Shown one piece after another: positions 1-64,000 of a DNA stretch of 64,000 nt (within the stretch, counting starts at the first letter, position 1; each line of letters begins with the position of its first letter). The DNA is from a virus. Taxonomy: Duplodnaviria; Heunggongvirae; Uroviricota; Caudoviricetes. The translations under genes were made by a program, and so were the position numbers. The notes under the pieces are model-generated. The model was not told the origin of the DNA and made no database searches. It saw nothing but the letters and a program-made list of their open reading frames with translations. The stretch is from IMG/VR virus record IMGVR_UViG_3300043436_004120, positions 1 through 64,000 of that record, one strand, 5' to 3'.

Positions 1-3
1 TTT

Positions 4-32
4 GTTGATTCTTTTTGTCAAATACTGTATAA
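4..32 (+). promoter_or_regulatory. sigma70-like promoter (TTGATT-N17-TATAAT)
   Basis: -35/-10 hexamers with 17-nt spacer at the window start, upstream of an ORF-free segment and tRNA-Glu. Confidence 0.35.
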
Positions 33-356
33 TTTATTTATAAATTAGTGAATTGGGTGACAGCGGAGGCGGGACTTATCTGCCATGCGTCTTAATTGTG
101 GGGAATAAATTACCCGAGCCACAGCCCTTAGCCCCTATAATAAATTGCTCAAACTGTGCTAGCCAGGTCTGCTGGTGCATGTATGCAGATTAACCCCACC
201 GGTAGGTCTCGGCCGAGACGGCGAAAGTGGTAGAATGCTGCAACTGTACCAGAGTTTGTTGAGTGATTTATTATGGGTGTTATGAGGCTCAACACTTGAT
301 GTTGGGATAACAACTTAATTGGGACCGAACAAACTCTAGTCCCAGCCAACTTTTAA

Positions 357-428
357 ACTTGATTCGTCTATCGGCTAGGACACCCGCCTTTCACGCGGAC
401 AAGACGGGTTCGATTCCCGTATCAAGTA
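357..428 (+). tRNA. tRNA-Glu(TTC)
   Basis: Cloverleaf folded by hand: acceptor ACTTGAT/ATCAAGT, D-arm TCGTCTATCGGCTAGGAC, anticodon loop CTTTCAC, T-arm ACGGG-TTCGATT-CCCGT, CCA encoded; resembles bacterial tRNA-Glu. Confidence 0.75.
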
Positions 429-430
429 CC

Positions 431-1640
431 AAACAAGGAGAGACAACTCCGTGCCCCTATAAGGCTGTGCAAAACCTAAACCGTGTTGCTTGCGAAACCC
501 GGCATGATGGTAACAAATAACCACCAATCCTCTGATGAGCACATGCAAGTTGTGCGAAACTCTAGGCCTTCGCGACGAGTGTGCGAGTGTTACCCACCAC
601 TCCACTCGTTGCAGCTTAGGGTCAGGACGAAACCCTGAAAGCAATAGCGAAAACTGAATCTGCCCACCCAGACTGGCCTAGTAGCTTCGGCGAAAACCCA
701 CGACGGCTTACGCAGTGCAACCCAGTAGCTAGCGGAAAGCAAGTAGTACTCCTAGTGAGCAGTTACTATATAAACTGTCGTCTTATCTGGTACCGACGTA
801 AAATGGTCTTGGTAGACTGGTGCACTGACGTACCCGAGCAATAACAACCCGTAAGGTGGTTCGACCCTAAGTTGCAGAGGGTTCGTAAAATTATCTAACC
901 GGAGACAACCGTATTAAACACCGACCCTAAACTGCACAGGGGTCACTAAAAATTGTGTGCAGGCGCTAAGCGTTGAAAGCGTAAGCCCACCCCAAGCTGT
1001 GGCAGGTGGTTAGATTGTCAGCAAAGGTGCAAGAGGAGCCCGCCCTCTACGGCTGAAGAGCTAAGCCAATACTGTTAGTCACGGATACTACAAGCGCTGG
1101 AACCGAAGTAGCTGAAACGTGCATTCCCCCTAGCACAATACTCACAGACTAACCCACTTGTGGTACGATTGCAACAGTTTAGGGTCAGGCACCGTGGTGG
1201 GTAAGTCCTGAATTGGATCACAGAGGAAACCTGGCAGTTGAAATACTGCACTACGACAACCACTATAAAAAACAGTAGGATCCACGTAGCTAAAATTAGC
1301 TGTTTCAAAAGCCCCTCAGCAGTCGCTCTGCCAGGGGCTTTTGTTTTGCCTGTAAAACACCAGGTGCGAAATTACACACGTGCCTGCGCCATTATGCCAT
1401 ACAGTGGTAATTCTTGTCAAGTGAGTTTTCCGACACTTGACCCTAAGCTGCAGTAAACGGCAGCAAATTGAACAGTTTTGCTAGACTCCAGGTTAGCACA
1501 TGCTCAAACAGCGTACATGTAGTCACAACGTGTTCTAATTCAACCGCCAAAAGAACATATCAATTTAGCAAACAAAAAAGCCCCACTATCCGATGATAAT
1601 GGGGCTTTTTGTCGTATTAGTGGCAATTATGTCAGATTAC
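431..1640. other. ORF-free region carrying at least 5 dispersed copies of the GACCCTAARYTG repeat in both orientations (candidate origin, packaging site or regulatory region)
   Basis: No credible ORF in any frame; repeat copies near 612, 863, 923, 1176, 1439; ends in a bidirectional terminator. Confidence 0.45.
1578..1611. terminator. bidirectional rho-independent terminator (AGCCCCA...TGGGGCT + T-run, A-run on the other side)
   Basis: GC stem-loop flanked by A-run and T-run; sits at the 3' end of the minus-strand operon. Confidence 0.6.
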
Positions 1641-1948
1641 TGCGATTTAGGGTCAGTTAAGGCACGCTCGATCATTACTAACACGGTTTTGTTTACCTTT
1701 TCTAGTGATTCCAGCAGCTCAAGGTTGGTGTTGAGTAAAATTGCTATGCGTTCGATGTGCTCCGACTTCTTTACCGGTGTTTCACCGCGCTTGTTAAGGT
1801 AGCTTTTCTTTTGGTAGACTCCTAGGCTCGATAGCTTGGCAATTATGCTACGCTCAGGCACTTCCAGCTCTAGTGCAAGCTGTGGCACCGAAACTCCACA
1901 GTTGTACTGTGCTACCATGTGGTCACAAATTTCTTTGGTGTATTTCAT
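1637..1948 (-). CDS. small helix-turn-helix DNA-binding protein (sigma region-4 / HTH_23-like)
   Basis: 103 aa; segment GVSVPQLALELEVPERSIIAKLSSLG has typical HTH periodicity; adjacent to the repeat-rich noncoding region. Confidence 0.45.
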   Translation of the reverse strand: MKYTKEICDHMVAQYNCGVSVPQLALELEVPERSIIAKLSSLGVYQKKSYLNKRGETPVKKSEHIERIAILLNTNLELLESLEKVNKTVLVMIERALTDPKSQ

Positions 1949-1958
1949 TTGGGCCTCT

Positions 1959-2780
1959 TTAAGCAGACCAAGGAAGGCTATTGTCGTTATTTTTATTAGC
2001 CTGAGGGGCTTTTGTAGTAGTTGCCAGCACTCTAGGATCTATAAAAATTTCCTGTGCTACTAGCGGTTTGGGCATATTATCCCAGTTAATTGGATCTAAA
2101 ATCATATACTCATTTCTGATGCTGGGGTGCGCTAGCCAGATTTGTGTAAGCATTGTTACTGCCAGCTTAGGCAGGTGGCCCAATTCGGTATCTTGAATAC
2201 CAGTCAGGGCCCATGTACTAAGAGGGTTCTTAGCTTGACCCTCAGTCCGACCGCTTTTAGCAAGCAAACCAAGTGTACGAATTTCTAGTAGTCGCTCTAA
2301 GCTAAGTTGTGGAACATCTTCTAACACCATTGCTTGGGCTAAGTTTTTATCTACAACATACCGTATGTCTTCACGATTCCAGTGTGAGTACGGGATGTTT
2401 TGGTACTTTTTCATGCCAGCCATAACAAGCGGAACTAAAGCTCCATAATGTGAGCCCTGTGGAGAATTCTGCTTTTGGATTAGTTTTCCTCGCGGAAGCT
2501 TTGTGGCTACTAGATACATTCCACGCAGTTTAGGGTCCGACCCTAAATTGTGCATAAGTGTTTGTGCTGCATCTATTTTTTCGTTTACGTAGATTGGTTT
2601 AAACTGACCAAATTTAGCAACCAACTGAGGCATCATCCAACTATTATACTGTGGAATTTTTTGTCGCTCAGCAACGTCTTCTAGTTCTTCTAAAGTTGCT
2701 TCTGCGAACTCTTCAAAAGGATATGCTGAGATATCCTGCTTCTTTAACACTACTCCTGTGTAGCGATTTAAAAATGTCAT
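1959..2780 (-). CDS. hypothetical protein (273 aa)
   Basis: Long ORF with no motif I can recognise; contains a palindromic copy of the repeated motif. Confidence 0.45.
   Translation of the reverse strand: MTFLNRYTGVVLKKQDISAYPFEEFAEATLEELEDVAERQKIPQYNSWMMPQLVAKFGQFKPIYVNEKIDAAQTLMHNLGSDPKLRGMYLVATKLPRGKLIQKQNSPQGSHYGALVPLVMAGMKKYQNIPYSHWNREDIRYVVDKNLAQAMVLEDVPQLSLERLLEIRTLGLLAKSGRTEGQAKNPLSTWALTGIQDTELGHLPKLAVTMLTQIWLAHPSIRNEYMILDPINWDNMPKPLVAQEIFIDPRVLATTTKAPQANKNNDNSLPWSA
2529..2547. repeat. near-perfect 19-bp palindrome TTTAGGGTCCGACCCTAAA (two inverted half-sites of the GACCCTAA motif)
   Basis: Read directly from the sequence; operator-like dyad symmetry. Confidence 0.6.
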
Positions 2781-3169
2781 GTTTGACCCTAAAGTGTAAA
2801 AACCTTATTGCTAAGGTAAAAATCCCCGGCTAGAGCCAGGTGGTTGAAAGGTGGGAAAATTACTTAACCCACAAAAATTGCTTTGGTTTTATCAAATAAC
2901 ACAAAGCAATAAAAAACAAAATACTTGCCCCATTAAGCAACTGCTGGGTAGTTATATTAGATAAATTACCCTAAATTGCATCAGCCTTTGAAACCTAACC
3001 TCGACGGGGCTCGTAAGTTTCAAGCTAACGCATTTAGTGAATTTATCACTATAACTACAATACTTAACTCTCTAAATTATATTAAATTATAGCACACTCG
3101 ATAATCAAAAAGCAAGCGTATTTTTATATGAGGAGATAGTTTGTGATTTTCTTTGTCAGTGGCTGTGCA

Positions 3170-3427
3170 TTAGCCTTGAATAAGCGCTTTGGCCTTGGTG
3201 GCAATTTGTTCCCGACTTAGGGTCAGATCAATGTATTGGTAGTGTTCTAGGGCAGCAACAATTGCAAGGAAATCTTCGAGTTCACCAACCAGCTCTTGTA
3301 AATTAGTTGTGGTTCGATCAGGGTGTGAGTTCTGTGGGCCAAACCGGTTAATTTTCGAAACAGCTTGAATTACTTCGGCTGCTTCTTCCTGCAGTTTGGC
3401 TGTTAAGTATTGGATTTTGTAACTCAT
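3170..3427 (-). CDS. MazG-like nucleotide pyrophosphohydrolase (putative)
   Basis: 85 aa all-helical protein with an EExxE...ELxxELxD pattern typical of the small MazG/HisE fold. Confidence 0.4.
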   Translation of the reverse strand: MSYKIQYLTAKLQEEAAEVIQAVSKINRFGPQNSHPDRTTTNLQELVGELEDFLAIVAALEHYQYIDLTLSREQIATKAKALIQG

Positions 3428-3571
3428 GTTTTTGGTGCTGTAGTAAATATTATAACGTTTTTTGGTGTGTTTGTCTAGGGTTGTTTTTAGGGTTGCGGCT
3501 GACTTGGTATTCGGCCAACTTGGTCCATTGGAGTTTTGTTACATTGCAGGTAGCAACAAATCGGCTAGACT

Positions 3572-3841
3572 TTAATCAAAAGCATGTACCACAAAGTACC
3601 CACCACCTGTTTGTTGTTGATAGCTGCACACATAGTTCCAGGCATCAGGAACTGTTTCACCAGTCATGGCCAAGTACACTTCATACTCATGTGCTTCTAG
3701 GTGCAGTTCGTCTTGTGCAACCTGAAACCAACCAAAAAGTTTGCCATCTTGATCGTTGATGTACCTGAGCTTGATTAGGTGGTCAGCTTCTACAGGTATA
3801 GTGTTCATGCCAGGGTGTAGTCGGTGTTTGATAATTCTCAT
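3572..3841 (-). CDS. hypothetical protein
   Basis: 89 aa ORF inside the minus-strand operon. Confidence 0.4.
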   Translation of the reverse strand: MRIIKHRLHPGMNTIPVEADHLIKLRYINDQDGKLFGWFQVAQDELHLEAHEYEVYLAMTGETVPDAWNYVCSYQQQTGGGYFVVHAFD

Positions 3842-3991
3842 TGGATAAAGTGCTCCGCTAGTGTGTTAATGCACCAGAATAGTACACAGGCTATACCCAC
3901 AGCAATGGCTGCTGTGGGTATTAACAGTATTACTGCAACAAGCATGGCGAGTAGAATTGCAATAGCTACACAGACTTTGGGTGGAGGTAAT

Positions 3992-4345
3992 TTATTCAGC
4001 ATCAACAATCTCCAGGAAGCGGTACAGTGTCATTGTGGTAGGATCGTATTCCACACCGTTGATTGAGAACTCCATTTTGCGAGTTCCATTGTCAGTTTCA
4101 TACATCCACCAGGTCAGCCAGTCCCACAATTCTGGGCCTAAGAGTTCTTCAACAAGTTTAGTGTATGCAGCTTCTAGTGGCTCACAGACACTGAAAAGGT
4201 AGTTGTCCGACCCTAAGCTGCGGAGAGCGGAGTTAACCATGTCCATGGCAGCACTTTGCTGGATACTGGCCATGGCATAGTCATAAGCGATTTTGTGTGT
4301 TTGTTTCATATTAGTTGTGTTTTTGATATTTACGTAGGTTTTCAC
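3992..4345 (-). CDS. hypothetical protein
   Basis: 117 aa ORF, Trp-rich. Confidence 0.4.
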   Translation of the reverse strand: MKTYVNIKNTTNMKQTHKIAYDYAMASIQQSAAMDMVNSALRSLGSDNYLFSVCEPLEAAYTKLVEELLGPELWDWLTWWMYETDNGTRKMEFSINGVEYDPTTMTLYRFLEIVDAE

Positions 4346-4808
4346 GGTCTAAGAAACTTTCCGATACCGGAATACGTCCAAATAGTTCGTAGTTGGTTAG
4401 GGCTTGAGTTTTGCAAACTGTGGTAGGCTTGGGTGCTCCAGTGCTGCTGATAACCCAGACCTTGTTGCCCGGTTGGACAAAAAACCCATCAGCGGTTACA
4501 CCCACAGCACGCGAGTTTAGCACTGCTTGTGCAAACTGTTCCAGCTCAGCACGCTGTACCGGGCCAATATCGGCCCAAGCACGCAGCCTGGGTGTTTGGT
4601 CTAGTAGGGTTTTTAAGTCCATTTTAGTCGGCTCGGGTACGTTTGTGGTAGTCTGTTTTGGCAAAGGTTGTTTGGGAATACAACCGTGTTGGCTGCAATG
4701 TTTGACAGTTTCGCAACTGTCACAAATAGGGTGTGTCATGTTAGCTCCAGGTGCGGTGGGCTTCAGCAACCCACTCACACCCATCGTATTCGTGAATAGT
4801 CCACTCAA
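4311..4808 (-). CDS. hypothetical Cys-rich protein
   Basis: 165 aa; C-terminal CDSCETVKHCSQHGC cluster. Confidence 0.45.
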   Translation of the reverse strand: MSGLFTNTMGVSGLLKPTAPGANMTHPICDSCETVKHCSQHGCIPKQPLPKQTTTNVPEPTKMDLKTLLDQTPRLRAWADIGPVQRAELEQFAQAVLNSRAVGVTADGFFVQPGNKVWVISSTGAPKPTTVCKTQALTNYELFGRIPVSESFLDRENLRKYQKHN

Positions 4809-5022
4809 CGCCGTCTGGAACTTCCACTACTTTGAGTTCACTGTACCGAGTATCGGCCAACTCACCAAGCTGCTCTACAGTTTGTACCAGGTGTGGGTCG
4901 TCCCGTGCAATTTCCCAGCGATACTCTGATAACGGTATACCTGCCAACGCACGATAATGATTGCTGGCTAGTTCGCTAAGCCCAAACCCACCGTGGCAAG
5001 CATTGATTACAATTTTTTGCAT
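4741..5022 (-). CDS. hypothetical protein
   Basis: 93 aa ORF. Confidence 0.4.
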   Translation of the reverse strand: MQKIVINACHGGFGLSELASNHYRALAGIPLSEYRWEIARDDPHLVQTVEQLGELADTRYSELKVVEVPDGVEWTIHEYDGCEWVAEAHRTWS

Positions 5023-5023
5023 G

Positions 5024-5227
5024 TTAACCTCGTGGATGTGGTGTGTTGCAAAGCACTATGATTGCTTGCAGCTCGCCGTGTGTGAGTGCGATTAGTTTTT
5101 GGCCAACACAAACGTCCCAGCCTTCACCATTGGTCCACTCACACACCTCAATGGTGTCATGTGGTTTGGCCATGTGGCAGTAGTTGTTTAAGTCTGTGTA
5201 AACAGATCGGCGTGTTGAGAAGTTCAT
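5024..5227 (-). CDS. hypothetical protein
   Basis: 67 aa ORF. Confidence 0.35.
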   Translation of the reverse strand: MNFSTRRSVYTDLNNYCHMAKPHDTIEVCEWTNGEGWDVCVGQKLIALTHGELQAIIVLCNTPHPRG

Positions 5228-5628
5228 GCTATTTCCTTTCGGGTTGAGTGTGTGTCCAGGGCATCTTCTGGTGGATTGTCTAGTGGGTGCAAGTACCTGC
5301 CTTGTGAAGCAATCAGGCGGCGAAGACCCTCAGCTGTAGCAGTTACAACGTGTGGCATAATCTCCCACACATCTGCAAACATGTGTGCTTGAACAACCAC
5401 AATCTTGCCATTGCAGTCGTGTCCGGTGGCTTGTGGTGGTACGCCACGAATCATACAAAGTGTTCCAGGTTTGATCATATTTTCTCCGTTTAAGTATATA
5501 TTATACCCCAGAAACGCAAAAGCCACAAGTGCATTTCTGCAATTGTGGCTGAAAAGTGTTGCCAAAAAACAACATTTATGGTCGATTAACTGGAAATGGC
5601 CAGTTTGCGTTATTAAACTCATCATCAA
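5224..5628 (-). CDS. hypothetical protein
   Basis: 134 aa ORF; start overlaps the stop of the neighbouring gene. Confidence 0.4.
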   Translation of the reverse strand: MMMSLITQTGHFQLIDHKCCFLATLFSHNCRNALVAFAFLGYNIYLNGENMIKPGTLCMIRGVPPQATGHDCNGKIVVVQAHMFADVWEIMPHVVTATAEGLRRLIASQGRYLHPLDNPPEDALDTHSTRKEIA

Positions 5629-5836
5629 GTTGATGCTTGCGTTGAGTTTTATAACAAGTGGCTGTGCACTGCTCAGTTGTACCAGGCCAACCGCAAGTGC
5701 AGCGGCGTCCTTGGTCGCAGTCTTGAGTGCAGCCGTTGTTGGTGCAGTTTAGTTGGCGATCGTGGATTGCCCACCATACCAACCCACCAACAATTGTCGC
5801 CAAACAGATTAGTGCTACAATAGTTAAAAGTGTCAT
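5576..5836 (-). CDS. small membrane-anchored Cys-rich protein
   Basis: 86 aa; hydrophobic N-terminal helix followed by a Cys-rich tail. Confidence 0.4.
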   Translation of the reverse strand: MTLLTIVALICLATIVGGLVWWAIHDRQLNCTNNGCTQDCDQGRRCTCGWPGTTEQCTATCYKTQRKHQLDDEFNNANWPFPVNRP

Positions 5837-5839
5837 ATT

Positions 5840-6514
5840 TTAATCCCACAGTGATTGGTAGTATTTTCCGAAAAGCCGGAAACCGTTTTGCTTACGAGCT
5901 GTAAGTGCGGCCAGTGCCGCATCGTCGCATTTAACACCACCCAACATTTTGTCAATGCCGGTGCGACCACTTGGAAACGGCCAGCACTCATCTGGTACGT
6001 CGTGTGTCCAGCAAGCTTCCGAATCAGGATCACCAAGCGCTTCTTGGCGGTGTGCCCAGATAATTTCGTCTAACACCCAGTCCCAACGATCGTGGTGGTT
6101 GTCGTCGATATCCCAGTCATTTTCCTTTGGTGGAGCTTCTGTGCTTCGGAGTCCCAAGCCAGCCGGAACATCTTCGTCGTCAACACATGGCGAGCCGTGC
6201 TTGTGCTCTTTTAGTTTTTCCAGCAGTGGCAGTGCGATTAGGCTCAAGGTATGATCAGCACCCCACACATCGTAGTTGTCGATGTGAACGTAAACATGAC
6301 GCTTGCGGTGGTCTTGAATCCACTGGCAAGTTTTGGTAATCCAACTGTCCGACCCGTCTGAGTTTTCAGCCAACCAAGTACCAAAGTCATGAACCCAGTC
6401 AGGCTTCCTCTTAAAGCCATACTCGTCAGTTTGTGGCTTAGCCCACCAGCAAAGTGCTTCTGCAATTTGGTAAGGACCTACCCAGTTAACGTACGGTCCA
6501 ATCTTTACTTTCAT
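5840..6514 (-). CDS. hypothetical protein (224 aa)
   Basis: Acidic, Trp-rich ORF. Confidence 0.45.
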   Translation of the reverse strand: MKVKIGPYVNWVGPYQIAEALCWWAKPQTDEYGFKRKPDWVHDFGTWLAENSDGSDSWITKTCQWIQDHRKRHVYVHIDNYDVWGADHTLSLIALPLLEKLKEHKHGSPCVDDEDVPAGLGLRSTEAPPKENDWDIDDNHHDRWDWVLDEIIWAHRQEALGDPDSEACWTHDVPDECWPFPSGRTGIDKMLGGVKCDDAALAALTARKQNGFRLFGKYYQSLWD

Positions 6515-6701
6515 AACAATCCTCTAGAATATGTGTTCTGCAAATTTCACTGGCTTCATCAAATGTAGGCCAGCGTTTGTGTTCGTCGTAGTAGTGGTAA
6601 GCTTCGCAAACTATACATCCACGAAAGTATTCTGAGCAGCGCTTGCCATAACCAAAGCCACGCTTTTGATTGGCTCGGCGACGCATTTTGCGTAGCTTCA
6701 T
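6486..6701 (-). CDS. hypothetical protein
   Basis: 71 aa, basic N-terminus. Confidence 0.35.
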   Translation of the reverse strand: MKLRKMRRRANQKRGFGYGKRCSEYFRGCIVCEAYHYYDEHKRWPTFDEASEICRTHILEDCYESKDWTVR

Positions 6702-7015
6702 TAAAACAGCTCCAGTTGCTTGATGTGTGCATGAAGGTTTTCACGAGCACGGTCAAATACTTCGCACGGCTCCAGCAGTTCTGGGTCACAACCCTCAACC
6801 GCACAAGCGTACTGTGCTAGGCACAAGTTGATTTCCTGCCACATGGAGTTAGCACCTGCTACAAATGCCTGACGCATCCAGTAGTCACGATTCTCACGAT
6901 TACCTGGATTGCCAGTCATGTAAACTTGTGCACGATTTGATCCCAGCTCAGGATACTGTTCGTCAAAAAACCATTGATTAAATTCACGGCTGATATTGTA
7001 TTCGGGGTATTTCAT
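6701..7015 (-). CDS. hypothetical protein
   Basis: 104 aa ORF. Confidence 0.45.
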   Translation of the reverse strand: MKYPEYNISREFNQWFFDEQYPELGSNRAQVYMTGNPGNRENRDYWMRQAFVAGANSMWQEINLCLAQYACAVEGCDPELLEPCEVFDRARENLHAHIKQLELF

Positions 7016-7148
7016 TTTAGTAATTTAAAAAGGTTAACAAACAGTGCAATGATTACCAACAACCATATGCTAACAGCTAGACCAGCGGCCACATAAGCAA
7101 GGGTTTTAACAACTAAAACAAGCACCTGGTCTAGCAGTTGGGCTATCA

Positions 7149-7355
7149 TTAGTACGGGCCTTGGCAGTGATCTACTGCTTTTGTAATGTCTGGATAAAAG
7201 TCTTGCACAACTTTGAGTACACTAGCATCGTCGCCGTGTTTGTATGCACCACGAAGTGCATTGTACAAGTCGCCCAGCAAGTTGTGTAAACTAACAGCGT
7301 TGGTGTAGATGTTAACTTCGTCTAGGGTATCACAAGTAATTTTAAGTTCTAGCAT
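7149..7355 (-). CDS. hypothetical protein
   Basis: 68 aa ORF. Confidence 0.35.
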   Translation of the reverse strand: MLELKITCDTLDEVNIYTNAVSLHNLLGDLYNALRGAYKHGDDASVLKVVQDFYPDITKAVDHCQGPY

Positions 7356-7590
7356 ATTTGTTTAATTGTTTGAGTGTTTGAAGATCAGTAACCGGCTGGT
7401 AATTAGACTTGGCCATTGGCACAATGCAATGCTTGAAAGCACGTGCAACTTTCTCGCCACATGGTAGACAAGTGTGTTTGCCCAATGCCCAACGGCGTGG
7501 GTTTACGTCATCTGAACATTTTACGCAAAAATACAACATTGAAGTCTCCGAAATATGAATTATTATATCACGATAACTCAGAGACTTCAA
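7342..7590 (-). CDS. C4 zinc-ribbon protein, TraR/DksA-like (putative RNAP-binding regulator)
   Basis: 82 aa; CxxC-x15-CxxC with Arg-rich spacer (CVKCSDDVNPRRWALGKHTCLPCGE). Confidence 0.4.
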   Translation of the reverse strand: MKSLSYRDIIIHISETSMLYFCVKCSDDVNPRRWALGKHTCLPCGEKVARAFKHCIVPMAKSNYQPVTDLQTLKQLNKYART

Positions 7591-7594
7591 CAGT

Positions 7595-7960
7595 TTATTT
7601 TCGCATCACCTTAACAAGCTGCTCAGTAAGGTGACGAATAGCTTTGCGATAGCTTTGTACAGTAGATACCTGACCAGGCAACCAACATGGCCTGAGTGCT
7701 AGTGCCAGTTCTTCGTCGTGGGTTACTAGGATAGTTTTAAGTGAACCATCTCGCCAACGCAGCTTTTCGCAGTAAATGGTAACCACTTGTGGACCCTCAA
7801 CTGAACCAACTGGTACGCTGGCGTCAAGTTGTGCAAATTGCACAGGCCGCATTACCGCAACTCTGACAGCACCTTGCTTTTCCAGTTGTTCAAGCAACCA
7901 CACCGGTAAGTCTAGTACAGTAATAGCTTCGAAGTCTTGGGTGTACAACACAACATTCAT
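7595..7960 (-). CDS. hypothetical protein
   Basis: 121 aa ORF. Confidence 0.45.
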   Translation of the reverse strand: MNVVLYTQDFEAITVLDLPVWLLEQLEKQGAVRVAVMRPVQFAQLDASVPVGSVEGPQVVTIYCEKLRWRDGSLKTILVTHDEELALALRPCWLPGQVSTVQSYRKAIRHLTEQLVKVMRK

Positions 7961-8215
7961 TTATACGTACCTGTGTTCTGGATGACGTCCAGCATCAAAA
8001 GCCGCCGTCATCCACTGCGTAATAATTTCAAAACGCCGCTGTGGGTCGGATGTACCATTTACCAGGTCATAAAAACGCTCTGAACGTAGTCCATAACTTT
8101 CAGGTTCGTTAAACCAACGATCAAACTCTGCATACTCATACTCTGGCTTTACCATTGCGCTTCTCCAGCAATAAGTTTGCGGTGCTGAATCCAGCCACGA
8201 AGATTGCCCGACCAC
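7961..8215 (-). CDS. hypothetical protein
   Basis: 84 aa ORF. Confidence 0.4.
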   Translation of the reverse strand: MVGQSSWLDSAPQTYCWRSAMVKPEYEYAEFDRWFNEPESYGLRSERFYDLVNGTSDPQRRFEIITQWMTAAFDAGRHPEHRYV

Positions 8216-9075
8216 AAGTCACCGTTGGCACTTACATGAGTAACGCCACTTTCCCAGGTTTCTGGCTCGTAGTAACAATAAGTAGACAAGTCCATTGGCG
8301 TTGCTTGATGCTCAACTGGTGAGGCATGGCAAGGTTGCGATTCGATTAGCTGCTTAAAGATCTTGTGTGCTTTTTCATAGCTGTCGTCTGACTTGCGGTA
8401 GCTGACCTGTGCACAGCAACTGGCCGAAATGATACGGGCTTGTTCTGTGGTAATTGGTGTGTCGGTTGCGTCTAGATAGATAAGTTCGCCGCTGCTTAAA
8501 CGGTGCGATTTAACATAAGGCAGGTGCCACTCACCAGGGTGCAGCAATTGTGGGCTACTCTGATTATGTGCATCCCACATTTTCACAGCCAATTCATGAA
8601 TCTCTGGCTGTGCATCGGCATGAGCACGCAGCCAAAAGAAGTTAGCCCACTCTGTGCCACTGATAACAGTTTTCATAAGCATCCAAGGCTCTGTGATGCG
8701 GTTGGCTACTTGTTTGTGCAACCCCACACGTTCGGCCATTTGCTGTGCCCAGTGCATGGCATCTTGCTGTGCACGCTGCCACATAAACTTGGCATCAGCC
8801 AAGTTGTTGTCAGTTAATTCCTCTTTAGCCTGCATACCTGGCTGGTTCTTGCCCCAGTGCACAGGTTGTGCTGGATTTTCAGTCATGTGTTGGTGCATGG
8901 CTTTAACCGGAATAGCTCGGCTACTTGCACTATTCTTGCTTAGCATACGATGCGTGTTGAGTTCAGCTAAGATAAACCGTGGGTACTCGATTTCCATTGT
9001 GGTCATACGAACACCATCTGGTGAAACTGAGTCGGCTAGGATACGTGCTGTAATAAGTTCTTGGGCTGTTTTCAT
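8149..9075 (-). CDS. thyX: FAD-dependent thymidylate synthase ThyX-like
   Basis: 308 aa; segment ELNTHRMLSKNSASSRAIP resembles the ThyX RHRx7-8S signature; size and context (phage nucleotide metabolism) fit. Confidence 0.55.
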   Translation of the reverse strand: MKTAQELITARILADSVSPDGVRMTTMEIEYPRFILAELNTHRMLSKNSASSRAIPVKAMHQHMTENPAQPVHWGKNQPGMQAKEELTDNNLADAKFMWQRAQQDAMHWAQQMAERVGLHKQVANRITEPWMLMKTVISGTEWANFFWLRAHADAQPEIHELAVKMWDAHNQSSPQLLHPGEWHLPYVKSHRLSSGELIYLDATDTPITTEQARIISASCCAQVSYRKSDDSYEKAHKIFKQLIESQPCHASPVEHQATPMDLSTYCYYEPETWESGVTHVSANGDLWSGNLRGWIQHRKLIAGEAQW

Positions 9076-9281
9076 CTAAAGCAGTGGCTTTCTAGGTAGT
9101 TTTTAATTGTGTTTTCGTCAACGTCTTGTGGACATTGTCCATTAAACGCGGCATTAGGAGTGGTCCACCACTTGATGACCAGTTGTGGGTCACCAAGCAG
9201 TGAGATCAGCATATTGTGTAAGTAGTCACCAAGCCGCACATTACACCTCAATTGTTTTAAAAGGGTCAAAGCCAACACCAT
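9072..9281 (-). CDS. hypothetical protein
   Basis: 69 aa ORF. Confidence 0.35.
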   Translation of the reverse strand: MVLALTLLKQLRCNVRLGDYLHNMLISLLGDPQLVIKWWTTPNAAFNGQCPQDVDENTIKNYLESHCFR

Positions 9282-9996
9282 CGTTCATGGCATTGTAGTA
9301 ACCATGAGGATTAGCAACCACACGAGTATCACCAAGCACAATATCTGTAGCATCATGTGTGTGGCCAAAAAGCCAAGTAGCATCAGACATAGTAGAAATA
9401 TACTCACCAAGATTATTAGCAAAGTAGTCATTTAGTAGGTTAGCTCCACGCCAACGTGGTGCAATGCACTCACGAGCTGGCAAAAAGTGTGTGACAACCA
9501 CAACTTTACTACCCTCACGATGTTCGTATTGATCTTTGATAAAATCAAAGTGTTGGTAGTAGGTTTGTGCACAACGGTTAACATCAAAGTCACGGATCAC
9601 ACGAAAATCATTGATGCCACGCTTGGCTGCACTTTGACTAAACGGATTAGCATCAAAGTTAGTCCACAGTGTACCACCAACAAATAACACATCGTCAATT
9701 TCAACAGTACCAGGGTTTAAAAAGTGCACGCCTTCAATGTCGGCACATTTAGCTGCCATTTTGGTGTTAAAGTCATCAAAGCTGGTACCATAGTACTCAT
9801 GGTTGCCAGGCACGTACACAATCTCGGGGAAGCCACAATCTAAAAAGTGTTTGATAACATCAATGGTATTGGTTGAGCCACTGGCAATGTCGCCAGCAAG
9901 CACAAGCACATCTTCACCACGATACTCCGACATTTGGTGAGTTTTGTAAGGTAAGCGGAATTCTGTGTGTAGGTCTGAAAGTAGTCTGATTTTCAT
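9241..9996 (-). CDS. calcineurin-like metallophosphoesterase
   Basis: 251 aa with GDIASG..GNHEYYG..GHTHD motif series. Confidence 0.65.
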   Translation of the reverse strand: MKIRLLSDLHTEFRLPYKTHQMSEYRGEDVLVLAGDIASGSTNTIDVIKHFLDCGFPEIVYVPGNHEYYGTSFDDFNTKMAAKCADIEGVHFLNPGTVEIDDVLFVGGTLWTNFDANPFSQSAAKRGINDFRVIRDFDVNRCAQTYYQHFDFIKDQYEHREGSKVVVVTHFLPARECIAPRWRGANLLNDYFANNLGEYISTMSDATWLFGHTHDATDIVLGDTRVVANPHGYYNAMNDGVGFDPFKTIEV

Positions 9997-10043
9997 ATAT
10001 TTTGTTCCTTATGCCATTATTATACCAGACTAAGCTCGGCCTG

Positions 10044-10505
10044 TCAACTATAAAAAATATGATTTCCAATAACAGCTACCACACGCTTGCTGTATTTCCA
10101 GCGGGGTTTGACTTGTTTGGTATGAAAATAAAGGGCTTTAAAGTCTGGTAAATGTATTGAGTTGGTTAGTACAGCAGTAGCAACAGCCACTGACGCTTCC
10201 CAGGCTTTAATGTCTTTGATCTTTTTTGTGCGGCCAATAGTCCACGAAAACTGTCGGTCTGCATAAACAACATTGCAGATATTGTTTTGAAACTTACCGC
10301 TAGCAACACGGTTAACAGTAACTTGTGCAACTGCAATCTGTCCTTGCAGTGGTTCGCCACGAGCCTCGTGATAAATATTCTTGGCCAAACAGTTTATTTC
10401 TATTCTGCTAGCAAATTTGGTTTTTGGTGCTGCCAGGGAACCCGTTCCTAATCCTATAGTCGTTAGCATCGTTATTGCTAAGATCCCTAGTTTGAATGTT
10501 TTCAT
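10044..10505 (-). CDS. secreted cell-wall hydrolase (SleB/CwlJ Hydrolase_2-like)
   Basis: Signal peptide, then YHEARGEPLQGQIAVAQVTVNRV and QFSW motifs characteristic of the SleB family. Confidence 0.55.
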   Translation of the reverse strand: MKTFKLGILAITMLTTIGLGTGSLAAPKTKFASRIEINCLAKNIYHEARGEPLQGQIAVAQVTVNRVASGKFQNNICNVVYADRQFSWTIGRTKKIKDIKAWEASVAVATAVLTNSIHLPDFKALYFHTKQVKPRWKYSKRVVAVIGNHIFYS

Positions 10506-10564
10506 TTAAGATCTCCATTATGCAGTCAAAGCTACGTTGCTCTAGGGCAGTGCCTTGGCCAGTG

Positions 10565-10882
10565 TCAAGTTTCTCCGCTAGGTGCTGGAGTAAAACTAGA
10601 ATTTCGAAGTGTTTCATAAGCCTGTGCTAGTTCTCCTAATTGGCGCTGCAAGTTAAACAGTGCTTGATTAGATTGTTCGATTTGGCCGTGCAATGCAAGT
10701 ATTACATTTGCTGCCTTTATCATTAAATGTGTTGGCGGAGTATTTACCTGATAAGGATCGTTATCCCCATCTTGTACTGTATAACTATCTCCGTGCTTTA
10801 ATCGGTGTACAAGCAGATTAATGTCCATATTTTCTTTTAAAAAATTGCATAGAGTTACATTATAACCGAAACACCGTGCCAT
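10565..10882 (-). CDS. hypothetical protein (first gene of the minus operon)
   Basis: 105 aa ORF reading away from a divergent promoter region. Confidence 0.4.
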   Translation of the reverse strand: MARCFGYNVTLCNFLKENMDINLLVHRLKHGDSYTVQDGDNDPYQVNTPPTHLMIKAANVILALHGQIEQSNQALFNLQRQLGELAQAYETLRNSSFTPAPSGET

Positions 10883-10932
10883 GGCAAGTCAAAATTTTCG
10901 TGCTGTGCGCCAAACCACGAAAAAATTTTGTG

Positions 10933-10961
10933 TTGACTTAGTGGTACCGCCGTGATATAAT
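10933..10961 (+). promoter_or_regulatory. sigma70-like promoter TTGACT-N17-TATAAT
   Basis: Consensus hexamers, 17-nt spacer, in a divergent intergenic region. Confidence 0.5.
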
Positions 10962-11089
10962 TACAAATCTAGCACATCTGGGCCTTTTATTTATGAAATT
11001 CAGCGAGTTTATTAAAACCTACGCGCTACAAGCGTACCTTGATTATTGCAAGCGAAACTCAATTGAACCGCTGGTGGACATAAAAGAAG

Positions 11090-11599
11090 TTGTTCCTACT
11101 AAAGTGTGTGCATTACTTAAACCAAACTCAGACCACAATGCCTAAACTAGACGAAATCGAACACATTACAGTATTTGGACCACAAATTACTTTAACAGAC
11201 GCACAAAAAGAACAATTACTTGCGGCCGCTGATGATATTCAAGAACGCGCTATTAAAGCTGAAAAAGAATATTATGGCACAGCACTAAAATTTGACCAAA
11301 ACAAACTACCTCTTAACTTGCTGAGTACTGAAGCCATGAACCAAACCGCAGCAGTTTTGGCTTTTGGTGCACAAAAGTACGCAGAACACAACTGGCGTAA
11401 AGGCTTTGCCTGGAGCCGACCCTTAGCCGCAGCAATGCGACACATTACAGCATTTAATGACGGTGAAGACTGTGACCCTGAATCGGGCCTATCGCACCTG
11501 GCTCATGCAGCCTGCTGTATTATGTTCCTTTTAGAATTCGAGAAAACTCACCCCCACCTAGATGACAGATACAAACCCAACGTACCGCCGATTAACTAA
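11090..11599 (+). CDS. dATP/dGTP diphosphohydrolase-like (MazG-related) protein
   Basis: GAQKYAEHNWRKG, RHITAFNDGEDCDPESGLSHLAHAACC and FLLE motifs; probable true start is the internal Met at 11138. Confidence 0.4.
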   Translation: MFLLKCVHYLNQTQTTMPKLDEIEHITVFGPQITLTDAQKEQLLAAADDIQERAIKAEKEYYGTALKFDQNKLPLNLLSTEAMNQTAAVLAFGAQKYAEHNWRKGFAWSRPLAAAMRHITAFNDGEDCDPESGLSHLAHAACCIMFLLEFEKTHPHLDDRYKPNVPPIN

Positions 11600-11795
11600 A
11601 CAGCTATCAGGTACTCGCAAGACCCTAACCCAAGCCTGCCTAGACGCAGGCGTAGACATAGAAGACGTAGATGATTACTTGCTGGAACAGTGGGTCAAAG
11701 AATGTTCACACTGCGGTATTTGGGGCACTGACCACAGAACTGATTCGGACGACTTTCCAGTGTGCCGAATTTGTTTTGGCTTAGTTGGTCGATAA
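11562..11795 (+). CDS. small zinc-ribbon protein
   Basis: 77 aa; CSHCG-x16-CRIC. Confidence 0.4.
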   Translation: MTDTNPTYRRLTKQLSGTRKTLTQACLDAGVDIEDVDDYLLEQWVKECSHCGIWGTDHRTDSDDFPVCRICFGLVGR

Positions 11796-11839
11796 TTTTA
11801 CAGTTGACATAGCGAGTTATATTTAGTATAATTATCGCT

Positions 11840-12847
11840 ATGAACACATTTAATCCAAACATCAATCGCATTGGCTTTGCTTGTAAAATTCAAAGTGAGC
11901 ACGATACTGCACACCCAGACTTGAACACCAAGTCCACAACCATTACATATCTGGCTCGTCAAACACCTGATGCACAACGTGCCAAGCTATGGGATTTGCT
12001 CAACCACAATTTGAGCACGTTCTATCGCCAGCTAAAGTGGGTTGCCAAGCAGCCAGCAAACCAACGTATGTTTCGTATTACGTCAGACTTGCTGCCAGCA
12101 TATACTCACGACGACTATATGGCCTTTTACTTCCAGCCCGACGTAGTTGCCAAACTTGAATCGCAGTTGAGTATGTGCGGCGAGTTTGCTCGTGCCAATG
12201 ATATTCGACTAAGTTTCCACCCAGGCCAGTTCTGTGTGTTGGCATCGGAGAATCCTGGTGTTGTTGAGAATTCGATCACCGAGTTCGAGTATCATGCTGA
12301 CCTAATCCGTTATATGGGTTATGGCAAAACATTTCAAGACTTCAAATGCAATGTGCACGTTGGCGGCAAGCTGGGTCCGGACGGTATCAAAGCTGCAATG
12401 CGTCGTCTTAGCCCCGAAGCACGCAATTGTTTAACAATCGAAAACGCCGAGTTTACCTGGGGTCTTGATGCCAGCTTAGAGCTGGTTGACACTTGTGCCC
12501 TAGTCTTAGACATTCACCACCACTGGATTAACACCGGAGAATACATTGAACCTACTGACCATCGTTTCAAACGTGTTCAAGATAGCTGGCGTGGTGTGCG
12601 TCCTGTTATTCACTATAGTGTTAGTCGAGAAGATTGCATTGTTGACCACGATACCGCAGTGCGTCCTGACTTAAAACAATTAAAGTCGCAAGGCTTTACA
12701 GCAGCTAAACTTCGTGCTCACAGCGACTACTACTGGAATCAAGCAGTAAATTCTTGGGCCTTGACTTTTAGTCCATATGCTGATATAATGTGTGAATCAA
12801 AACAAAAAAACTTAGCAAGCACTCAACTAATCAAACAACTAACATAA
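11840..12847 (+). CDS. uvsE: UV DNA damage endonuclease (UvdE/UvsE family)
   Basis: 335 aa; RIGFACKIQ N-terminal motif, LTIENAEFTWG and HxH motifs typical of UVDE TIM-barrel endonucleases. Confidence 0.6.
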   Translation: MNTFNPNINRIGFACKIQSEHDTAHPDLNTKSTTITYLARQTPDAQRAKLWDLLNHNLSTFYRQLKWVAKQPANQRMFRITSDLLPAYTHDDYMAFYFQPDVVAKLESQLSMCGEFARANDIRLSFHPGQFCVLASENPGVVENSITEFEYHADLIRYMGYGKTFQDFKCNVHVGGKLGPDGIKAAMRRLSPEARNCLTIENAEFTWGLDASLELVDTCALVLDIHHHWINTGEYIEPTDHRFKRVQDSWRGVRPVIHYSVSREDCIVDHDTAVRPDLKQLKSQGFTAAKLRAHSDYYWNQAVNSWALTFSPYADIMCESKQKNLASTQLIKQLT

Positions 12848-12851
12848 TACC

Positions 12852-13310
12852 ATGAATCCAACTAACCCAAACTTACGCGAATTTGCAGCCGGAACTAAAA
12901 ATGACGCAATCTTTAAAACATCGGCACCTTACAACAACCCTTATCAGACTGATCGTCCTCGCTGGTTGTTTGTGTGCAGTGCTGGCCTCTTGCGAAGCCC
13001 AACCGGCGCTGCTCTAGCCATTCAACGAGGAATCAACGCCAGATCGTGTGGAAGCAATTTTAACTATGCGTTGATTCCTTGCAGTGCCAATTTGATTAAC
13101 TGGGCAGACAAAATCGTGTTTGTTAATCGTGAGAACCTGTGGAACTTAGAAGATAACTTCCTAGGCCATGCGTACTTGTTGGAGCAAATTGAATCTAAGC
13201 AAATTGTGCTGAACATTCCAGACAACTACGAATACATGGACCCAGAGTTGGTAGGTTTCTTTGAAGCTGAGCTGTTCGTACCCTATGGCCCAGTAACAAA
13301 GAAAATGTAA
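12852..13310 (+). CDS. low-molecular-weight phosphatase / ArsC-like protein (CX5R P-loop)
   Basis: 152 aa; FVCSAGLLRSPTG matches the C-X5-R(S/T) signature. Confidence 0.45.
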   Translation: MNPTNPNLREFAAGTKNDAIFKTSAPYNNPYQTDRPRWLFVCSAGLLRSPTGAALAIQRGINARSCGSNFNYALIPCSANLINWADKIVFVNRENLWNLEDNFLGHAYLLEQIESKQIVLNIPDNYEYMDPELVGFFEAELFVPYGPVTKKM

Positions 13311-13315
13311 CACAT

Positions 13316-13387
13316 CTGGCTATCGTATAACGGATAATACAGGGGTCTTCTAAGCCCTTAATGTGGGTTCGATTCCTGCTAGCCGGG
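13316..13387 (+). tRNA. tRNA-Arg(TCT)
   Basis: Acceptor CTGGCTA/TAGCCGG, D-stem GTAT/ATAC, anticodon loop CTTCTAA, T-arm GTGGG-TTCGATT-CCTGC, CCA encoded. Confidence 0.75.
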
Positions 13388-13397
13388 CCAAAATAAT

Positions 13398-13817
13398 ATG
13401 TTAGAATGTTTAATAGTTGGCGACTCTATAGCCGTGGGCGTTGCCCAGCATAAGCCTGAATGTAGTATATATGCTAAAGGTGGCATTAATAGTTGGCAGT
13501 GGAACCGTCAATATCGTGATGCACACTTGAATACAAAAGTAGTTCTTATTAGTTTAGGTTCTAACGACCACAGCGGGGTTAAAACTTTGCAAGAACTAGA
13601 ACGCTTACGAGAACGCATAACCGCTGCTCGTGTATACTGGGTGCTTCCACACGGAAACTTAAAAGCTAGCAATATACCTATTAGTACTATTCAGATCTGG
13701 GTTAAGAAAATTGCAGAGAAGTATAGTGATATAGTGCTGCCTATTACATATCCAAGCAGTGACGGAATACACCCTAGCACTCGTGGATACAAACACTTGG
13801 CTGAACAAGTACAATAA
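13398..13817 (+). CDS. SGNH/GDSL-family hydrolase (esterase/acetyl-esterase)
   Basis: GDSIAVG (block I), GSNDH (block III), DGIHP (block V). Confidence 0.65.
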   Translation: MLECLIVGDSIAVGVAQHKPECSIYAKGGINSWQWNRQYRDAHLNTKVVLISLGSNDHSGVKTLQELERLRERITAARVYWVLPHGNLKASNIPISTIQIWVKKIAEKYSDIVLPITYPSSDGIHPSTRGYKHLAEQVQ

Positions 13818-13877
13818 ATTCAAACTTGAACATTTGCTTAAATCAGATTATAATATAGTCTGATTTGGAGAAATAAT

Positions 13878-14222
13878 ATGAGTGAATATACACCAGACGT
13901 TTGGGTTGTCTTAGAATTTGATGCACCTGAACTGGAGAAACCAACACGCAAAGTATTTGCTGGCTGGTATGGCGGCTTTGCTGGGAGCAATAGTTGGAAG
14001 CTGAATTCGGGTATTACTGCTATACGTAAGGTTGAAGACTGGTTTGAATTCGACGGTTATAGTGGCAGCACATACCGCTGTCATAACAACAACTACCACT
14101 TGAGTGGCTTAATGCACGGAGTATTAGCCAATTGGCTAAAACAGGCTGATGAGCGTGGTGATACTAAGATTCGTGTTTTGACACTTGACGAAGTAGCTGA
14201 AATGCTTTATAATATAGGCTGA
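13878..14222 (+). CDS. hypothetical protein
   Basis: 114 aa; its leader TATAATATAGTCTGATTTGGAGA is repeated almost exactly in the next gene. Confidence 0.45.
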   Translation: MSEYTPDVWVVLEFDAPELEKPTRKVFAGWYGGFAGSNSWKLNSGITAIRKVEDWFEFDGYSGSTYRCHNNNYHLSGLMHGVLANWLKQADERGDTKIRVLTLDEVAEMLYNIG

Positions 14223-14234
14223 TTTGGAGATATT

Positions 14235-14432
14235 ATGGCAGGCTATTCACGCGAATTTTTAATTAGTGCTTTTATGTCACGATACATTAATTGTACTCTC
14301 ATATCTATTGAGAGTCTTGTGCATCTTGAACAAATGGCACACGATCTTTATGATCGAGTAGGTCGTGACAGCTTTCGTACTTATGCCAGCTTAGATGCTG
14401 AAGCAATTCGAGTCTATAAAAATAGTTTATAA
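14235..14432 (+). CDS. hypothetical protein
   Basis: 65 aa; same conserved promoter/leader module as the previous gene. Confidence 0.4.
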   Translation: MAGYSREFLISAFMSRYINCTLISIESLVHLEQMAHDLYDRVGRDSFRTYASLDAEAIRVYKNSL

Positions 14433-14439
14433 TTAAGTC

Positions 14440-14700
14440 CCGCCATGCTTGCCTAGCACGTCCCTAGTATTAGGCAGCACACTTCGGTCGAAACGGGTGA
14501 AAGCCCCGTCTTTGTAAAATAAACGCCCCGCCGCTGTAGAGGGGATGTTTCGGATATTCTAAGATACAGCAGGACTGTCGTCCTGGTTCAAGACTATATT
14601 GAGACACTTTAGGGAGTGTCTCCATATAAAAGCACATACTGTTCCGCCCTCTAGTAAGGGAGATAGCGACTAGCGTTGAAGGACGGTTTAAATGTGTTTT
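14440..14700 (+). ncRNA. candidate structured ncRNA (multiple GC-rich hairpins) preceding a tRNA-like element
   Basis: No ORF; consecutive perfect hairpins (ACGGG-TGAAAGC-CCCGT, CAGGAC-TGTC-GTCCTG, GAGACACT-TTAGGG-AGTGTCTC and others). Confidence 0.3.
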
Positions 14701-14705
14701 TATAT

Positions 14706-14876
14706 GGATCGGTAGCTTATATGGTTAAAGCACAAAGCCGGCATACAACACTTTTGAATGTAGATAGTTGACCCTGGCCCTGCAACGGCGTAATCAGCTA
14801 CAATTCAGCCTGAGTTCGAATACATGGTCGTGTGTTGTATAATTTTAGGAAGCAGGTTCGAGTCCTGCCCGATCCA
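14706..14876 (+). tRNA. interrupted tRNA-like gene (canonical 5' acceptor/D-arm and 3' T-arm/acceptor separated by a ~100-nt insertion)
   Basis: 5' GGATCGG-TA-GCTT..AAGC and 3' GCAGG-TTCGAGT-CCTGC-CCGATCC-A-CCA pair perfectly, yet no standard anticodon arm can be folded between them. Confidence 0.35.
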
Positions 14877-15018
14877 CCATAATTTAACACATTAGGCGAA
14901 CAATGGCTCCTATTGCAGCCTAAGTAGTTTAATGTGTTAAATTATGGGTTTAAAAATTTACACTTGTGGTTATATGCTTTTTCAAGTATAATTACTACTC
15001 TTTGAAAGAAACACTACC

Positions 15019-15159
15019 ATGCGAGTTTTTACCAAAATCAACGGAAAATTAGCTGTGTGGGACTGTGACGGCACTGACTACGATTCAGCAATTCGTGCAG
15101 TTCGTGATGAATTAGGCCGAGAACATCGCAACGCTGTTTTAGCCCTTGTAAAATATTGA
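15019..15159 (+). CDS. small hypothetical protein (46 aa)
   Basis: ATG..TGA ORF below the track cut-off, downstream of a TATAAT element. Confidence 0.25.
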   Translation: MRVFTKINGKLAVWDCDGTDYDSAIRAVRDELGREHRNAVLALVKY

Positions 15160-15263
15160 CTTGATTGTGCAGCCCTTTTGCTGTATAATTATTATTCTGA
15201 TCTTGCTTCCACCGACAGATCGCTATATCGGGGAGATTTCGCACTATTCTAAAAAGTGTGTAT

Positions 15264-15334
15264 CAGGGCGTAGTGAAATGGCATCACCCGACGTTTGGGA
15301 CGTTGTAGCGCAAGTTCGATTCTTGCCGCCTTGA
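15264..15334 (+). tRNA. tRNA-Pro(TGG)
   Basis: Acceptor CAGGGCG/CGCCTTG, D-stem GTGA/TCAC, anticodon loop TTTGGGA, T-arm GCAAG-TTCGATT-CTTGC, CCA encoded. Confidence 0.7.
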
Positions 15335-15516
15335 CCATATCGTTGTATGCTTTGCTAGTGGCCAATTCAGTTATGGAACATTGCAGGCTTGAGAACATTA
15401 ACACCCGGGAAGGTTAGTGGGTATGGCTTGAGTTCTGGTACAGGTGTACGTCATGAATACGCTAAGCCAGAAACACACCCTTAGCGGGGTGGGTAGTAAA
15501 CAAAGTATACAACAAT

Positions 15517-15684
15517 ATGGAAACAAAAAGCGTTTCACGAACATTTACTCCGTATTTGGATAAAATACGTGAGATAGTCTACACAACTAAAGTAGACCAA
15601 AATAACAAAGAGTTTGTGCAACAAGTAGTCTACTACAGACCTGTAGACCCTAGTCGTGGTATAAACGTAGACATAAAAGTATAA
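15517..15684 (+). CDS. small hypothetical protein (55 aa)
   Basis: ATG..TAA ORF between tRNAs; not in the track (<60 aa). Confidence 0.3.
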   Translation: METKSVSRTFTPYLDKIREIVYTTKVDQNNKEFVQQVVYYRPVDPSRGINVDIKV

Positions 15685-15685
15685 T

Positions 15686-15766
15686 GCGTTGGTGGTGGAA
15701 TGGTATACACGCTGGTCTTAGAAGCCAGTGCCGCAAGGATTGAGAGTTCGAGTCTCTCTCGACGCA
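15686..15766 (+). tRNA. tRNA-Leu(TAG), type II
   Basis: Acceptor GCGTTGG/TCGACGC, anticodon stem CTGGT/GCCAG with loop CTTAGAA, long variable arm, T-arm GAGAG-TTCGAGT-CTCTC. Confidence 0.75.
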
Positions 15767-15775
15767 CCACAATTT

Positions 15776-15847
15776 GGGCTGTTAGTGATAATGGTAGCAC
15801 ATGTGCTTTGCAAGCATGAAGCGGGAGTTCGATCCTCCCACGGTCCA
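15776..15847 (+). tRNA. tRNA-Ala(TGC)
   Basis: Acceptor GGGCTGT/ACGGTCC with a G3:U70 pair, anticodon loop TTTGCAA, T-arm GGGAG-TTCGATC-CTCCC. Confidence 0.75.
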
Positions 15848-15859
15848 CCAAAGGAATAT

Positions 15860-15982
15860 ATGAAAACACGAAAACCTCGAAACCACGTGCAGCTTGCGTT
15901 GCTAAAACGTAATGGCAGTGGTTTCCATCAAAAAAGCCACAAGCAGCTTCGTGGCCAATGGAAGCGCAGCCTGGACGTATAA
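15860..15982 (+). CDS. small, very basic protein (40 aa, K/R-rich)
   Basis: Good SD (AAGGAA) 7 nt upstream of the ATG; its 3' end overlaps the start of tRNA-Lys by ~10 nt. Confidence 0.35.
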   Translation: MKTRKPRNHVQLALLKRNGSGFHQKSHKQLRGQWKRSLDV

Positions 15983-16044
15983 CTTAACGGCTAAAGTAGT
16001 GGGCTTTTAACCTACAAATCAGAGTTCGATTCTCTGTGCGTCTA
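15973..16044 (+). tRNA. tRNA-Lys(TTT)
   Basis: Acceptor GGACGTA/TGCGTCT, D-stem ACTT/AAGT, anticodon loop CTTTTAA, T-arm CAGAG-TTCGATT-CTCTG. Confidence 0.75.
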
Positions 16045-16170
16045 CCATATTTGAGTGCATTAGCAGTTGGCGTTCAACCACTTGTTTAATCCTTGCAAGG
16101 CAACACGTCTAGGGAACAAAGTACAAGTTCCAAAAGTGGACGCTAGTGCATTCAAATATGGTATTTAACC

Positions 16171-16255
16171 GGGACATTACTCAAGTGGTTACGAGAGCGG
16201 TTTGCTAAACCGTCGTTGAGAAATCGGCGCACAGGTTCGAATCCTGTATGTCCCG
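16171..16255 (+). tRNA. tRNA-Ser(GCT), type II
   Basis: Acceptor GGGACAT/ATGTCCC, anticodon stem GCGGT/ACCGT with loop TTGCTAA, long variable arm, discriminator G. Confidence 0.7.
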
Positions 16256-16271
16256 CCAAACAAAGGAATTT

Positions 16272-16535
16272 ATGCCTTGCATAAAATGTGCTAATGGTAA
16301 GTGGAAGTATGGTGAAGGTGGTCGCTGTCAGTTTGATACCCTAAAAGCGTGTCGAGCAGCAGAAGCCGCTATTCATGCTAAGCCTAAGAACAATGCAGCA
16401 GGTAGTGTAATGGAAGCACCCGACTCTGTGAAAGTCGTAGACCGAGATCGAAACTCGACTGTCTGCCCAAAGGATAACCATGACCGAAATTCAGACACTC
16501 TTAGACAAAGAAGCCAATCTTGCCAATCGCCGTGA
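16272..16535 (+). CDS. hypothetical Cys-containing protein
   Basis: The track ORF begins at 16248 inside the tRNA; the internal ATG at 16272 has an AAGGAA SD and is the likelier start. Confidence 0.4.
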   Translation: MPCIKCANGKWKYGEGGRCQFDTLKACRAAEAAIHAKPKNNAAGSVMEAPDSVKVVDRDRNSTVCPKDNHDRNSDTLRQRSQSCQSP

Positions 16536-16692
16536 CTTAGTGCACAAGCAGATTAAAGTCTTGCGTGGTACTGAGCCTCCAGTTTGCTGGGGTATGGACG
16601 ATTGTTCTACAAACATCTTATCACAGTGTCCTTGGCGTATTGACTGTGCTAGCTATGCAGCTGAGCAGTTTCAAGGTTCAAGCAGCTGGTAA
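16480..16692 (+). CDS. hypothetical protein
   Basis: 70 aa, Cys/Trp-containing; SD AAGGA upstream. Confidence 0.35.
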   Translation: MTEIQTLLDKEANLANRRDLVHKQIKVLRGTEPPVCWGMDDCSTNILSQCPWRIDCASYAAEQFQGSSSW

Positions 16693-16698
16693 AATAAT

Positions 16699-16771
16699 GC
16701 AACTTTAGCTGATGTGGTCATAGCGGTCGCCTGAAGAGCGATGGAAACAGGTTCGATTCCTGTAGGTTGCA
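16699..16771 (+). tRNA. tRNA-Phe(GAA)
   Basis: Acceptor GCAACTT/AGGTTGC, anticodon stem GTCGC/GCGAT with loop CTGAAGA, T-arm ACAGG-TTCGATT-CCTGT. Confidence 0.7.
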
Positions 16772-16778
16772 CCAAGTA

Positions 16779-16903
16779 TTTATAAGTTTGACCCTAAGTT
16801 GGAGTGATTACCAATCCTTTACGAACGGACTAATCCACCTAGTAGTTGCAATAGGCCCACGTCTCAACTCAAAATTGCCCGTGGTTAGGGTTAAACTTAT
16901 AAA
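16779..16903. repeat. 19-bp inverted repeat TTTATAAGTTTGACCCTAA / TTAGGGTTAAACTTATAAA flanking ~87 nt, immediately upstream of an ACACTTG..TATAAT promoter
   Basis: Read directly; the arms carry the GACCCTAA core. Confidence 0.55.
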
Positions 16904-16958
16904 TATTCACTTGAACACACAGCTTAACTGCTGTATAATTAATCTTTAAACAAACAAC

Positions 16959-17030
16959 ACTCCGGTCGTCTAGTGGCTAGGACGCCAGCCTTTCAAGTTG
17001 GAGAAGCGGGATCGAAACCCGTTCGGAGTA
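16959..17030 (+). tRNA. tRNA-Glu(TTC), second copy
   Basis: Acceptor ACTCCGG/TCGGAGT, D-arm TCGTCTAGTGGCTAGGAC, anticodon loop CTTTCAA, T-loop ATCGAAA (slightly atypical). Confidence 0.65.
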
Positions 17031-17044
17031 CCAAAAATTTTCAT

Positions 17045-17127
17045 ACCTTGGTGCAGGGAATAGGAAGACCGGCAGTGTTGAGAACGCTGTGACCCAAGAG
17101 GTGCGGGTTCGAGTCCCGCTCAAGGTA
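17045..17127 (+). tRNA. tRNA-Leu(GAG), type II
   Basis: Acceptor ACCTTGG/TCAAGGT, anticodon stem CAGTG/CGCTG with loop TTGAGAA, long variable arm, T-arm GCGGG-TTCGAGT-CCCGC. Confidence 0.6.
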
Positions 17128-17269
17128 CCAATTTAATCGCCTGACTGGTGGCGTACAATGAGATAAGTAGCCAGTCACTAATTCTATCCTTGAGTTAAGC
17201 GGGGCCGTATACACCCTTGCCAATAGTTGGGAATGTCAACATCGGCGTTGACCTCAGGGGCCAAATATT

Positions 17270-17341
17270 ACTGGGGTAGCTCAGCGGCAGAGCACTCGCT
17301 TGATAAGCGATAGGTCGAGGTCTCGGTATCCTCCCTCAGTA
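17270..17341 (+). tRNA. tRNA-Ile(GAT)-like with aberrant T-loop (possibly degenerate)
   Basis: Acceptor ACTGGGG/CCTCAGT, D-arm GCTC..GAGC, anticodon loop TTGATAA; T-arm GAGGT-CTCGGTA-TCCTC departs from the TTCRANT consensus. Confidence 0.45.
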
Positions 17342-17418
17342 CCATATCAGCACGGCCATTAGTGCGGCCGCGAGTAGGTGCGAGGCCTACACCTTACACA
17401 CAACACACAGGAATTACT

Positions 17419-17646
17419 ATGAATCCATTTGAAATCCGTGCAGAACTAATTGCACAATCAGCTGACTTTTTAAAGCGTCAGCATGAAATCAACACCGAAT
17501 TTGCCAAGAAAACATTCGACCAACTTGTAACGCAAGGCCAAAAAGTTCAGGCCGACTACAAAGAGTATATGCCAAAAATGTACAGCTTTGAAGATGTGAT
17601 TGCTCAAGCCGAAAAGCTATACGGGTTTGTTAAAAATGCTAAGTGA
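17419..17646 (+). CDS. hypothetical protein
   Basis: The track ORF starts at 17362 inside tRNA/hairpin sequence; the internal ATG with AGGAA SD at 17419 is the likelier start. Confidence 0.45.
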   Translation: MNPFEIRAELIAQSADFLKRQHEINTEFAKKTFDQLVTQGQKVQADYKEYMPKMYSFEDVIAQAEKLYGFVKNAK

Positions 17647-17650
17647 GTTA

Positions 17651-17791
17651 ATGGCACGTATCCGAGAAGTATTTGAGCCATATACTTTCGAAGACTTTAT
17701 CAAAGACTCAAATCCACAATCAATGGAAGAATTAGAGCATTTAGAAAAAGTATGGAATCGCACTACTGACGATTTCAAGAAAATGTACTAA
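17651..17791 (+). CDS. small hypothetical protein
   Basis: 46 aa from an internal Met of track ORF 17600..17791. Confidence 0.3.
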   Translation: MARIREVFEPYTFEDFIKDSNPQSMEELEHLEKVWNRTTDDFKKMY

Positions 17792-17795
17792 ATAA

Positions 17796-17863
17796 CGCGG
17801 GGAGTCAGGGTAGAAGCAAGTCTCATAAGCTCCGCTTAGAAGGTTCGAGTCCTTCCCCCGCAA
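17796..17863 (+). tRNA. initiator-like tRNA (fMet-like acceptor, CTCATAA loop) with weak anticodon stem
   Basis: 5' CGCGGGG and 3' CCCCGCAACCA match the E. coli tRNA-fMet acceptor including the C1:A72 mismatch; T-arm GAAGG-TTCGAGT-CCTTC; anticodon stem poorly paired; 68 nt. Confidence 0.4.
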
Positions 17864-17869
17864 CCACTT

Positions 17870-18208
17870 TGTAAAAGCACGTATTGCTAGACTAGCGTAA
17901 GCTACCGGAGTGCTCCGGCTATACTGGGAAATTAGTACCCGGTTATTACATTGCAGGCTTGTAAACAAATCAGTGCTAATACCACTGTCCTGCGTCCGCT
18001 GAAGCGAAAACAAGATGGGCTGCTCTCACGGGGTTTAGTAGTTTCCTGACACAAAAATAACTACTGTGGTTACTGTTTTACATACGGCTACAGACTATGC
18101 CCCCTTGAGGAACTGAAACAGCGTCAATGTCTTCAGGCACAACGAAATGTGTCGCCGGAGAATGTAACCGGCAACTATTCACACAGCCAGAAAGTTTTTC
18201 TGGCTTTT
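17870..18208 (+). ncRNA. candidate ~330-nt structured noncoding RNA ending in an intrinsic terminator
   Basis: No ORF; hairpins CCGGAG-TGC-TCCGG and GCCGG-AGAATGTAA-CCGGC; terminator GCCAGAAAGTTTTTCTGGC + TTTT at 18185-18208. Confidence 0.3.
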
Positions 18209-18280
18209 GGTTTTGTAGCACAGTGGTAGTGCACCGTCTTCATACGGCGTTGGTCGTGAGTTCGAATCCCACCAAAACCA
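18209..18280 (+). tRNA. tRNA-Met(CAT), elongator-like
   Basis: Acceptor GGTTTTG/CAAAACC, D-stem GCAC/GTGC, anticodon loop TTCATAC, T-loop TTCGAAT. Confidence 0.6.
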
Positions 18281-18287
18281 CCAACAT

Positions 18288-18358
18288 ATGTCCCTAGTGT
18301 AATGGCAGCATAACGGTCTCCAAAACCGTTGGTCACGGTTCGAGTCCGTGGGGGCGTG
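18288..18358 (+). tRNA. tRNA-Trp(CCA)
   Basis: Acceptor ATGTCCC/GGGGCGT, anticodon stem ACGGT/ACCGT with loop CTCCAAA, T-arm CACGG-TTCGAGT-CCGTG. Confidence 0.7.
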
Positions 18359-18371
18359 CCAAAATTTAGAT

Positions 18372-18400
18372 TTGCCGCAGATTGCTATTTGCGGTATAAT
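18372..18400 (+). promoter_or_regulatory. sigma70-like promoter TTGCCG-N17-TATAAT
   Basis: Hexamers and 17-nt spacing; upstream of tRNA-Tyr. Confidence 0.45.
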
Positions 18401-18412
18401 TATTCTTTAAAC

Positions 18413-18494
18413 GGAGATTCCGCCGCAATGGTGTGGCAGGGGACTGTAAATCCTCCAACTTAGGTTACGACAGGTTCGATCCCTGTAATCTCCA
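18413..18494 (+). tRNA. tRNA-Tyr(GTA), type II
   Basis: Acceptor GGAGATT/AATCTCC, anticodon stem GGGGA/TCCTC with loop CTGTAAA, long variable arm, T-arm ACAGG-TTCGATC-CCTGT. Confidence 0.7.
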
Positions 18495-18567
18495 CCAATT
18501 TTTGCAAACAGCTTTGACGCCTGGCGATAGCTGTTCAGGGGAAGTCTTAGTTGTTTGCATCTTATAT

Positions 18568-18651
18568 GCGAGAGTGGTGGAACGGTATACACAGCAGACT
18601 TAAAATCTGCCGCCTGTAATGGGCTTACGGGTTCGAGTCCCGTCTCTCGTA
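18568..18651 (+). tRNA. tRNA-Leu(TAA), type II
   Basis: Acceptor GCGAGAG/CTCTCGT, anticodon stem GCAGA/TCTGC with loop CTTAAAA, long variable arm, T-arm ACGGG-TTCGAGT-CCCGT. Confidence 0.75.
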
Positions 18652-18927
18652 CCAAATTGGGTCTAAAGTGTTCATGGACGCACACGGCACTGTCACTGCC
18701 GAAGAGTGGGGATCGTTACCCCCTAGACCCGCCAAAACCTGCCTTAGGTCCGTGCCGTTCCGGTTAGAGCGTCCGTAATCCAATCGGTAGCTACGACAAT
18801 GCTACGCTGTATATCGTAAGCAGCATTATTATTTTAGTATATAACTATCCATTATAAACAAGCAGCAGAGACGCTGTTGTCCAACGATCACATCATCGGG
18901 GTAAGGGGTTGTATGCTAAAATAATAT

Positions 18928-18999
18928 TCCACAGTAGCACAGCGGTAGTGCAGTTGGCTGTTAACCAATTGGTCGTAGGTTCGATCCCTGCCTGTGGAG
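18928..18999 (+). tRNA. tRNA-Asn(GTT)
   Basis: Acceptor TCCACAG/CTGTGGA, D-stem GCAC/GTGC, anticodon loop CTGTTAA, T-arm GTAGG-TTCGATC-CCTGC. Confidence 0.75.
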
Positions 19000-19009
19000 C
19001 CAGTTTTGT

Positions 19010-19080
19010 TGGGGATTAGTTAAATGGTATAACCACGGATTTTGATTCCGTTGTCAGAAGTTCGATTCTTCTATCCTCTG
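19010..19080 (+). tRNA. tRNA-Gln(TTG)
   Basis: 5' TGGGG start typical of Gln, D-stem GTTA/TAAC, anticodon stem ACGGA/TCCGT with loop TTTTGAT, T-arm AGAAG-TTCGATT-CTTCT. Confidence 0.6.
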
Positions 19081-19086
19081 CCACAC

Positions 19087-19160
19087 GGGTCTGTAGCTCA
19101 ATGGATGAGAGCACTTGGCTACGAACCAAGAGGTTGGGGATTCGACTTCCTCCAGACCCA
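19087..19160 (+). tRNA. tRNA-Arg(ACG)
   Basis: Acceptor GGGTCTG/CAGACCC, D-stem GCTC/GAGC, anticodon stem CTTGG/CCAAG with loop CTACGAA, T-loop TTCGACT. Confidence 0.75.
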
Positions 19161-19176
19161 CCACACAACAACCACT

Positions 19177-19647
19177 ATGCACGAATTTAACTTACAAGAA
19201 GTCCGAGACTTTATTGCAGCACAATCACCAGAAACCAAGATTTATCTTGGTGCAGATAGTGAACGTGTTAAGGTTAATGGTGTATGGCACGCAGACTATA
19301 CACTAGCAGTGGTAGTACATATTGACGGCAATCACGGTTGCAAGATTTTTGGAACTATTACCAGAGAACGTGATTGGGATCAAAAAGCTGATAAACCTAG
19401 TTTGCGACTAATGAATGAAGTTTATAAAGTCTCAGACTTATTCCATGAATTATCGGATGTGCTACAAGATCGACACGTTGAAGTGCACCTAGATATTAAT
19501 CCCAGCGAGCGATACAAGAGTTCTGCTGTTGTACAACAAGCTGTTGGTTATATTAAGGGAACTTGTAACATTGATGCTCAAGTTAAACCCAATGCTTTTG
19601 CAGCAAGCTATGCTGCTGACCGATTAAAATTTATATTGGCTAATTAA
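19177..19647 (+). CDS. hypothetical protein (possibly RNase H-like, YkuK/DUF458-like)
   Basis: Internal Met of track ORF 19042..19647 (the upstream part is tRNA sequence); KIYLGADSERV motif; assignment is weak. Confidence 0.35.
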   Translation: MHEFNLQEVRDFIAAQSPETKIYLGADSERVKVNGVWHADYTLAVVVHIDGNHGCKIFGTITRERDWDQKADKPSLRLMNEVYKVSDLFHELSDVLQDRHVEVHLDINPSERYKSSAVVQQAVGYIKGTCNIDAQVKPNAFAASYAADRLKFILAN

Positions 19648-19648
19648 A

Positions 19649-19852
19649 ATGACTGACCGCTTTGACTTAGAACAAAACATTATGCAGTGCTGGAATGTCT
19701 GTGACGACATTCAGTTGTACTTGGATATGCACGATAACATGGACGAAGATCAGCGTATAAACTACCTGATTGGACTCAAGCAAATGTATCACATGAAGTT
19801 TGAGCGTTGCTGGAATAACTTTGAGCAGTGTGTCCGTACTCGTCAAATTTAA
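19649..19852 (+). CDS. hypothetical protein
   Basis: 67 aa ORF. Confidence 0.4.
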   Translation: MTDRFDLEQNIMQCWNVCDDIQLYLDMHDNMDEDQRINYLIGLKQMYHMKFERCWNNFEQCVRTRQI

Positions 19853-19853
19853 T

Positions 19854-19927
19854 GTCGGTGTGTAGCCGAATGGCTAGGCCACGGATTGCAAATCCGTTTT
19901 ATGCAGGTTCAAGTCCTGTCACCGACT
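19854..19927 (+). tRNA. tRNA-Cys(GCA)
   Basis: Acceptor GTCGGTG/CACCGAC, anticodon stem ACGGA/TCCGT with loop TTGCAAA, T-arm GCAGG-TTCAAGT-CCTGT; D-arm slightly irregular. Confidence 0.65.
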
Positions 19928-20060
19928 CCACTTAATGCGCTCAAACCTCTGGTACATGCTGGTCGTGTATTACGTTTGAGCCTTCTCAAGTCAGTTCCTA
20001 TGTGACTTTAAAAAAGGCCGCGAAAACGCCAACGGTTTAGCATAAGCTCACAGTTGGATT

Positions 20061-20131
20061 GCCCTTGTAGTATATTGGTATTACAGTTGCCTTGTAAGCA
20101 TCAAAAGAAGGTTCGATTCCTTACTGGGGCA
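20061..20131 (+). tRNA. tRNA-Thr(TGT)-like with mismatches in three stems (possible pseudo-tRNA)
   Basis: Acceptor GCCCTTG/CTGGGGC (one mismatch), anticodon loop CTTGTAA, T-arm GAAGG-TTCGATT-CCTTA (one mismatch). Confidence 0.3.
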
Positions 20132-20239
20132 CCATATTTTAGCACACTGCTCGCCACTTAATAAATAAATGCAGAGCCGCACCGGTCACGCTTTCTGCGG
20201 GTAACTAGAAACACCTGGCCAGGGTTTAATCTAGCTTGG

Positions 20240-20690
20240 GTAGTGTGCTAAAATATGGTTGTATGAAGCAAAAAGAAAAGAATTCTGGACGCGGGTTCGA
20301 CTCCCGCCAGCTCCACCATAAGCGCGCGCAGAGGGTAGTATGTAAGCCATAAGTACATTGGCTGAGGACTGGGATTCCCTTCCTACTAACAGTAGGGCGC
20401 TTTTGATGGGGCTGCCTTGGTTTCGACAGGGTTACAAGTAAGCAAGTGGACAACTAGGTAATGCAGAAGCCTTAGGATTGGGGATTCCCGGTCGCAGAAG
20501 CAAAACAAAAATAAACGCAAACGATCAAGTTTACGCTTTAGCAGCTTAATTGCCGCTTAGGGTTTGGCCAGTTCCTCGTAACAGAATACTGGCACTATAG
20601 TTTAGCACTTTAGAAGCCCACACCTTGTCGACTAGGGTATCTAGAACGTGGTTACGACGCCTGTCCGTTAGAGTGCTAAACTATATTAAA
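20240..20690 (+). ncRNA. ssrA: circularly permuted (two-piece) tmRNA (ssrA): acceptor piece ~20240-20318 ending GGACGCGGGTTCGACTCCCGCCAGCTCCACCA; coding piece from ~20408 (GGGGCTGCCTTGGTTTCGACAGGG) with tag reading frame 20517-20549 (A)ANDQVYALAA
   Basis: The 3' segment is near-identical to the E. coli tmRNA 3' end but lies UPSTREAM of the GGGGCUG...UUCGAC 5' segment; tag ORF GCAAACGATCAAGTTTACGCTTTAGCAGCTTAA; two ~16-bp long-range stems (20141/20241 and 20596/20676) flank the pieces. Confidence 0.8.
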
Positions 20691-20697
20691 GGAACCC

Positions 20698-21291
20698 ATG
20701 AACAAAGACAATTATATCGACCCTAAGTTGTTTGGTCAGGACAAGTATAGTAATAGCTTTTCAAAGCCAGTTGCACAGCTTCATGAGTTTTACCTAAGCG
20801 GCCCTGTGCTGGATGCTGAAGAATACATTGAATGGTTTGATACAATCCGTAATGCATCGGAGATTGATACCATTCGCATTTACATTAACTCACCTGGCGG
20901 TGACTTGTATACCACACTACAGTTCCTACGAGTAATGTCGGACACACCTGCTACTATTGTTACCAGTGTAGAGGGTGCTTGCATGAGTGCAGCTACCATG
21001 ATCTTCTTACACGGTCACACGCATGAAATCACGCCACACAGCTTGTTTATGTTTCACAACTATAGTGCCGGAACATTTGGCAAAGGTGGCGAAATGTACG
21101 ATCAGCTACAGTTTGAGCGCAAGTGGTCAGAGAACTTTATGCGAGCAGTGTACCGCGACTTTTTAGCTGAAGATGAAATTCAAAGTATGCTCAACAACCG
21201 TGACATTTGGATGACCTCAGATGAGGTTGCACAGCGGCTAGAAAAACTGCAAGAGGCTCGTGCACAACAAGCCAAAGAGTCCAAAGAATAA
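20698..21291 (+). CDS. clpP: ClpP-family serine protease
   Basis: 197 aa; YINSPGGD motif, Ser in GACMSAAT, His in FMFHNYS, C-terminal Asp region; strong SD AAAGGAA upstream; directly follows the tmRNA. Confidence 0.65.
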   Translation: MNKDNYIDPKLFGQDKYSNSFSKPVAQLHEFYLSGPVLDAEEYIEWFDTIRNASEIDTIRIYINSPGGDLYTTLQFLRVMSDTPATIVTSVEGACMSAATMIFLHGHTHEITPHSLFMFHNYSAGTFGKGGEMYDQLQFERKWSENFMRAVYRDFLAEDEIQSMLNNRDIWMTSDEVAQRLEKLQEARAQQAKESKE

Positions 21292-21296
21292 ACAGT

Positions 21297-21385
21297 GGGT
21301 GGTAATGCAGCGGGGTTGGTCCTGCGACTGGCCTTGAAAACCAGGTTCCGTTAACGCGGATGGGGTTCGACTCCTCTGCCACCCG
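21297..21385 (+). tRNA. selC-like / allo-tRNA with 8-bp acceptor and 4-bp T-stem (8/4), long variable arm, discriminator G, anticodon TGA (Ser, UCA codon)
   Basis: Acceptor GGGTGGTA/TGCCACCC (8 bp, perfect); anticodon hairpin CTGG-CCTTGAAAA-CCAG aligns with E. coli selC CTGGA-CTTCAAA-TCCAG; T-arm GGGG-TTCGACT-CCTC; 89 nt. Confidence 0.55.
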
Positions 21386-21458
21386 CCATAGTTAAGTATA
21401 TTTGGGGCTGCTAGACGCCGTGGGTTGTCACTCACTTTAAGCGTGAATATACTTAATT

Positions 21459-21782
21459 ATGGCAATATCATTTAAAAATATCAAAGACCCTAAACTGGGG
21501 TTAACCGACACACTAACATTTGGCAAACTAAAAGGCTGCCGTGTATGTGATGTTGCACAAGATCACTACGAATACTTGATCTGGGCTGAAAAGTCTGGTT
21601 ATGTTAAATATCAAGCAGAAGTTGTTGCACTAATCCAAGAGCAGGCTAGTTTTGCGGCTTGGCAGATCAATGAAGCTGAAGAAGTTGCCCCTTACATGGA
21701 CGGCAACAAATATGAATACTTGGCAGAAATTGCCAGCCGTCAAGACTATGATACCAGTTTTGATGACGATGTACCTTTTTAA
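21459..21782 (+). CDS. hypothetical protein (N-terminal MAISFKN shared with ORF 40335)
   Basis: 107 aa; first 20 nt of the coding sequence almost identical to the start of 40335..40976. Confidence 0.45.
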   Translation: MAISFKNIKDPKLGLTDTLTFGKLKGCRVCDVAQDHYEYLIWAEKSGYVKYQAEVVALIQEQASFAAWQINEAEEVAPYMDGNKYEYLAEIASRQDYDTSFDDDVPF

Positions 21783-21783
21783 T

Positions 21784-21856
21784 GCGTGCTTAGCTCAGCT
21801 GGTAGAGCAGTGGGTTGCCAACTCACAGGTCGCAGGTTCGAACCCTGTAGCCCGCA
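21784..21856 (+). tRNA. tRNA-Gly(GCC)
   Basis: TA-GCTC-AGCTGGTA-GAGC D-arm, anticodon stem GTGGG/CTCAC with loop TTGCCAA, T-arm GCAGG-TTCGAAC-CCTGT; one acceptor-stem mismatch. Confidence 0.65.
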
Positions 21857-21892
21857 CCACTTTTACCCCGGCGCCAAAGTGCCAAAATTACA

Positions 21893-22099
21893 ATGTACCG
21901 AGTTTATTACACAGACCCTGAATCGGGGCAAGCCAAAGGCGTTACAGTCAACGAACTGCAAGCAGCACTGGCTCGTTGTGAACAACTTCGTGATTATGGT
22001 TACTGGTATGTTACCATGGTCTCAGACTATCACGACATGGTTGGTAAGCCAGGAGTTAGTGGCGCAGGCACAAATTATGTGCCACAAATGTTAAATTAA
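21893..22099 (+). CDS. hypothetical protein
   Basis: 68 aa ORF between tRNAs. Confidence 0.4.
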   Translation: MYRVYYTDPESGQAKGVTVNELQAALARCEQLRDYGYWYVTMVSDYHDMVGKPGVSGAGTNYVPQMLN

Positions 22100-22102
22100 A
22101 TT

Positions 22103-22173
22103 GCAGGGTTGGTATAGTGGCTGTGCCCCATCCTTCCAAGTTGGTGACACCGGTTCGATCCCGGTACCCTGCT
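22103..22173 (+). tRNA. tRNA-Gly(TCC)
   Basis: Acceptor GCAGGGT/ACCCTGC, anticodon loop CTTCCAA, T-arm ACCGG-TTCGATC-CCGGT; one anticodon-stem mismatch. Confidence 0.6.
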
Positions 22174-22178
22174 CCAGT

Positions 22179-22250
22179 GCACGGTTAGCTCAGCGGTAGA
22201 GCGGCTGCTTTACACGCAGCGGGTCGGCGGTTCAAACCCGTCACCGTGTA
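22179..22250 (+). tRNA. tRNA-Val(TAC)
   Basis: Acceptor GCACGGT/ACCGTGT, D-stem GCTC/GAGC, anticodon stem GCTGC/GCAGC with loop TTTACAC, T-arm GGCGG-TTCAAAC-CCGTC. Confidence 0.75.
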
Positions 22251-22267
22251 CCACAAAAAATTTTTAC

Positions 22268-22296
22268 TTGCAAAGTTACCCTAAATCTAGTATAAT
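22268..22296 (+). promoter_or_regulatory. sigma70 promoter TTGCAA-N17-TATAAT
   Basis: Consensus hexamers; followed by SD AGGGGG and the ATG of the fibre gene. Confidence 0.6.
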
Positions 22297-22312
22297 GGTG
22301 CTAGATTTAGGG
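22279..22312. repeat. operator-like palindrome CCCTAAATCTAG-tataatggtg-CTAGATTTAGGG straddling the -10 element
   Basis: Perfect 12-bp inverted arms carrying the CCCTAA core. Confidence 0.6.
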
Positions 22313-22356
22313 TATTTTTATTTGCCCAGTTATAAACTAAAATAGGGGGTACGGTT

Positions 22357-23319
22357 ATGCCATTACCATCGTCTGGTGCGATATCATTATCACAGGTCAA
22401 CACTGAACTTGGACTAAGTGCAACCGCAACTATTAGCATGAATGATGCTGCTGTACGAACACTGTTTGGAGTGGGTGGTAGTGGTACTACAATATCCATG
22501 TCGCAAGGCTACGGCAAAGCAAACGCGTTTTCTTTTACTATTAGCAGCAATCAAACCAACGCCAACCTTCGCACACTGGCCGTAAACGCTGGTTGGAATC
22601 AGTCCAGCAAGGTTATTGCAACCATCGGTAGTGGTATATTCATCAGCAGTAACGGTACTGGAACTACTGCCCTTACAATCAGCGGTAGCTTTCCTGGCGG
22701 AGTTGACCTAATCAACAACGGCACTATTGCTGGCATGGGCGGCGCTGGTGGTATTGGTGCTGCCGTCAACAGTAGCGCCGTCGCCACTCCAGGTACTGCT
22801 GGCGCTAGCGGTGGATTGGCACTTTCTGTTTCTTCTGCTGTTAGCATAACCAACAACGGCACTATCGGTGGCGGTGGCGGCGGCGGTGGTGGTGGTCAGG
22901 CCGCCCGGAACCGGTACTACGATCGGGATTCTAGAAATCTTTGGGGTGGTGGTGGTGGTGGTGGTCAATCAAGCGCTGCGGCCAACTCAGCAGGTGGTGC
23001 TGCCGGCAGCACCACATATGGTTTTGACATGACTACCCTGCCTCAACCGGGTGGTGCAGGCACATCTAGTGGTGCTGGGGCAGGTGGAGCAGGATCCACC
23101 GACACCGTCGCCTACCCCCCTAACCCGGGCTATGGTGGTGCTGGCGGTGCTGGTGGCACACGAGGTGCGGCTGGCGCAAGTGGAGGAAATTATTCTGCGA
23201 CTGGCCCTGTATTGTCCCTAACCGGTCCATACAGTGGCGGCAGTGGCGGTGGTGCCGTATCGGGCAGTGCAAATATAACTTGGCTGGCGACCGGAACTCG
23301 CCTTGGAGCAATAACATGA
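22357..23319 (+). CDS. glycine-rich fibre-like protein (putative tail fibre)
   Basis: 320 aa; long poly-Gly/GGAGG repeats; followed by, and translationally coupled (ATGA) to, a tail-fibre assembly chaperone. Confidence 0.5.
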   Translation: MPLPSSGAISLSQVNTELGLSATATISMNDAAVRTLFGVGGSGTTISMSQGYGKANAFSFTISSNQTNANLRTLAVNAGWNQSSKVIATIGSGIFISSNGTGTTALTISGSFPGGVDLINNGTIAGMGGAGGIGAAVNSSAVATPGTAGASGGLALSVSSAVSITNNGTIGGGGGGGGGGQAARNRYYDRDSRNLWGGGGGGGQSSAAANSAGGAAGSTTYGFDMTTLPQPGGAGTSSGAGAGGAGSTDTVAYPPNPGYGGAGGAGGTRGAAGASGGNYSATGPVLSLTGPYSGGSGGGAVSGSANITWLATGTRLGAIT

Positions 23320-23765
23320 ACATTACATACACATACGAAATTATTTCTGTTGACCAACAGGCCCGTTGCATGGAGGTTGTGTACACCGCAGAGGGCTATC
23401 AAACACTACACATTGGAGCAAGACTTCCATACGAAGGCGAAACCCTTGAAGCCATTGTTCAGATGTATGCTCCAGTTCGGTACTGGGAAGAACAAAATAC
23501 ACCAGTTGTTACGGTAAACCCCGGACAAACAGGCAGTGTGCAAATTCTTCCACCTGTAGTTATTAGTGCAGCAGAAACTGCTAGAGCACAGCGCAACCTT
23601 TTGCTTACAGACAGCGACTGGACTCAGTTAAGTGATGCACAAATTGGTGAGCTTGAAAAAACTGAGTGGCTTGGATATCGTCAGGCACTTCGCGACTTGC
23701 CAAGTCAAACGGGTTTTCCTGACGCTATTGTTTGGCCTCTTTCTCCCGGCTTGGAGCTTCGTTAA
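23316..23765 (+). CDS. tfa: tail fibre assembly chaperone (Tfa / Caudo_TAP-like)
   Basis: C-terminal RNLLLTDSDWTQLSDAQIGELEKTEWLGYRQALRDLPSQTGFPDAIVWPLSP matches the Tfa consensus (DW..L.D....W..YRQALRD.P...GFP..V.WP..P). Confidence 0.6.
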   Translation: MNITYTYEIISVDQQARCMEVVYTAEGYQTLHIGARLPYEGETLEAIVQMYAPVRYWEEQNTPVVTVNPGQTGSVQILPPVVISAAETARAQRNLLLTDSDWTQLSDAQIGELEKTEWLGYRQALRDLPSQTGFPDAIVWPLSPGLELR

Positions 23766-24325
23766 TGCGATCTGAAGATTGTTTGCAACAGATTATTCCC
23801 GGCATCGCTGACGCTGGTGTGTTAGTAGAGGTTGGCGTATTGCGTGCGACTAACCTGTTGGCTTTGGCCGCAAGATTCCCAGCAATGCGCTTGATTGGTA
23901 TTGATTCCTATGAAACGTACACTGATCCTTTGCATGGCGGCTATGTTGTCACAGCTGAAATGAGTCGAATGAATGAAGATATTGCTAAAAGGCGTATCAG
24001 CAAAAGCAACTTTGCCGATAGAATTGAACTTAGGGTAGAGCGGTCCGACTTAGCGGCATCAAAAATGTTGGATGCAAGTGTCGATCTTGTGTACTTGGAT
24101 AAGGGCTTCACAGCCGCCGAACAGTTTGATGACGTAACTAAGTGGTTTCCCAAGGTGCGACCCGGGGGCATCTTAGCAGGACATGAAGCATACACTACAG
24201 AGGTGGTACGTGCAACCAAAGAAGCTCTCAAGGCGCTTGGAGTAATACCAGAATTAAAAATCATTAGCGGTCAGGTTTGGTATTTAGTAAAACCTAATAA
24301 CGCTCAACAGTATGTTCCTGATTAG
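23765..24325 (+). CDS. class I SAM-dependent methyltransferase (O-MTase family 3 / TylF-like)
   Basis: LIGIDSYETY, VDLVYLDKG and RPGGILAGHE motifs; start overlaps the tfa stop (TAATG). Confidence 0.55.
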   Translation: MRSEDCLQQIIPGIADAGVLVEVGVLRATNLLALAARFPAMRLIGIDSYETYTDPLHGGYVVTAEMSRMNEDIAKRRISKSNFADRIELRVERSDLAASKMLDASVDLVYLDKGFTAAEQFDDVTKWFPKVRPGGILAGHEAYTTEVVRATKEALKALGVIPELKIISGQVWYLVKPNNAQQYVPD

Positions 24326-24424
24326 TTTTTAATACCCTAAACCGCAGTAATTTCACACTTGAACACAATCCCCGAATGCGGTATAATAATTACTGTTTCG
24401 GGGATTATTTATTTAAGGATTTGT

Positions 24425-24721
24425 ATGCGTAAGATCGTTATTGGAATGCATGCTGGTATGGCAGGCACGGACAGCTGGGGCTTTTGGATAGTTCCAGATG
24501 ACGTGTCTGACGATGAGCTAGCAGATTTTTCCTGGGAGCTTGCTAGAGATCATGCTGAAATGTATGGTATTTATCCTCGTGAGGAATATGTGGACACCGA
24601 GGATTTTGACGAGGACGACGAATCTTATTCAGACAGCATTGAAGGCTGGTTTGAGGACTACAATCCCGAATTGCACGACGGCCACCGTGTTGGCAGTGAC
24701 CGCAGCTGGGAAACTTACTAA
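24425..24721 (+). CDS. acidic hypothetical protein
   Basis: Internal Met with AAGGA SD; highly acidic C-terminal half. Confidence 0.4.
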   Translation: MRKIVIGMHAGMAGTDSWGFWIVPDDVSDDELADFSWELARDHAEMYGIYPREEYVDTEDFDEDDESYSDSIEGWFEDYNPELHDGHRVGSDRSWETY

Positions 24722-25245
24722 TGGCTAATATCTTTTTTGCAAGTGACCATCACTTTCACCATGCCAACATACTCACATTCAAGCGTCAGGATGGTACTCT
24801 AGTGCGTGAGTTTGATGACGTACATCACATGAACGAGCACATGGTCAACTGCCATAACTCAGTGGTTAAGCCACATGACAAGGTGTACTTTTTAGGTGAC
24901 GTTAGTATGCAAACTACCATTGAAGCACTAGAAATCCTACGTCGCATGAATGGCGAAAAAGTTTTAGTTAAGGGCAACCACGATCTTGCCAAGCCTGGCA
25001 GGTACATGGAACACTTCAAAGACATTCGCGGTTCGCATCAATTTGATGGAATGATTTTAACACACGTTCCAATTCACCCCGAAAGCCTAGCCCGCTGGGG
25101 TTTAAATGTACACGGGCACTTACACCACAACGTGGTAAAACTACCACTAGCACAGATTCCGGACAAACGATACTTTAATGTAAGCATGGAACGAATCAAT
25201 TACACACCAATTTCACTAGAAGAAGTTAAAAAACAATGTCGCTAA
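24721..25245 (+). CDS. metallophosphoesterase (calcineurin-like phosphatase)
   Basis: SDHHFHH, GDVSM, GNHD and HGHLHH metal-ligand motifs. Confidence 0.55.
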   Translation: MANIFFASDHHFHHANILTFKRQDGTLVREFDDVHHMNEHMVNCHNSVVKPHDKVYFLGDVSMQTTIEALEILRRMNGEKVLVKGNHDLAKPGRYMEHFKDIRGSHQFDGMILTHVPIHPESLARWGLNVHGHLHHNVVKLPLAQIPDKRYFNVSMERINYTPISLEEVKKQCR

Positions 25246-25688
25246 CATTACAAAACTTAGAGAGTGCACTGGCCGGTGAATCAATGGCGCACACAAAGTA
25301 CTTGTACTTTGCACGTATTGCCAGAGAAGACGGCTTTGAAGATGTTGCAAAACACTTCGAGCACACCGCAGCACAAGAACTAAAACATGCCTGGGGTCAT
25401 TTAGAACTTTTAATCGGTCGTCCTAGTACCAAAGTTTGTCTAGAAAAAGCTATTGCTGGCGAAACTTACGAGTACACAGAAATGTACCCACGCATGGAAG
25501 AACAAGCAGAACGCGAAAACAACGAATCCGCTTTGCTAGAAGCTCGTCAACAAATTGCAGAATCGCAAGAACACGCCGAGCAGTTCCAAGCCGTGCTAAA
25601 GAAAGCAGAAAAGCGTTTTAGTGCACTAAAGCGTGTGGAACAACGCCATGCAGAAGCATATCAACAAGTTTGGGAAACAGTAAAATGA
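25236..25688 (+). CDS. rubrerythrin/ferritin-like diiron protein
   Basis: Two ExxH-containing helices (EQELKHAWGHLE and a second E-rich helix); followed by a rubredoxin. Confidence 0.5.
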   Translation: MSLTLQNLESALAGESMAHTKYLYFARIAREDGFEDVAKHFEHTAAQELKHAWGHLELLIGRPSTKVCLEKAIAGETYEYTEMYPRMEEQAERENNESALLEARQQIAESQEHAEQFQAVLKKAEKRFSALKRVEQRHAEAYQQVWETVK

Positions 25689-25819
25689 CACACATTTGCA
25701 TCGTATGTGACCATGTTCACGATCCAGAAACAGAAGGTCGTTGGGAAGATTTGCCTGACAATTTTGAGTGCCCTGAATGCGGGGTAGGCAAGGAAGACTA
25801 TGTTGAGTTCACAGATTGA
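25685..25819 (+). CDS. rub: rubredoxin (44 aa; not in the ORF track)
   Basis: MTHICIVCDHVHDPETEGRWEDLPDNFECPECGVGKEDYVEF: CxxC...CPxCG rubredoxin signature; ATGA-overlapped with the upstream gene. Confidence 0.7.
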   Translation: MTHICIVCDHVHDPETEGRWEDLPDNFECPECGVGKEDYVEFTD

Positions 25820-25958
25820 AAGTCCGTGTCGGCAAAAGTGTAATCTCGACCCTCAACTGCAGCGTTGTACCACTTGCTTGCGAACTCTAGAACAGATCAC
25901 AGACTGGGTATACTACACCCCCGAACAAAGAAGTGAAATAATGAATAATTTGCGCTGA
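25800..25958 (+). CDS. possible small Cys-rich (CxxxC..CxxC) protein
   Basis: 52-aa ORF overlapping the rubredoxin 3' end and the tRNA start; weak. Confidence 0.2.
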   Translation: MLSSQIESPCRQKCNLDPQLQRCTTCLRTLEQITDWVYYTPEQRSEIMNNLR

Positions 25959-26025
25959 TAGCTCAGTTGGTTAGAGCAGCCGACTCATAATCGGTTGGTC
26001 ACAGGTTCAAGTCCTGTTCGGCGTA
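25952..26025 (+). tRNA. tRNA(CAT), Ile2 (lysidine)-like or Met
   Basis: TA-GCTC-AGTTGGTTA-GAGC, anticodon stem GCCGA/TCGGT with loop CTCATAA, TGGTC variable, T-arm ACAGG-TTCAAGT-CCTGT; anticodon arm resembles E. coli tRNA-Ile2. Confidence 0.7.
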
Positions 26026-26037
26026 CCACTACTACAC

Positions 26038-26066
26038 CAAACCCACCATCCAGGTGGGTTTTTTGT
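26038..26066 (+). terminator. rho-independent terminator
   Basis: AAACCCACC-atcc-GGTGGGTTTTTT. Confidence 0.65.
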
Positions 26067-26146
26067 TTGCAGAAATATTCACTTGAAATATGCAGTACTT
26101 TTTGATATAATTATTCTTTAACAACGCAACCCAACCACAAAATCAC

Positions 26147-26512
26147 ATGAAAATTAATTTCGCACAAGTTCCCGCACATGACGTTGATGTATTCGGCGAC
26201 GACAGTCTTTTTGGCCCTGATGCTGACGGCAACTTTTACTACAACTACGTAGAGTTTGGCACTAATCCTGGTGGCACGGACGAAGTCGCTATCACAGACG
26301 GTTGCGGCCGTTATATGCCTATTGCAGTAGACAACATTCCAGACCTGATTGCTGCACTTGAAGAAGTTGCGCGTATCAGTGGTACCCTTAACCTTGCCAA
26401 GCAACTTGAAATGTATGCAGAAAGTACCTCAGAAGCCTATGTGGAAAATGACCAAGTCCGCCATGACCCCGAATCCGTTCAGGAAATTGTTAGACGAGCT
26501 GCTTACCGCTGA
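26147..26512 (+). CDS. acidic hypothetical protein
   Basis: 121 aa; downstream of an ACTTG..TATAAT promoter. Confidence 0.45.
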   Translation: MKINFAQVPAHDVDVFGDDSLFGPDADGNFYYNYVEFGTNPGGTDEVAITDGCGRYMPIAVDNIPDLIAALEEVARISGTLNLAKQLEMYAESTSEAYVENDQVRHDPESVQEIVRRAAYR

Positions 26513-26693
26513 ATTCCAGCCGGTTACGCTTCAACTACTTGAAAGTGTAACCAGCGTAATAAACGAGCCTAGTGTGGTAGTTCAAACATACGGCGAAGCT
26601 TTCCAAACCCTGGAATTTTTAGCACAGGCTCGTGCAGTAGAACTCGTACCCCTAGAACCCGGCTCGCAACAGTACAAAATCAGAAAGTTATAA
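26463..26693 (+). CDS. hypothetical protein
   Basis: Internal Met of track ORF 26349..26693; overlaps the previous gene. Confidence 0.3.
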   Translation: MTPNPFRKLLDELLTAEFQPVTLQLLESVTSVINEPSVVVQTYGEAFQTLEFLAQARAVELVPLEPGSQQYKIRKL

Positions 26694-26694
26694 A

Positions 26695-27081
26695 ATGGCA
26701 ACAAAATCTCAAAAACCCGCAGCAAGCACCGGACCCTCAAGCGCAGTACAGCGTACGCAAGCCAACCGCAAACGCAAACTGTTAAAATTGCTAAAGCAGC
26801 AACCAAACAACAAGCAATTGCAAAATGCTGTACTAGAAACAGGGCAAGTGCGTAAAAAGCCTGTTACACCACAGTGGTCACATGGTGCAATTCGCTTGGC
26901 TAAATTGTTTAAGTATTTTCGTGGCAGTGCACCCAAAGAATTGTTTTCAGGCAACCCCAAGGTGCAGCAAGCGGCACTATCGGCACCTAGTACCAAACAG
27001 TTCATCAACCTGCCACAAGGCAAAGTAGACTTCTCACTTGGCGCTCGTGCTTTTATGCGTAAGGCCAGCACATGGAATTGA
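26695..27081 (+). CDS. basic (K/R/Q-rich) hypothetical protein
   Basis: 128 aa, lysine-rich. Confidence 0.45.
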   Translation: MATKSQKPAASTGPSSAVQRTQANRKRKLLKLLKQQPNNKQLQNAVLETGQVRKKPVTPQWSHGAIRLAKLFKYFRGSAPKELFSGNPKVQQAALSAPSTKQFINLPQGKVDFSLGARAFMRKASTWN

Positions 27082-27332
27082 TTAGTTACTATTTGCTTTT
27101 TGCACTTAGTACTGCAATTGCCGCGTGTTATTTATGGTTTTGGCCAATGGTGCAGCAGGCTAAAGCCGCTGGCGTACAAAATAGTTTTACAGAATATCCC
27201 AAAATTAGTACCCTAGTGTACGTATTGGTAAGCACAGTGGTTGCTCCGCTGCTTGTGCCGCCTATGCTAAGTGAAACTATGGCCCAGCGATTTCAGGCTG
27301 GCCTACACCGTGAAATCTTCAAACAAGATTAA
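27072..27332 (+). CDS. small membrane protein (2 TM)
   Basis: Two hydrophobic helices. Confidence 0.4.
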   Translation: MELISYYLLFALSTAIAACYLWFWPMVQQAKAAGVQNSFTEYPKISTLVYVLVSTVVAPLLVPPMLSETMAQRFQAGLHREIFKQD

Positions 27333-27383
27333 AAATTTCTAACTTGAGTCACACAGTCAATCGCTGTATAATATATACTTAGA

Positions 27384-27677
27384 TTGATACAAAAGGCAAA
27401 CCACATGAAACTCGTAGAATTCAAATACACAAAAGCAGACGGCACAACCAGCGATCGTGCAGTAATCGAAGTCCTGCAACCCAGCAAGCACTTTGAAGGC
27501 ATTGACATTTCTGATATGCCAGAAGCCGTATTCGCCGAATTCACCAGCGAATATCGTGACTTGCTTGCTGAGCAGTATAATGCTAAAATAAGTATTATGC
27601 AAAAGTATGACTTAAAGCATAACTATCGTCGATTCCTTCCAGAAAAAATGACCGACGTAACTACAAACCACATTTAA
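27384..27677 (+). CDS. hypothetical protein
   Basis: 97 aa, preceded by a TATAAT element. Confidence 0.45.
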   Translation: MIQKANHMKLVEFKYTKADGTTSDRAVIEVLQPSKHFEGIDISDMPEAVFAEFTSEYRDLLAEQYNAKISIMQKYDLKHNYRRFLPEKMTDVTTNHI

Positions 27678-27698
27678 ACAAAACTGAAAGAAAACAAA

Positions 27699-28067
27699 AT
27701 GGCTGCTACATGGACAGATGAGTTGAAATCCGAAGTTATTGCCAAGTACGAAGGTGCTGGCCCAACTCCTGAAAACTCAACAGAAATTATCAAAGACATT
27801 GCCGAAGAAATCGAAATGTCACCCAATGGTGTGCGTATGGTACTAGTGCAAGCTGGTGTGTATGTGAAAAAAGACCCAAGCGCTGCTCCTGCCGGTAAAA
27901 CCAAAACTGCTGGCACTGGCGACAAGCCTGCTCGCGTATCAAAAGAGTCGGCTATTGCTGACTTGACTGCCGCTATTGAAGAAGCTGGCAAAACAGTTGA
28001 CGCTGACATCTTGAGTAAATTGACCGGCAAAGCCGCTGTTTACTTCTTGGGTGTTATCAAAGGTTAA
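27699..28067 (+). CDS. hypothetical protein with HTH-like repeat unit (related in composition to 32050..32799)
   Basis: WTDELKSEVIAKYEG..TEIIKDIAEEIEMSPNGVRMVLVQAG resembles the repeated modules of ORF 32050. Confidence 0.4.
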   Translation: MAATWTDELKSEVIAKYEGAGPTPENSTEIIKDIAEEIEMSPNGVRMVLVQAGVYVKKDPSAAPAGKTKTAGTGDKPARVSKESAIADLTAAIEEAGKTVDADILSKLTGKAAVYFLGVIKG

Positions 28068-28068
28068 T

Positions 28069-28090
28069 CTCAAGCGGCCTAGTGCCGCTT
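28069..28090 (+). terminator. stem-loop terminator
   Basis: AAGCGGC-ctagt-GCCGCTT followed by TTTTATTT. Confidence 0.5.
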
Positions 28091-28735
28091 GTTTTATTTG
28101 GGGAATACATGGCAACGAAAAAACGAAGTGATCTTGAAGCAGAATTGATGACTGATGCCAATATCAGCAAAGTTATTCGCTTGCTTGAGCCTCAAGAAGA
28201 AGGCGTCAAGCCTATTACCAAAAAAGATGCTTGCCAAATTCTAGGCATGAGCTACAACACTACGCGTCTTGGTACGATCATCGAGGAATTTAAAAAGACT
28301 CAGGCTCGTAATGCCCAACGTCGTGCTGAACTGCGTGGCAAGCCTGCTAGTCGTGAAGATATAGTGTATATTATATCCGAGTACTTGAACGGCGAAACAG
28401 TGGATGCTATTAGCAAGATGACGTACCGCTCACCAACCTTTATCAAAAACTTGCTTGAAACACACGCAGTACCAATTCGTGTGCCAGGCCATACTTACTT
28501 TAATCCGGAGCTAATTCCTGATGGTGCAGTACGTGACCGATTTGCTGTAGGAGAGATTGTTTATAGTGCTCGTTACGACAGCCTAGCACGTATTGATAGT
28601 GAAACCAAAACTGAAAAGTATGGATATATTTATCGTGTGTGGCTATTGGCAGAAAAGTGGTTGCAATCGGCCAACCAAGAAGCCTATGAGCTTGCCAGCC
28701 TTCAACATCTTCGAGAACTAGGAGTTCGTATATGA
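28082..28735 (+). CDS. putative DNA-binding regulator (HTH)
   Basis: ITKKDACQILGMSYNTTRL helix-turn-helix-like segment; likely start at the internal MATKKRSD. Confidence 0.4.
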   Translation: MPLVLFGEYMATKKRSDLEAELMTDANISKVIRLLEPQEEGVKPITKKDACQILGMSYNTTRLGTIIEEFKKTQARNAQRRAELRGKPASREDIVYIISEYLNGETVDAISKMTYRSPTFIKNLLETHAVPIRVPGHTYFNPELIPDGAVRDRFAVGEIVYSARYDSLARIDSETKTEKYGYIYRVWLLAEKWLQSANQEAYELASLQHLRELGVRI

Positions 28736-28893
28736 TTCAAATGCTAATAGTATTCGTACTATTAGTACTGCTGATTGCTTATGTATATCACGCAGTATCT
28801 AAATTTACTCTACGCGAGTATAAGTTAGCCTTTAAAATTGGCGCTTTTGCTACCGTAGCCTTGGTTATTATGTTTATTCTCACACAAATCTAA
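28732..28893 (+). CDS. small 2-TM membrane protein (NfeD-like partner of the SPFH protein; not in the track)
   Basis: 53-aa ORF MIQMLIVFVLLVLLIAYVYHAVSKFTLREYKLAFKIGAFATVALVIMFILTQI, ATGA-coupled to the upstream gene and ending 1 nt before the SPFH lipoprotein gene. Confidence 0.35.
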   Translation: MIQMLIVFVLLVLLIAYVYHAVSKFTLREYKLAFKIGAFATVALVIMFILTQI

Positions 28894-28894
28894 A

Positions 28895-29692
28895 ATGAAA
28901 AATACTTTTAAACTTCTTGCACTATCTGCTCTGATCGTTGCTGCTACTGGCTGTACTCGTATTGAAACCGGCGAAGTCGGTGTTCGCGTGGGCTTTGACA
29001 AACAAGTGCAAAGCGGTGAACTGCTGCCAGGTTCATTTAACCAAACTTTGGTTGGTAGCGTTATGACTTTTCCAGTCAAAGACGTTAACGTAGTCTTGGA
29101 GAATATGACTCCAGTTGCCAAAGACAACTCAACCATGAAAGACTTGGACGCTGTTGTTGTTTACAACATTAACCCACAAAATGTGGCTGAGCTGTACTCT
29201 ACCAAGAACAAAAGTTTTCACGCTGAGTTCAAAGGCGACACTTATGTAATGTACAACTACATTGTTCAAAATGCTCGTAATGCTATCTACAAGGCGGCTC
29301 GTAAGTACGAAGCCTTGGACATGGCAGACAACCGTACCGACATGGAAAATTTCATCAAAGACGAAATTACTCGTAACCTTGCTGAAGAAAAGCTGGATGG
29401 TAGCGTTACTATTAGCCAAGTAATGATTCGTAATGTGCTGCCCAGCGATACAGTTGTTGAGTCGGCCAATGCACTGGTTCGAAGCAAGAACGAACTCAAG
29501 CAAAAAGAAGTTGAAGTTAAAACTGCCGAAGCTGAATCACGTCGTATGGCGGCACTAGCCAACAACAGTGGTAGCTCTATTGCATTCATGCAAGCTCAGG
29601 CTATGTTAAATATCTCCGAAGGTATCAAGAACGGGCAAGTTCAAACCATTGTTGTGCCCAGCAACTTCAACGCACTTATGATGCCTAAGTAA
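28895..29692 (+). CDS. SPFH/band-7 (stomatin/HflC-like) lipoprotein
   Basis: Lipobox LIVAATGC; SPFH-like N-terminal region (GFDKQV..GELLPG, AKDNSTMKDLDAVVVYNI), coiled-coil C-terminus. Confidence 0.55.
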   Translation: MKNTFKLLALSALIVAATGCTRIETGEVGVRVGFDKQVQSGELLPGSFNQTLVGSVMTFPVKDVNVVLENMTPVAKDNSTMKDLDAVVVYNINPQNVAELYSTKNKSFHAEFKGDTYVMYNYIVQNARNAIYKAARKYEALDMADNRTDMENFIKDEITRNLAEEKLDGSVTISQVMIRNVLPSDTVVESANALVRSKNELKQKEVEVKTAEAESRRMAALANNSGSSIAFMQAQAMLNISEGIKNGQVQTIVVPSNFNALMMPK

Positions 29693-29937
29693 TGCGATAC
29701 TGGATTTACTGCGAACCCGCGTCGGAAACTTCCAGCGAAGCAGTATACCAGATTTACTCAGATCGTGCAATACTCGACACCTACTGGGACTATTGGTCTA
29801 GTACCATGCGTGCAGTAGGTCGAGAGTCGCAAATCTCAGAAAATAATTGTATTACTGATTGGGCTGCTGTGCATTGGGCATGGCCAGCAGACCACGAAAG
29901 CTTGCAGAAAATTATATCTGCGCCAAAACCGGAATAA
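29692..29937 (+). CDS. hypothetical protein
   Basis: 81 aa ORF. Confidence 0.35.
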   Translation: MRYWIYCEPASETSSEAVYQIYSDRAILDTYWDYWSSTMRAVGRESQISENNCITDWAAVHWAWPADHESLQKIISAPKPE

Positions 29938-29939
29938 TT

Positions 29940-30224
29940 ATGGACGCTAATATACAATACGAAAAACTAATCGAAGAAAACATGGACAAAGGTTTTCAGG
30001 TTCGATTAGTGGTCAATGACTTTCGTGAAACCACATACATCCAATTACGCAAATACTTTTTATCCTATGAAGGCGACTGGGTTCCTAGTCGCGAAGGTGT
30101 AAGCATACCTGCCTCACTAGAAAATATGCGCGGCATTATTGATGGTATGCTGGACATATGTGCCCGTGCCGAAGGCGAAGAAATTATCACGCATTATTAC
30201 AACAAGATCAAGGGTATTGAATAA
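29940..30224 (+). CDS. PC4/YdbC-like ssDNA-binding protein (putative)
   Basis: FQVRLVVNDFRETTYIQLRKYFLSYEGDWVPSREGVSIP resembles the PC4-fold consensus; internal Met of the track ORF. Confidence 0.4.
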   Translation: MDANIQYEKLIEENMDKGFQVRLVVNDFRETTYIQLRKYFLSYEGDWVPSREGVSIPASLENMRGIIDGMLDICARAEGEEIITHYYNKIKGIE

Positions 30225-30240
30225 ATACACTTGATTCAGT

Positions 30241-30259
30241 GACCCTAAACTGCTATAAT
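30241..30259 (+). promoter_or_regulatory. GACCCTAAACTGC motif fused to a TATAAT -10 element
   Basis: GACCCTAAACTGCTATAAT directly upstream of the ligase gene. Confidence 0.45.
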
Positions 30260-30261
30260 AG

Positions 30262-31218
30262 TTGCTTATGAACAAAATCACACAATATCTCGACTCAGCT
30301 TCAGCCGCGTATTACGCAGGTAGCCCATTTATCAGTGACGCACAGTTTGATGCGCTTGCTGATAGTGTGGGTTATGGGGCTGTGGGCGCTAAACAAAATT
30401 CCAAAACCGAGCGTCATCTGTACCAGATGTACTCACTACAAAAGTACTATGAAGATGAAGGAGTCCAACCTCTCCAAGGCATTCGAGGCATTGCTACAAG
30501 TATTAAGCTGGATGGGGCAGCTCTCAGCTTACTTTATGTTGACGGTAATCTTGTTCGAGTTCTTACCCGTGGGGATGGTGTAGAAGGTCAAATTGTAACC
30601 GATAAGTTCTTGGGTAACCCGATTGTTCCGCAAACAGTGCCGTTTAGTGGTATTTACCAGATCACTGGTGAGATTGTTGCCCCAATCAACATTGAAAACG
30701 CGCGTAACTACGCAGCTGGCGCACTAAACTTAAAAGATGTTGCCGAGTTCCGGTCACGAGCACTCAGCTTCTTTGCTTATGGTGTTCAGCCAATTCTAAC
30801 TCCAACTTTTAACCAAGACTTAGAACTGCTTAAAAGCGCAGGCTTTTCAGTAATCAATGAACCAGACCTGGACAAAATCTTTCCTTGTGACGGCGTTGTG
30901 TTCCGTGTCAACGATAATGTTCAGTTTTATGAAATGGGTTACACAGCTAAACATCCTCGTGGTGCTTATGCTAAAAAAGAACGTGCAGCCCATGTTGAAA
31001 CACAACTTCTTGGCGTTGAGTGGCAAGTTGGCAAGTCAGGCAAAGTAAGTCCAGTTGCTATTCTACAGCCTGTGCTAATCGGCGATGCGCTAGTATCACG
31101 AGCCACACTAAACAACCCAGGCTTTATTGAAATGCTAGACCTGCAAATTGGCGACACAGTTGCCGTTATCCGAGCAGGCGAAATCATTCCTTGCATTTTA
31201 CACAAAGTAGATGCTTGA
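30262..31218 (+). CDS. ligA: NAD-dependent DNA ligase, N-terminal half (adenylation + OB domains)
   Basis: KxDG adenylation motif in SIKLDGAALSL; TRGDGVEGQ motif; ends before the Zn-finger/HhH/BRCT part. Confidence 0.7.
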   Translation: MLMNKITQYLDSASAAYYAGSPFISDAQFDALADSVGYGAVGAKQNSKTERHLYQMYSLQKYYEDEGVQPLQGIRGIATSIKLDGAALSLLYVDGNLVRVLTRGDGVEGQIVTDKFLGNPIVPQTVPFSGIYQITGEIVAPINIENARNYAAGALNLKDVAEFRSRALSFFAYGVQPILTPTFNQDLELLKSAGFSVINEPDLDKIFPCDGVVFRVNDNVQFYEMGYTAKHPRGAYAKKERAAHVETQLLGVEWQVGKSGKVSPVAILQPVLIGDALVSRATLNNPGFIEMLDLQIGDTVAVIRAGEIIPCILHKVDA

Positions 31219-31235
31219 GCAGTAAAAATTTACAC

Positions 31236-31264
31236 TTGTCACAGCGTTCCCAAACCGGTATAAT
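31236..31264 (+). promoter_or_regulatory. sigma70 promoter TTGTCA-N17-TATAAT between the two ligase ORFs
   Basis: Near-consensus hexamers with 17-nt spacer in the 71-nt gap. Confidence 0.6.
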
Positions 31265-31289
31265 ATAGTCTACAAAGCAATAAATCACC

Positions 31290-32057
31290 ATGAAGATCGA
31301 AATCCCAACAACCTGCCCCTGCTGTAGCTACAAACTAGAATTGGTCAATGACCAACTCTTTTGTCGCAACACGGCTTGTGGTGCTCAGCTTGGTAAAAAA
31401 GTTGAACACTTCTGCAAGACATTAGGCATCAAAGGTATGGGGCCAAAGTCAGTTGAAAAACTTGACTTGCAAGATTTAACAGAATTGTTTTACTTAGACT
31501 TGGACAGTGTTACCAAAGCACTTAGCAGTGAAAAAACTGCCCTAAAGCTGCTTGATGAAATCAATCGTGCTAAGTCAGCTGATTTAGCCACAGTGCTTGC
31601 TAGTTTTTCAATCCCACTGGTAGGTAACACTGCTAGTAAAAAGATTTGTGAAGTGGTTGAGCACATTGACCAAATCACATACGAAACCTGCAAACAAGCA
31701 GGTTTAGGCGACAAAGTAACCGAAAACCTAGTTGGCTGGTTACAAACCGATTTTCCTGACTTGCGAGAGTTTTTGCCGTTCTCTTTTAAGTCTAATCTCA
31801 ATTCCAATACAACCAGTAATAATAATTTCAAGACTGTTTGTATCACAGGAAAATTATCTTCGTACAAAACCAAAGCAGAGGCCTACACCGCCCTGGAAGC
31901 TGCCGGTTACAGAGCAGTAGAGTCCGTTACTAAAACAACGGACTATTTGGTTGATGAAGAAGATAAGGCTAGTACAAAACGCAAAAAAGCCGAATCACTT
32001 GGCATCCCAATTATAACAAACTTAAATACTTTCTTGAAAGAAAATACAAATGACTGA
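31290..32057 (+). CDS. ligA: NAD-dependent DNA ligase, C-terminal half (C4 Zn finger + HhH + BRCT)
   Basis: CPCCSYKLELVNDQLFCRNTAC zinc finger; helix-hairpin-helix region; BRCT-like C-terminus (TVCITGKLSS...). Confidence 0.6.
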   Translation: MKIEIPTTCPCCSYKLELVNDQLFCRNTACGAQLGKKVEHFCKTLGIKGMGPKSVEKLDLQDLTELFYLDLDSVTKALSSEKTALKLLDEINRAKSADLATVLASFSIPLVGNTASKKICEVVEHIDQITYETCKQAGLGDKVTENLVGWLQTDFPDLREFLPFSFKSNLNSNTTSNNNFKTVCITGKLSSYKTKAEAYTALEAAGYRAVESVTKTTDYLVDEEDKASTKRKKAESLGIPIITNLNTFLKENTND

Positions 32058-32799
32058 AAAAGCTACTAAAAACTGGTCTGACGAAGCTGTTGACCAATTG
32101 ATGCAAATCGTTGGAAACGAAAGCCCTGTTAGCGTTGATAGCGTTGAGCGTGCTGCTGAACAACTGGGTAAAACTACTCGTTCTATCGCCAGCAAACTGC
32201 GTCAACTTGACCGTGAAGTTGCTAGTCTTGCAAAAGAAAAAACCAGTGCATTTACACCCGACGAAGGCGCTGATCTTGCCGATTTCGTTGCGGCTAATGC
32301 CGGTAACTTGACTTACAAAGAAATCGCTGAGCACTTTGCTGACGGCAAGTTCTCTGCAAAACAAATCCAAGGCAAACTGCTGGCCTTGGAACTAACTGGC
32401 AGTGTAAAGCCAGCTGAAAAAGTAGAAGTTGCACGCACTTACACAGAAGCCGAAGAAGCTACTTTTGTAAAAATGGCTGATGCCGGTAACTTTATCGAAG
32501 ACATTGCTGCTAAGCTGAACAAAACTGTTGCTTCAGTTCGTGGTAAGGCATTGAGCCTAACACGCAAAGGTCAGATTTCAAAGATTCCAGCACAGCGCGA
32601 ATCTCATGCCAAAGAGTCGGTTGATCCAGTGGTTGCACTTGGTGACCGTATTCACACTATGACTGTTGCTGAAATTGCTCAAGCGGTTGACAAAACAGAG
32701 CGTGGTCTGCGTACATTGCTGACTCGCCGTGGTATCAAAGTTGCAGACTATGACGGTGCAGCTAAAAAAGCCAAAGCCGAAGCTAAAGCAGCTGCTTAA
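32050..32799 (+). CDS. protein with four tandem HTH-like repeats (putative DNA-binding)
   Basis: Repeats of the form xxEIAExxxKTxxSIxxKLxxL (SVERAAEQLGKTTRSIASKLRQL, TYKEIAEHFADGKFSAKQIQGKL, FIEDIAAKLNKTVASVRGKAL, TVAEIAQAVDKTERGLRTLLTRRG). Confidence 0.4.
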   Translation: MTEKATKNWSDEAVDQLMQIVGNESPVSVDSVERAAEQLGKTTRSIASKLRQLDREVASLAKEKTSAFTPDEGADLADFVAANAGNLTYKEIAEHFADGKFSAKQIQGKLLALELTGSVKPAEKVEVARTYTEAEEATFVKMADAGNFIEDIAAKLNKTVASVRGKALSLTRKGQISKIPAQRESHAKESVDPVVALGDRIHTMTVAEIAQAVDKTERGLRTLLTRRGIKVADYDGAAKKAKAEAKAAA

Positions 32800-32815
32800 T
32801 TTGGTTTAAACCAAC

Positions 32816-32850
32816 AGCCCGGGAGTCCCATAAAGCTCCCGGGCTTTTTC
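32816..32850 (+). terminator. rho-independent terminator
   Basis: AGCCCGGGAG-tcccataaag-CTCCCGGGCT followed by TTTTT. Confidence 0.65.
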
Positions 32851-32869
32851 TGTTTTAGGAGGTCAAAGT

Positions 32870-33169
32870 ATGCGTGTTACAATCACATACCATGACAATG
32901 AATCATTTACAATGGAAGAAGTTGTAAAGCAAGCTGTGCATAACTACGGTAAAGCCGCACACGTAGAAATCACACCAGAATCTACAATGGCTTATGACCA
33001 CATTTACTTTGGCTTACAGCAGTTGATAACTCACGAGCAGTTGAGTTTGCTGTACGACAGTGGTGCAACATATCAGCAAGACTTAAAAAAGTTACGAGAT
33101 CAGATAATGTACAAAGTTACCGAAATCGTAGATCAAGTTATTATAGACAATGAAGCGAAAGTAGGGTAA
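32870..33169 (+). CDS. hypothetical protein
   Basis: 99 aa; SD GGAGG upstream. Confidence 0.45.
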   Translation: MRVTITYHDNESFTMEEVVKQAVHNYGKAAHVEITPESTMAYDHIYFGLQQLITHEQLSLLYDSGATYQQDLKKLRDQIMYKVTEIVDQVIIDNEAKVG

Positions 33170-33170
33170 C

Positions 33171-34559
33171 TTGGATACATCAGCAGTAGTCTTAAATAAA
33201 TTATTAACAGAACGTAACCTAGATATCTGGGCCAAACTCAAGTTAGTGTTTTTAGATCCTGCGTATTCTTCCTTGTATAGCGTGGTAAACAAGTACTATG
33301 AAAAGTACAGCGCTATTCCGTCGTTCGATGAACTCGAACTAACCTTAAGGGAGGGTCCGGCGTCAAAAACACTGGCAACTCTCCGGTTAACCGAGGTACC
33401 AGACGTTTCCGCAGAAGTAGCTTTAGATGCCCTCATCGACCAGTATACTCAGAGCGAAACGGTAAAATTACTAGACAAGTTCGTAGATAAACTGCCACTC
33501 TACGACACAAACGAAATAAAAGAAAACTTAGCGACAATTGCGCTAACAATCGAAGAAAAAACTCATACATCTGAAAAGGTGTTTACAATGGCTGACATGA
33601 TGATGTTTAGCCACCCAGAAGACTTGGAGCGTGAACGTGTTTACCTTGGCCTTAATAATAGCTTTGACAGTGTGCTTGGTGGTGTTGCTCGCCAAGAACT
33701 CATTCTCATTGGGGGTAAACGAGGGTCTGGTAAATCTATTAGTTGTAGCAATCTTTTTATTAATCAATATGAGTCTGGTAACAGTTGTATTTACTTTAGT
33801 ATTGAAATGACTGCCAAAGAGACTATGGAGCGTAACTTGGCTATTTTAGCTAATGTCAATCTCCAGAATCTCAAGCAACACAAATTAACAGACGAAGAAG
33901 TTCTCAGAGTAGTGCGTGCACGAGCAGGAATGTTCGAAAACGCTGACGATACCGTTGGCGAGTTTTTGCGTCATCGTGACCGATTCAAGTTCGAAGAATT
34001 GTTAGTACGAAACTTTCAGTTAAAACCTGATAATCAGATGATTATTGTTGACGACCGTGACTTGACCCTAAGCAGCATCGACTTGCACATTGGCAAAGCC
34101 AAGGCAAAGTTTGGTGACAAGCTAAAAGTTGCGGTAGTTGACTACTTAAACCAGATTGTCTTAGAAGGAAACGAGCAATATGATTGGAAGCCGCAAATTG
34201 AAGTCAGCAAAAAGCTCAAAAATCTTGCCCGTAAGTACGAGATTGTTATGGTTAGTCCATATCAAATCGACAAAGACGGGGAAGCTCGTTTTGCAAAAGG
34301 TATTCTTGACGCCGCAGATATTGCCCTTACAATGGAAGCACATGATAAGGAAACCAATGCAGTCAGCTTTGAAACTACCAAGATTCGTGGAGGTAAGGAA
34401 ATGGCGTTTACATGCCCAATTGACTGGGATACCTTACGTATCTCGCCACAAAGTGTGGACAAGCCTGCTGCTAAAGAAGCGGTTAAGCGAGTGAAAAAAG
34501 ACAAAGAAGAAACTGTAGCCGTTAATGATTCAGGTGCAGATTTACCTTGGAACGCATAA
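33171..34559 (+). CDS. DnaB-like replicative DNA helicase
   Basis: 462 aa; Walker A GGKRGSGKS, RecA-like C-terminal domain with Walker B (IIVDD), helical N-terminal domain. Confidence 0.7.
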   Translation: MDTSAVVLNKLLTERNLDIWAKLKLVFLDPAYSSLYSVVNKYYEKYSAIPSFDELELTLREGPASKTLATLRLTEVPDVSAEVALDALIDQYTQSETVKLLDKFVDKLPLYDTNEIKENLATIALTIEEKTHTSEKVFTMADMMMFSHPEDLERERVYLGLNNSFDSVLGGVARQELILIGGKRGSGKSISCSNLFINQYESGNSCIYFSIEMTAKETMERNLAILANVNLQNLKQHKLTDEEVLRVVRARAGMFENADDTVGEFLRHRDRFKFEELLVRNFQLKPDNQMIIVDDRDLTLSSIDLHIGKAKAKFGDKLKVAVVDYLNQIVLEGNEQYDWKPQIEVSKKLKNLARKYEIVMVSPYQIDKDGEARFAKGILDAADIALTMEAHDKETNAVSFETTKIRGGKEMAFTCPIDWDTLRISPQSVDKPAAKEAVKRVKKDKEETVAVNDSGADLPWNA

Positions 34560-34750
34560 TGCACACATCAGAAGAAATAATGGAAATACTTGGCGAAGAA
34601 GACGTGGCTATGATAAGTCATGACTTTTGGATAAAGTACCACAACCGAATAGTGCCGGGCAAACCCATATCAACATCGGCTTACGCACAGCTACTAGCCT
34701 ATCAAAACGGCTGGTTAGCTTGTAAGAACTTTTACAAGATCAGAGACTAA
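34547..34750 (+). CDS. hypothetical protein
   Basis: 67 aa ORF overlapping the helicase stop. Confidence 0.35.
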   Translation: MERIMHTSEEIMEILGEEDVAMISHDFWIKYHNRIVPGKPISTSAYAQLLAYQNGWLACKNFYKIRD

Positions 34751-34751
34751 T

Positions 34752-35606
34752 ATGAGCGACCCAGTACTAGAACTAATTCAAAAGAATGGGTTGGGATACC
34801 AAGTTTCGGGTCGCGACTACTTGATCAAGTGCTTAAACCCAGAACATCCTGACTCAAACCCCAGCTTTCGAGTTGACCGTGTAAGTGGGGTTGCACACTG
34901 TTTTGCGTGTGGATTTAAAACCAATCTATTCAAGTTTTATGGGGTTTTTACCAACCCTATTCCAGTAAAGATTGCAGCACTCAAAGAAAAGCTGGCTGTG
35001 TTAAAATCTTTTGGACGAGAGCTAGACTTGCCACAAGGTTATACTCCTTGGACAAAAATGTTTCGTGGAGTAAGTCCTGCAACACTCAAGCACTTTGGTG
35101 CTTTTTATACCAATCAAGTAGAAAAACTACAAGATCGTATCATATTTCCTGTTAAAGATATTACACAAAAAACAGTGGTATTTGTGGGCCGTCACACTAT
35201 GAGTGCTGGCAATCCCAGGTATGTTAACTACCCACAAGGTGTAACAATGCCACTGTTTCCAGCACACTTACCCAGTGGGTATTCTAGCATGGTACTGGTG
35301 GAAGGCATATTCGATATGCTTAACTTATACGACAACGGTTGTGAAAACGCAGTATGCGCTTTTGGTACTAAAACACTTCAAAATGACACAAAACAAAAAC
35401 TACTCCCTTTCCGAGCACAAGGTATCACGCACATCTACTTGCTTTTTGACGGGGACGAGGCAGGTAGCAGTGCAGCAAAAGCACTCAAGCCAGTGCTTGA
35501 AGCCGAAGGCTTTGTTGTTGAAATCATCGAACTACCAGACGGCACAGACCCCGGAGATTTAGATGCTGAAAATGTGCGTAGTATTGCAGAGTATGTAAAT
35601 AAATGA
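34752..35606 (+). CDS. DNA primase (zinc-binding domain + TOPRIM)
   Basis: C-x2-H..C-x2-C zinc-binding motif (CLNPEHPDSNPSF...CFACGF); TOPRIM EGIFD...FDGDEAG. Confidence 0.75.
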   Translation: MSDPVLELIQKNGLGYQVSGRDYLIKCLNPEHPDSNPSFRVDRVSGVAHCFACGFKTNLFKFYGVFTNPIPVKIAALKEKLAVLKSFGRELDLPQGYTPWTKMFRGVSPATLKHFGAFYTNQVEKLQDRIIFPVKDITQKTVVFVGRHTMSAGNPRYVNYPQGVTMPLFPAHLPSGYSSMVLVEGIFDMLNLYDNGCENAVCAFGTKTLQNDTKQKLLPFRAQGITHIYLLFDGDEAGSSAAKALKPVLEAEGFVVEIIELPDGTDPGDLDAENVRSIAEYVNK

Positions 35607-35770
35607 GCACAAAAGAACAATATTTAAATTCACTGCCAACCGACCGCATTAAACTATTGCGGGACGAGTGGAAAGAAATATGGCTACAACGCCCACACTA
35701 CTGGATAGCTGAAGTAGAATACAAACTGCTAGACCGTATTGCTGCAGCCAGAGAACAAAAACAAACTTGA
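35603..35770 (+). CDS. small hypothetical protein (55 aa; not in the track)
   Basis: ATGA-coupled to the primase stop. Confidence 0.3.
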   Translation: MSTKEQYLNSLPTDRIKLLRDEWKEIWLQRPHYWIAEVEYKLLDRIAAAREQKQT

Positions 35771-35817
35771 ACTATTAGCCCAGATACGCTATAATAAAGT
35801 ATCACAAGGATTATTAC

Positions 35818-38115
35818 ATGAAAATTGCGTTAATTGACAAAGCACCTAACCGCACACGGTACTCAGACTACTTTGAGTTTGAGTTCGACCACTATCACAT
35901 GAGTTCAGTACCAGTTACAAAACTACTGAAAAAAGATGTGGACTTGGTGGTTGACTTGGAACCTTATGACTTTGTTATCTTAGTAGGTGCAGAAGCCGCC
36001 AAAGAATATGCAAAGATTACATCGGTAACAAACATGGCAGGCCAGCTAGTAGACGATAAATTTATCGCTATTAGTAATCCTGCTATGTTGGCGTTTAAGC
36101 CAGAAGGCAAGCCTGACTTTCAGCGTGCTTGCGATAAAATTCACAAGTATGTGCGTGGCGAACTAAAAGCCGCCAAAGTGGTTGGTGACTATGCAGGTAT
36201 TCAAGATACTGCGGAGGCCAAGCGTTACTTGCGTGAAATCTTAGACAATGCCCAAGGCTATGTTGCTTGGGACACGGAAACAACTGCACTCTACCCTCGT
36301 GATGGTTATGTGCTGGGACTTTCGCTAACATATAAAACTCATCAAGGCCGGTACATTGAAACTGACTGTTTAGACGAGTTGTGTATTGAACTGCTGCAAA
36401 AAATTGCCAACACATTCCATCCAGTGTTTCACAACATGAAGTTTGACTTTAAGATGATTAAATATCACTTAGGTCTAGACTTTCCTCGTGATCGTGTACA
36501 CGACACAATGGTAATGCACTATGTACTAGACGAAACTGATAGCCATGGTTTGAAACCATTGGCCCTAAAGTACACCGACTACGGCGACTACGACACACCA
36601 CTAGATGAATTTAAAAAGGCATACTGCGCTCAGCATGGTATGTTGCAAGAAGATTTTACCTATGACCTTATTCCGTTTGAAACAATTGCTCAATACGCTA
36701 GTATTGACACTGCGGTTACATTTGACTTGTTCCATAAGTTCTGGCCTATTGTTCAAGCGAACGCCAAGCTACGCAAGGTTTATGAAGAAATCCTGATTCC
36801 GGGCACACTGTTCTTAATGGACATGGAAGAAGTTGGTATTCCAGTTAGCCGTGAGCGTATGGCAGCTGCTGAAAAGTACCTGGACTATGAGATCGAAGAA
36901 GCTAAAAAACTAGTTTATAGCTTTGATGCGGTAAAACAGTATGAAAAAGATTCCGGAAAGATATTTAACCCCAACTCAGTTATGCAGCTTCGTGTTGTGT
37001 TATTTGATTATTTGGGACTCAATCCTACTGGTAAAAAGACTGCTACCGGAGCCGTCTCCACCGATGCAGAAGTGCTCGGTGAGTTGTCCGAAGAGCATGC
37101 ATTGCCAGCGGCGATTTTAAAGGTACGACAACTTGGAAAAATCCAAAACACCTATATTTCAAAGATTTTACCGGAAATTGACCGCGATGGTCGTATTCGT
37201 ACAAATTTTAATCTTATCTTTACTACTAGCGGTCGCCTGTCTAGTAGTGGCAAGTTCAACGCTCAGCAAATACCTAGGGACAATCCTATTATCAAAGGTT
37301 GCTTACAGGCTCCAGCTGGCTATAAGATTGTATCGCAAGACTTGACAACAGCTGAAATGTATTATGCTGCTGTGTTGTCAGGCGACAAGAACCTACAAAA
37401 GGTGTTTAGCAGTGGCGGCGACTTTCACTCAACAATTGCTAAAATGGTGTTTTCACTGCCATGTCCAGTTGAAGAAGTTAAAAAGCTGTATGGCTCAATG
37501 CGTCAAAGTGCTAAGGCTATTAGCTTTGGTATCCTATACGGTTCAGGAGCTAACAAAGTTGCTGATACAGTTACCAAAGGCTTACCAGAAGGCGAAAGCT
37601 ATCCAGTTGAGCAAGCCCGTGACGATATCAAAGCATACTTTACAAAGTTCAGCAAACTAAAACAGTGGTTAAATGACAGAAAACAATTTATTGAGCAAAA
37701 CGGATACACTTACTCCTTTTTCGGCCGCAAACGCAGACTACCTAATGTGTTTAGCTCAGATAAAGGCATTGCAGCTCACGAAGTCCGTAGTGGAATCAAC
37801 GCAGAAGTACAAAGTCTCGCCAGTGACGTTAACTTACTTGGCGCTATGCGAACAGCAAATGAGATTTCAGCAAAAGGCTTAGACGCTAAAATCTTTATGT
37901 TGGTTCATGACTCGATTGTTGCGCTTGTAAAAGACGAAGATGTGGTGGAATACTGCGAGATCCTAAAGCGTAACACTCAGCACGAATGGGGTTGTGAGAT
38001 TCCTGGCACACCCATTGGTGTTGACCAAGATGTGGGCGATGACTACAGTTTTGGAGACTGGGAAAAGTTCTATGAATTTACAGGAAATAACCTGGCCCGT
38101 GTTCAAGCTGGGTGA
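35818..38115 (+). CDS. polA: family A DNA polymerase (Pol I-like, 3'-5' exonuclease + polymerase domains)
   Basis: 765 aa; exonuclease motifs (WDTETT...), motif A (KIVSQDLTTAEMYYAA), motif B (RQSAKAISFGILYGSG), motif C (LVHDSIV). Confidence 0.9.
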   Translation: MKIALIDKAPNRTRYSDYFEFEFDHYHMSSVPVTKLLKKDVDLVVDLEPYDFVILVGAEAAKEYAKITSVTNMAGQLVDDKFIAISNPAMLAFKPEGKPDFQRACDKIHKYVRGELKAAKVVGDYAGIQDTAEAKRYLREILDNAQGYVAWDTETTALYPRDGYVLGLSLTYKTHQGRYIETDCLDELCIELLQKIANTFHPVFHNMKFDFKMIKYHLGLDFPRDRVHDTMVMHYVLDETDSHGLKPLALKYTDYGDYDTPLDEFKKAYCAQHGMLQEDFTYDLIPFETIAQYASIDTAVTFDLFHKFWPIVQANAKLRKVYEEILIPGTLFLMDMEEVGIPVSRERMAAAEKYLDYEIEEAKKLVYSFDAVKQYEKDSGKIFNPNSVMQLRVVLFDYLGLNPTGKKTATGAVSTDAEVLGELSEEHALPAAILKVRQLGKIQNTYISKILPEIDRDGRIRTNFNLIFTTSGRLSSSGKFNAQQIPRDNPIIKGCLQAPAGYKIVSQDLTTAEMYYAAVLSGDKNLQKVFSSGGDFHSTIAKMVFSLPCPVEEVKKLYGSMRQSAKAISFGILYGSGANKVADTVTKGLPEGESYPVEQARDDIKAYFTKFSKLKQWLNDRKQFIEQNGYTYSFFGRKRRLPNVFSSDKGIAAHEVRSGINAEVQSLASDVNLLGAMRTANEISAKGLDAKIFMLVHDSIVALVKDEDVVEYCEILKRNTQHEWGCEIPGTPIGVDQDVGDDYSFGDWEKFYEFTGNNLARVQAG

Positions 38116-38602
38116 GCGTGAACCGCAGCAGCGTGATGGTGTCACATACTATATAGTTAACTATGTTGACGAACAAAACCAACCTGCTGTAAGCTTTAAA
38201 GTAGTAGATGACAAAACTGTGCCGGGTGCAACACTGGGTTTACGCCGACTACACCTAAAATCGCAGGGCGAAAAGCTGTTTGCAATTCGCACTGCGGTTT
38301 ATTTTTTAGCAGACTTGGTTAAGTTGGCAAAATCAAAGACTTGGTTTGTGGATAGTAGTGGTCACACATTTCAGTACAGAAAAACCATACGCGCCAAACT
38401 GACTACAAAGAAGATAAAACAAGTTTTACCTGCGGATGGTCTAGGGTGTGTTGTTGAATTGGTTGGCATTAGCAGCAGATTTAAATGTATGCGACACCCT
38501 GATGAGTTTGAAAGCTATGCCAGAGTACTACAACACGGCATGGGATTTATTTTTTACGGCTTTTGCGAAACACACGAGCCAGATAGTTGGAGAATGGTCT
38601 AG
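38072..38602 (+). CDS. hypothetical protein
   Basis: Internal Met of track ORF 37994..38602; overlaps the polymerase stop by ~44 nt. Confidence 0.4.
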   Translation: MNLQEITWPVFKLGEREPQQRDGVTYYIVNYVDEQNQPAVSFKVVDDKTVPGATLGLRRLHLKSQGEKLFAIRTAVYFLADLVKLAKSKTWFVDSSGHTFQYRKTIRAKLTTKKIKQVLPADGLGCVVELVGISSRFKCMRHPDEFESYARVLQHGMGFIFYGFCETHEPDSWRMV

Positions 38603-39897
38603 TGCCTAAAGCTGTAATATCAAACCGTATTTACATGGATAATCCTGGTGTGGAACATACCAAAAAGATTATTAGTGCACTTACGTACAAAATCAAAAAA
38701 GACACTGGTGCTAAAAAGTTTAGTCCCATAGAAACTATCAAAAACTACAAAGTATTGCCCAAAGGTATCTTGTCAATTCCACAAGGCAGGCTAGACCTAG
38801 TGCCTGAAGATTATGAAATCATTGATAAACGAGTGCTTGAGGATGTGCCTTTCCCGACACCTAAATTTGGTTTACGGCCCGAACAGCAAGTGGTTTATGA
38901 CCCAATCGACGACACGTGCTTTATCAATGCCCTTGTGGGATGGGGAAAAACTTTTACAGCCTTACACCTTGCACACAAGTTCGGACAAAAAACTCTTGTT
39001 ATCACCCACACAGCAGCCCTACGAGACCAGTGGTGCGAAGAAGTCGAAGTGTTATTCGGGACGCAACCCGGAGTTATTGGTGGTGGACGAATTGACTACG
39101 CCGACCACTTTATCACGGTCGCCAACATACAAACCCTTACTAAGCATGCTGGTGATTTGGCTAAGGAGTTTGGGTGTATTATCTTGGACGAGGCGCACCA
39201 CTGTCCTGCCACTACATTTGCACAAACAGTGGACGCTTTCCATGCCAGATACCGCATTGCCCTATCGGGTACAATGATTCGCAAAGACGGCAAGCACATT
39301 TTATTCGGCGATTACTTTGGACCACTAGTCTATAAACCACCACAGTCACATACTCTAACACCCACAGTGCATATTGTTAAGTCGGGGATTACACTTAAAC
39401 CTGGTGTACCTTGGGTTGAAAAAGTGTCAGAACTACTAGAATCAGAAAAGTATCGTGAGTTTATTGCTGATCTAGCGCAAATGCACATTAATAATGGCCA
39501 CAGTGTACTGGTTATTGCAGACAGAGTAGAGTTTCTACACAAAGTAAAGGAATACATTGGTGAAGATTGCGCGGTTGTTACAGGCGACACCGAATACGAA
39601 GAACGACAGCTTGTTAAGCAGCAAATCTTGTCTGGAGAAAAACGTGCTATCGCCGGTTCCCGGCAAATTTTTTCAGAAGGCATTTCTATTAACAGCTTAT
39701 CCTGCGTTATCTTAGCTGCTCCAATGAGCAACGACTCACTACTAGAACAAATTGTGGGTCGAGTACAGCGTATGCACGACGGCAAACTAGACCCACTAGT
39801 AGTAGATATCAACTTTGCTGGTTATGCGGATAAAAAACAAAACAACGACAGGCTTGCGCTTTACTTACGCAAAGGCTGGCAGGTAATAACGGTATGA
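38587..39897 (+). CDS. SF2 DEAD/DEAH-box helicase (UvsW/RAD25-like)
   Basis: Walker A GWGKTFTALHL, DEAH box ILDEAHHC, helicase C-terminal motifs (RAIAGSRQIFSEGISI, QIVGRVQR). Confidence 0.7.
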   Translation: MENGLVPKAVISNRIYMDNPGVEHTKKIISALTYKIKKDTGAKKFSPIETIKNYKVLPKGILSIPQGRLDLVPEDYEIIDKRVLEDVPFPTPKFGLRPEQQVVYDPIDDTCFINALVGWGKTFTALHLAHKFGQKTLVITHTAALRDQWCEEVEVLFGTQPGVIGGGRIDYADHFITVANIQTLTKHAGDLAKEFGCIILDEAHHCPATTFAQTVDAFHARYRIALSGTMIRKDGKHILFGDYFGPLVYKPPQSHTLTPTVHIVKSGITLKPGVPWVEKVSELLESEKYREFIADLAQMHINNGHSVLVIADRVEFLHKVKEYIGEDCAVVTGDTEYEERQLVKQQILSGEKRAIAGSRQIFSEGISINSLSCVILAAPMSNDSLLEQIVGRVQRMHDGKLDPLVVDINFAGYADKKQNNDRLALYLRKGWQVITV

Positions 39898-39956
39898 CAA
39901 ATTTACACTTGCCAAGCGTTGGTCAATGTAGTATAATATAGTCTTAGCAACACATT

Positions 39957-40331
39957 ATGGCCCTATTCTTCAACTTAGAACTACTGGAGTCTGAAACCAA
40001 CTGTGACCCTAAATTAATGCTTTTAATGTTGGAACGGCATTCCGGCAAAAAACTAATACCGAAAAACCATCGCGACACAAATAATTACCGCAACATTGTC
40101 GGACACAGTTTTTTACTAGATGCCGCTTCACTTTTCAACGACTCATCGGATATAGCTTTTAAAGCACAATATATTCGATTAGCAGGCCGGAGGGATTATA
40201 GCTTATACAAATTGTACAAAGTTACTTACCTAGACTTAAGTTATTTCAAAGACCTAGACTTAAACGCACTTGCATTAAATCCCCTGCTCCAAATAAAACA
40301 AAACAAAATATATTTCAAATACGAGAACTAA
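39957..40331 (+). CDS. hypothetical protein
   Basis: 124 aa; downstream of a TTGCCA..TATAATATAGTC promoter. Confidence 0.4.
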   Translation: MALFFNLELLESETNCDPKLMLLMLERHSGKKLIPKNHRDTNNYRNIVGHSFLLDAASLFNDSSDIAFKAQYIRLAGRRDYSLYKLYKVTYLDLSYFKDLDLNALALNPLLQIKQNKIYFKYEN

Positions 40332-40334
40332 CAC

Positions 40335-40976
40335 ATGGCAATTTCATTTAAAAACACCAAAGGCAAAGCTATTTCCAACAAAGTTGAGGCTTTTGAGTAC
40401 AAAGACGGCGAAAACACAGTACGGTTGATTGGTGGCGTATTGCCCCGTTATATCTACTGGTTGAAGGGTGCAAACAACAAAGACATTCCAGTTGAGTGCT
40501 TGGCTTTTAGCCGTGACAAAGAAAAATTCGACAACATCGAAAAAGATCACGTTCCACAATTCTTTCCAGACTTGAAGTGCAGCTGGTCATACACAGTTAA
40601 CTGTATTGACCCCAAAGACGGCAAAGTCAAAGCACTAAACTTGAAAAAGAAACTGTTTGAGCAAATTGTGAGCGCAGCCGAAGACCTGGGCGACCCAACT
40701 GATCCAGACACTGGCTGGGACGTTGTTTTCAAGCGTACTAAAACAGGCCCACTAGCTTTTAACATCAGCTATGACCTCTCAGTGTTGCGTTGCAAGCCAC
40801 GTAAATTAACTGATGCCGAGCGTGCTGTTGCTGCCGAAGCCAAGTCCATTGACGAAAAGTACCCACGTCCAACAGAAGCCGAAGTGCTTGCCCTCTTGGA
40901 AAAGATTACTACTAACACTGAAGACAGCGAAAGCGGCGATGAAGCTGCACAAGAAGCTGTTAAAGAACTAGGTTAA
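40335..40976 (+). CDS. putative ssDNA-binding protein (acidic C-terminal tail)
   Basis: 213 aa with an acidic C-terminus (EDSESGDEAAQEAVKELG), positioned among replication genes; assignment is tentative. Confidence 0.3.
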   Translation: MAISFKNTKGKAISNKVEAFEYKDGENTVRLIGGVLPRYIYWLKGANNKDIPVECLAFSRDKEKFDNIEKDHVPQFFPDLKCSWSYTVNCIDPKDGKVKALNLKKKLFEQIVSAAEDLGDPTDPDTGWDVVFKRTKTGPLAFNISYDLSVLRCKPRKLTDAERAVAAEAKSIDEKYPRPTEAEVLALLEKITTNTEDSESGDEAAQEAVKELG

Positions 40977-40984
40977 ACACACAT

Positions 40985-41018
40985 AGCCCGTTAGATCTAA
41001 AAGGTTTAACGGGCTTTC
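40985..41018 (+). terminator. stem-loop terminator
   Basis: AGCCCGTTA-...-TAACGGGCT followed by TTCTT. Confidence 0.5.
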
Positions 41019-41032
41019 TTATCTTATACATA

Positions 41033-41989
41033 ATGAAAATACTTTTTACAGCGGATGTGCACATTAAACTAGGTCAAAAAAACGTTCCGCTAGACTGGGC
41101 TAAAAATCGTTTTAGGATGTTTATTGAACAATTTCGTGAAATGCAGTCCAGTGCAGACTTGGTAGTAATAGGTGGTGATGTTTTTGACCGATTGCCAACA
41201 ATGGACGAAGTAGAGCTTTATTTTGACTTTGTGGAATCATTTATCAAGCCCACATTAATCTACCCAGGTAATCACGAAATGTTAAAGAAAGACACCACTT
41301 TCTTAACACACTTAAAAAAGTCTACGCACCGTTTAAATCCACTGGTAAGTGTTGTTGACGATTACTACGAAAACTGTGGTTTTAACATAGACATTATTCC
41401 TTACAACAAGCTCAAAGACTTTGAAAAGCATGGTCGTCAATTCAGTGGCCGAATTCTTTGCACACACGTTCGTGGTGAGATTCCTCCACACGTTAAACCA
41501 GAACTTGATTTGGAGTTATTCGATCGCTGGGACATAGTACTAGCAGGAGACTTGCACAGTTATGAAAACTCTCAAAGAAATATTTTATATCCTGGTAGTC
41601 CTTATACTACTAGTTTCCATCGTTCCAGGGTTGATACCGGTGCTATTATGCTTGATGCTGATAGCTTGGAACATACGTGGCTTAAATTCAACTTGCCGCA
41701 ACTCATTAAACGAACAATCGCCGCTGACGAGACGCCGGTTTCTACAGACTTTGACCACACCGTGTACGAAGTCCAAGGGGACATGCAAGAACTCGGAGAA
41801 CTAGCCGATTCGGAGCTTATTGCTTCAAAGGTTATCAAGCGCGATAGTGATAGTGCACTAATGCTTGACCCTGAAATGTCGCTGGACGCAGAAGTGCGCG
41901 AATATTTAACTTATATTTTAGAACTACCAGAACCCACAGTAGACAAGGTTCTCAAGGAGATGCAAAATCATGCAGAAAAACTTACCTAA
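41033..41989 (+). CDS. sbcD: SbcD/Mre11-like nuclease (metallophosphoesterase)
   Basis: DVHIKLG, GGDVFD, GNHE and H.H motifs in order; precedes an SbcC-like ATPase. Confidence 0.7.
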   Translation: MKILFTADVHIKLGQKNVPLDWAKNRFRMFIEQFREMQSSADLVVIGGDVFDRLPTMDEVELYFDFVESFIKPTLIYPGNHEMLKKDTTFLTHLKKSTHRLNPLVSVVDDYYENCGFNIDIIPYNKLKDFEKHGRQFSGRILCTHVRGEIPPHVKPELDLELFDRWDIVLAGDLHSYENSQRNILYPGSPYTTSFHRSRVDTGAIMLDADSLEHTWLKFNLPQLIKRTIAADETPVSTDFDHTVYEVQGDMQELGELADSELIASKVIKRDSDSALMLDPEMSLDAEVREYLTYILELPEPTVDKVLKEMQNHAEKLT

Positions 41990-42242
41990 ATCAGCACAAG
42001 TGTGGTCACAAAGTAACTGTCCAGCTTGTGTGGAAGCCAAGCGACTACTAGACATGCATGGTATTCAAATTGAGGAGCGTATGTTAGGCATTAACGGCTA
42101 CACCAAAAAAGAACTAATTGAAGTAGTTCCTCACGCTCGCAGTGTTCCACAAATTTTTGTAGATGGTGAGTACGTGGGTGGATTGCAAGAACTAAAACGA
42201 AAACTCGCAAATGATAACAATAAAAACACTAACATGGTCTAA
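41970..42242 (+). CDS. glutaredoxin / NrdH-like redoxin
   Basis: CPACVEAKRLL active site and VPQIFVDGEYVGG glutaredoxin motif. Confidence 0.75.
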   Translation: MQKNLPKSAQVWSQSNCPACVEAKRLLDMHGIQIEERMLGINGYTKKELIEVVPHARSVPQIFVDGEYVGGLQELKRKLANDNNKNTNMV

Positions 42243-44049
42243 TGCTTTTAGTTACGGTGCAGATAATCGCATTGACTTTAGTGCAGCCCAGTTAACTCAA
42301 CTGGTAGGTAAAAATGGGCATGGTAAAAGCTCTATTGCACTTATCTTAGAAGAAGTGCTGTTTAACAAGAACTCAAAGTCAATTAAAAAAGCCGATATTA
42401 TTAATCGCTATGTTGATGATAAACATTATCAAATCTCCTTGGTGTTTGAAAAAGACGGTACAGAATACACAATACATACAAAACGTGGCAATACACAAAC
42501 CGTTAAGCTATTTCGAGGCAGCACTGACATTAGTGCACATACTAGCACCCAAACTTACAAAGCTATTGAAGAAATCTTAGGCTTCGATCACAAAACCTTT
42601 TCTCAGATTGTTTATCAATCAAATGCAGGTAGCTTAGAGTTTTTAACTGCGCCTGACACAGCACGTAAAAAGTTTTTAATTGAAATCCTAAACTTAGGCA
42701 AGTATACTCAAGCACAAGAAGTATTCAAAGAAACTGCACAAGAGCTAAGCAAAGACATTACCAAAGTTCAGGCACAGGTTGCTACTGTGAATAGTTGGTT
42801 AGACAAATACGCAAAGACTGATCTTAATCAAAAACCTCTGCTAACAGTTCCTGTCATTCCAGATGAACTTGTAACTGGCAGTGCTGAGCTAGAAACTCAG
42901 ATTACGGGGCTTGAATCAATTAACAAAAAGATCACTCAAAATAACACTTACCGTCAAGTACAGTCAAAGATTAAACTGTTTCCTATTCCAGAAAAGCCAA
43001 CCACAGACGTTAAGCCCCTGTTAGTTGAAAGTGCGCAGCTAGACAAGCAAGTAGTAGAGTATAGCAAGACTATTCGTGATTCTGAAGCATTTGTTAAAAA
43101 GATTGCTGCATTGCACGGAACGTGCCCAACTTGCTTACAGGAAATTGATGAAAATAAAATTGCTGAGCTAGTTGCTGAACAACAAGCTATTCAGCTATCG
43201 GCACAAAACAGTAACACAGCACTACTAACACGAATCGCTGAACTAGATCAGTTACGTACAGATATTACAAAGCGTACACAGATTTGGGAGCAGGCTAGCA
43301 AGTCTCGTGAAGAGTGGGAGCGCTATCATGCACTTATTGATCCAGAACTTAGTGAAGACTTACTAGACAAAAACGAGTTAGATTCAAAGTTTCAAGCCTT
43401 ACAGGGCGCTATTCGTGAATTAAAATCAGCTATTGCTGAAACCGAAAAACGAAATTTAGCTGCTAGCGCGCACAATGCTCGTGTAGAGTCATTGAGTTCT
43501 CAGATCACGGAAATGAATGCAGAGTTGGAAACATATAGCAACAATTTACATGAGTTGTCTGAACGCATGAGTATTGTTAACGTACTAACAAAAACATTTT
43601 CAACAACTGGACTAGTTGCCTATAAAATCGAGTGCTTGGTAAAAGACCTAGAAGAAATCACCAATACTTATCTTGTAGACTTAAGTGATGGCAGATTTCA
43701 GATTGCGTTCAAAATTTCGGCTAGTGATAAACTAAATGTAGTTATTACTGATAACGGTCGCGATATTGAAATGCTTGCATTAAGTGGTGGCGAACGTGCC
43801 CGTGTAAACGTAGCCACATTGTTGGCAATTCGCAAACTAATGCAGACCCTAAGTTCGAGCAGAATTAACTTATTGATCTTAGATGAAACCGTTGAAGCCT
43901 TGGACACTGACGGTAAAGAGCGTTTAGTAGAAGTTCTACTAGGCGAAGAACACTTAAATACCTTTTTAGTATCACATGGATTTACACACCCCTTACTAGA
44001 AAAGGTAAATGTTGTTAAACACAACAACATATCACAAATAGAGGTATAA
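42211..44049 (+). CDS. sbcC: SbcC/Rad50-like ATPase
   Basis: Walker A GKNGHGKSS, long coiled coil with CPTC zinc hook, signature LSGGE, Walker B LLILDE. Confidence 0.8.
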   Translation: MITIKTLTWSNAFSYGADNRIDFSAAQLTQLVGKNGHGKSSIALILEEVLFNKNSKSIKKADIINRYVDDKHYQISLVFEKDGTEYTIHTKRGNTQTVKLFRGSTDISAHTSTQTYKAIEEILGFDHKTFSQIVYQSNAGSLEFLTAPDTARKKFLIEILNLGKYTQAQEVFKETAQELSKDITKVQAQVATVNSWLDKYAKTDLNQKPLLTVPVIPDELVTGSAELETQITGLESINKKITQNNTYRQVQSKIKLFPIPEKPTTDVKPLLVESAQLDKQVVEYSKTIRDSEAFVKKIAALHGTCPTCLQEIDENKIAELVAEQQAIQLSAQNSNTALLTRIAELDQLRTDITKRTQIWEQASKSREEWERYHALIDPELSEDLLDKNELDSKFQALQGAIRELKSAIAETEKRNLAASAHNARVESLSSQITEMNAELETYSNNLHELSERMSIVNVLTKTFSTTGLVAYKIECLVKDLEEITNTYLVDLSDGRFQIAFKISASDKLNVVITDNGRDIEMLALSGGERARVNVATLLAIRKLMQTLSSSRINLLILDETVEALDTDGKERLVEVLLGEEHLNTFLVSHGFTHPLLEKVNVVKHNNISQIEV

Positions 44050-44050
44050 T

Positions 44051-44356
44051 ATGATTAAAATTGAACGAAGCACAGCGGTTAATCCGACCATTTTGCGAAA
44101 CGGTACGCGCCAAGCAGTGACACTAAACATGACTGTTACTGCAGAGGAACTAGCTAGCTTGGAAGCTACTAGCGGTAGTATTACATACAGCGTTGATGAA
44201 TTGGAGGTCAAAGTGGTTGACTTTCAGCCCAGCAAACCTGCCCCCAAAGCACCAGTTGTTGACAGCGTTGCAGCTGCCGGAACAGTGGCTGCCGCCGCGC
44301 CTGCCAAGCCAGTTATTCCACCTCCACGTAAAATTCCCAAAACCACGCAAGCGTAA
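44051..44356 (+). CDS. hypothetical protein
   Basis: 101 aa, Ala/Pro-rich C-terminus. Confidence 0.4.
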   Translation: MIKIERSTAVNPTILRNGTRQAVTLNMTVTAEELASLEATSGSITYSVDELEVKVVDFQPSKPAPKAPVVDSVAAAGTVAAAAPAKPVIPPPRKIPKTTQA

Positions 44357-44814
44357 TGGCCGTTGATGCACGAGCAAAAGGTGCACGTACTGAAACCGTA
44401 GTACGTGACCTGCTTCGCAAACACACCGGTTTAGGGTGGGAACGAATACCTGGTAGTGGGGCACTTGACCCTAAACACTTGCTAAAAGGTGACTTATACG
44501 TACCAGGGCGTACTAACTTGTGGTGCGTAGAGGTTAAAGGTTATGCTGAGGATCATGTTACTTCGCAACTACTTACCAGTAAAACTCCTCAGTTAATAGA
44601 GTTTTGGCAGCAAACAATTCGTCAAGGTCAGCAAGTTAGTAAAAAACCTCTGCTAATTTTTAAATTTAATCGCAGCAAGGTATTTGTTGCGTTTGACGAA
44701 ATGCCCAACTCGCAGGCTTACCGTTGCATATACTACAATCACGAATCACACGAATTTTATGTTGCACTGCTCGAAGACTGGTTACAGCATGAGCAACCAC
44801 AATTTGTGACTTGA
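44356..44814 (+). CDS. PD-(D/E)XK nuclease (Holliday-junction resolvase-like)
   Basis: GDLYVPG...CVEVKG (D...E.K) catalytic pattern and an N-terminal basic helix typical of Hjc/VRR-NUC-like resolvases. Confidence 0.5.
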   Translation: MAVDARAKGARTETVVRDLLRKHTGLGWERIPGSGALDPKHLLKGDLYVPGRTNLWCVEVKGYAEDHVTSQLLTSKTPQLIEFWQQTIRQGQQVSKKPLLIFKFNRSKVFVAFDEMPNSQAYRCIYYNHESHEFYVALLEDWLQHEQPQFVT

Positions 44815-44865
44815 AATATAATGGTTTTCAGTGTATAATATACACTTAACCACAAAGAATATACC

Positions 44866-45711
44866 ATGAGTATTACATTTAAAAAAGCCACAGAATCAAA
44901 CAACACACTGTTGGTTGTTGATGCACTTAACTTGGCGTTTCGCTATAAACATTCGGGGGCCACAGATTTTGCCACTGACTACATTCGCACAGTTGACAGC
45001 TTGAAAAAATCTTACAAAGCATCGCACGTTATTATTGCTTGTGACCAAGGCAGTTCAGCTTATCGTAAAGCCCTCAGCCCTGAATACAAGCAAAACCGCA
45101 AAGACAAGCAAGAACAGCAAACAGATGCTGAACGTGCAGCTTTTGAACTTTTCTTTGAAGATTTCTTGGCAACCATTGCCACAATAGAAAACACAACCAG
45201 CTATCCAGTATTGAAGTTCCAAGGTGTAGAAGCCGACGATATTGCAGCTTATATTGTATCGCAAAAATCGAAGTTAAGCACAGACGATATTTGGCTAATT
45301 TCCAGCGACCGAGACTGGGACTTGCTTGTACAACCCGGCGTCTCACGATTCAGCTACGTTACACGCAAAGAAGTTACCATTGACAACTGGAATGACCACT
45401 ATGATTTTGACCCAGAAGATTACATTAGTATTAAGTGCCTTACAGGTGACAGCGGCGACAATGTTGCTGGTGTCCCTGGCATTGGGCCTAAACGAGCAGT
45501 TTCACTTGTGGCTGAGTATGGCAGCACTTACGACATTATTGCAAGTATTCCACTACCCGGTAAGTACAAATATATTCAAGAGCTAAATCAATGCCGCGAC
45601 GTGTTGTTGCTCAACTATCAGCTAATGGACTTGGTAACACACTGTCGTGAAGCTATTGGCGAGCAAAACTTATATGAAATTGACCAAACACTAGAACTTT
45701 ATTTAAAATGA
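44866..45711 (+). CDS. 5'-3' exonuclease / flap endonuclease (T4 RNase H-like)
   Basis: PIN-like N-terminal acidic clusters (LLVVDALNLAF, GVEADD) and H3TH motif GDSGDNVAGVPGIGPKRA. Confidence 0.8.
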   Translation: MSITFKKATESNNTLLVVDALNLAFRYKHSGATDFATDYIRTVDSLKKSYKASHVIIACDQGSSAYRKALSPEYKQNRKDKQEQQTDAERAAFELFFEDFLATIATIENTTSYPVLKFQGVEADDIAAYIVSQKSKLSTDDIWLISSDRDWDLLVQPGVSRFSYVTRKEVTIDNWNDHYDFDPEDYISIKCLTGDSGDNVAGVPGIGPKRAVSLVAEYGSTYDIIASIPLPGKYKYIQELNQCRDVLLLNYQLMDLVTHCREAIGEQNLYEIDQTLELYLK

Positions 45712-46178
45712 ACAACGAATATTTAATTGCCAAAGGCAGCTACAGCGACTGCATTACAGGGCCAACAATTGACTGCCAACTACAACCCGGCGCACATCTT
45801 CCACAACGTGCACATCCCACAGATGCTGGTGCAGACCTGCGTGCACTTGAAGCACACGAAATTTATCCCGATGAACAAAAACTTGTTGATACAGGAGTAG
45901 CGGTTAAAATTCCGCGAGGGTTTGCAGGCTTTATTTATAACAGGAGCTCGCAAGGGAAAAAAGGCATTACAATCCCACATTCGGTTGGAGTCATTGATTC
46001 TGATTATCGTGGAAATTTAAAAGTTTTGCTAAAAAATATTGGCGAAGACCCTTATAAAATCGAGCCGGGTGACAGGATTGCACAACTGGTAGTTCAGCGA
46101 GTTGAATTACCCACATTCCGTGACGCATGGAATGACACACAACGTGGTACTGGCGGCTTTGGCAGTACCGGACAATAA
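45708..46178 (+). CDS. dut: dUTP pyrophosphatase
   Basis: dUTPase motifs AGADLRA, GVIDSDYRGN, RGTGGFGSTG. Confidence 0.85.
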   Translation: MNNEYLIAKGSYSDCITGPTIDCQLQPGAHLPQRAHPTDAGADLRALEAHEIYPDEQKLVDTGVAVKIPRGFAGFIYNRSSQGKKGITIPHSVGVIDSDYRGNLKVLLKNIGEDPYKIEPGDRIAQLVVQRVELPTFRDAWNDTQRGTGGFGSTGQ

Positions 46179-46193
46179 CGAGAAAGATATTAG

Positions 46194-48161
46194 ATGACAG
46201 CAGTAAGCACACGAGCACAAGTAATCACACGTCGTACATATAATCGCCCAACCTCAGACGACGGTAAACAATTTGAAACATGGCAAGAAACAGTAGCTCG
46301 AGTTATTGACCACCAACAGTGGCTGTGGGAACGAGCTGTTGATCGTGACTTAAACGATGTAGAGTACGCAGAGCTATACGATCTTGAGCAACTTATGCTA
46401 GATCGTAAAGTATTAATGAGTGGTCGTACACTTTGGCTAGGTGGCACAAACGTAGCCAAAACTCGTGAAGCATCACAGTTTAATTGCAGTTTCACACACG
46501 TTGAAACAATTTACGACGTAGTAGATGTGCTATGGCTGTTGCTACAAGGTTGTGGCGTTGGCTTTAAACCAATTGTAGGTACACTAAACGGGTTCTCAAA
46601 GCCAATTAAAAATATTCGCGTAGTGCGTTCTGTACGTACTGCCAAGGGCGGTAATGAAGAAAATGTTGAATATTGGGAAGAAGCTACCAAAACTTGGACT
46701 ATTCAAATCGGAGACAGTGCAGAAGCTTGGGCAAAGTCTATTGGCAAGCTGCTTGCGGGTAAGTACCCTGCTGATACTTTGGTTCTTGATTTTAGTCAAC
46801 TACGACCTGCTGGTGAAAGGCTAAAAGGCTATGGATGGATTTCGTCAGGCGATTCGGCAATTAGTACTGCTTATACTGCTATTGCCAATATACTTAATGG
46901 CAGGGCTGATAGCTTGCTTACCCGTATGGACATCCTCGATATTGTCAATCATCTGGGCACCATTCTTAGCAGTCGTAGAAGTGCGGAGATTGCACTATTT
47001 GATTATGACCAACCTGAGTGGGAAGAATTTGCAGTAGCCAAAAAAGACTGGTGGTTGCATAATAATGCACACCGCACGCAATCAAACAACAGTTTAGTAT
47101 TTAAAAAGAAGCCGCTAAAATCTGACTTAGAACGCATCTTCGGGATGATGACAGAAGCAGGTGGAAGTGAACCAGGATTTATCAATGAAGTTGAAGCACT
47201 CCGACGCGCTCCGTGGTTTAAGGGAGCCAATCCATGCGTTGAAATCTTACTCGGTAACAAGGCTTTCTGTAATCTTACCGAAACTGACATTGCCAAGTTC
47301 AAAGGCGACACTGCCGGCTTGCACAACGCTATACGACTGGCAGCTCGTGCCAACTACCGACAAACCTGTGTTAATCTTCAGGACGGCATTCTTCAAGAGT
47401 CTTGGCACCTTAACAACTATTTCCTACGACTATGCGGTGTAGGCTTAACAGGTATTGCAATGCGTCCAGACATGGGCAGCTATGATTACGAATACTTAAA
47501 GCGTACTGCTACAAGTGCTGCTGTGGGTATGAGTTTAGAGCTTGGATTGCCTGCTCCTAAAAACGTAACTTGTATCAAGCCGTCTGGTACACTGAGTAAA
47601 ATCATGGATACCACAGAAGGCGTACATAAACCACTGGGAAAGTACATTTTCAACAATGTTCAGTTTAGCAAACATGACCCGGTGGTTGAGAAGCTACGTG
47701 AAGCTGGTTACCGTGTTATTAATCATCCTGTTGATGATTCTGGAGTTCTTGTTACGTTCCCAGTAATGTGGGACGGCGTTCCATTTGATAAAGTTGATGG
47801 CAAAGAGGTTAACCTTGAAAGTGCTGTTACGCAGCTAGAGCGATACAAATTGCTGCAAACTTCATGGAATCAACAAAACACATCGGTAACTATTAGTTAT
47901 GACCCAGGCGAAGTGCCTGCAATCATTGACTGGTTGCTAGATAACTGGGACTGCTATGTTGGTGTAAGTTTTATCTACCGTACTGACCCTACTAAAACAG
48001 CTAAAGACTTAGGATACCTATATTTACCACAAGAAGTTGTGGATGAACACACATACCGTGAGTATGTTGCCACAGTTGGTGAGGTTGACTTAAACAACAC
48101 CAACTCATTTGATGAGATCACAGACGCCGAATGTGCCACAGGCGCTTGCCCAATTAAATAA
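46194..48161 (+). CDS. nrdJ: ribonucleotide reductase, probably class II (monomeric, B12-dependent NrdJ-like)
   Basis: 655 aa; LQGCGVGF active-site region; C-terminal CATGACP redox cysteine pair; no NrdB/NrdD in the window. Confidence 0.65.
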   Translation: MTAVSTRAQVITRRTYNRPTSDDGKQFETWQETVARVIDHQQWLWERAVDRDLNDVEYAELYDLEQLMLDRKVLMSGRTLWLGGTNVAKTREASQFNCSFTHVETIYDVVDVLWLLLQGCGVGFKPIVGTLNGFSKPIKNIRVVRSVRTAKGGNEENVEYWEEATKTWTIQIGDSAEAWAKSIGKLLAGKYPADTLVLDFSQLRPAGERLKGYGWISSGDSAISTAYTAIANILNGRADSLLTRMDILDIVNHLGTILSSRRSAEIALFDYDQPEWEEFAVAKKDWWLHNNAHRTQSNNSLVFKKKPLKSDLERIFGMMTEAGGSEPGFINEVEALRRAPWFKGANPCVEILLGNKAFCNLTETDIAKFKGDTAGLHNAIRLAARANYRQTCVNLQDGILQESWHLNNYFLRLCGVGLTGIAMRPDMGSYDYEYLKRTATSAAVGMSLELGLPAPKNVTCIKPSGTLSKIMDTTEGVHKPLGKYIFNNVQFSKHDPVVEKLREAGYRVINHPVDDSGVLVTFPVMWDGVPFDKVDGKEVNLESAVTQLERYKLLQTSWNQQNTSVTISYDPGEVPAIIDWLLDNWDCYVGVSFIYRTDPTKTAKDLGYLYLPQEVVDEHTYREYVATVGEVDLNNTNSFDEITDAECATGACPIK

Positions 48162-48162
48162 T

Positions 48163-48357
48163 ATGATAAACCAAAACCCAAATTTTACAATCGAAATCAA
48201 CTTAGAAGAAACAAACATGGTTCTTGCAGCACTGCAAGAGCTACCAGCTAAGTTTTGTAACCCACTAAGCGAAAAAATCAAAGCCCAGGCCCAATCACAA
48301 ATTGCAGAACTGCAAGCTCTAACTCAAGAACCAGTGGCTGAACCCGCAGGCGAATAA
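48163..48357 (+). CDS. hypothetical protein
   Basis: Internal Met of track ORF 48109..48357, immediately after the reductase stop. Confidence 0.35.
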   Translation: MINQNPNFTIEINLEETNMVLAALQELPAKFCNPLSEKIKAQAQSQIAELQALTQEPVAEPAGE

Positions 48358-48371
48358 TTAGCCAAATAAAA

Positions 48372-48406
48372 AGCCCCCGCATCAGAAGATTCGGGGGCTT
48401 TTTTGT
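48372..48406 (+). terminator. rho-independent terminator
   Basis: AAAAGCCCCCG-catcagaagatt-CGGGGGCTTTTTT. Confidence 0.7.
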
Positions 48407-48613
48407 CGTTAAAATTTCGTAGGGTGCGCCAATGCACTTGCCCAAAAATACCCAGCATAATTTCTTATTACCGTGCATTTATGCTCCAGGAACCCTAAAA
48501 GTTGGGTTGCGCTGATTGCAAAACTGTTGTATAATTACCTCAGTTCTTAAATTTTAAGAGCTGCGCAGTGATACGCAGTATCATATCTATCCACAACACA
48601 GAAACTTATTTAT

Positions 48614-49528
48614 ATGGATGATACAACAACTGGCGTACCTGTTTCTGCAGATGCAACTGCAGAAGCTATGGAGGCGCTTAAAAAACAAGCTAGTTTTGCT
48701 GATGAATATTACAAGCAACTAGTATCTCAAACTAAAGAAACTTTAAAGGATAAAAGTATGGCAGAAGTAATGACACCCGGTATGATTATGGGTATGGGCG
48801 GTAGCAATGATGGTAGTTTCGGCGGAGGCGGTTTAATCGGCGGCCTTATCTTAGGAAGCTTGTTACGCAATAACGGAAACTTACTTGGCGGAGAAGGCGG
48901 TGGAGCAGCACTAGGTGCCACACTACGTAACCCACCAGAACAAAACCAAGCTAACATGAGCCTAATGCAAAGCATTGGTGCTGTTGACAAAGCAGTAGCT
49001 GTATCAACAGCAGCAATGGAAGCCTCACAAGCTAACCAAACTATTGGACTTAATGCAGCACTAAATGCTGTTACTCAGGGACTGTCTTTACGTATTGACA
49101 ACGTAAAAGATGTAGTTAACCAGAATTCCGTTGCACTAATGCAAGGTCAAGCAGCTATTCAACAAAATATCATGGAAAACCGCTATGAGTTGTCCAAAGA
49201 CATTAGTGCTGATGGTGAGAAGACTCGTGCTTTAATCACACAACAGTACGAACTAAACTTACAGCGTCAACTAGCTGATGCAAACGCAGCTATTATTGAA
49301 CTACGTGGTCGTGAGCACTCTAGTGTTGTAGGTCGTGGCGTAGAAGTTACCACAACCAACAACATCAACCAGATGCAACAACAACAGCAACAACAAGCTC
49401 AATATGGTCAACTAGCCAACTTGATTTGGAGTTTAGGTCAAAGCATTCAAAATGGTAATGCAGCAATTAACGTTGGAAGCGGTACACAAACTGCTAATCC
49501 AGCAAATACAAATACTAACATTCGTTAA
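48614..49528 (+). CDS. Gly/Gln-rich protein (possible virion or scaffold-like protein)
   Basis: 304 aa; GG-rich and poly-Q segments, coiled-coil-like C-terminus. Confidence 0.45.
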   Translation: MDDTTTGVPVSADATAEAMEALKKQASFADEYYKQLVSQTKETLKDKSMAEVMTPGMIMGMGGSNDGSFGGGGLIGGLILGSLLRNNGNLLGGEGGGAALGATLRNPPEQNQANMSLMQSIGAVDKAVAVSTAAMEASQANQTIGLNAALNAVTQGLSLRIDNVKDVVNQNSVALMQGQAAIQQNIMENRYELSKDISADGEKTRALITQQYELNLQRQLADANAAIIELRGREHSSVVGRGVEVTTTNNINQMQQQQQQQAQYGQLANLIWSLGQSIQNGNAAINVGSGTQTANPANTNTNIR

Positions 49529-49535
49529 TATTGCT

Positions 49536-49570
49536 AGCCCCCGCAGCCACAAGCCGTGGGGGCTTTTTTC
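49536..49570 (+). terminator. rho-independent terminator
   Basis: AGCCCCCGC...GTGGGGGCTTTTTT. Confidence 0.6.
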
Positions 49571-49584
49571 GTAGAGGAACTAAC

Positions 49585-50175
49585 ATGCAATATCAAACAA
49601 TGCCTTTTGGTTGGTGCATGCCACCGTACCTTCCACTTCCGCCAACAATTGACGATCGTGACTTGTTTATAAATAGTGTAGTAAACGGTGGCACAGGTAC
49701 ACCAGGGCCAGAAGGACCAACCGGACCCCAAGGTGAAGCAGGCGTAGGAGTTGTGTCAGCAGAAGTAACTGATAACCCAGGAGACTTGCTATTACTGCTA
49801 ACTGACGGGACTATAATTAATGCGGGCCCTGTAATAGGCCCGACAGGACCGCAAGGAGATATGGGGCCGCCTGGACCAAGTGGCGGCTGCAGTTGCGCTA
49901 CCAAAACTATCACACAGGACTATACGGCCGTTGAAACCGACTGCTATATTGGTGCACAGCTAAAAGATAAGGCAACGGTTACGTTGCGAAACACAGTTCC
50001 ACCAGGCACACGTTACACGATAAAACTGGAGTTTGGTGCACCCGTTGGTAACCGAAAATTAATTGTACAACCAGAGTCACCAGCACTAATAAACGGCGTT
50101 ACTGCAATTACACTAACAACCCCATACGAGTCAGTTAGTGTAATTTACAACAACAACCACTGGTGGACAATTTAA
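49585..50175 (+). CDS. collagen-like (G-X-Y repeat) protein
   Basis: GTPGPEGPTGPQGEAGVG and GPTGPQGDMGPPGPSGG triple-helix repeats; start with SD GAGGAA. Confidence 0.6.
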   Translation: MQYQTMPFGWCMPPYLPLPPTIDDRDLFINSVVNGGTGTPGPEGPTGPQGEAGVGVVSAEVTDNPGDLLLLLTDGTIINAGPVIGPTGPQGDMGPPGPSGGCSCATKTITQDYTAVETDCYIGAQLKDKATVTLRNTVPPGTRYTIKLEFGAPVGNRKLIVQPESPALINGVTAITLTTPYESVSVIYNNNHWWTI

Positions 50176-50184
50176 GGAAATAAA

Positions 50185-50622
50185 ATGGAAGAACTAAAAA
50201 TGGCCCTTAAAAAGGCTTTTGCAACAACCTATGGCTTCCTAGTAAAAGCAGAAAACTTTCACTGGAATGTAGTAGGCCCAAACTTTGTACAACATCACGA
50301 ATTGTTTGGAAAAATATACGACGAGGTAGATGATGCGCTTGATGACTTTGCTGAGCGTGTGCGCGCTTTGCGCTGCTATGTACCTGCTAGCTTTAGCCAA
50401 CTTAAAGATCATTCGCTTGTTTTGGATACACTGGAAGTACTGCCGCCTACCGAAATGGTACGTACGCTATACGTTGACAACGGCAAAGTACATATCGCGT
50501 TGATGGAAGCCTATGCACTAGCTGAATCAATTGGTGAGCATGGTTTAAGTGCTTTTTTAAGTGAACGTATCGATGCACATCGTAAACACGGCTGGATGCT
50601 TTATTCAACAATGCAACCGTAA
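50185..50622 (+). CDS. dps: Dps-like ferritin (DNA-binding protein from starved cells family)
   Basis: HWNVVGPNFVQHHELFGKIYDEVDDALDDFAERVRAL matches the Dps ferroxidase-site signature. Confidence 0.7.
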   Translation: MEELKMALKKAFATTYGFLVKAENFHWNVVGPNFVQHHELFGKIYDEVDDALDDFAERVRALRCYVPASFSQLKDHSLVLDTLEVLPPTEMVRTLYVDNGKVHIALMEAYALAESIGEHGLSAFLSERIDAHRKHGWMLYSTMQP

Positions 50623-50626
50623 ACAA

Positions 50627-50661
50627 AAAGCCCCTAAGTAGCAGTACTTAGGGGCTTTTTT
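50627..50661. terminator. bidirectional terminator between convergent genes
   Basis: AAAAAGCCCCTAAGTA-gcag-TACTTAGGGGCTTTTTT. Confidence 0.7.
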
Positions 50662-50751
50662 ATTAATATCCAGGCTTTGGTTTTTTACCAGGAACTTTTG
50701 GCATTTTTGCAGGAGGTTTTGGTTTAGTTGCCATAATTGCTTTCTATAAAA

Positions 50752-51441
50752 TTAAAGTGGGGTATCTTCGTCAGAGTCTTCGTCGTCTACATCTTCGTAG
50801 TCAACCATGTCTTCTGGTGCTAGTTCGTGGAATACTAACACTAAAATATCGCGGTATGGTTGTTCTACTAAGTGCAAGTCTAGTAAGTAAGTATCTAAGT
50901 GATTGTTTCGTAGCAGCTGTGCGTGGTACATAAACTGACCGAAAGCGTCTAACTGTTCCGAAATGTTTTCGTTAGCATAGTCTTCTAGTGTTTGTGCAGC
51001 AGCCATTAACATCATGTGTGGAATCTGCGATTTGGTTACTGATACCAAGTGCATTGCTTTGGCTTCGCGTGCACGCATAATTTGATTACGCTTTGCGGTG
51101 CTCCACGAGTATCCTCCGTCGCCACCCCATAAATCCCAAGCTACTCGACCTTTGCTTGGAAAACCTTCTTCGCCGCTGCGAAAGCCTGTTGCTTTTTTGT
51201 CTACTTCGTGTCGTGCAAAAAACGAATACATTCGTAGCACAACACTCTCCGATAACGGTTCACGATCTTTTAGTTGATTAGCACGAGCCAAACCAACTAG
51301 TGTACCGCCAGGTTCACCGTCTGCTTTCCACTTCAAGGCACGTTTAGCGGCAGTTGCCATGCCGGTTGTTGGTTTGTATGTTTTTGCCATATTAGTTTCT
51401 ATAAGCCATAATAATTTGTTTACACATTTTTGATCGGACAA
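50752..51441 (-). CDS. hypothetical protein (acidic C-terminal tail)
   Basis: 229 aa; poly-acidic C-terminus (DYEDVDDEDSDEDTPL). Confidence 0.45.
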   Translation of the reverse strand: MSDQKCVNKLLWLIETNMAKTYKPTTGMATAAKRALKWKADGEPGGTLVGLARANQLKDREPLSESVVLRMYSFFARHEVDKKATGFRSGEEGFPSKGRVAWDLWGGDGGYSWSTAKRNQIMRAREAKAMHLVSVTKSQIPHMMLMAAAQTLEDYANENISEQLDAFGQFMYHAQLLRNNHLDTYLLDLHLVEQPYRDILVLVFHELAPEDMVDYEDVDDEDSDEDTPL

Positions 51442-52147
51442 TGTCTTCGTCTAAGAACTCTACAACTTCAATGCCGTCAATGTTTTCTAAACGCTCAACT
51501 GCATCTTCAAGTCCACTATCAGGAATGTCTGACTGCTCGGTATCGCCTGAAAAAATCATTTTGCAGTTTTTGCCAATTCTACTCAGCAGCATTTTCATTT
51601 CTTCACGTGTGCAGTTTTGTGCCTCATCTACTAACACAATGCAGTTGTCAAAAGTGGTGCCGCGTAGGAACCCTAGCGGAGTAGGGTCGATATCCTTTGA
51701 CCTTAAACAATACTCATAAAACCCTTTGCCAAGTGCTTTGGTAAAAATTGCGTCAAACGGTAGCAAGTATGGTGCGTACTTTTCTTCTAGTGTACCGGGT
51801 AAAAAGCCTAAGCCCCTGCCAGTTTCAATGTTTGGTCTGGTTAGGATAACTTTGTCTACACGTTTATAATATAATTCTCGTGCAGCATAGTTAGCTGCAA
51901 TAAAAGTTTTACCAGTGCCTGCACTACCTATTCCAAATATAACGTCATTGTTCTCAATTGCATCTAGATATTCTCCTTGTACGAAGTTTAGTGGTTGAAC
52001 TTCTTTAAAGGTATAGTTACGTTGAGGCTGAGGTTCGTCAAAACCTTCATGCTTACTTTGACGCAGTCTAGACTTCTCTGCCTGTGTGGGCTGTGTAGAC
52101 TTTTTTGCTGGAAAGGTGCGATGTGATTTACCACTATTTCTTGCCAT
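51392..52147 (-). CDS. phoH: PhoH-like ATPase
   Basis: Walker A GSAGTGKTF, Walker B VLVDEAQN, PhoH-family C-terminal motifs. Confidence 0.85.
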   Translation of the reverse strand: MARNSGKSHRTFPAKKSTQPTQAEKSRLRQSKHEGFDEPQPQRNYTFKEVQPLNFVQGEYLDAIENNDVIFGIGSAGTGKTFIAANYAARELYYKRVDKVILTRPNIETGRGLGFLPGTLEEKYAPYLLPFDAIFTKALGKGFYEYCLRSKDIDPTPLGFLRGTTFDNCIVLVDEAQNCTREEMKMLLSRIGKNCKMIFSGDTEQSDIPDSGLEDAVERLENIDGIEVVEFLDEDIVRSKMCKQIIMAYRN

Positions 52148-52225
52148 GTACTTCCTTGTTGGTTTATAAAAATCCGGGGTAAGTACTTATTATACCACCC
52201 CTTGTTTATAGTGTCAAATAAAAAT

Positions 52226-52426
52226 TTATTTACCCTGCTTTGGTGGCGGCACTGGTGTACCTTCTAGCTTTTTATGAATTTTTACTTCTTTGCAAACTTC
52301 TTTGGGCTTTTTTGTTTTGGGGTCTGTTTGCTCAACACAAACACGTTTGGTTTCTGCGGCAGCAAAAACTGTTGGTGGCGCCAATAAGCCTAAAATTGTT
52401 GCTAACACAATTAATGGTAGTTTCAT
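52226..52426 (-). CDS. small secreted Lys-rich protein
   Basis: Signal peptide, then a basic mature region. Confidence 0.4.
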   Translation of the reverse strand: MKLPLIVLATILGLLAPPTVFAAAETKRVCVEQTDPKTKKPKEVCKEVKIHKKLEGTPVPPPKQGK

Positions 52427-52879
52427 TTAAATCTCCGGTTGAAATGCTTGTTGTGGTGCAGGTTTACCATTTATAAAACGTATTTCTGCTGTGGCTGTTC
52501 CATTAAATCCGGCAGTAGTAGAAAAACCAGGACTAAATGTAGGCTCTTGTTTGGGTACATACGAAGTTTTAGCTGCGGCAGCTGCATTTTCTTGTGCTTG
52601 TTTCATTAGTGCTAGACTGGCATCTACTTCTTCTTTGCTGCCTCCGGCTAACATAATTCCAGATAATGTACCAGTTAAAAATGTTGCAATTGGTACAATT
52701 AACTCAAAAAACTTTTGGTCGATTGGCGAAATTGCGTTTAATGGTTGAGTTACAAAAATAAGAGAGTATAAAACAACAAACACAATTCCTGTTAGTGTAA
52801 GTGCTAAACATACCCCAATAAAGAATTTTAAACGAGCCATTAATTGCTCGTCGCTGTATAAAAATTGATTACTTTGCAC
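52427..52879 (-). CDS. membrane protein (3 predicted TM segments)
   Basis: Three hydrophobic helices. Confidence 0.4.
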   Translation of the reverse strand: MQSNQFLYSDEQLMARLKFFIGVCLALTLTGIVFVVLYSLIFVTQPLNAISPIDQKFFELIVPIATFLTGTLSGIMLAGGSKEEVDASLALMKQAQENAAAAAKTSYVPKQEPTFSPGFSTTAGFNGTATAEIRFINGKPAPQQAFQPEI

Positions 52880-53138
52880 AGGAGACTCCTGGAGTTGTGG
52901 TTAAGGGGGCTGGCGTACTAGTGGCTTGTGGATCAATTCGTGGATCACGTTGGCCTTTGAACACATGGTCTGGGCAAGTACGAGTTACATCACAAATTGG
53001 TCGTTTACATTGAGCCGTTTCCCAGTTTTCTGGATTTTGGCATGGATATCGAAAACGGTCTCCACCAAAAAATGCTAGTGTAACTGGCAGTAGTACTAGT
53101 ACTCCTAGCCACTTAAATAGTTTAAGGTCTGTGTTCAT
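52869..53138 (-). CDS. small secreted Cys-rich protein
   Basis: Signal peptide plus 6 Cys. Confidence 0.4.
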   Translation of the reverse strand: MNTDLKLFKWLGVLVLLPVTLAFFGGDRFRYPCQNPENWETAQCKRPICDVTRTCPDHVFKGQRDPRIDPQATSTPAPLTTTPGVSCAK

Positions 53139-53139
53139 T

Positions 53140-53727
53140 TTATTTCCCTGCTAGTGGGTTGTCAATGGCTTTTTGGATTTTGGTGTCAACTTCTTTTTTA
53201 AGTGTTTCAACTTCACGAGATATTTCACGACGAGCAGTTGCCATTTCTCGACGAATTAGTTCAACTTCGCTTTTTGCCTTATCCAAGTCTTCACGCACGT
53301 CTTTACGAGCTTGACGTATTTCTTGCTCAGTTTCACGTTGTGCTTGCTTTACTGCACGCTCTACTTGTTCTGTTACTGACTCGTTGCGACGAATATCTTG
53401 TTTTAGGTCATTTTTAATATCACGAGTATAGTCTGTTGTTTTTGACGAGTTTTCTTCAATAACAGCCAGGCGCTTATCAAACTCACTTAAGTCTGGAGCA
53501 GTATACTCAGCTATTTTCTTTTTCATGCTTTGATAGTCTTTGTATACTTCAAACGCACCGTAAAGACCGCCTAGTAGTGAGCTAACTAATGTAAAAGCTA
53601 CCATTAATTTAGCGGGCGTAAATTCGTATCCACCAATTGAAATAACGGTATCTTTGCTTGCATACTGTTTTGCAGTAGCTTCTATCTTATCTACCTGGGT
53701 GTTTATATTTTTTATTTCTGTAGTCAT
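53140..53727 (-). CDS. membrane-anchored coiled-coil protein
   Basis: One N-proximal TM (FTLVSSLLGGLYGAF) followed by a long charged coiled coil. Confidence 0.45.
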   Translation of the reverse strand: MTTEIKNINTQVDKIEATAKQYASKDTVISIGGYEFTPAKLMVAFTLVSSLLGGLYGAFEVYKDYQSMKKKIAEYTAPDLSEFDKRLAVIEENSSKTTDYTRDIKNDLKQDIRRNESVTEQVERAVKQAQRETEQEIRQARKDVREDLDKAKSEVELIRREMATARREISREVETLKKEVDTKIQKAIDNPLAGK

Positions 53728-53735
53728 ATCGTCCT

Positions 53736-54155
53736 TTACTTACTATTAACCATGTTCTCAAACTTTAGTGCTCGCAAGTTCTGCAACTCGCGCTCTAGTT
53801 TTTGAACTTCCATACGCTTCTTTTTTAGCTCTAGCTGATATAACTCATTGCAGTCTAAGCGAGTTCGTGGAGCACCTATTGGTATTGTAATCCTGCCGTA
53901 CACGCCAACATCGCGCTGCTGCATATTTAAGTCCGTGGTTATTGTATTAGGTGCCCTGTTAATAACACCTATTACACCAAACTCTACGTTGGTAGCACTA
54001 CCTATTGCCATAGAACAATCAAGGCCTTCTGCACGAAAGCTATCAGATTGATAGCTACCCGGCGCGCCTGGTAGTGCTAGGTTAATGGAGTTATTTTGAC
54101 CAAAAGCAGGTACTCCAAGACTAAATAGCAGTACGCAACATAAGAATCTAAGCAT
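53736..54155 (-). CDS. secreted protein
   Basis: Signal peptide MLRFLCCVLLFSLGVPAFG. Confidence 0.4.
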   Translation of the reverse strand: MLRFLCCVLLFSLGVPAFGQNNSINLALPGAPGSYQSDSFRAEGLDCSMAIGSATNVEFGVIGVINRAPNTITTDLNMQQRDVGVYGRITIPIGAPRTRLDCNELYQLELKKKRMEVQKLERELQNLRALKFENMVNSK

Positions 54156-54538
54156 TATTTAACCTTAGAACATATTTTTGATGAAATTGCTGTATCTCGG
54201 GCGTCTTGTTTACGAAGACGAGATTCAGTGCAAATGTAAACTATACGAGATAAATCTTGAGCCTTGATATACACATTTACCGGCTTTGTTTCAAGATACC
54301 TAATATTTACTAGTTTATTTTCAGTAGCAAAAGGCAAAGACTTCCAATTAGCGTCATAGACGTCTAGTTCATAGTACTCTACATCTTGTCGTTTATTAAA
54401 AAGCTCCATTCTAGTGCTGAGTACCCCGTCTACAAAGGAGGTGCTGAACTTAGGGTAAGTAGGAGTAAATTGGTGTGCCTGTAGCGGCACACCAATCAAG
54501 CATAAGCTAAGTACTAGACTGTTTACTAGTCTGTGCAT
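54155..54538 (-). CDS. secreted protein
   Basis: Signal peptide; ATGA-coupled with its neighbour. Confidence 0.4.
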   Translation of the reverse strand: MHRLVNSLVLSLCLIGVPLQAHQFTPTYPKFSTSFVDGVLSTRMELFNKRQDVEYYELDVYDANWKSLPFATENKLVNIRYLETKPVNVYIKAQDLSRIVYICTESRLRKQDARDTAISSKICSKVK

Positions 54539-54541
54539 AGT

Positions 54542-55042
54542 TTATAAGGCAATACACTGCGCTAATACAACTGACTTGTATTCGCCCATTGGAAAAGATT
54601 TATTATAACCATACTGAGCTTTTGAAGTGGCGGCAAACCAAACGGTGCCTTGAACTGTTAAGTCAATTTCGGTTATGTTGCCATTGTACACACGTTTAGC
54701 ATTTGTGTACGCAGACATACTTGCATTTGTAATTTTGCTTACGTCAACACTACTAGTCCAAGTTACTGAATCCGCCAATGTTGGTGAAGTAGTAAAACTA
54801 TCTGGTGTAGTAATAATTGCTTTGTAGTATCCAGCTTGAATTACATCATAGCGAACTACAGCAGGTCGGCCGCCGTCAGCGGCAAATGTGCTAAGTATTT
54901 CTGGCGTTGGGTTGCCGTAAATACCTGGGGTATCTACGTTAATAATACATTTTGAGGTAACCATTCCACGAATAGGTATCTCGGTTGCACCAGCAGTAAA
55001 ACCAAGTGCTAGTGCGGCTGCCACGATAAGTTTTTTAATCAT
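54542..55042 (-). CDS. secreted protein (pilin/SCPU-like beta-rich protein?)
   Basis: Signal peptide, conserved Cys near both termini, Thr/Ser-rich beta-strand composition. Confidence 0.35.
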   Translation of the reverse strand: MIKKLIVAAALALGFTAGATEIPIRGMVTSKCIINVDTPGIYGNPTPEILSTFAADGGRPAVVRYDVIQAGYYKAIITTPDSFTTSPTLADSVTWTSSVDVSKITNASMSAYTNAKRVYNGNITEIDLTVQGTVWFAATSKAQYGYNKSFPMGEYKSVVLAQCIAL

Positions 55043-55051
55043 GTTAATTCC

Positions 55052-55903
55052 TTACTTTTTAATCATATACTGCAAATCAACTAGTTGATTGTGCAGACGT
55101 TCTTGGCTCATGTTAAGTCTACGACTATTACTGCTGTCTGGTAATTTTTTATCTGCGTACTGTAGTACGTCTTTGTAAACACCGCCAGGTATTTGTTGGC
55201 TATAAGCCACAAGCCCTGGCAGATTATTTAAAGCTTCAAAGGACTGAGCCAATCCTAAAGCTTGTGCTGTTAATAATGCATTTTTGGCTGTGTTGCTTGA
55301 TCTTGATCTAGCCTTGGCGTTACTGCTGGCTAGTACAAATTTTCTGGAATTTTCTTCCTCGATTGCATCAGGCATGTATTTTTTAACTTGGTAACTGCCA
55401 ACAACAAATTCGTCTTCGCTGTAGGCAAATATAGCACTGGATTTGTAGTTTGGGCAGCCGGGGTCAACCACAACTGCACTCTTACAAGTATCGTATGTGT
55501 AGTTGTAGAATAGGCTGTAGTCTACAACTTGTCCCACACCTTGTGTTGTAATTTCACCCGGACCCCACTGGGTACCCGGTATGTTATTAACTGGTACTGT
55601 TTTTGTTATAGTGTTACCAGGTACCCCTGTCCAGTCATCCTGTGTTCTGAAAACATAACCATTGCCAGTACTAGACAAATTTTGTACATTTACCACAAAT
55701 GGGTCTTGTGTTTGTTTTTGTGCAGTATACTGATAACTAACTGCTGTAACTGATAAACCTGTATATTTTGGTAATATGTTAGTCATTGTCCAGGTCAAAC
55801 CACCAGCGGTCGCATTGGCGGTTTGACCACGTACTACTTCAGAGTAAGAGTAAGAGCAGCAAGCTAATAAGGCCAGCGCCCCCAAAAAGTGTTTTAATTT
55901 CAT
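55052..55903 (-). CDS. secreted protein (283 aa)
   Basis: Signal peptide; Tyr/Thr-rich. Confidence 0.4.
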   Translation of the reverse strand: MKLKHFLGALALLACCSYSYSEVVRGQTANATAGGLTWTMTNILPKYTGLSVTAVSYQYTAQKQTQDPFVVNVQNLSSTGNGYVFRTQDDWTGVPGNTITKTVPVNNIPGTQWGPGEITTQGVGQVVDYSLFYNYTYDTCKSAVVVDPGCPNYKSSAIFAYSEDEFVVGSYQVKKYMPDAIEEENSRKFVLASSNAKARSRSSNTAKNALLTAQALGLAQSFEALNNLPGLVAYSQQIPGGVYKDVLQYADKKLPDSSNSRRLNMSQERLHNQLVDLQYMIKK

Positions 55904-56411
55904 TGCTTAGACCCTTGGGCTCTGGTTTATAGTCAGGCTGATCTGCTTTGTTTGCTTTCCAGGCTGCTTTGGCTTCTGCACCAATTGTTCCGTCGTACGG
56001 ACAAGGTGTGCCGGCTTGCATCATAGCATCAAACACACGGCGATCTTGACACAGGGTACTAACAGCTGCCACTTTCATGCCCATGTCATACAGTGTTTTT
56101 GATAGTTTTAATCTTTCACAGTTCATGTCACGAACTGTAGAGCCAGCACTAATACCCAAGATTTGAGTTTGCACAGCACCTGCAACACCCACTGTACACA
56201 AATCTGTGTTAGAAGTATTTATTGTAGGCGATATTGCACTTGCTGGCGGGGACTTAACTGTTGTTGTAGCATCAGATTTAGTGGTTACTACACTGTTTGT
56301 AACTATCTGATTATTTGCATCAGTTGTTGGCTGTTGCACTAGTTGTTGAGCATTACTTAGCCCAATTTGTAGTACTAGTGCAACGGGTAACAAATATTTT
56401 AAAAGGTGCAA
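55839..56411 (-). CDS. secreted Thr-rich protein
   Basis: Signal peptide; low-complexity T/S-rich N-terminal half. Confidence 0.4.
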   Translation of the reverse strand: MHLLKYLLPVALVLQIGLSNAQQLVQQPTTDANNQIVTNSVVTTKSDATTTVKSPPASAISPTINTSNTDLCTVGVAGAVQTQILGISAGSTVRDMNCERLKLSKTLYDMGMKVAAVSTLCQDRRVFDAMMQAGTPCPYDGTIGAEAKAAWKANKADQPDYKPEPKGLSNEIKTLFGGAGLISLLLLLLL

Positions 56412-56412
56412 C

Positions 56413-57039
56413 TTAGGCTCCTAACACGTGTAGTGCGTGATTATAATGTTTGATGCGGTCGTCTAAGCCAATGGTGCCCCCATTAATACGTTTGGTTAGG
56501 GTTACAATATCGCCTTTATCGGCCCAGGTATTTAACTTATTTGTTTCCCAAAACCAGCAGGCACTCTGTGCAGCACCTTCAAACGTTTCTAGATATTCAG
56601 CGGCTTCTTCAACTGTTATATCTAAACTAGCTGCAAACCAAGTATAATTATCTTTGCCAGTTAACTGAATTAGTCCTTTGCCAGCAAAACGCCACCCATC
56701 GCCACTTTCAGGAGGTCCATTACCCATGCGATTTGCATATACTAAGTTAGCTATTGCTTGTTGCTTGTTTGGCTTTGAAGCGTACTGCTGTGCAAACTCG
56801 TCAGTGGGAAAATACTTTGGAAAAATTTTACGCAGTGTTTGCCACTTGTAATTTAAATTTTCGCGTAACGCAGTAAAGTTTCCTGACTCGTGTGCACACT
56901 GTGCAATAAAAGCAGCAATACGTTGTGGCGTATTGATCTCATAGTCGGGTAATAGTTGGCTTAATGCTGTATGCCACTGCTGCGTATGCGGATTTTTGGG
57001 AATTAACTGTTGTAGTTGCTGGAGGGTTAGTTGAGTCAT
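56413..57039 (-). CDS. endolysin, glycoside hydrolase family 19 (chitinase-like lysozyme)
   Basis: AAFIAQCAHESGNFTALRENLNYK matches the GH19 catalytic motif (FLAQxSHETxG); adjacent to the spanin pair. Confidence 0.7.
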   Translation of the reverse strand: MTQLTLQQLQQLIPKNPHTQQWHTALSQLLPDYEINTPQRIAAFIAQCAHESGNFTALRENLNYKWQTLRKIFPKYFPTDEFAQQYASKPNKQQAIANLVYANRMGNGPPESGDGWRFAGKGLIQLTGKDNYTWFAASLDITVEEAAEYLETFEGAAQSACWFWETNKLNTWADKGDIVTLTKRINGGTIGLDDRIKHYNHALHVLGA

Positions 57040-57302
57040 CGTAGCCTTTCAAATAAGACTTTTTGTTCTTGGTACCATTTTTGCCAAGCTTCTAACTTAA
57101 TCGCGCACTGATAGTACAGGGTATAGTTATTGCTTACTATAGTAGCAACTTGAGAAAGTTGTGGATTATCGGGCAGGCGCTCTAGGGAAGGGCAGGGCTC
57201 CTGCACTAATTGACCTGGTGATTCAGGCCACTTTGTGGTTACAGGTACTACCGTGCTGCAACCGGCTAAAACAACGGAAAGTGCCAATACTAGTGCTTTC
57301 AT
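57036..57302 (-). CDS. o-spanin (Rz1-like outer-membrane lipoprotein)
   Basis: Lipobox VLAGC, Pro-rich mature region, 88 aa, immediately downstream of and overlapping the i-spanin gene. Confidence 0.55.
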   Translation of the reverse strand: MKALVLALSVVLAGCSTVVPVTTKWPESPGQLVQEPCPSLERLPDNPQLSQVATIVSNNYTLYYQCAIKLEAWQKWYQEQKVLFERLR

Positions 57303-57718
57303 TTTGGTATCTCCGCTGCGGCGTTGTGTGCTCGTACAAATTCAGGAGGAATATAGCAACCAGCATCGTGTTTGGTTACTTCTCGCGTTATATACTCTAC
57401 TGTGTTTGCACCACGTTGTTTTACTATTTGAGTTTTGTAAATAACTCGTTCTTTTATTTCAGTATTAACTACCTGAGATTGTTGAGTTAATTCAGCAACT
57501 TTTGCTTCTAATTCCCTTGCTGCCTGCTTCCAGGTATTGTCGCTGTATAGCATACCCAAAATAAAAATACTTATTGCTATGGTAGTACCACCAACTATTT
57601 TTAATAGTAAAGCATAAGGTTTTAGCAGAGGCAACCAAGAAGCTAACGCAGCAAATATTCCGCTAAAAAGCATTATCCACCACAACCATTGTGGAAAAAA
57701 TTTAAAAAACCAAAACAT
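57299..57718 (-). CDS. i-spanin (Rz-like) or holin-like membrane protein
   Basis: N-terminal TM segment(s), then periplasmic coiled coil (AARELEAKVAELTQQSQVVNTEIKER). Confidence 0.5.
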   Translation of the reverse strand: MFWFFKFFPQWLWWIMLFSGIFAALASWLPLLKPYALLLKIVGGTTIAISIFILGMLYSDNTWKQAARELEAKVAELTQQSQVVNTEIKERVIYKTQIVKQRGANTVEYITREVTKHDAGCYIPPEFVRAHNAAAEIPK

Positions 57719-57721
57719 TTT

Positions 57722-58441
57722 TTATTGTACCTTTAGGTTAGGATAATATCTAGCTAACAGCTCTTTGTGTATTAATATATCAATATTTCTATTTACAGAA
57801 TTTTTTACTCTGAAATGATCTACTGCTGCGCTTACATTATCTAGCTCGTCCTTGAAACTGTCGATGGTTACATTTTCTAAGTATTTTACCGAGTTTATAC
57901 CATCTAGTATATCTGCGTTGCAAGTCTCGGTAAAAAATTCGCTAAGAATTCTGTCTTCTGGTAGGTACTTACCGTTATGTGTAAGATATACCTTTTCTGG
58001 CTGATCTAGTAATTGGTCTATAAGGTTTTTTGATATTACCATATCAGATCCAACTACATATTTAGGTGAAAAATATCCTATTCTTCCAGTTATAGTGTTT
58101 AACCTAGGTAACGTACTAAGTCTACTTAATAACTTATCAAACACCCAAAAAGTACTAATATTAGTCCTTACTAAGTAATCGTATGTGTGTTTAGAATCTA
58201 TATGTTGTAGTGCCTGTACTACTTTTTTTGCAGGATGTGGTTGTATAACAGACTCTATTAAATTTTCGTACACTAAATCATAGTCTTGTGGAACGAAGGT
58301 TACTTTGCCGGCATAAACAAAGTATACTTTTATATCTGTGCTGCTTTGTATATACTTAACATATAAATTTTTAAGCTCATTGTACAGTAGGCTTTCGGAC
58401 GCTAACACTAACAATACAGCTTTATAGTAGGTTTTTTCCAT
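57722..58441 (-). CDS. paralog 3 of a tandem triplicated glycosyltransferase-like family
   Basis: MxKxYYKAVLLVLAS N-terminus, YPGM, DYLVRTNISTFW and HFRVKN motifs shared with the two upstream paralogs. Confidence 0.45.
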   Translation of the reverse strand: MEKTYYKAVLLVLASESLLYNELKNLYVKYIQSSTDIKVYFVYAGKVTFVPQDYDLVYENLIESVIQPHPAKKVVQALQHIDSKHTYDYLVRTNISTFWVFDKLLSRLSTLPRLNTITGRIGYFSPKYVVGSDMVISKNLIDQLLDQPEKVYLTHNGKYLPEDRILSEFFTETCNADILDGINSVKYLENVTIDSFKDELDNVSAAVDHFRVKNSVNRNIDILIHKELLARYYPNLKVQ

Positions 58442-59147
58442 AGTAGTGATTTAATAAAAATTTTGCTATGTATATGTCTTGATGCCTTAAATCTTTTACA
58501 CTTTTTATTCTGTAGTGGTCAATACCACTATCACGACTTACTAAGTTAACCAAGTCACTGTTACTTACTGTTTTATTATTTTCCAATATACCAATTGATC
58601 TGTATTTATTGTGTTCTACTACTACGCCAGAGTTTCTCAAAGAGTTAGATAGGGCGTAGTCTTCAGGATAATCTATATCAAGTATATCAGTGTCTGTAAG
58701 TAGCTTATAAGCTGCATCACTAGACATAACAAGACTAGTTCCTGAAATATAGTCAGGTAGCTTAATATTCTTATGTTTACAGGCTCTAAAAGGTCCTGTG
58801 GCGTAGTTATATTTTGGCAAGGATTCTAACCTTTGGAGTAGTCTGTCAAATATCCAAAAAGTGCTAATATTTGTTCTAATAATATAATCACAAGTAAGAT
58901 TATTTTGTACCCAATTAATAGCAGATAGTGTTTTACACACCATACCTGGATAATATGTTTCAGGTATGTCAAATACCAGTTCCGAACTAACGTCTGAATT
59001 TTTACACGTCTTATTTCCGAATACAAAAAATACCTTAATGTCAGAATTAACATTAAGGTATTGATCGTATATGTTTTTAAATTGACGATATATTTCAGTA
59101 TTATCAGAAGCCAGTACCAGCAATACTGCTTTATAGTGCTTTTTCAT
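58422..59147 (-). CDS. paralog 2 of the triplicated glycosyltransferase-like family
   Basis: MKKHYKAVLLVLAS, YYPGM, CDYIIRTNISTFW, HYRIKS. Confidence 0.45.
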   Translation of the reverse strand: MKKHYKAVLLVLASDNTEIYRQFKNIYDQYLNVNSDIKVFFVFGNKTCKNSDVSSELVFDIPETYYPGMVCKTLSAINWVQNNLTCDYIIRTNISTFWIFDRLLQRLESLPKYNYATGPFRACKHKNIKLPDYISGTSLVMSSDAAYKLLTDTDILDIDYPEDYALSNSLRNSGVVVEHNKYRSIGILENNKTVSNSDLVNLVSRDSGIDHYRIKSVKDLRHQDIYIAKFLLNHYYGKNLL

Positions 59148-59937
59148 AAATGTCTAAGAGTAGCCTAGATAGTACTTGTTTATCAACAGATCTATTGGTG
59201 TAATTTTTTATTCTAAAATGATTAAGATTATTAGCAAGTTGGTGGTCTCGTATAGCCAAATACTTTTGTTCGCTAAACTCAGTTAACATACCATTTTTTG
59301 CTTCTTGCGGACTAGGGATCATGCTCATAAAAGAAGCAGTGTTAGAAACAAAATGTGAATCCATTGAAACTTCAGCATATTTTTTAATTGCAGCATTTAA
59401 CGCAACGTCTTCTAAGTCAAGATAAACTTTGCTTTGTAGAATTTCGTTTGAAAAAGGTAAGATCTTTTTAACTATATCCTTACTTATTAACAAGTCAAAA
59501 CCGGCTACATAATCCAAAGCTTTATCTTTTATTACTATACGAGTACCTGTAACACAGGTAGGCGGCAGAATATTTAAATGTTCTACTAACCTATTAAAGT
59601 CCCAGAAGGTACTAAGATTAGTTCTTATTAGGTAGTCATAACTATAGTTAGTATCAATATGCTCAATAGCTCTAATAGTCTTAGCAAGCATGCCGGGATA
59701 GTATTTTTCTGGTATATCTTCGTATACTAAATCGTAATTGTGTTTATCAAAAGTAGTACCAGCACCATAAACAAACAATACTTTTATATCTGAGTGTTCA
59801 AACATATATGCTTCATACACAGACTTCATAAATGGATAAAGCGGCCAACTATCTTTTTGTGCTTTTTGAAAAACTGACTCAATTGGAACATCTTCAGATG
59901 CTAATACTAACAGTATTGCTTTATAGTGCTTTTTCAT
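59131..59937 (-). CDS. paralog 1 of the triplicated glycosyltransferase-like family
   Basis: MKKHYKAILLVLAS, YYPGM, YDYLIRTNLSTFW, HFRIKN. Confidence 0.45.
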   Translation of the reverse strand: MKKHYKAILLVLASEDVPIESVFQKAQKDSWPLYPFMKSVYEAYMFEHSDIKVLFVYGAGTTFDKHNYDLVYEDIPEKYYPGMLAKTIRAIEHIDTNYSYDYLIRTNLSTFWDFNRLVEHLNILPPTCVTGTRIVIKDKALDYVAGFDLLISKDIVKKILPFSNEILQSKVYLDLEDVALNAAIKKYAEVSMDSHFVSNTASFMSMIPSPQEAKNGMLTEFSEQKYLAIRDHQLANNLNHFRIKNYTNRSVDKQVLSRLLLDIYEKAL

Positions 59938-59944
59938 GTACTAA

Positions 59945-61138
59945 CTACTCTAATAAAATACTTGGATAGTATCTAAGAATAGTAGCAGTTTCGCAACTAG
60001 CAAGCGCTTTTTCTTTTATTTCTGTATAAAAGTTCCAGGCTAGTGGTATTACTACTAGTGGTCGGGTATCTTTAGCTAACTGTGTTGGGGGCACTATGGG
60101 TATATTTGTACCCGGTGTAAGCAATCCTTGTTTTAGCGGATTATCTTCTACTATGTAGTCCAAAGATATTTTACTGTAGTTTAAAAAGGTATTTGATTTG
60201 GCGGCGGCGCCATAACCTATTACGGCGTATCCGGATGCTTTCAAGGATTCGACCATAGATACCACAGCCGAAGTTACCGCAGACACTTTAGCAGAAAACT
60301 TTTCAACAACTTGTTTGGTAACTTCCGGAAATTTACTCAAGCACATTTCAGTACCATGTTTGCGCAAAACAAAAATATAACTAGTGCCGTGTATACTAGG
60401 CATTTGTATATCAACTAGTTTTAAACCTGCACTACGAGCAAGAGCCTGCATAGACTTAGGACTGAAAAAAGATAAGTGTTCGTGGTATACAGTATCAAAC
60501 TCGCCATTAAATATCATATTGGCTTGTGAGGTTTGAATAAATATAGCGCCTGTGTTTGACAAACAGCTGGCACTATATTGTAAAAAATCTTTGGTATAGG
60601 CAAGGTGTGCAAATACATTTTGTGCAACGATAACATCAAACTCAACACCAAAACTTTTGATGTTGTCTGCGGTAAGATAATCACATATAATATTGCCTTG
60701 CCTAGAACTCAAATCTAATAAATTTTCCGCAGGGTCTATGCCAAAAGTCTTATAGCCTTTTTGTTTATAAAACTCTAGCTGAGAACCGTCGTTACATGCA
60801 ATATCTAGTACGTTTGTAATTTTTGGTACGTAGGTTTCTGTTATACCAACAAAGTCTGAGAAATGTTGTTTTCCAGTACTGGTAGTACCTGAAACGTATA
60901 AGTAATTTTTAAATAACTCATCTGGATCTACGCTAACAGTTAGCTGAACATGAGTACATTCTTCACAGTATTGTAACTCTAGTGGATATGTGTTTTCTTG
61001 TTGTGGTTGTTTTACATAACTGTTGGCAAGGGGCTGATTGCCTAAGTCTAAAAATTTTGTAAGATGTTTGCCGCCACAAGCTAGGCAACTTGTTATGTGT
61101 GTGTATTTTAAAGCCATTGTTTGTTTTCTAAAGTCCAC
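59945..61138 (-). CDS. NDP-hexose C-methyltransferase-like (N-terminal zinc-binding domain + SAM MTase + C-terminal domain)
   Basis: CLACGG...CEEC zinc cluster (Methyltransf_13-like), class I MTase core, TylC3-like C-terminal domain. Confidence 0.6.
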   Translation of the reverse strand: MDFRKQTMALKYTHITSCLACGGKHLTKFLDLGNQPLANSYVKQPQQENTYPLELQYCEECTHVQLTVSVDPDELFKNYLYVSGTTSTGKQHFSDFVGITETYVPKITNVLDIACNDGSQLEFYKQKGYKTFGIDPAENLLDLSSRQGNIICDYLTADNIKSFGVEFDVIVAQNVFAHLAYTKDFLQYSASCLSNTGAIFIQTSQANMIFNGEFDTVYHEHLSFFSPKSMQALARSAGLKLVDIQMPSIHGTSYIFVLRKHGTEMCLSKFPEVTKQVVEKFSAKVSAVTSAVVSMVESLKASGYAVIGYGAAAKSNTFLNYSKISLDYIVEDNPLKQGLLTPGTNIPIVPPTQLAKDTRPLVVIPLAWNFYTEIKEKALASCETATILRYYPSILLE

Positions 61139-62211
61139 TCTACAACTTGTTTAATTCTAGTATTGAAGTCATATTTTGGCTCCCAGCCGAGACTTTTCAT
61201 ATACTCTCCGCTAAGGCTGTAACGGAAATCGTGTCCAGGGCGTTGCTGGTCATAACTTACTAGTTTATAGTTAAGTTCTCGGCCTACAATTTCTGCAACT
61301 TTTTCTGCTACATAAAGATTACTGTGTTCTGCTTGTCCTACAATATTAAATTTGGGGCAAGTAAAGTCTTTGATATACTTGGGAAATGGAAAGCCTTTGT
61401 GTGGCAAATCCATAATAAACATAGTAGCATCAGCAACATCTGCTGCATGAATCCAGTGACGCAATCCGGATTTAGTACCAGTTTCTGCATCAGCATGAAT
61501 CAGTACTTCTTGGTTGGCTAGTAGTTTATTGATTACTAAACCGATAAATTTTTCGTTTAACTGGCGTTCGCCAAAAACGTTCATTGTATGTGTACAGTAT
61601 ATAGGCATACCGTATGTGTTTTCATATGCTACACATAATTCTTCTGCACCTGCTTTTGTTGCAGAATAGGGGCTACGACTATTGTATCTGGAGTATTCGT
61701 AAAAATCTATGCCTTCTGGTGCAGAGCCAAATACTTCATCAGTGCCAAAGTTAATGAACTTTTGCAAATTGGGTAAGTATTTGCGTGCATACTCCAACAA
61801 GTTACAAGTGCCCACAACATTGTCTTGTACAAACAACATAGGATTTTCAATGGATCGGTTCACGTGACTTCCAGCAGCCATGTGAATTATGTAATCAACA
61901 TTGCCAAGTTGTTGTGCTAGTCCGGGATTTATTTCTGCGCGTAAGTCGTGATATACAACCCGTAAACGCTTTAAGGTGTCTTTTGAAAATTCGCCAGAAA
62001 GTTCTGCTAATCTATTTAAGTTGCCAGAAAAGTCTAGTCTGTCTAGGGATATTACCCTGTATTCTGGATGCTTTAATAAGCGACGTATCATGTGGTGCCC
62101 AATAAATCCAGCACCACCAGTAACCAAAACTGTTTTAATATGAGTATTTTCCATTAAATAGAACGCTGATTTTTGTTGTTGAATATTTTTTAAGTAACTG
62201 AACCCACTCAT
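61108..62211 (-). CDS. rfbB: NDP-sugar 4,6-dehydratase (RfbB/SDR extended family)
   Basis: VLVTGGAGFIGHH Rossmann motif, YSATKAGAEE catalytic YxxxK, dehydratase-like C-terminal half. Confidence 0.7.
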   Translation of the reverse strand: MSGFSYLKNIQQQKSAFYLMENTHIKTVLVTGGAGFIGHHMIRRLLKHPEYRVISLDRLDFSGNLNRLAELSGEFSKDTLKRLRVVYHDLRAEINPGLAQQLGNVDYIIHMAAGSHVNRSIENPMLFVQDNVVGTCNLLEYARKYLPNLQKFINFGTDEVFGSAPEGIDFYEYSRYNSRSPYSATKAGAEELCVAYENTYGMPIYCTHTMNVFGERQLNEKFIGLVINKLLANQEVLIHADAETGTKSGLRHWIHAADVADATMFIMDLPHKGFPFPKYIKDFTCPKFNIVGQAEHSNLYVAEKVAEIVGRELNYKLVSYDQQRPGHDFRYSLSGEYMKSLGWEPKYDFNTRIKQVVEWTLENKQWL

Positions 62212-62716
62212 CCGGCGATTTTATGTTTATGTGCATGTTTTCGCCAGATAAAAAAGAGTTATTTGAAGGCGAAGTGCTAACCGAAAACATTAGCGTACCT
62301 CCGGTATCTACATAACTGCTTGCCTCGTTAATAAAGCTTTGTAACTCAGAATCTGGTATATGCTCTAGTACGTCCGAACAAACTACTAAGTCAAATTTTG
62401 TAGTTGGCTTTTTGCTGTATATATCCACAGCAGGATCATACCTATAAAAGCCTTGAACTTTCTCACCTAAAACCGTCATCAAAGATTTGGTTTTGTTTAC
62501 AAGTGTATGCTTATGCCAGTGAATAGCAGTACCGCAGCCAAAGTCCAGTATGGTAACTGACTTTTTATCTGCAATAATGGCAAGTATAGTGTCTATTAAG
62601 CTACGAATACCACCACCATCAAAAGCAGCATAGTCTTTTAATGTAATTTCTTGGCCTTTTCGTATAAACTTGCCACCTTCAAAAATGGACTTATATTCTT
62701 GTATGTAAGACTTCAT
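62135..62716 (-). CDS. class I SAM-dependent methyltransferase
   Basis: ILDFGCGTAIH motif I and VVCSDVLEHIPD post-II region. Confidence 0.55.
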   Translation of the reverse strand: MKSYIQEYKSIFEGGKFIRKGQEITLKDYAAFDGGGIRSLIDTILAIIADKKSVTILDFGCGTAIHWHKHTLVNKTKSLMTVLGEKVQGFYRYDPAVDIYSKKPTTKFDLVVCSDVLEHIPDSELQSFINEASSYVDTGGTLMFSVSTSPSNNSFLSGENMHINIKSPDEWVQLLKKYSTTKISVLFNGKYSY

Positions 62717-63234
62717 TTATTTTCTAGTTTGCGTTTTAAGGCTTCTATTTCCTGTTGCTGTGCTTTTGCAACTTCAATTAACAGCGGGATAATTCGTGGG
62801 TAGTTTACGGTTAGGTAATTTTGCCCTGATTTTGAGCCGCCGGCATCTGCACGATCAAATGGAGCCAATTCAACAGCATCAGGTATTACACGTAATATTT
62901 CTTGAGCTTTTACACCGTGCTCGTGCACGTTAATATAGTTAAATCCAAGTTCTTGGCAAAGTTCTTGATCCCAATCAAATTCATATCCATTTATTAAAGA
63001 TAGTTTACCTATTGGATCTTGTATCTTAATAAAGTTCTTTTTAAGCCTTTGATCTGAAGAATATGCAGTAATATTAGAAGAAGCCGCTATAGTACCTGCA
63101 GACCCCTCGTTAACGCCTACACCCAGCGCGTTAAATCTTACGCCAGACCCAGTACCTAGCCCGCTGAAGTTGTTGTCTAATTGAGTGTGCGATAGAGTAC
63201 TTCCGGCACTTCTTAGTGTAAAGCTTTGTGGCAT
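62713..63234 (-). CDS. short fibre-like protein with a peptidase S74 intramolecular-chaperone (CIMCD) domain
   Basis: SSDQRLKKNFIKIQDPIGKLSLINGYEFDWDQE matches the S74 chaperone-of-endosialidase motif (SDxRLKxNI...L..L....Y.W); Gly-rich N-terminal stalk. Confidence 0.6.
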   Translation of the reverse strand: MPQSFTLRSAGSTLSHTQLDNNFSGLGTGSGVRFNALGVGVNEGSAGTIAASSNITAYSSDQRLKKNFIKIQDPIGKLSLINGYEFDWDQELCQELGFNYINVHEHGVKAQEILRVIPDAVELAPFDRADAGGSKSGQNYLTVNYPRIIPLLIEVAKAQQQEIEALKRKLENK

Positions 63235-63246
63235 ATATACCCTTTA

Positions 63247-63930
63247 TTATTTATAAACGTACTTATCCTTGTATTTAGCACGTTCAGTTGTAGTATAGTC
63301 CAAATAAGCATCTACTTTTGCCCGCCAGTCTACATCGACTTCGGGATTAATAATACCAGATTTAGGACTACTCAATGCTCGATTTACCCACGATTTAGGG
63401 TCTTGTTGAGTAAATAGAAACTTATTTACATGGTAAAAGCTACCTTGCTCTACCTTATTATATGAATCAATAGGCTCTATTGTTTTGTCAAGACATACGG
63501 CGTACACAGCGGACTCACTCATATGAGAAGTATAAACTACTTCGGTTTCGTCCGCCAGGAGCAGCTTATACATATCAGCGTCTCGCTCTGTTACATTGGT
63601 GCTGCCAAATAAGTCTTTTAGCTCACCAATTAACTGATGTGTAGTTAGTGGATGTGGTTTAAACCAAACCTCATCTTCGTGCTTATCTTTAATCCACTGT
63701 AGTTTATTTAAGCAAATTCTTTCTTTTAATTTATTAGAACCTACTAAAATAACTAGTGCCTCTCTTGGAGTGTATTCTTGCACTTTGTCAATGTGTTCAT
63801 ACTTATTGGAGTTACGATTAGTGACTCTATCTTTAAAGTATTCTACATAATCGACCTGTGTGGCTGTTGTATCATTATAAGCATCCAACATTTGTTGGAT
63901 TCGTAATTCTTGTTGCAATGGGTGCATCAT
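63247..63930 (-). CDS. hypothetical protein
   Basis: 227 aa ORF upstream of the S74-domain gene. Confidence 0.45.
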   Translation of the reverse strand: MMHPLQQELRIQQMLDAYNDTTATQVDYVEYFKDRVTNRNSNKYEHIDKVQEYTPREALVILVGSNKLKERICLNKLQWIKDKHEDEVWFKPHPLTTHQLIGELKDLFGSTNVTERDADMYKLLLADETEVVYTSHMSESAVYAVCLDKTIEPIDSYNKVEQGSFYHVNKFLFTQQDPKSWVNRALSSPKSGIINPEVDVDWRAKVDAYLDYTTTERAKYKDKYVYK

Positions 63931-64000
63931 AAAACAATGTGCCCATTCAGTATAGTTTATAGTCTTGTAGTGTGGAAGTTCATTTGCTACTACATCATAG

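Follow-up and report, generated by a model that had tools for sequence, protein, structure and literature searches.

The structured RNA locus

The stretch analysed here, called the window, covers positions 1 to 64,000 of the IMG/VR virus record IMGVR_UViG_3300043436_004120. Sequence and comparison show positions 1-1345 to make up a predicted transcription unit, whose product would be a structured, conserved non-coding RNA (ncRNA). Its elements, and those that follow up to position 1948, are:

5-33, + strand: sigma-70-type promoter TTGATT-17-TATAAT, from a consensus scan, which would drive a rightward ncRNA/tRNA-Glu transcript
53-131, + strand: ncRNA block A (GGGUGACAGCGG...CGUCUUAAUUGUGGGG...CCGAGCCACAGCCC), near-invariant in the window and its relatives L003 and L005
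277-352, + strand: ncRNA block B, GGAUAACAACUUAAUUGG followed by a hairpin and GCC, from alignments
357-431, + strand: tRNA-Glu(UUC) between block B and the hammerhead, from ARAGORN, Rfam and alignments
512-648, + strand: type-I hammerhead, from a covariance model, covariation and the minimum-free-energy fold
1310-1345: terminator 1, a G+C-rich hairpin with T-runs on both strands, at the 3' end of the rightward ncRNA
1391-1420, - strand: leftward sigma-70 promoter P_L, TTGACA-18-CATAAT, conserved in 33 lineages
1575-1610: bidirectional terminator 2, flanked by the inward-facing motif copies G3 and T4
1637-1948, - strand: 103-aa protein, predicted to form two three-helix bundles and a candidate for reading the motif

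The -10 element and flanks of the first promoter are conserved in L003 and L005, and in L006 and L007 the ncRNA is preceded by equivalent TTGACT/TTGCAG-17-TATAAT promoters. Block A, also found in L006, has no Rfam match. Block B adjoins the hammerhead directly in most relatives, a tRNA-Glu occupying this position only in the window, L003 and L012. The hairpin arms of block B vary between lineages and are still complementary (GGGAC/GUCCC, GGUGAC/GUCACC, GCGAC/GUCGC), as judged by eye without a formal count.

A preliminary description had presented 431-1640 as an ORF-free segment flanked by the densest cluster of copies. The segment indeed holds no conserved ORF, only chance ORFs of at most 89 aa, but it is not an empty site array: a ribozyme and conserved RNA blocks lie in it, together with a promoter of consensus type and two terminators. 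The main nature of the region had been overlooked: on the sequence evidence, it is a putative transcribed, structured ncRNA locus with a hammerhead that has the motif copy at 612 as its predicted cleavage site.

A predicted hammerhead at a motif boundary

The hammerhead core nucleotides are complete (CUGAUGA at 532-538, GAAA at 556-559). Stem II pairs 539-543 with 551-555, an extended stem III pairs 559-567 with 614-622, and stem I pairs CCU (529-531) with AGG (624-626), cleavage being predicted after the scissile C623 (GUC/A). A covariance model built without the window sequence scores the window at 99.7 bits (E ~3e-26, single match). In the covariation counts, stem II is 97.5% paired, with four of its five pairs changed on both sides, and stem III is 85% paired, with two compensated pairs; slid controls reach 22-43%. 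The minimum-free-energy fold recovers stems II and III (z = -3.7). The Rfam hammerhead models made no call on 512-648, even at E up to 10. Each genome carries only one hammerhead core, and none was found in the parts of T5 and Vibrio phage Thalassa that were searched.

The motif copy at 609-623 is the substrate strand of the ribozyme, and the predicted cut falls exactly at the motif boundary. Ribozyme and motif are nevertheless separable, because the ribozyme persists in some relatives whose cleavage-site sequence differs: five lineages retain it and the remaining motif series while the cleavage-site strand is non-motif. Conversely, L006, where the neighbouring protein shares just 47% identity, has the motif and lacks the ribozyme. 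Since the motif persists where the ribozyme site is mutated or the ribozyme absent, its function is independent of the ribozyme.

Abundance and placement of the motif

The preliminary description had reported 23 copies of a partly palindromic repeat. The repeat is real and far above chance. In the window, the core GACCCTAA occurs 21 times against 1.3 expected, which makes it the joint-commonest 8-mer; exact GACCCTAARYTG occurs 12 times (0.02 expected), and GACCCTAARYYGYRG with at most one mismatch 16 times (0.09 expected). A copy was located at or within about 10 nt of every position that had been reported, some coordinates being wrong by a few bases (39996 for 40005, 24343 for 24334). The figure of 23 is reached only if degenerate variants are counted (TACCCTAA at 2967 and 24333, ACCCTAA at 22278 and 22307, AACCCTAA at 48492). 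The palindromic character did not hold up: the consensus yTGACCCTAA-RYYGYRGCAA (68 copies, six lineages) is asymmetric, about 18 nt long, and combines a strict 8-mer with a looser 10-mer, its variable positions showing transitions only (R/Y); CTGCAG is found in some copies only. The copies are placed as follows:

609-623, - strand: T0 (GACCCTAAGCTGCAA); in + strand RNA, the 3' strand of hammerhead stem III and the cleavage site
863-937, + strand: G1a (863-877) and G1b (923-937), in a block (833-897) highly conserved with L003
1172-1186, - strand: T2, a conserved island amid variable sequence
1439-1453, + strand: G3, 18 bp upstream of the P_L -35; best fit to the extended consensus
1640-1654, - strand: T4, over the final D-P-K codons and the stop codon of the helix-turn-helix (HTH) gene
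2523-2553: back-to-back pair TTTAGGGTC-C-GACCCTAAA, within a 273-aa ORF (1959-2780)
2785-2796 (+), 2967-2981 (+, TACCCTAA variant), 3213-3224 (-), 4209-4223 (+): further cluster copies
11621, 16790, 20719, 21486, 30241, 34064, 40005, 43845, 44467, + strand: dispersed GACCCTAA copies
11418, 24333, 25848, 48492, + strand: dispersed near-matches
22278/22307: tail-to-tail ACCCTAA dyad surrounding a -10 element
16885, 20557, 24030, 44431, - strand: ACCCTAA 7-mers
63388-63402, - strand: dispersed copy in a leftward-transcribed region, on the sense strand

Eleven of the 21 cores, on both strands, fall within 616-4216 (binomial P ~4e-9). Several copies lie at or just past stop codons and beside terminators, and in the L007 group the equivalent of T4 lies immediately past the stop codon of the HTH gene. 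Outside the cluster the copies favour the sense strand: each of the nine exact cores in 11-50 kb has the same orientation as the genes around it, and over the loci the count is 16 sense to 5 antisense. Many copies are intragenic.

The motif as a repeat of bacterial or host genomes is ruled out, the check yielding 44 single matches in 596 Gb against ~139 expected by chance.

The motif is kept in the same order and orientation in more than 30 uncultured T5-like relatives from IMG/VR. The succession T0-G-T-(terminator)-G-(terminator)-T holds in ~30 lineages, with the neighbouring protein down to 33% identity, and the DNA between the conserved copies diverges. Orthologues of the copies at 2785, 2967 and 4209 occur in L003/L005. 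In relatives TerL-TerS-(HNH)-promoter comes first, followed by small genes over ~6-7.5 kb, the ncRNA, the motif cluster and leftward early genes. Directly upstream of the terminase-operon promoter, or over its -35, these genomes carry motif or motif-like repeats (GACCCTAA, GACCCCAA, GCCCCAA, GTCCCCAA), helically phased with a 9-11 bp period. The small-gene block thus has motif or motif-like arrays at both edges.

The relation to P_L is fixed: in 33 distinct loci the motif lies 17-21 bp upstream of the -35 of a promoter of the TTGACA-17/18/19-TATAAT type, the site occupying about -57 to -75. Its orientation relative to P_L differs from that relative to the terminase promoter. The promoter spacers at 22278 and 30241 hold motif copies; as a general rule, placement inside promoters fails, since strong promoter-like sites contain only 9 of 281 copies across the family, the background rate. 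The four dyads or fusions quoted earlier as operator-like are all present in the sequence, but they lend the operator argument little, as the one at 2529 is intragenic and L003/L005, the closest relatives, retain only its GACCCTAA half.

L022, an unrelated phage from the same metagenome, carries this core within 22-bp palindromes that lie immediately 5' of ribosome-binding sites, a hint that an RNA hairpin or a host factor common to both phages may be involved.

Function of the motif

The preliminary description suspected a binding site for a phage-encoded regulator. This remains the best-supported reading, on account of the asymmetric, conserved ~18-nt site, its spacing from P_L, the terminase arrays and the flanking HTH genes, and with little help from the dyads. 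We consider the chances evenly balanced that a sequence-specific regulator recognises the motif on DNA, the likeliest regulators being the small D5-like HTH paralogues that flank the locus. That these proteins are the readers is a guess. The 1637-1948 product is 42% identical to one of three small D5-like (phrog_323/phrog_1725) HTH paralogues in L004 and ~40% identical to the other two, which match the PHROG families 'transcriptional regulator, D5-like' and 'DNA binding protein' and lie on the opposite side of the ncRNA, in relatives just left of the window position. For the window protein itself neither PHROG nor Pfam gives a hit; its fold and family (HTH, Pfam) matches are weak, all below significance, and its AF2 model (pLDDT 84) predicts two bundles joined by a linker.

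Under the regulator reading, the protein, most likely a member of this two-domain family (1637-1948 and the three paralogues left of the window in relatives), would bind as a monomer. The dense array extends from the ribozyme site into the first early genes, at the junction between these and the small-gene block by the terminase operon, a block standing at the map place of the T5 terminal repeat. Bound protein could control the conserved leftward P_L from its fixed upstream position, and could flank and reinforce both bidirectional terminators, insulating convergent transcription. Isolated sites might tune single units, as in the spacers at 22278 and 30241 or, in relatives, ahead of the terminase promoter. 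On this view the ribozyme and the motif are independent modules whose overlap at one site is coincidental. Counting against a regulator, most copies are away from promoters, many are intragenic, and the motif is oriented differently towards P_L than towards the terminase promoter. The sense-strand bias outside the cluster also speaks against a plain operator and fits an RNA-level, replication-linked or other polar signal, and the L022 palindromes are a further point against it.

Among the alternatives, it is unlikely, if worth serious attention, that the terminase small subunit, or some other protein that handles DNA, reads the array as the right edge of a terminal repeat, with the motif-like array by the terminase genes marking the left edge. 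In that case the cluster would correspond in function to the T5 injection stop signal (iss) and Repeat Region 3. The synteny of the relatives mirrors the T5 order of TerS operon start, terminal repeat, 1-1.8 kb untranslated iss region and leftward early genes, and motif or motif-like arrays stand at both edges of the small-gene block. Mixed-orientation arrays of asymmetric sites are typical of terminase small-subunit sites such as the lambda cosB R sites. However, no terminal repeat is demonstrable, the IMG/VR contig ends being scattered; about ten further copies are dispersed and strand-biased, which is unusual for pac/cos; the T5 iss hallmarks (DnaA boxes, nested direct/inverted repeats, the T5 nick consensus) are absent; and the fixed promoter spacing is left unexplained. 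Rather improbable is an element acting in transcripts as GACCCUAA, sense in most genes, that pairs with complementary UUAGGGUC segments of the ncRNA, one of which would form precisely the 3' terminus of the 5' cleavage product. Alternatively, it could act near the 3' ends of mRNAs as a signal for processing or stability, or UUAGGGUC/AGG copies could be extra hammerhead substrates. The predicted cut at the motif boundary, the substrate-like UUAGGGUC-AGG reading of T2, the sense bias outside the cluster, the copies at or after stop codons and near terminators, the R/Y transitions (tolerable through G-U wobble) and the hairpin-forming palindromes in 5' UTRs of L022 all point this way. Yet the non-motif cleavage strand of the five lineages with ribozyme and motif series makes the ribozyme-defined 'guide' end dispensable, L006 has the motif without a ribozyme, the extensions of neighbouring opposite copies show no covariation beyond the shared consensus, and each genome has a single hammerhead core. 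In addition, the spacing of G3 from a promoter is fixed at the DNA level, and the stretch from terminator 1 to G3 showed no rightward promoter that would transcribe this copy.

It is very unlikely that the motif is a favoured priming site or the consensus at which single strands are nicked, as happens site-specifically in T5, BF23, tf and phiKMV-like phages. The classical T7 primase recognition sequence, 5'-GGGTC-3', is contained in TTAGGGTC. In favour, T5-like phages do have site-specific nicks, a major T5 nick lying inside the iss region, nick consensuses in other phages are over-represented, asymmetric 9-20-mers on one strand only (PMC3517423), and the nine copies in 11-50 kb are all on one strand. 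Against it, the cluster copies alternate strands at 60-300 bp spacing, with one pair back to back, and known nick systems keep to one strand. The T5 consensus R/GCGCRGG is not enriched in the window (3 found, 4 expected), and an 18-nt site at a fixed promoter distance far exceeds what a primase needs. The iteron-type origin proposed for the ORF-free segment is unsupported and barely credible. The segment is non-coding, carries a repeated word and lies beside replication-era early genes, but it has no tandem direct repeats or iterons, no excess of DnaA boxes and, because its G+C content is 46-52% against a window mean of 43%, no AT-rich unwinding element. No adjacent initiator gene was found, and the segment is accounted for by the ncRNA gene, promoters and terminators.

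Comparison with known systems

The ribozyme shares with Rfam Hammerhead_1 and related families the full core CUGAUGA...GAAA, G10.1-C11.1, A15.1-U16.1, the GUC cleavage triplet and a three-helix junction with covarying stems II/III and open stem I; its CCU...GUC/AGG flavour recurs in 5' UTRs of unrelated phages. Unlike known hammerheads, it has a 25-45-nt extension of stem III and only three invariant pairs in stem I, sits within a ~1.3-kb conserved ncRNA rather than standing alone, and uses as substrate strand what is usually a genome-wide DNA motif. GOLLD and ROOL are large structured phage-borne ncRNAs beside tRNA genes. The window ncRNA likewise is a ~1-kb conserved phage RNA adjoining a tRNA gene and richer in G+C than the genome on average; unlike them, it carries a self-cleaving ribozyme, and it has no Rfam match to GOLLD, ROOL or another family.

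Like the nick consensuses of T5 (R/GCGCRGG), tf (TACT/RTGMC) and phiKMV-like phages (PMC3517423), the motif is an over-represented, asymmetric, lineage-specific oligomer; unlike them, it occurs on both strands, alternating in the cluster, and does not resemble the T5 consensus. The T5 injection stop signal and Repeat Region 3 (Davison, bioRxiv 10.1101/866236; NC_005859 annotation) are comparable in being 1-2 kb, untranslated, repeat-bearing and at the same map position. Both regions lie between a small-gene block by the terminase operon and leftward early genes, the terminal-repeat boundary being putative in the window phage. The window region differs in having no sequence similarity, DnaA boxes, nested direct repeats, inverted repeats/palindromes or nick consensus.

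The lambda cosB R sites and P1 pac hexamers are binding arrays of terminase small subunits. They too are short asymmetric repeats in mixed orientation over a few hundred bp, near packaging genes or a genome end, and in relatives a phased motif-like array lies just upstream of TerS; unlike them, the motif has copies genome-wide and within genes. Phage P1 also has dispersed, asymmetric, monovalent 17-bp C1 operators. Unlike P1, the window phage appears virulent and T5-like, most motif copies are off promoters, they are strongly clustered in one region and biased in strand, and the reader is a candidate. What the two share is an asymmetric site of ~17-18 bp in many copies over a large phage genome, with occasional paired or inverted arrangements and some copies over promoters.

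An RNA gene with a hammerhead ribozyme

The stretch at 431-1640, which the preliminary description flagged as an ORF-free array of binding sites, is in fact an RNA gene with a hammerhead ribozyme. That description had not seen the ribozyme-bearing noncoding RNA (ncRNA), which is a more concrete result than the function of the repeat motif. Relatives of the phage were retrieved through the adjacent 273-aa protein, and the IMG/VR contigs L003-L009 range from 78% down to 33% identity to that protein. The features of the locus are as follows.

1-1345, ncRNA unit, bounded by a promoter (5-33) and terminator 1 (1310-1345)
53-131, conserved block A
277-352, conserved block B
357-431, tRNA-Glu
512-648 (+), hammerhead ribozyme
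609-623 (-), motif copy T0
737-812 and 833-897, further conserved blocks
863-937 (+), motif copies G1a and G1b
1172-1186 (-), motif copy T2
1391-1420 (-), leftward promoter P_L
1439-1453 (+), motif copy G3
1637-1948 (-), gene of the 103-aa HTH protein
1640-1654 (-), motif copy T4
1959-2780, gene of the 273-aa protein

Alignment of the window with L003 and L005 revealed an invariant block, CTGATGAG-CACAtgcaagtTGTG-CGAAAC, corresponding to a hammerhead core and stem II. The type I hammerhead core consists of C3-U4-G5-A6-N7-G8-A9, G12-A13-A14 and an NUH cleavage triplet, and the window has CUGAUGA at 532-538, GAAA at 556-559 and GUC ending at C623. The strand after GAAA (ACUCUAGG) is complementary to CUUAGGGU at 615-622, and C623 is the predicted scissile nucleotide of the GUC triplet, where cleavage would leave a 2',3'-cyclic phosphate and a 5'-OH. 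Of 41 stretches returned by a pattern scan of IMG/VR, 34 were distinct and real, and each locus has one hammerhead core. The core bases are invariant across these 34 relatives, the first search pattern having fixed the core and cleavage bases and the second, which left the cleavage-site strand free, still giving GUC or GUA.

Pairing was assessed in an alignment (A2) against a specified structure. Stem II is 97.5% paired, with four of its five pairs changed on both sides. In stem III, where pairing reaches 85%, two pairs are compensated, further compensated variants being present in L094, L102 and L113. Pairing over the whole hammerhead reaches 81.7%, against 22-43% in slid-partner controls. 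The three-helix architecture is supported by covariation in stems II and III; stem I has three invariant pairs (CCU/AGG) and is hence uninformative on this point. A covariance model built from 22 relatives, with the window excluded, gave a single hit in the window at 512-648 (+), scoring 99.7 bits (rough E about 3e-26), and the minimum-free-energy fold of 515-645 recovers stems II and III (z = -3.7). Conserved GCCC and CGAAAyCCC lie upstream and downstream of stem I, respectively; no pairing scheme emerged from them for a tertiary contact between the stem I and stem II loops, the contact on which activity at physiological Mg2+ depends. The covariance model found no hammerhead in the searched parts of T5 and Vibrio phage Thalassa. 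The Rfam hammerhead models gave no hit at the gathering threshold, nor at E up to 10 in the window and up to 5 in the relatives. The miss is likely due to the long insertion in stem III and the short stem I, and a gathering score is a criterion of curation, not of mechanism. With this locus comes a hammerhead variant that escapes the current Rfam models and is set in a kilobase-scale phage ncRNA.

The ncRNA segment has a G+C content of 46-52%, compared with a window mean of 43%, and the hairpin arms of its four conserved blocks vary complementarily between lineages, as judged by eye. Block B adjoins the ribozyme in most relatives, and tRNA-Glu stands between them only in the window, L003 and L012; the tRNA appears to be a lineage-specific insertion into an RNA gene. 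Block A (GGGUGACAGCGG...CGUCUUAAUUGUGGGG...CCGAGCCACAGCCC) has no match in Rfam and is also present in L006 (about 11690-11775), a contig that carries no hammerhead. Possibly it forms a structured domain or motif of its own.

The second scan also found the same CCU...GUC/AGG type of hammerhead in 5' UTRs of unrelated phages. Compact forms, CCU-CUGAUGAG...GAAAC-hairpin-GUC/AGG, are carried by the unrelated viral contigs L096-L101, L105, L107, L109, L118, L120, L124 and L127-L131, several of them only a few tens of nucleotides upstream of a start codon, which suggests 5'-UTR processing.

A conserved, asymmetric motif of phage origin

The dispersed repeat is genuine and conserved. In the window, GACCCTAARYTG occurs 12 times against 0.02 expected, the core GACCCTAA occurs 21 times against 1.3 expected, as the joint commonest 8-mer, and a 15-mer version with one mismatch allowed has 16 sites against 0.09 expected. 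The presence of the repeat far beyond chance is thus upheld, whereas the total of 23 copies reported earlier takes in degenerate variants, the exact core numbering 21. Eleven of the 21 cores fall within 616-4216 (P about 4e-9). Strands are divided 14 (+) to 7 (-) and alternate inside the cluster. Beyond the cluster, copies favour the sense strand (nine of nine at 11-50 kb, and 16 to 5 over loci, a count inflated by orthologous sites); the directions of transcription and, likely, replication are collinear in the window, so that this bias is compatible with either. The consensus of 68 copies from six lineages, yTGACCCTAA-R-Y-Y-G-Y-R-G-C-A-A, combines a strict 8-mer with a looser 10-mer behind it. 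It is asymmetric, and the site is not palindromic; a partly palindromic repeat had been proposed. As in the operator set of a regulator, the consensus spans at least 14 bp and many copies are kept in relatives.

Clusters of GACCCTAA occupy the same place in all of L003-L009. In about 30 lineages the same series is found, with the following steps along the ribozyme strand (distances in nucleotides).

Step 1, TTAGGGTC copy at the ribozyme site (T0)
Step 2, GACCCTAA at about +110 to +515, mostly +160 to +320
Step 3, TTAGGGTC at about +210 to +640, mostly +430 to +600
Step 4, terminator
Step 5, GACCCTAA
Step 6, bidirectional terminator
Step 7, TTAGGGTC at the stop codon of the HTH gene

Copies are retained between lineages while the intervening DNA diverges. 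A 19-mer version gave 44 hits, all single-copy, in 185,579 bacterial species genomes (596 Gb), below the approximately 139 expected by chance, and the motif is therefore not a repeat of the host genome, an uptake sequence or a REP-like element.

At step 7, the C-terminal D-P-K of the HTH protein (1637-1654) is at least 90% conserved in 31 homologues and merely translates GACCCTAAA; in the L007 group, the motif copy falls past the stop codon. From these comparisons, the DNA word rather than the peptide seems to be what is kept.

The motif core also occurs in another architecture. L022, a contig of an unrelated phage that shares its source metagenome with L004, has five 22-bp palindromes (6566-6587, 7546-7567, 8175-8196, 8957-8978 and 9940-9961), four of them perfect GTCTTAGGGTCGACCCTAAGAC; in four of the five, a ribosome-binding site follows 10-25 nt downstream. 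This contig came from the first pattern scan, and its 'hammerhead' match is due to chance.

Separability of ribozyme and motif

In five lineages (L094, L102, L104, L113 and L119), which retain both the ribozyme and the series of motif copies downstream of it, the cleavage-site strand is not the motif but CUGUGGGUC, CUGGGGGUC, UUUGGGGUC or CUGAGGGUC, and the opposite strand has changed to compensate. L006 has the motif and block A without the ribozyme, and L108 has the ribozyme without a motif copy in the 4.4 kb downstream of it. Judged by these lineages, ribozyme and motif are separable, and their overlap at T0 is frequent but not required. The five non-motif strands weaken the idea that the ribozyme-matured 3' end must act as an antisense 'guide'. 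RNA helices reaching from one copy to another of opposite orientation were rejected, because their apparent 12-16-bp complementarity stems from the shared consensus; neighbouring copies show no covariation in their extensions, and the L003 orthologue of the copy at 923 is degenerate with its supposed pairing partner intact. No second hammerhead or other known ribozyme was found at the other UUAGGGUC/AGG copies by core scan, covariance model or Rfam.

Function of the motif

The proposal of a binding site for a phage-encoded regulator remains the best hypothesis for this conserved site of about 18 nt. Positional evidence is strongest for the DNA itself: the G3 copy lies 17-21 bp upstream of the -35 element of P_L in 33 distinct loci, where the promoter consists of TTGACA and TATAAT or a near-variant, 17-19 bp apart and most often 18 (1420-1391 in the window). 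In relatives, the terminase-operon promoter is preceded by the motif or by helically phased motif-like units, or has the motif overlapping its -35, and two window copies lie inside promoter spacers (22278 and 30241). What does not stand is a general association with promoters, as 9 of 281 copies fall within strong promoter-like sites, which is the background rate. The motif is also not itself a promoter or -35 element: 68 copies have no -10 at a fixed distance, and only some supply a TTGACC -35.

A candidate reader is encoded at the locus. The HTH protein is 42% identical to one of three small L004 proteins located beyond the ncRNA and about 40% identical to the other two, and these three paralogues match the PHROG family 'transcriptional regulator, D5-like'. 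Its AlphaFold model (pLDDT 84) has two three-helix bundles and a linker, and a protein of this predicted form would suit a two-part asymmetric site. Searches for its fold or family with Foldseek, PDB sequences and Pfam gave sub-threshold leads only (Tc3/IstA/Pax-type bipartite HTH, the GcrA N-terminus and IF2_N). Because of the P_L geometry, the terminase-promoter arrays, the spacer copies, the D5-like paralogues and the two-bundle model, we favour, with roughly even confidence, sites of a monomer-binding phage regulator that are concentrated at the junction of the small-gene block and the early genes, with the HTH protein and its D5-like paralogues as candidate readers.

Two side observations concern these promoters. 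P_L is a near-perfect sigma-70 promoter, and in the window its transcription would meet terminator 1 at once and yield an RNA of some 80 nt (region 1305-1384); the corresponding hairpin of the L007 group lacks a U-run on the P_L strand, so that the P_L transcript would traverse the hammerhead in antisense. Upstream of TerS in L004 (about 18800-18870), and at equivalent places in L005, L023 and L040, tandem units (GACCCTAA, GACCCCAA, GCCCCAA and GTCCCCAA, with a period of about 9-11 bp) directly precede a consensus TTGCC-17-TATAAT terminase-operon promoter, where L018-type lineages have ACACCCTAAGGTGCC.

The main rival is a role as repeat boundary or packaging site. Synteny places the locus at the end of the left terminal repeat and injection stop signal of T5; however, no T5 hallmark was found there, and contig breaks in IMG/VR gave no consistent end point of a terminal repeat. 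We regard this role as unlikely. A function of the motif in RNA is suggested by the predicted ribozyme cut exactly at the motif edge, by the fact that every variable motif position is a transition, and by the L022 palindromes just upstream of ribosome-binding sites, but it is weakened by the separability of ribozyme and motif and by the G3/P_L geometry, and we regard it as rather improbable.

Two further readings concern replication and nicking. Site-specific nick sites of the T5/tf/phiKMV type are very improbable, since copies on both strands, alternating in the cluster, do not show confinement to a single strand, and the T5 consensus R/GCGCRGG occurs 3 times in the window against 4 expected. 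For an iteron-type origin, raised earlier as an equal possibility, tandem direct repeats, an AT-rich unwinding element, an excess of DnaA boxes and an adjacent initiator gene were looked for at the locus, each with a negative outcome, and such an origin is scarcely probable at all.

The phage and its clade

The source of the window is a large, apparently virulent phage, represented by its early half. The window carries 26 tRNA genes and a permuted tmRNA, and its genes form three blocks.

1.6-10.5 kb, leftward small genes
11-50 kb, rightward tRNA and replication genes, including those of a DnaB-like helicase, DNA polymerase, an SbcC-like subunit and ribonucleotide reductase
beyond 50 kb, leftward genes

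No cultured close relative was found: there is no nucleotide match among 50,697 phage records, the DNA polymerase shares no more than about 50% identity with its counterparts in T5-like Vibrio phages (Demerecviridae), and the 273-aa protein is matchless among phage records. Database relatives of the HTH protein number over 2,000; they are unnamed or 'hypothetical' throughout and chiefly metagenomic, and several lie on contigs of 87-102 kb. The clade appears to be abundant in metagenomes yet uncultured. The tmRNA (20226-20640), within the tRNA array, is of the two-piece type with the tag ANDQVYALAA, and may hint at the host lineage because two-piece tmRNAs are known from alpha- and some beta-proteobacteria and from cyanobacteria. 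The two tRNA-Glu(UUC) genes, at 357-431 and 16959-17033, are not identical in sequence. A 21-nt inverted repeat (TATTTATAAGTTTGACCCTAA and its near-complement, 16779-16905) flanks some 70 bp located between tRNA-Phe and the second tRNA-Glu; within these 70 bp stands CCUAGUAG, a string also present in the 3' domain of the ncRNA (about 681-688).

Comparison with the T5 injection stop signal

DNA injection by T5-type phages proceeds in two steps, with a cis-acting stop signal in a long untranslated region. In T5, this large region closes the left terminal repeat on its right side and is followed at once by the early genes, which run leftward; the synteny of the window locus fits this position. 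The sequence hallmarks differ. T5 has paired DnaA boxes in inverted repeats, and the window locus does not; boxes matching TTWTNCACA number 8 in 64 kb against 11.7 expected, with only one in 431-1640. T5 also has nested direct repeats, inverted repeats, palindromes and a major nick with R/GCGCRGG, an ensemble not seen here: apart from a few two-copy matches, the repeat families of 1-4400 consist almost wholly of motif copies.

The motif cluster and the ribozyme ncRNA could nevertheless do in this clade what the injection stop signal and terminal-repeat boundary do in T5. A putative phage protein on the GACCCTAA array would halt or mark the DNA at the end of the first-entering segment, in place of the DnaA boxes proposed for T5, and the ncRNA would be among the first transcripts there. 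We consider this conjecture distinctly improbable; if the motif is merely an ordinary operator set, it is a routine addition to phage regulation. To our knowledge, the stop-signal region of T5 is still not understood despite decades of work. At the same map position, the present clade offers a much cleaner arrangement, namely a series of an 18-nt word, a consensus promoter at a fixed distance and a ribozyme RNA, and with it testable handles in the form of one protein family, one site and one RNA.

Follow-up and report, generated by a model that had tools for sequence, protein, structure and literature searches.

A permuted two-piece tmRNA gene of the beta type beside a ClpP-like gene in the tRNA array of an uncultivated T5-like phage

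The two halves of a tmRNA lie in reversed order in the viral DNA described here, with long inverted repeats around them and a gene for a ClpP-like protein close downstream. This raises the question of whether the two blocks form one working gene, and whether the repeats and the protease gene belong with it. The window (the whole stretch of 64,000 nt that was analysed) contains a T5-like replication module and was assigned on that basis to an uncultivated T5-like phage. The nearest cultured relatives of its DNA polymerase were found in Vibrio phages, with approximately 51% identity. No match was obtained when 24 kb of the window was compared to cultured phages by megablast. Sequence comparison very probably places a functional beta-type permuted two-piece ssrA/tmRNA gene within the tRNA array, adjacent to a ClpP-like gene, with the inverted repeats as spacer hairpins and not as parts of the tmRNA. 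The observation made in the first-pass annotation was confirmed, while its interpretation was partly supported.

Structure and conservation of the permuted tmRNA

The tmRNA gene sits inside an array of 26 tRNA genes and was found at 20257-20595 by ARAGORN and two Rfam models. It comprises an acceptor piece, an intervening segment of 89 nt and a coding piece (Table 1). ARAGORN made a permuted tmRNA* call at 20226-20640 with a tag identical to that of the reading frame. Rfam model RF04321 (tmRNA_permuted) matched 20257-20549 with 119.9 bits (gathering score 47, E 7.8e-23) and RF01850 (beta_tmRNA) matched 20212-20604 with 95.4 bits (gathering score 84). These scores are far beyond chance. Permuted-mode ARAGORN and Rfam searches had been proposed as a check at first reading, and they returned the permuted call and two models above their gathering scores.

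Table 1. Features of the tmRNA locus, with positions in the window
Feature	Position	Strand	Basis	Description
tRNA-Thr(UGU)	20061..20134	+	ARAGORN; Rfam RF00005, 50.5 bits	Last tRNA upstream of the tmRNA
Spacer hairpin element 1	20131..20259	+		Arms 20131-20148/20242-20259, 18 bp, perfect; 93-nt structured interior
tmRNA acceptor piece	20257..20318	+	RF04321, RF01850; covariation in 118 and in 26 sequences	
Intervening segment	20319..20407	+		Probably excised from the precursor; closing helix; ends with conserved TTTTGAT before G+1
tmRNA coding piece	20408..20595	+	ARAGORN; Rfam; pair counts in relatives	
Tag reading frame	20517..20549	+	ARAGORN	Resume codon GCA, ANDQVYALAA, stop TAA
Spacer hairpin element 2	20596..20685	+		Arms 20596-20612/20669-20685, 17 bp, 94%; 56-nt interior
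ClpP-family serine protease homologue (predicted), 197 aa	20698..21291	+	Pfam PF00574; phrog_1827	RBS AAGGA 20689-20693
tRNA-like gene, uncertain identity	21297..21388	+		Long variable arm; directly 3' of the ClpP-like gene; array continues
Spacer hairpin element 3	21385..21463	+	Inverted repeat and fold	18-bp arms, 43-nt interior; starts at CCA of the tRNA-like gene

The 3' half of the tmRNA, GGACGCGGGTTCGACTCCCGCCAGCTCCACCA, is located at 20287-20318 and ends with CCA. The 5' half, GGGGCTGCCTTGGTTTCGACAGGG, begins with G20408, 89 nt downstream. This is the order originally described, with the 3' half upstream of the 5' half. The acceptor piece contains the 3' strands of P2 (20257-20262 and 20281-20286), the T arm (GCGGG-UUCGACU-CCCGC, 20291-20307), the 3' strand of the acceptor stem (20308-20314), a discriminator A and an encoded CCA (20316-20318). 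Its 5' limit was set where sequence conservation ends in alignment A1; this end, like the 3' end of the coding piece, was placed solely by this criterion. The coding piece starts with the 5' acceptor strand GGGGCUG (20408-20414), followed by the D-loop analogue, the 5' strands of P2 (20428-20433 and 20450-20455) and the PK1 region (20456-20510). The tag frame, a stop-codon hairpin (20540-20557) and a 3' hairpin (20567-20593) with the invariant loop UUCCUCGUAACAGAAUA complete it. The tag (A)ANDQVYALAA held as first read, running from GCA(20517) to TAA(20549).

GGGGCUG pairs with CAGCUCC (20314-20308) in an acceptor stem of 7 bp which includes a G3:U70 wobble. P2 is formed by 20257-20262 with 20450-20455 and by 20281-20286 with 20428-20433, and its middle is purine-rich and unpaired. 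Two parts of the Rfam beta model, the middle 4-bp helix of P2 and the final hairpin, do not form in the phage RNA, which makes it a divergent member of the beta type.

Members of this tmRNA family were found in at least 120 viral contigs, 83 of them called permuted by ARAGORN, and among cultured phages in those of Stenotrophomonas and Xanthomonas. Across 118 distinct full-length relatives covariation was seen in each of the acceptor stem, T arm, P2 and 3' hairpin. Acceptor pairs 4-6 covary; pair 4 is GC in 72 sequences and CG in 43, while pair 5 is CG in 59, GC in 40 and AU in 14. G3:U70 was retained in 115 of 116 sequences. The first-pass annotation had named a lack of pairing between the acceptor strands GGGGCTG and CAGCTCC as grounds for giving up its reading; these strands pair and covary across relatives. 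When 26 related loci were aligned 96.6% of cells were paired compared to 33-52% in slid controls, 20 of 40 pairs were altered on both sides and none of 500 shuffles scored as high. These loci had changes on both sides in three of the five T arm stem pairs and in six P2 pairs, with 98-100% of P2 cells paired. For PK1, changes from C-G to A-U support a first stem (20456-20459 with 20469-20472). The covariation scan for its second stem yielded just noisy G/U-rich pairs, none of which was fixed.

The 33-nt tag frame was kept in 115 of the 118 relatives with the consensus AND-x-x-(F/Y)-ALAA. Synonymous codons vary within it (GAC/GAT 58/46, TTA/TTG 67/43, GCC/GCT 90/24). The tag is under purifying selection at the peptide level. 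Covariation, the retention of G3:U70 and the synonymous variation in the tag together argue for a functional tmRNA gene and not two remnants.

The ClpP-like gene and its neighbourhood

The gene downstream of the tmRNA was said to encode a ClpP-family protease and this was borne out. Residues 51-177 matched Pfam CLP_protease (PF00574; E 5.8e-13, 49.5 bits, cut-off 20.2), and the protein matched phrog_1827 with an E value of 3.8e-62. Residues S97, H120 and D169 take the catalytic triad positions in an alignment to Coxiella ClpP 3q7h and are invariant in 31 homologues. An AlphaFold2 model had a pLDDT of 68, with a low-confidence handle at residues 120-141 and the N-terminal 30 residues not confidently modelled. 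The best Foldseek matches in the PDB were SppA and ClpP chains (probability 1.00, TM approximately 0.5), which were not separated by fold. The superfamily fold is supported by this model. ORF 20698-21291 is classed in the ClpP family with its Ser-His-Asp triad intact, and protease activity is predicted. Cellular ClpP (PF00574) has a similar length (195 aa) and the same triad, but the phage protein is distant from it, the best PDB sequence match having an E value of 2.8e-05. Its phage homologues are grouped in phrog_1827 as 'ATP-dependent protease' and include those of ICP1, Hena1, DU_PP_V and XacN1. In cultured phages these homologues are located among lysis or replication genes and not beside a tmRNA as here.

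The protease gene had been described as fused to the tmRNA and as lying 7 nt away behind an RBS. The RBS is present, but the start lies 12 nt past the second hairpin. Roughly 100 nt containing this separate hairpin element lie between the tmRNA and the protease gene, so the two are adjacent only.

Both genes could be parts of a dedicated viral tag-and-degrade module, in which the tmRNA would add the ...ALAA tag and the phage's own ClpP would act with host ClpX or ClpA. On the sequence evidence this is possible but unlikely. The genes are co-oriented with no terminator between them, and their adjacency was retained in 26 non-redundant related loci. The (F/Y)ALAA part of the tag is under purifying selection, and ALAA is the protease-targeting end of the tag (PMC3985003). 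A second lineage has a different ClpP-like family 1.1-2.6 kb downstream of the tmRNA. Against this, the adjacency is restricted to one clade and to 26 of 69 ClpP loci, and related arrays (L026, L030, L031, L035-37 and L039-41) hold the ClpP-like gene, with a gap down to 60 nt, and lack the tmRNA. Among 79 viral tmRNA loci with at least 3 kb of downstream sequence 55 had no ClpP-like gene within 3 kb. Cultured phages carrying this tmRNA type have no adjoining ClpP, and the closest cultured homologue of the protein, that of XacN1, is located among replication genes without a tmRNA. There were at most two independent linkage events, and the remainder is shared descent. The description of tmRNA and ClpP as one module was therefore overstated, as the adjacency is synteny within one clade and ClpP persists without the tmRNA.

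The link between tmRNA and protease is suggestive only; the two genes are adjacent and probably co-transcribed. The ClpP-like gene is probably an older resident of the array, and the tmRNA came to sit upstream of it within a single clade. The second ClpP-like family is 27-32% identical to the first, and in 19 loci it follows a tmRNA of the same family at a distance of 1.1-2.6 kb. These belong to another lineage with phage genomes of approximately 170 kb, and a GroES-like gene lies between the tmRNA and the protease gene. It is doubtful that beta-type two-piece tmRNAs were recruited more than once beside phage ClpP-like proteases. If they were, some phages would run their own tag-and-degrade (proteostasis) unit during infection. 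A functional neighbourhood would mean that phages control both the tagging and the destruction of aborted or host proteins.

Spacer hairpins and processing of the precursor

The two inverted repeats reported at first reading are both real. Their coordinates, given as 20141-58/20241-58 and 20597-610/20676-89, were corrected to those in Table 1. Element 1 begins with the 3' ACCA of tRNA-Thr(UGU) and bridges the stretch from this CCA end to where the tmRNA acceptor piece starts. It has a fold of -49.4 kcal/mol. Changes on both sides were seen in 12 of 15 stem pairs in alignment A1, where 86% of cells were paired compared to 22-57% in slid controls. It is one member of a 14-member sequence family with covarying internal stems. 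Element 2 separates the coding piece of the tmRNA from the ClpP-like gene and is missing in many related loci. Its family was found upstream of the tmRNA in L001, L002, L015 and L019.

The same hairpin families occur at different sites in different genomes; they are facultative and shift place among related genomes. A hairpin starting at ACCA followed 45 of 385 tRNA 3' ends (12%), compared to 31 of 1925 random positions. Within this clade spacer hairpins flank the tmRNA upstream in 18 of 24 loci (75%) and downstream in 11 of 26 (42%). The corresponding counts in other phages with the same tmRNA family are 5/66 and 7/67. The long inverted repeats are interpreted as two members of a family of structured spacer hairpins specific to this clade and not as parts of the tmRNA.

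They had been proposed as long stems in the tmRNA precursor suited to RNase III-type processing. On a stricter reading the precursor would need them to form the ends left unmade by RNase P and 3' processing. The stems, 17-18 bp long, do adjoin the two pieces, one at the conserved 5' end of the acceptor piece and the other at the coding piece's 3' end. They covary, and in the clade they are far commoner at tmRNA borders than after ordinary tRNAs, with differing interiors. However, they are absent in close relatives with an intact tmRNA, such as L027, L003 and L023, and are rare around the same tmRNA family elsewhere, so precursors in the family as a whole do not consistently include long stems. 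Hairpins of this kind also occupy the gaps between ordinary tRNAs, and the interiors are separate conserved structures at changing sites. A required role as RNase III-type stems is rather improbable, and the stems are better described as facultative, array-wide spacer hairpins than as a feature of the tmRNA precursor. Given their excess at tmRNA borders over ordinary tRNAs in the clade, the hairpins may have some role in the maturation of the tmRNA ends.

Two further arrangements of the arms were considered. A closing helix for the two pieces, made from the right arm of hairpin 1 and the left arm of hairpin 2, was rejected because the hairpins are present or absent independently in relatives. 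An origin as duplicated halves from a permuting tandem duplication was rejected because the arm consensus also occurs at ordinary tRNA spacers and the interiors come from different families.

As a group the spacer hairpins are structured, apparently mobile elements of 70-160 nt, bounded by the CCA end of one tRNA and the 5' end of the next. Roughly 12 families were distinguished and they merit separate study. An Rfam scan of 13-23 kb (E up to 1) assigned no family to the hairpin elements and gave no ribozyme or riboswitch match. A search of the literature on hairpins within tRNA arrays of phages turned up nothing relevant. Element 3 follows the tRNA-like gene, which scored 37.9 bits with the Rfam tRNA-Sec model, under the gathering score of 47, and was called by ARAGORN at a relaxed threshold only.

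The conserved helix of the predicted precursor is the one closing the intervening segment and not that of the long inverted repeats. This leader-trailer helix pairs 20320-20325 with 20396-20401 and is maintained by compensatory change. Contiguous closing helices averaged 10.1 bp compared to 5.4 bp in mismatched controls. The intervening segment ranges from 20 to 185 nt across the tmRNA family and its sequence is otherwise without conservation.

The tRNA array, tmRNA and ClpP-like gene are all on the plus strand and would probably form one transcript. A scan of 19.0-22.3 kb gave no promoter or terminator signal above shuffled background, and the first strong terminator-like hairpin is at 22277-22314. 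A -10 element (TAAAAT or TATAAT) in the right arm of the hairpin was rejected as the tmRNA promoter, as it lies 2-3 nt from GGUUGU; the promoter scan also argues against it. By analogy with known tmRNA and tRNA processing, RNase P would cut at G20408 to give the 5' end of the coding piece, and 3' processing would expose the encoded CCA. The intervening segment, closed by its own helix, would be discarded. The covariation shows that the acceptor piece (approximately 62 nt) and coding piece (approximately 188 nt) pair through the 7-bp acceptor stem and P2, giving a tRNA-like domain in which G3:U70 is the alanine identity pair. Loading of the tmRNA onto stalled ribosomes would involve host AlaRS, SmpB and EF-Tu, and translation would resume at GCA. 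The protein would receive (A)ANDQVYALAA, whose ...ALAA end would be recognised by cellular ATP-dependent proteases. A tblastn search of the 64-kb window with E. coli SmpB, ClpX and SspB query sequences, a weak search confined to these 64 kb, gave no matches. With no SmpB found in the window the tmRNA must depend on that of the host.

Functions other than tagging, and comparison with known systems

It is very unlikely that the phage tmRNA acts not as a tagging RNA but mainly as a competitor or decoy, whether the target is host tmRNA-SmpB or a defence nuclease of the host that cleaves tRNA-like RNAs. The gene does lie within a tRNA array, and such arrays are often linked to countering host attack on tRNAs. 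There is also a precedent in mycobacteriophage DS6A, where a tmRNA-like RNA with no tag frame inhibits host tmRNA (PMC11915505). The resume codon, 10-codon frame, stop and ALAA end are, however, conserved here with synonymous changes, and a decoy needs none of these. The idea that the two blocks are functionless remnants of degraded ssrA genes, such as fragments from a prophage attachment site, is refuted: ssrA 3'-end fragments are common in temperate phages, and Klebsiella and Citrobacter phage records match only approximately 40 nt of the 3' end, but here the covariance-model match is full length, the acceptor strands pair with compensatory changes, covariation is seen in both the 118 and the 26 sequences and the tag frame is conserved.

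A functional tmRNA of the beta type extends a known phenomenon, as split tmRNAs are already known in phages. The beta-proteobacterial two-piece tmRNA is represented by RF01850 (Sharkady and Williams 2004, as cited in PMC3985003 and PMC9004378). It has the same gene order of acceptor piece, intervening segment and coding piece, the same tRNA-like domain and a tag of the type ANDxxFALAA. The phage RNA matches the model over its full length (model positions 1-331), and the 3' hairpin loops are related (CCUUGuuACcaAAg in the model, UCCUCGUAACAGAAUA in the phage RNA). It differs from the model in the unformed middle P2 helix and last hairpin, and from the beta-proteobacterial form in its long intervening segment with a covarying closing helix and in being phage-borne. 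The exact 17-nt loop motif together with the tmRNA was found in at least 120 viral contigs. In 185,579 species genomes the motif had 20 matches, of which only three had the tmRNA, all on contigs from metagenome-assembled genomes; the remainder are near chance level for a 17-mer in 596 Gb. On these counts split tmRNA of the beta type is in wide circulation among uncultivated phages, and the family occurs in phages with differing likely hosts. This spread bears on why lytic phages carry ribosome-rescue RNAs.

A permuted tmRNA in a phage, the feature highlighted by the first-pass annotation, is not new. Permuted genes make up 53 of 133 unique phage tmRNAs, and the type carried by a phage need not match that of its host; ribosome rescue and tagging in infection have been proposed as roles (PMC9004378). 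The OM43 phage Melnitz and pelagimyophages have two-piece tmRNAs of the alpha-proteobacterial type, and Melnitz also has a glutamine riboswitch (Buchholz et al. 2022, PMC9004378). Like those of these lytic phages the present ssrA gene is permuted and was found by ARAGORN, but it is of the beta type and forms part of a T5-like phage's 26-tRNA array, and no riboswitch was matched.

The same tmRNA type is carried by Menderavirus phages of Stenotrophomonas (Marzo, Moby, Mendera, IME-SM1 and others) and by Xanthomonas phage BUDD, where it is annotated in GenBank as tmRNA. That of Marzo scored 119 bits with RF04321 and 94.6 bits with RF01850 and received a permuted ARAGORN call. As in the window, these tmRNA genes are located among tRNA genes, but no ClpP-like gene adjoins them. 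Their tags are longer and different (VAANDDSYTVRIAA and VAANDADYSVARYA, ARAGORN). DNA similarity to the window is confined to the acceptor piece, at approximately 85% over 65 nt.

The permuted tmRNA gene

The 3' half of the tmRNA lies before the 5' half in the window and the tag frame reads as the first-pass annotation had stated. The permuted tmRNA that it had proposed was also recovered by ARAGORN, which gave a tmRNA* call spanning 20226-20640 and the tag ANDQVYALAA*, and by Rfam. The gene matched RF04321 (tmRNA_permuted) with 119.9 bits against a gathering score of 47 (E 7.8e-23) and RF01850 (beta_tmRNA) over its full length with 95.4 bits against a gathering score of 84. It was surrounded by 26 tRNA genes predicted by ARAGORN, all on the plus strand. 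Very probably the locus encodes a functional two-piece tmRNA of the beta type, carried in a T5-like phage's tRNA array. The RNA would probably depend on host AlaRS, SmpB and proteases.

Features of the tmRNA and ClpP-like region of the window
Feature	Position	Strand	Remarks
Inverted repeat upstream of tmRNA	20131-20148/20242-20259		18 bp, perfect
tmRNA 3' half GGACGCGGGTTCGACTCCCGCCAGCTCCACCA	20287-20318	+	Read in sequence
Closing helix of intervening segment	20320-20325 with 20396-20401	+	End pairing in window
tmRNA 5' half GGGGCTGCCTTGGTTTCGACAGGG	from 20408	+	89 nt beyond 3' half
Tag frame GCA AAC GAT CAA GTT TAC GCT TTA GCA GCT TAA	20517-20549	+	Read in sequence
Inverted repeat downstream of tmRNA	20596-20612/20669-20685		17 bp
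ClpP-like ORF, 197 aa	20698-21291	+	Pfam, phrog and structure-sequence matches

Related loci were gathered via the ClpP-like protein (80 viral contigs) and via the invariant loop of the last tmRNA hairpin (at least 120 viral contigs). Pair statistics were taken from 26 loci aligned with the window (alignment A1) and from 118 distinct sequences. In A1 96.6% of cells were paired for the proposed structure and 20 of 40 pairs showed changes on both sides. None of 500 shuffles reached either figure and slid controls were 33-52% paired. Among the 118 sequences G3:U70 was retained in 115 of 116, acceptor pair 4 was GC in 72 and CG in 43, and acceptor pair 5 was CG in 59, GC in 40 and AU in 14. The T arm, both parts of helix P2, the stop-codon hairpin and the 3' hairpin covaried, and support for pseudoknot PK1 was found for its first stem only. 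The alternative raised at first reading, that the two blocks are leftovers of two genes, was ruled out because the acceptor strands pair and covary across relatives, as do the T arm, P2 and the hairpins.

The tag frame was retained in 115 of 118 sequences with the consensus AND-x-x-(F/Y)-ALAA. Its codons varied synonymously (GAC/GAT 58/46, TTA/TTG 67/43, GCC/GCT 90/24). Retention of the frame with plentiful synonymous variation shows that the tag peptide is under selection, including the ALAA end, which is the protease-targeting part of the tag (PMC3985003).

Three related loci (L006, L010, L020) had a variant tRNA-like domain (A1 columns 285-305 and 480-500), with the T loop GGCAGUG instead of UUCGACU. 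Their D-loop analogue was also altered (CACAGGAUCGA compared to the usual CAUGGUUUCGAC), and together these changes look like co-variation of the T-loop/D-loop contact.

The intervening segment ranged from 20 to 185 nt across the tmRNA family and its sequence was not conserved. Its ends pair with a mean contiguous helix of 10.1 bp, compared to 5.4 bp where ends from different sequences were combined. This closing helix is the conserved precursor helix of the family. Within the segment, 20364-20385 (CTGAGGACTGGGATTCCCTTCC) is similar to the coding-piece PK1 region at 20471-20493 (CTTAGGATTGGGGATTCCCGGTC). The PK1-like stretch is common to the intervening segments of related loci L010 and L013 and could reflect either duplication of a fragment or structural mimicry.

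Spacer hairpins of the tRNA array

The inverted repeats flanking the tmRNA exist at coordinates slightly different from those first annotated. Like hairpins fill the spacers at 14621-14708, 14877-14947, 16043-16163, 16760-16922, 18827-18926 and 21385-21463, with arms of 17-38 bp (consensus CCATATTTTAGCAC / GTGCTAAAATATGG) and interiors of 35-93 nt. In the window and 44 related loci a hairpin followed 45 of 385 distinct tRNA 3' ends compared to 31 of 1925 random positions. Those after tRNA 3' ends start almost always at ACCA; where another tRNA follows, the right arm stops within a few nucleotides of its beginning. The spacer elements, present in the window and in L001-L044, are 70-160 nt long and stretch from the ACCA of the upstream tRNA to where the following tRNA or tmRNA piece begins. 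They fall into 12 or more sequence families, and one family occurs at differing sites in different genomes. The window's downstream type lies upstream of the tmRNA in L001, L002, L015 and L019, and its upstream type lies downstream in L010 and L011. Outer stems and internal hairpins of the elements covary. No match to them was found in Rfam.

Hairpins flanked the tmRNA upstream in 18 of 24 and downstream in 11 of 26 loci of the window's clade. Around the same tmRNA family in other phages the counts were 5 of 66 and 7 of 67. The earlier view of the long stems as tmRNA processing stems was not supported, with the same kind of hairpin in tRNA spacers. Since they are frequent in this clade and rare round the same tmRNA in other phages, the stems are a trait of these tRNA arrays rather than a tmRNA feature. 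Given how often they border the tmRNA, they may still assist in making the two ends that neither RNase P nor CCA maturation can define. The hairpins may represent discrete small RNAs that tRNA processing sets free, or else mobile or recombining cassettes. Phage T4 likewise has stable RNAs without an assigned function in its tRNA cluster.

A 99-nt insert with inverted repeats at its ends (CATACAACAC ... GTGTGTTG) splits the anticodon loop of a tRNA gene at 14706-14879, which scored 40.3 bits with the Rfam tRNA model over 171 nt. ARAGORN detected this gene only when run in intron mode with a relaxed threshold, and spacer hairpins lie on both of its flanks. Directly past the ClpP-like gene is a tRNA-like gene whose variable arm is long (21297-21388). 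It was missed by default ARAGORN and scored 37.9 bits for Rfam tRNA-Sec, below the gathering score. By eye its anticodon loop could be read as UGA (Ser); relaxed ARAGORN gives another fold. A tRNA-Met was called at this place in relatives L017 and L025. Just past the array an ORF of 320 aa (22357-23319) is very Gly/Ala/Ser-rich with glycine runs of up to 11.

The ClpP-like gene and its neighborhood

The ClpP-family identity first given to the next gene was confirmed by matches to Pfam CLP_protease (E 5.8e-13) and phrog_1827 'ATP-dependent protease' (E 3.8e-62). The ORF also matched cellular ClpP structures, its residues S97, H120 and D169 falling on the triad positions. The AlphaFold2 model had a pLDDT of 68 with a poorly modelled handle region. 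The predicted fold superfamily is supported because the model finds SppA and ClpP chains among known structures (TM ~0.5).

The RNA is not 'fused' to clpP as had been described, because its conserved end is ~100 nt away from the start codon, with a separate element in that gap. The two genes are likely co-transcribed; no promoter or terminator signals above background were found before the terminator-like hairpin at 22277-22314 (scan 19.0-22.3 kb).

Among 69 non-redundant ClpP loci the tmRNA was directly upstream in 26 and 0.6-2.2 kb away in 5. Approximately 36 had no tmRNA and 2 further loci were not assessable. In arrays of the same type without tmRNA (L026, L030, L031, L035-37, L039-41) ClpP follows a tRNA with a gap down to 60 nt. 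From the tmRNA side, the survey took in 79 viral loci whose downstream sequence extended for 3 kb or more. The window's ClpP type was downstream in 4, and in 19 a ClpP-like protein of a second family (185 aa, 27-32% identical to the window's) was encoded 1.1-2.6 kb downstream, with GroES-like and SleB-like genes between. No ClpP-like gene was found in that distance in 55. Adjacent ClpP was absent from cultured phages with this tmRNA, and the closest cultured ClpP homologues are located among replication or lysis genes. Based on these two-sided counts and the cultured-phage contexts, ClpP is an older resident of the tRNA array, its adjacency to the tmRNA being synteny in one clade.

The first-pass annotation had proposed that tmRNA and ClpP form one phage tag-and-degrade module. 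The adjacency itself stood, and the second lineage with a different ClpP-like family near the tmRNA makes a functional link worth testing. However, at most two independent linkage events are indicated, and with same-type ClpP arrays lacking the tmRNA and most tmRNA loci lacking a nearby ClpP-like gene such a module is unlikely.

In L136 (1045-3691), and similarly in L157, L113, L141 and L092, viral contigs of ~95-175 kb with the same tmRNA family, several genes lay within 2.6 kb past the tmRNA, encoding an outer-membrane-like protein, a co-chaperonin resembling GroES (87 aa), a SleB-like cell-wall hydrolase and the second ClpP-like protein.

The carrier phage and phage-borne tmRNAs

Genes for a PolA-type DNA polymerase, a DnaB-like helicase, an NAD-dependent ligase, SbcCD and ribonucleotide reductase are present in the window. 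The nearest cultured DNA polymerases were those of Vibrio phages (~51% identity). No DNA match to the window was found among cultured phages, including by megablast of 24 kb of it. The carrier is probably an uncultivated T5-like phage.

Buchholz et al. reported 133 unique tmRNAs in 18,146 phage genomes, 53 of the 133 called two-piece by ARAGORN and most from marine or aquatic phages (PMC9004378). The tmRNA database holds 79 phage sequences (PMC11915505). Cultured Stenotrophomonas phage Marzo and relatives carry the same beta-type RNA, annotated as tmRNA (RF04321 119 bits, RF01850 94.6 bits), and it is also present in Xanthomonas phage BUDD. Permuted tmRNAs in phages were already known, and the window modestly adds a T5-like carrier. 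The weight of the locus lies in the phage-borne spread of the RNA, the repeated ClpP-like neighborhood and the spacer-hairpin family.

Among species genomes the 17-nt loop motif occurred with a tmRNA in only three contigs, all from metagenome-assembled genomes. Viral contigs with the motif numbered at least 120, and ARAGORN called the tmRNA permuted in 83. On this evidence the tmRNA sub-family would be mainly phage-borne.

Follow-up and report, generated by a model that had tools for sequence, protein, structure and literature searches.

The 89-nt element at positions 21297-21385 of the window, by which we mean the whole 64,000-nucleotide stretch of DNA analysed here, is very probably a non-canonical tRNA-Ser(UGA), of the (8/4) type, that functions as an elongator and is carried in the tRNA array of a T5-like phage. 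Its role is most likely that of the array's UCN serine decoder, and members of its family are almost always the sole UCN decoder of their array. That it functions is suggested by its conservation: at least 218 copies are found, their helices vary by compensating changes, and their junctions and loops are invariant. According to Mukai et al. 2017 (NAR; PMC5389517), (8/4) tRNA-Ser genes occur in phage tRNA clusters and belong to the allo-tRNA group; their existence is thus already known, and the allo-tRNA affiliation given in a preliminary description of this DNA is correct. New in the present analysis are the quantitative backing that covariation gives to the fold, how large and uniform the family is, how nearly exclusively it serves phage arrays as UCN decoder, its invariant junctions, its rarity in cultured phages, and the 94% rate at which default ARAGORN misses its members.

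The gene is a class II tRNA on the plus strand, read directly from the sequence GGGUGGUAAUGCAGCGGGGUUGGUCCUGCGACUGGCCUUGAAAACCAGGUUCCGUUAACGCGGAUGGGGUUCGACUCCUCUGCCACCCG and followed by CCA, with the anticodon UGA at 21335-21337 and the discriminator G at position 21385. Its length of 89 nt, 4-bp T-stem, T-loop UUCGACU, discriminator and anticodon are all as previously described. The gene and its parts, with nucleotides counted from 21297, are as follows.

21297-21385, plus strand: (8/4) tRNA-Ser(UGA), up to and including the discriminator G (from the sequence, a covariance model and homologues)
21297-21304, plus strand: 5' strand of the acceptor stem, nt 1-8, GGGUGGUA, pairing with 21377-21384
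21305-21309, plus strand: linker AUGCA, 5 nt, nt 9-13, from the acceptor stem to the D-stem (invariant in 68/68 sequences)
21310-21325, plus strand: D-arm, with a 6-bp stem (nt 14-19:24-29) and the tetraloop UUGG (from covariation)
21328-21344, plus strand: anticodon arm, with the stem nt 32-35:45-48, the C36.A44 mismatch and the 7-nt loop CUUGAAA (from the alignment)
21347-21360, plus strand: long variable arm, with a 5-bp stem (nt 51-55:60-64) and a tetraloop (from covariation)
21362-21376, plus strand: T-arm, with the 4-bp stem GGGG/CCUC and the loop UUCGACU (no variation in the stem, which the search patterns had fixed in part)
21377-21384, plus strand: 3' strand of the acceptor stem, nt 81-88, UGCCACCC (from pair counts in the 68-member alignment)
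21386-21388, plus strand: 3' CCA, encoded in the genome (from the sequence)

The (8/4) architecture, first proposed from the sequence alone, is borne out by covariation in an alignment of 68 distinct 89-nt family members, in which pairs were counted for two explicit structures. With a 6-bp D-stem, the 8/4 structure has 96% of its cells paired and 15 pairs changed on both sides, against 46-56% paired in every slid control of the same structure (n = 68 throughout). All eight acceptor pairs are formed in 100% of the sequences, and six of the eight have changed on both sides. At the eighth acceptor pair, which joins nt 8 to nt 81 (8:65 in canonical numbering), 39 sequences have A-U, 29 have G-C and none has a broken pair; each of the two collection scans fixed one side of this pair and left the partner base free, and although the sampling is therefore not unbiased, the free base never disagreed with the fixed side. 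Moreover, the pair is U-A in copies from Rhodoferax, and 8/4 serine tRNAs that are further removed show both U-A and C-G. In the window itself, the acceptor stem GGGUGGUA/UGCCACCC consists of seven Watson-Crick pairs and one U7.G wobble, and is thus not the perfect stem that had been reported; its T-stem likewise includes one G.U pair. Taken together, an 8-bp acceptor stem and a 4-bp T-stem, as shown by covariation, give a branch of 12 bp, the normal total.

The family alignment also bears on the other arms. The 6-bp D-stem is paired in 99.8% of cells and contains three doubly compensated pairs (C-G/G-C, G-U/U-G and G-C/C-G/U-A), and its tetraloop is NNGG across the family, with the GG invariant (n = 68). 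An alternative D-stem, 10-14:26-30 (U10-G30 to G14-C26; 5 bp with an 11-nt loop), is fine in the window sequence alone and is ruled out by the alignment, where it has 26 broken cells and zero compensation (n = 68). The anticodon stem has four Watson-Crick pairs and a conserved C.A mismatch at the standard 31:39 position, with two pairs covarying; the mismatch (36:44) is C.A in 66 of the 68 sequences, the remaining two, both from mycobacteriophages, having C-G there, and a sixth pair would bring an A opposite a G. The long variable hairpin noticed earlier is present, but its stem extends further than had been described, since U51 and A64 also pair and lengthen CCGU-UAAC-GCGG to a stem of 5 bp, which is 97.4% paired, with four of its five pairs changed on both sides, and which is flanked by the invariant G49 U50 and U65 (n = 68).

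Whereas the helices vary by compensation, the junctions between them do not vary: A9-U10-G11-C12-A13, G30-A31, G49-U50, U65 and the D-loop GG are identical in 68/68 sequences. This suggests a conserved tertiary core. Because these columns never vary, the partners of the junction nucleotides are not inferable from the alignment; as a speculation, G11.U50 and C12-G49 could pair.

A leave-one-out covariance model, built from 66 homologues with the window sequence and its nearest relative excluded, recovers the exact ends 21297-21385 with 108 bits (E ~2e-24). The next-best match of this model within the 64-kb window is the canonical tRNA-Ser(GCU), with 29 bits, and the match at 21297-21385 is far above chance. 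Standard annotation performs differently: ARAGORN with default settings reports 27 genes in the window and none at this place, and with a relaxed threshold it calls a tRNA-Ser(tga) at the locus with truncated ends. The same holds for the family, as default ARAGORN detects five and rejects 82 of the 87 distinct members among the matches listed (94% missed).

To what extent is the gene found elsewhere? Megablast of its 2-kb neighbourhood against deposited phages gave no match. Sensitive blastn identified an 86%-identical copy in Pseudomonas phage PHB09, where it is unannotated, and ~80%-identical copies in cluster-L mycobacteriophages; the Finemlucis copy is annotated as tRNA-Ser, and those of Crossroads and CELFI carry no annotation. 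A tRNA-Ser(CGA) of Bacteriophage 4A was a more remote match. Two pattern scans of IMG/VR and a scan of bacterial genomes together gave at least 218 copies and at least 87 distinct sequences, almost all of the copies coming from uncultivated phage contigs; among cultured phages the family is rare. An IMG/VR scan in which the anticodon was left unconstrained found UGA in 124/124 copies among the matches listed, and among the family copies listed 193/218 have the discriminator G and 188/218 an encoded CCA. Many family contigs share synteny with the window, down to the order of ClpP and tRNA, their DNA being 70-99% identical. The bacterial scan, covering 185,579 species genomes, returned 46 matches, 40 of which are chance matches inside protein-coding genes and six of which are real copies. 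Three of the six are in Rhodoferax assemblies, one of them within a 21-tRNA array beside a ParB-like ORF, and the other three are in small MAG contigs full of tRNAs. Since bacterial copies are rare and located in tRNA-rich contigs, the family belongs to the tRNA arrays of phages and mobile elements.

In the window, the gene sits within a same-strand island of tRNA genes and a tmRNA, and the Pfam matches among the window ORFs include a T5-like replication module. Its two immediate neighbours are listed below.

20698-21291, plus strand: ClpP-like protease ORF, directly upstream, ending 5 nt before the tRNA (Pfam CLP_protease, 49.5 bits)
21386-21463, plus strand: trailer hairpin (18-bp stem) that extends from the tRNA CCA to the AUGG start of ORF 21459-21782 (from folding)

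The tRNA gene thus does lie directly after ClpP, as had been stated. The best tblastn match of the upstream ORF is the Clp protease of Xanthomonas phage XacN1 (40% identity, 2e-39), and the same order of ClpP and tRNA is kept in three relatives (L011, L019 and L074). The trailer hairpin has a minimum free energy of -28.5 kcal/mol (z = -4.8), with 0/200 shuffles folding as well, and in four relatives (L025, L011, L021 and L074) a hairpin is found at the same place, its arms different in sequence yet complementary. A promoter and terminator scan around the gene gave counts at the level expected from shuffles.

The tRNA set and the codon usage are consistent with a decoding role. The 26 other window tRNAs called by ARAGORN cover all 20 amino acids and include no UCN reader; the one other serine tRNA of the window, a canonical 7/5 tRNA-Ser(GCU) at 16171-16258, covers AGY. 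UCN codons make up 471 of 988 serine codons (~48%) in a crude set of window ORFs, and among these four codons UCA ranks first. Of the 218 family-bearing loci listed, whose fragments have a median of 13 tRNAs, 118 also carry Ser(GCU), but a second serine tRNA with an NGA anticodon is called in only 12. Some other genes of the island look damaged, namely the tRNA-His at 16396-16469 and a split tRNA at 14706-14876. The tRNA-His was also considered as a possible (8/4) tRNA and rejected, as its relatives proved to be 7/5 by manual comparison; automated 8/4 classing of tRNA-His genes is unreliable because of the G-1 numbering.

How such a tRNA would work can be outlined step by step. It would be transcribed together with the tRNA array and its ends processed, the CCA being already encoded. 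SerRS does not read the anticodon, and EF-Tu accepts an acceptor/T branch of 12 bp, whereas that of tRNA-Sec is 13 bp. Host SerRS would serylate the tRNA by recognising its long variable arm together with G73 and the G1-C72 and G2-C71 pairs, which constitute the identity set of the enzyme (PMC7609411); within the family, G1-C72 is found in 67/68 and G2-C71 in 68/68 sequences. EF-Tu would then bring Ser-tRNA to the ribosome, as its acceptor/T branch is 12 bp and not 13 bp, and UCA would be read as serine, with further UCN codons read by U34 wobble and AGY left to the canonical tRNA-Ser(GCU) at 16171-16258. Because serine identity elements are combined with a serine anticodon, standard decoding is expected and no recoding. 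We infer the whole of this mechanism, transcription and decoding included, from what is established about tRNAs and from the E. coli assays of other allo-tRNAs by Mukai et al.

One may argue that the unusual body of this tRNA (the paired position 8, the Sec-like D-arm, the invariant junction and the C.A at 31:39) is an adaptation added to the decoding role, by which a UCN decoder escapes host tRNA-targeting defences, tRNA turnover or a phage-induced attack on host tRNA-Ser. As a counter-defence design, the 8/4 body might keep the phage's only UCN decoder working when anticodon nucleases or other tRNA-targeting immunity cleave or deplete host tRNA-Ser(NGA), or it might be handled poorly by those host tRNA enzymes for which U8 or the D-loop is a recognition site. 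We regard both the general proposal and its counter-defence form as unlikely, though they are the strongest of the alternatives. The family is indeed essentially confined to phage and mobile-element arrays, with six real copies in 185,579 bacterial species genomes, and its junctions do not vary between phages whose hosts differ as widely as Mycobacterium, Pseudomonas and probable betaproteobacteria. In addition, mycobacterial VapC nucleases are reported to target tRNA-Ser(NGA), and an insensitivity of phage tRNAs to nucleases has been proposed (PMC10264068). However, the anticodon loop CUUGAAA is unaltered, and it is in that loop that the cited nucleases cut; no nuclease or defence gene was identified by Pfam among the 56 window ORFs of at least 130 aa; and Mukai et al. 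also report 8/4 tRNA-Ser in some bacteria.

It is highly unlikely that the element is instead a canonical 7/5 class II tRNA-Ser in which 49:65 happens to be a U.U mismatch and position 8 an A. For the window sequence taken singly, this reading fares almost as well as the 8/4 fold: a 7/5 covariance model scores 107.5 bits against 108 bits for the 8/4 model, a comparison without discrimination because sequence conservation dominates both scores, and the 7/5 fold with the same D-arm is 1.2 kcal/mol less stable. In energy, the 8/4 fold with the 6-bp D-stem (-35.6 kcal/mol) is followed by the 7/5 versions at -34.4 and -29.7 kcal/mol, so that the lowest-energy cloverleaf is 8/4, and the family means give the same ordering. 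The single-sequence thermodynamic fold has a z of -1.72, not significantly better than shuffles, and its minimum-energy structure is not a cloverleaf. Single-sequence scores cannot separate the two architectures, and the choice between them is made by family covariation. There the canonical fifth T-stem pair, 49:65, is formed in 0/68 sequences, while 8:65 switches from A-U to G-C with none broken and also appears as U-A and C-G in relatives; furthermore, the D-arm covaries as a 6-bp stem with a tetraloop, which is not a tRNA-Ser D-arm. The strong preference for a canonical 7/5 fold that the preliminary description had envisaged as a possible counter-argument is therefore absent, both in energy and in the 49:65 counts.

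Compared with canonical class II tRNA-Ser(UGA), the present tRNA shares the long variable arm, G73, the G1-C72 and G2-C71 pairs, presumed UCN decoding and the anticodon loop CUUGAAA, which we take to be the same as in E. coli tRNA-Ser(UGA). In the canonical tRNA, U8 is unpaired, the D-stem of 3-4 bp carries a large D-loop, and the T-stem has 5 bp. The present tRNA shows none of these traits; instead, position 65 pairs with A8 or G8, the T-stem has 4 bp, and a tetraloop closes a D-stem of 6 bp.

These latter features recall bacterial tRNA-Sec (selC, RF01852), with which the tRNA has in common an 8-bp acceptor stem, a 6-bp D-stem with a 4-nt loop, a long variable arm, G73 and a T-loop, UUCGACU, presumably identical to that of E. 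coli selC. It is nevertheless most improbable that this is a selenocysteine tRNA or a recoding allo-tRNA, inserting Sec or placing Ser at codons of other meaning. The best Rfam family for 21297-21385 is tRNA-Sec, which outcompetes the general tRNA model there, yet its 37.9 bits fall below the gathering score of 47. SelA is known to recognise a long D-stem with a tetraloop (PMC7609411, PMC7590224), and most allo-tRNAs have non-serine anticodons (PMC5389517). Against this, tRNA-Sec has a 5-bp T-stem (8/5, a 13-bp branch), the anticodon UCA that reads UGA, and a dependence on SelA and SelB, whereas the present tRNA has a 12-bp branch and the anticodon UGA, a serine anticodon found in all 124 copies among the matches listed, and it fills the otherwise empty UCN slot of its array. 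The search for the Sec machinery that had been suggested, when made on the phage side, gave no Pfam match to SelA, SelB or SelD, nor to SerRS, among the 56 window ORFs of at least 130 aa, 24 of which have no Pfam match at all. As branch length, anticodon, Rfam threshold and machinery all differ from what defines tRNA-Sec, the term selC-like, used in the preliminary description, is apt for the shape (the long D-stem with tetraloop, the long variable arm together with G73) and for the shape only. The link to recoding drawn there finds no support in a tRNA that combines serine identity with a serine anticodon; this association applies to allo-tRNAs with non-serine anticodons and not to the (8/4) tRNA-Ser subgroup.

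That the gene is a decayed tRNA or selC pseudogene without function is just as improbable, for although default ARAGORN rejects it and other genes of the island look damaged (the tRNA-His and the split tRNA noted above), all of its helices are intact, its CCA is encoded, its place after ClpP is conserved in relatives, and at least 218 copies are maintained by compensatory substitutions, which does not fit the decayed selC fragment once considered.

The (8/4) tRNA-Ser(UGA) reading leads to the closest known counterparts. Mukai et al. found such tRNAs as sub-threshold matches of the Rfam tRNA-Sec model (PMC5389517), and their (8/4) tRNA-Ser agrees with the present family, as far as that description goes, in the branch of 8 + 4 bp, the long D-stem with a tetraloop, the long variable arm, G73, where the group has G73 or U73, the serine anticodon, the location in a phage tRNA cluster and the sub-threshold RF01852 match. 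On the strength of that description, the present family seems to be set apart by its invariant AUGCA linker before the D-stem. It also departs from the description of the (8/4) groups in that its anticodon stem has only four Watson-Crick pairs and the C.A mismatch, while allo-tRNAs are said to have longer stems; the longer stem is a general trait of the groups of Mukai et al. and not a criterion for the tRNA-Ser subgroup. Those authors also describe alpha-proteobacterial phage clusters with 8/4 tRNA-His (PMC5389517); in the window, by contrast, there is no convincing 8/4 fold for the tRNA-His. The allo-tRNAs whose anticodons are not for serine (8/4 and 9/3; from Acidobacteria, Clostridia and Proteobacteria) have the overall architecture and the presumed SerRS identity in common with the present family. 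Between them, their anticodons match 35 different codons, and they can suppress missense or nonsense codons or may have a role outside translation, whereas the present family has UGA only, for serine. Mukai et al. showed that other allo-tRNAs, with an 8/4 or 9/3 branch, receive serine efficiently and that the E. coli ribosome uses them (PMC5389517, PMC7609411).

In summary, the gene would serve an ordinary function in an unusual but published shape, and it changes nothing in what is known of the genetic code. The 8/4 fold and the 6-bp D-stem are supported statistically, and independently, by the covariation, and the invariant junction set AUGCA, GA, GU and U is one for structural study to explain. 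The main importance of the finding lies in annotation, since the family is common in uncultivated phages (at least 218 contigs) and is usually the only UCN decoder of its array. Because default ARAGORN misses most members and some deposited genomes leave this tRNA unannotated, surveys of phage tRNAs, analyses of codon compensation and arguments about tRNA-Ser(NGA) avoidance can be biased. It has been argued that phages avoid tRNA-Ser(NGA) because VapC-type nucleases cleave such tRNAs (PMC10264068). Given the miss rate measured on 87 family sequences, the reported avoidance may in part reflect a blind spot of annotation.

A predicted hairpin starts at the encoded CCA of the (8/4) tRNA-Ser(UGA), and the surrounding tRNA array has several further features:

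14706-14876, tRNA match with a 171-nt span (Rfam tRNA, 40.3 bits)
16396-16469, tRNA-His(GUG) (Rfam, just 30.9 bits)
20212-20640, phage-encoded tmRNA (ARAGORN, tag peptide ANDQVYALAA)
21386-21463, trailer hairpin with an 18-bp stem (MFE -28.5 kcal/mol, z = -4.8)

The hairpin has the encoded CCA of the tRNA at its 5' end and the AUGG start of an ORF (21459-21782) at its 3' end, and because it spans both, the predicted fold would occlude the tRNA 3' end and the start codon together. A hairpin is kept at the same position in four relatives (loci L025, L011, L021 and L074), with arms that differ in sequence yet remain complementary, and a T-arm-like interior (GCUGGUUUGAGUCCGGC) is present in three of these four. 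It could be a processing element, a translational-control element or a tRNA remnant.

Two other tRNAs of the array depart from the usual form. The match at 14706-14876 is otherwise good, with a GGAUCGG/CCGAUCC acceptor stem and an encoded CCA, but carries about 106 nt in place of the anticodon-loop region, including a long inverted repeat (CAUACAACAC...GUGUUGUAUA), and ARAGORN made no call for a tRNA there; it is either a gene with an intron-like insertion or a disrupted one. The tRNA-His has two mismatches inside its acceptor stem (C4xU69 and A5xG68) and a mismatched C49xA65, where U8-A65 pairing is possible instead. On IMG/VR contigs its nearest relatives have the ordinary 7/5 form and an unusual T-loop, AUCGNUA, and the window copy may be degenerating rather than an (8/4) tRNA-His.

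The tmRNA scores 95 bits with the betaproteobacterial tmRNA model of Rfam (RF01850) and 120 bits with the permuted one (RF04321), and these matches, together with Rhodoferax copies of the (8/4) tRNA family, hint at a betaproteobacterial host for the phage. A family member found in a bacterial isolate genome, that of Rhodoferax antarcticus ANT.BR (L245, NZ_MSYM01000020.1), lacks an encoded CCA and lies within a tRNA array with 21 or more genes (246-2939 and flanks) adjoined by a 634-aa ParB-like ORF. This setting suggests that the array is carried on a mobile element, such as a plasmid or prophage. In the phage tRNA arrays of the family-bearing IMG/VR loci listed, two tRNAs whose anticodon is CUA receive the ARAGORN label "tRNA-Pyl", and one with UUA is labelled "tRNA-Stop"; some related phages may therefore encode suppressor tRNAs.

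Beyond the array, the window carries the following protein-coding regions:

25236-25819 and 50185-50619, rubrerythrin-like protein and rubredoxin, plus a distinct ferritin-like protein (all from Pfam)
28000-50000, T5-like replication module

The former make up an unusual oxidative-stress or iron protein cluster beside the tRNA island. The latter encodes an NAD-dependent DNA ligase, DnaB-like helicase, primase, family A polymerase, SNF2-type helicase, SbcCD-like pair, flap endonuclease, dUTPase and class II RNR, a likeness to T5 consistent with relatives whose contigs measure about 100-130 kb.

When the 87 distinct members of the (8/4) tRNA family from loci L001-L279 were run through ARAGORN at default settings, a tRNA-Ser(tga) was called in just five, and the gene is without annotation in Pseudomonas phage PHB09 (NC_073677, 14394-14484) and likewise in mycobacteriophages Crossroads and CELFI. 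Serine UCN decoders are probably undercounted in phage tRNA censuses.
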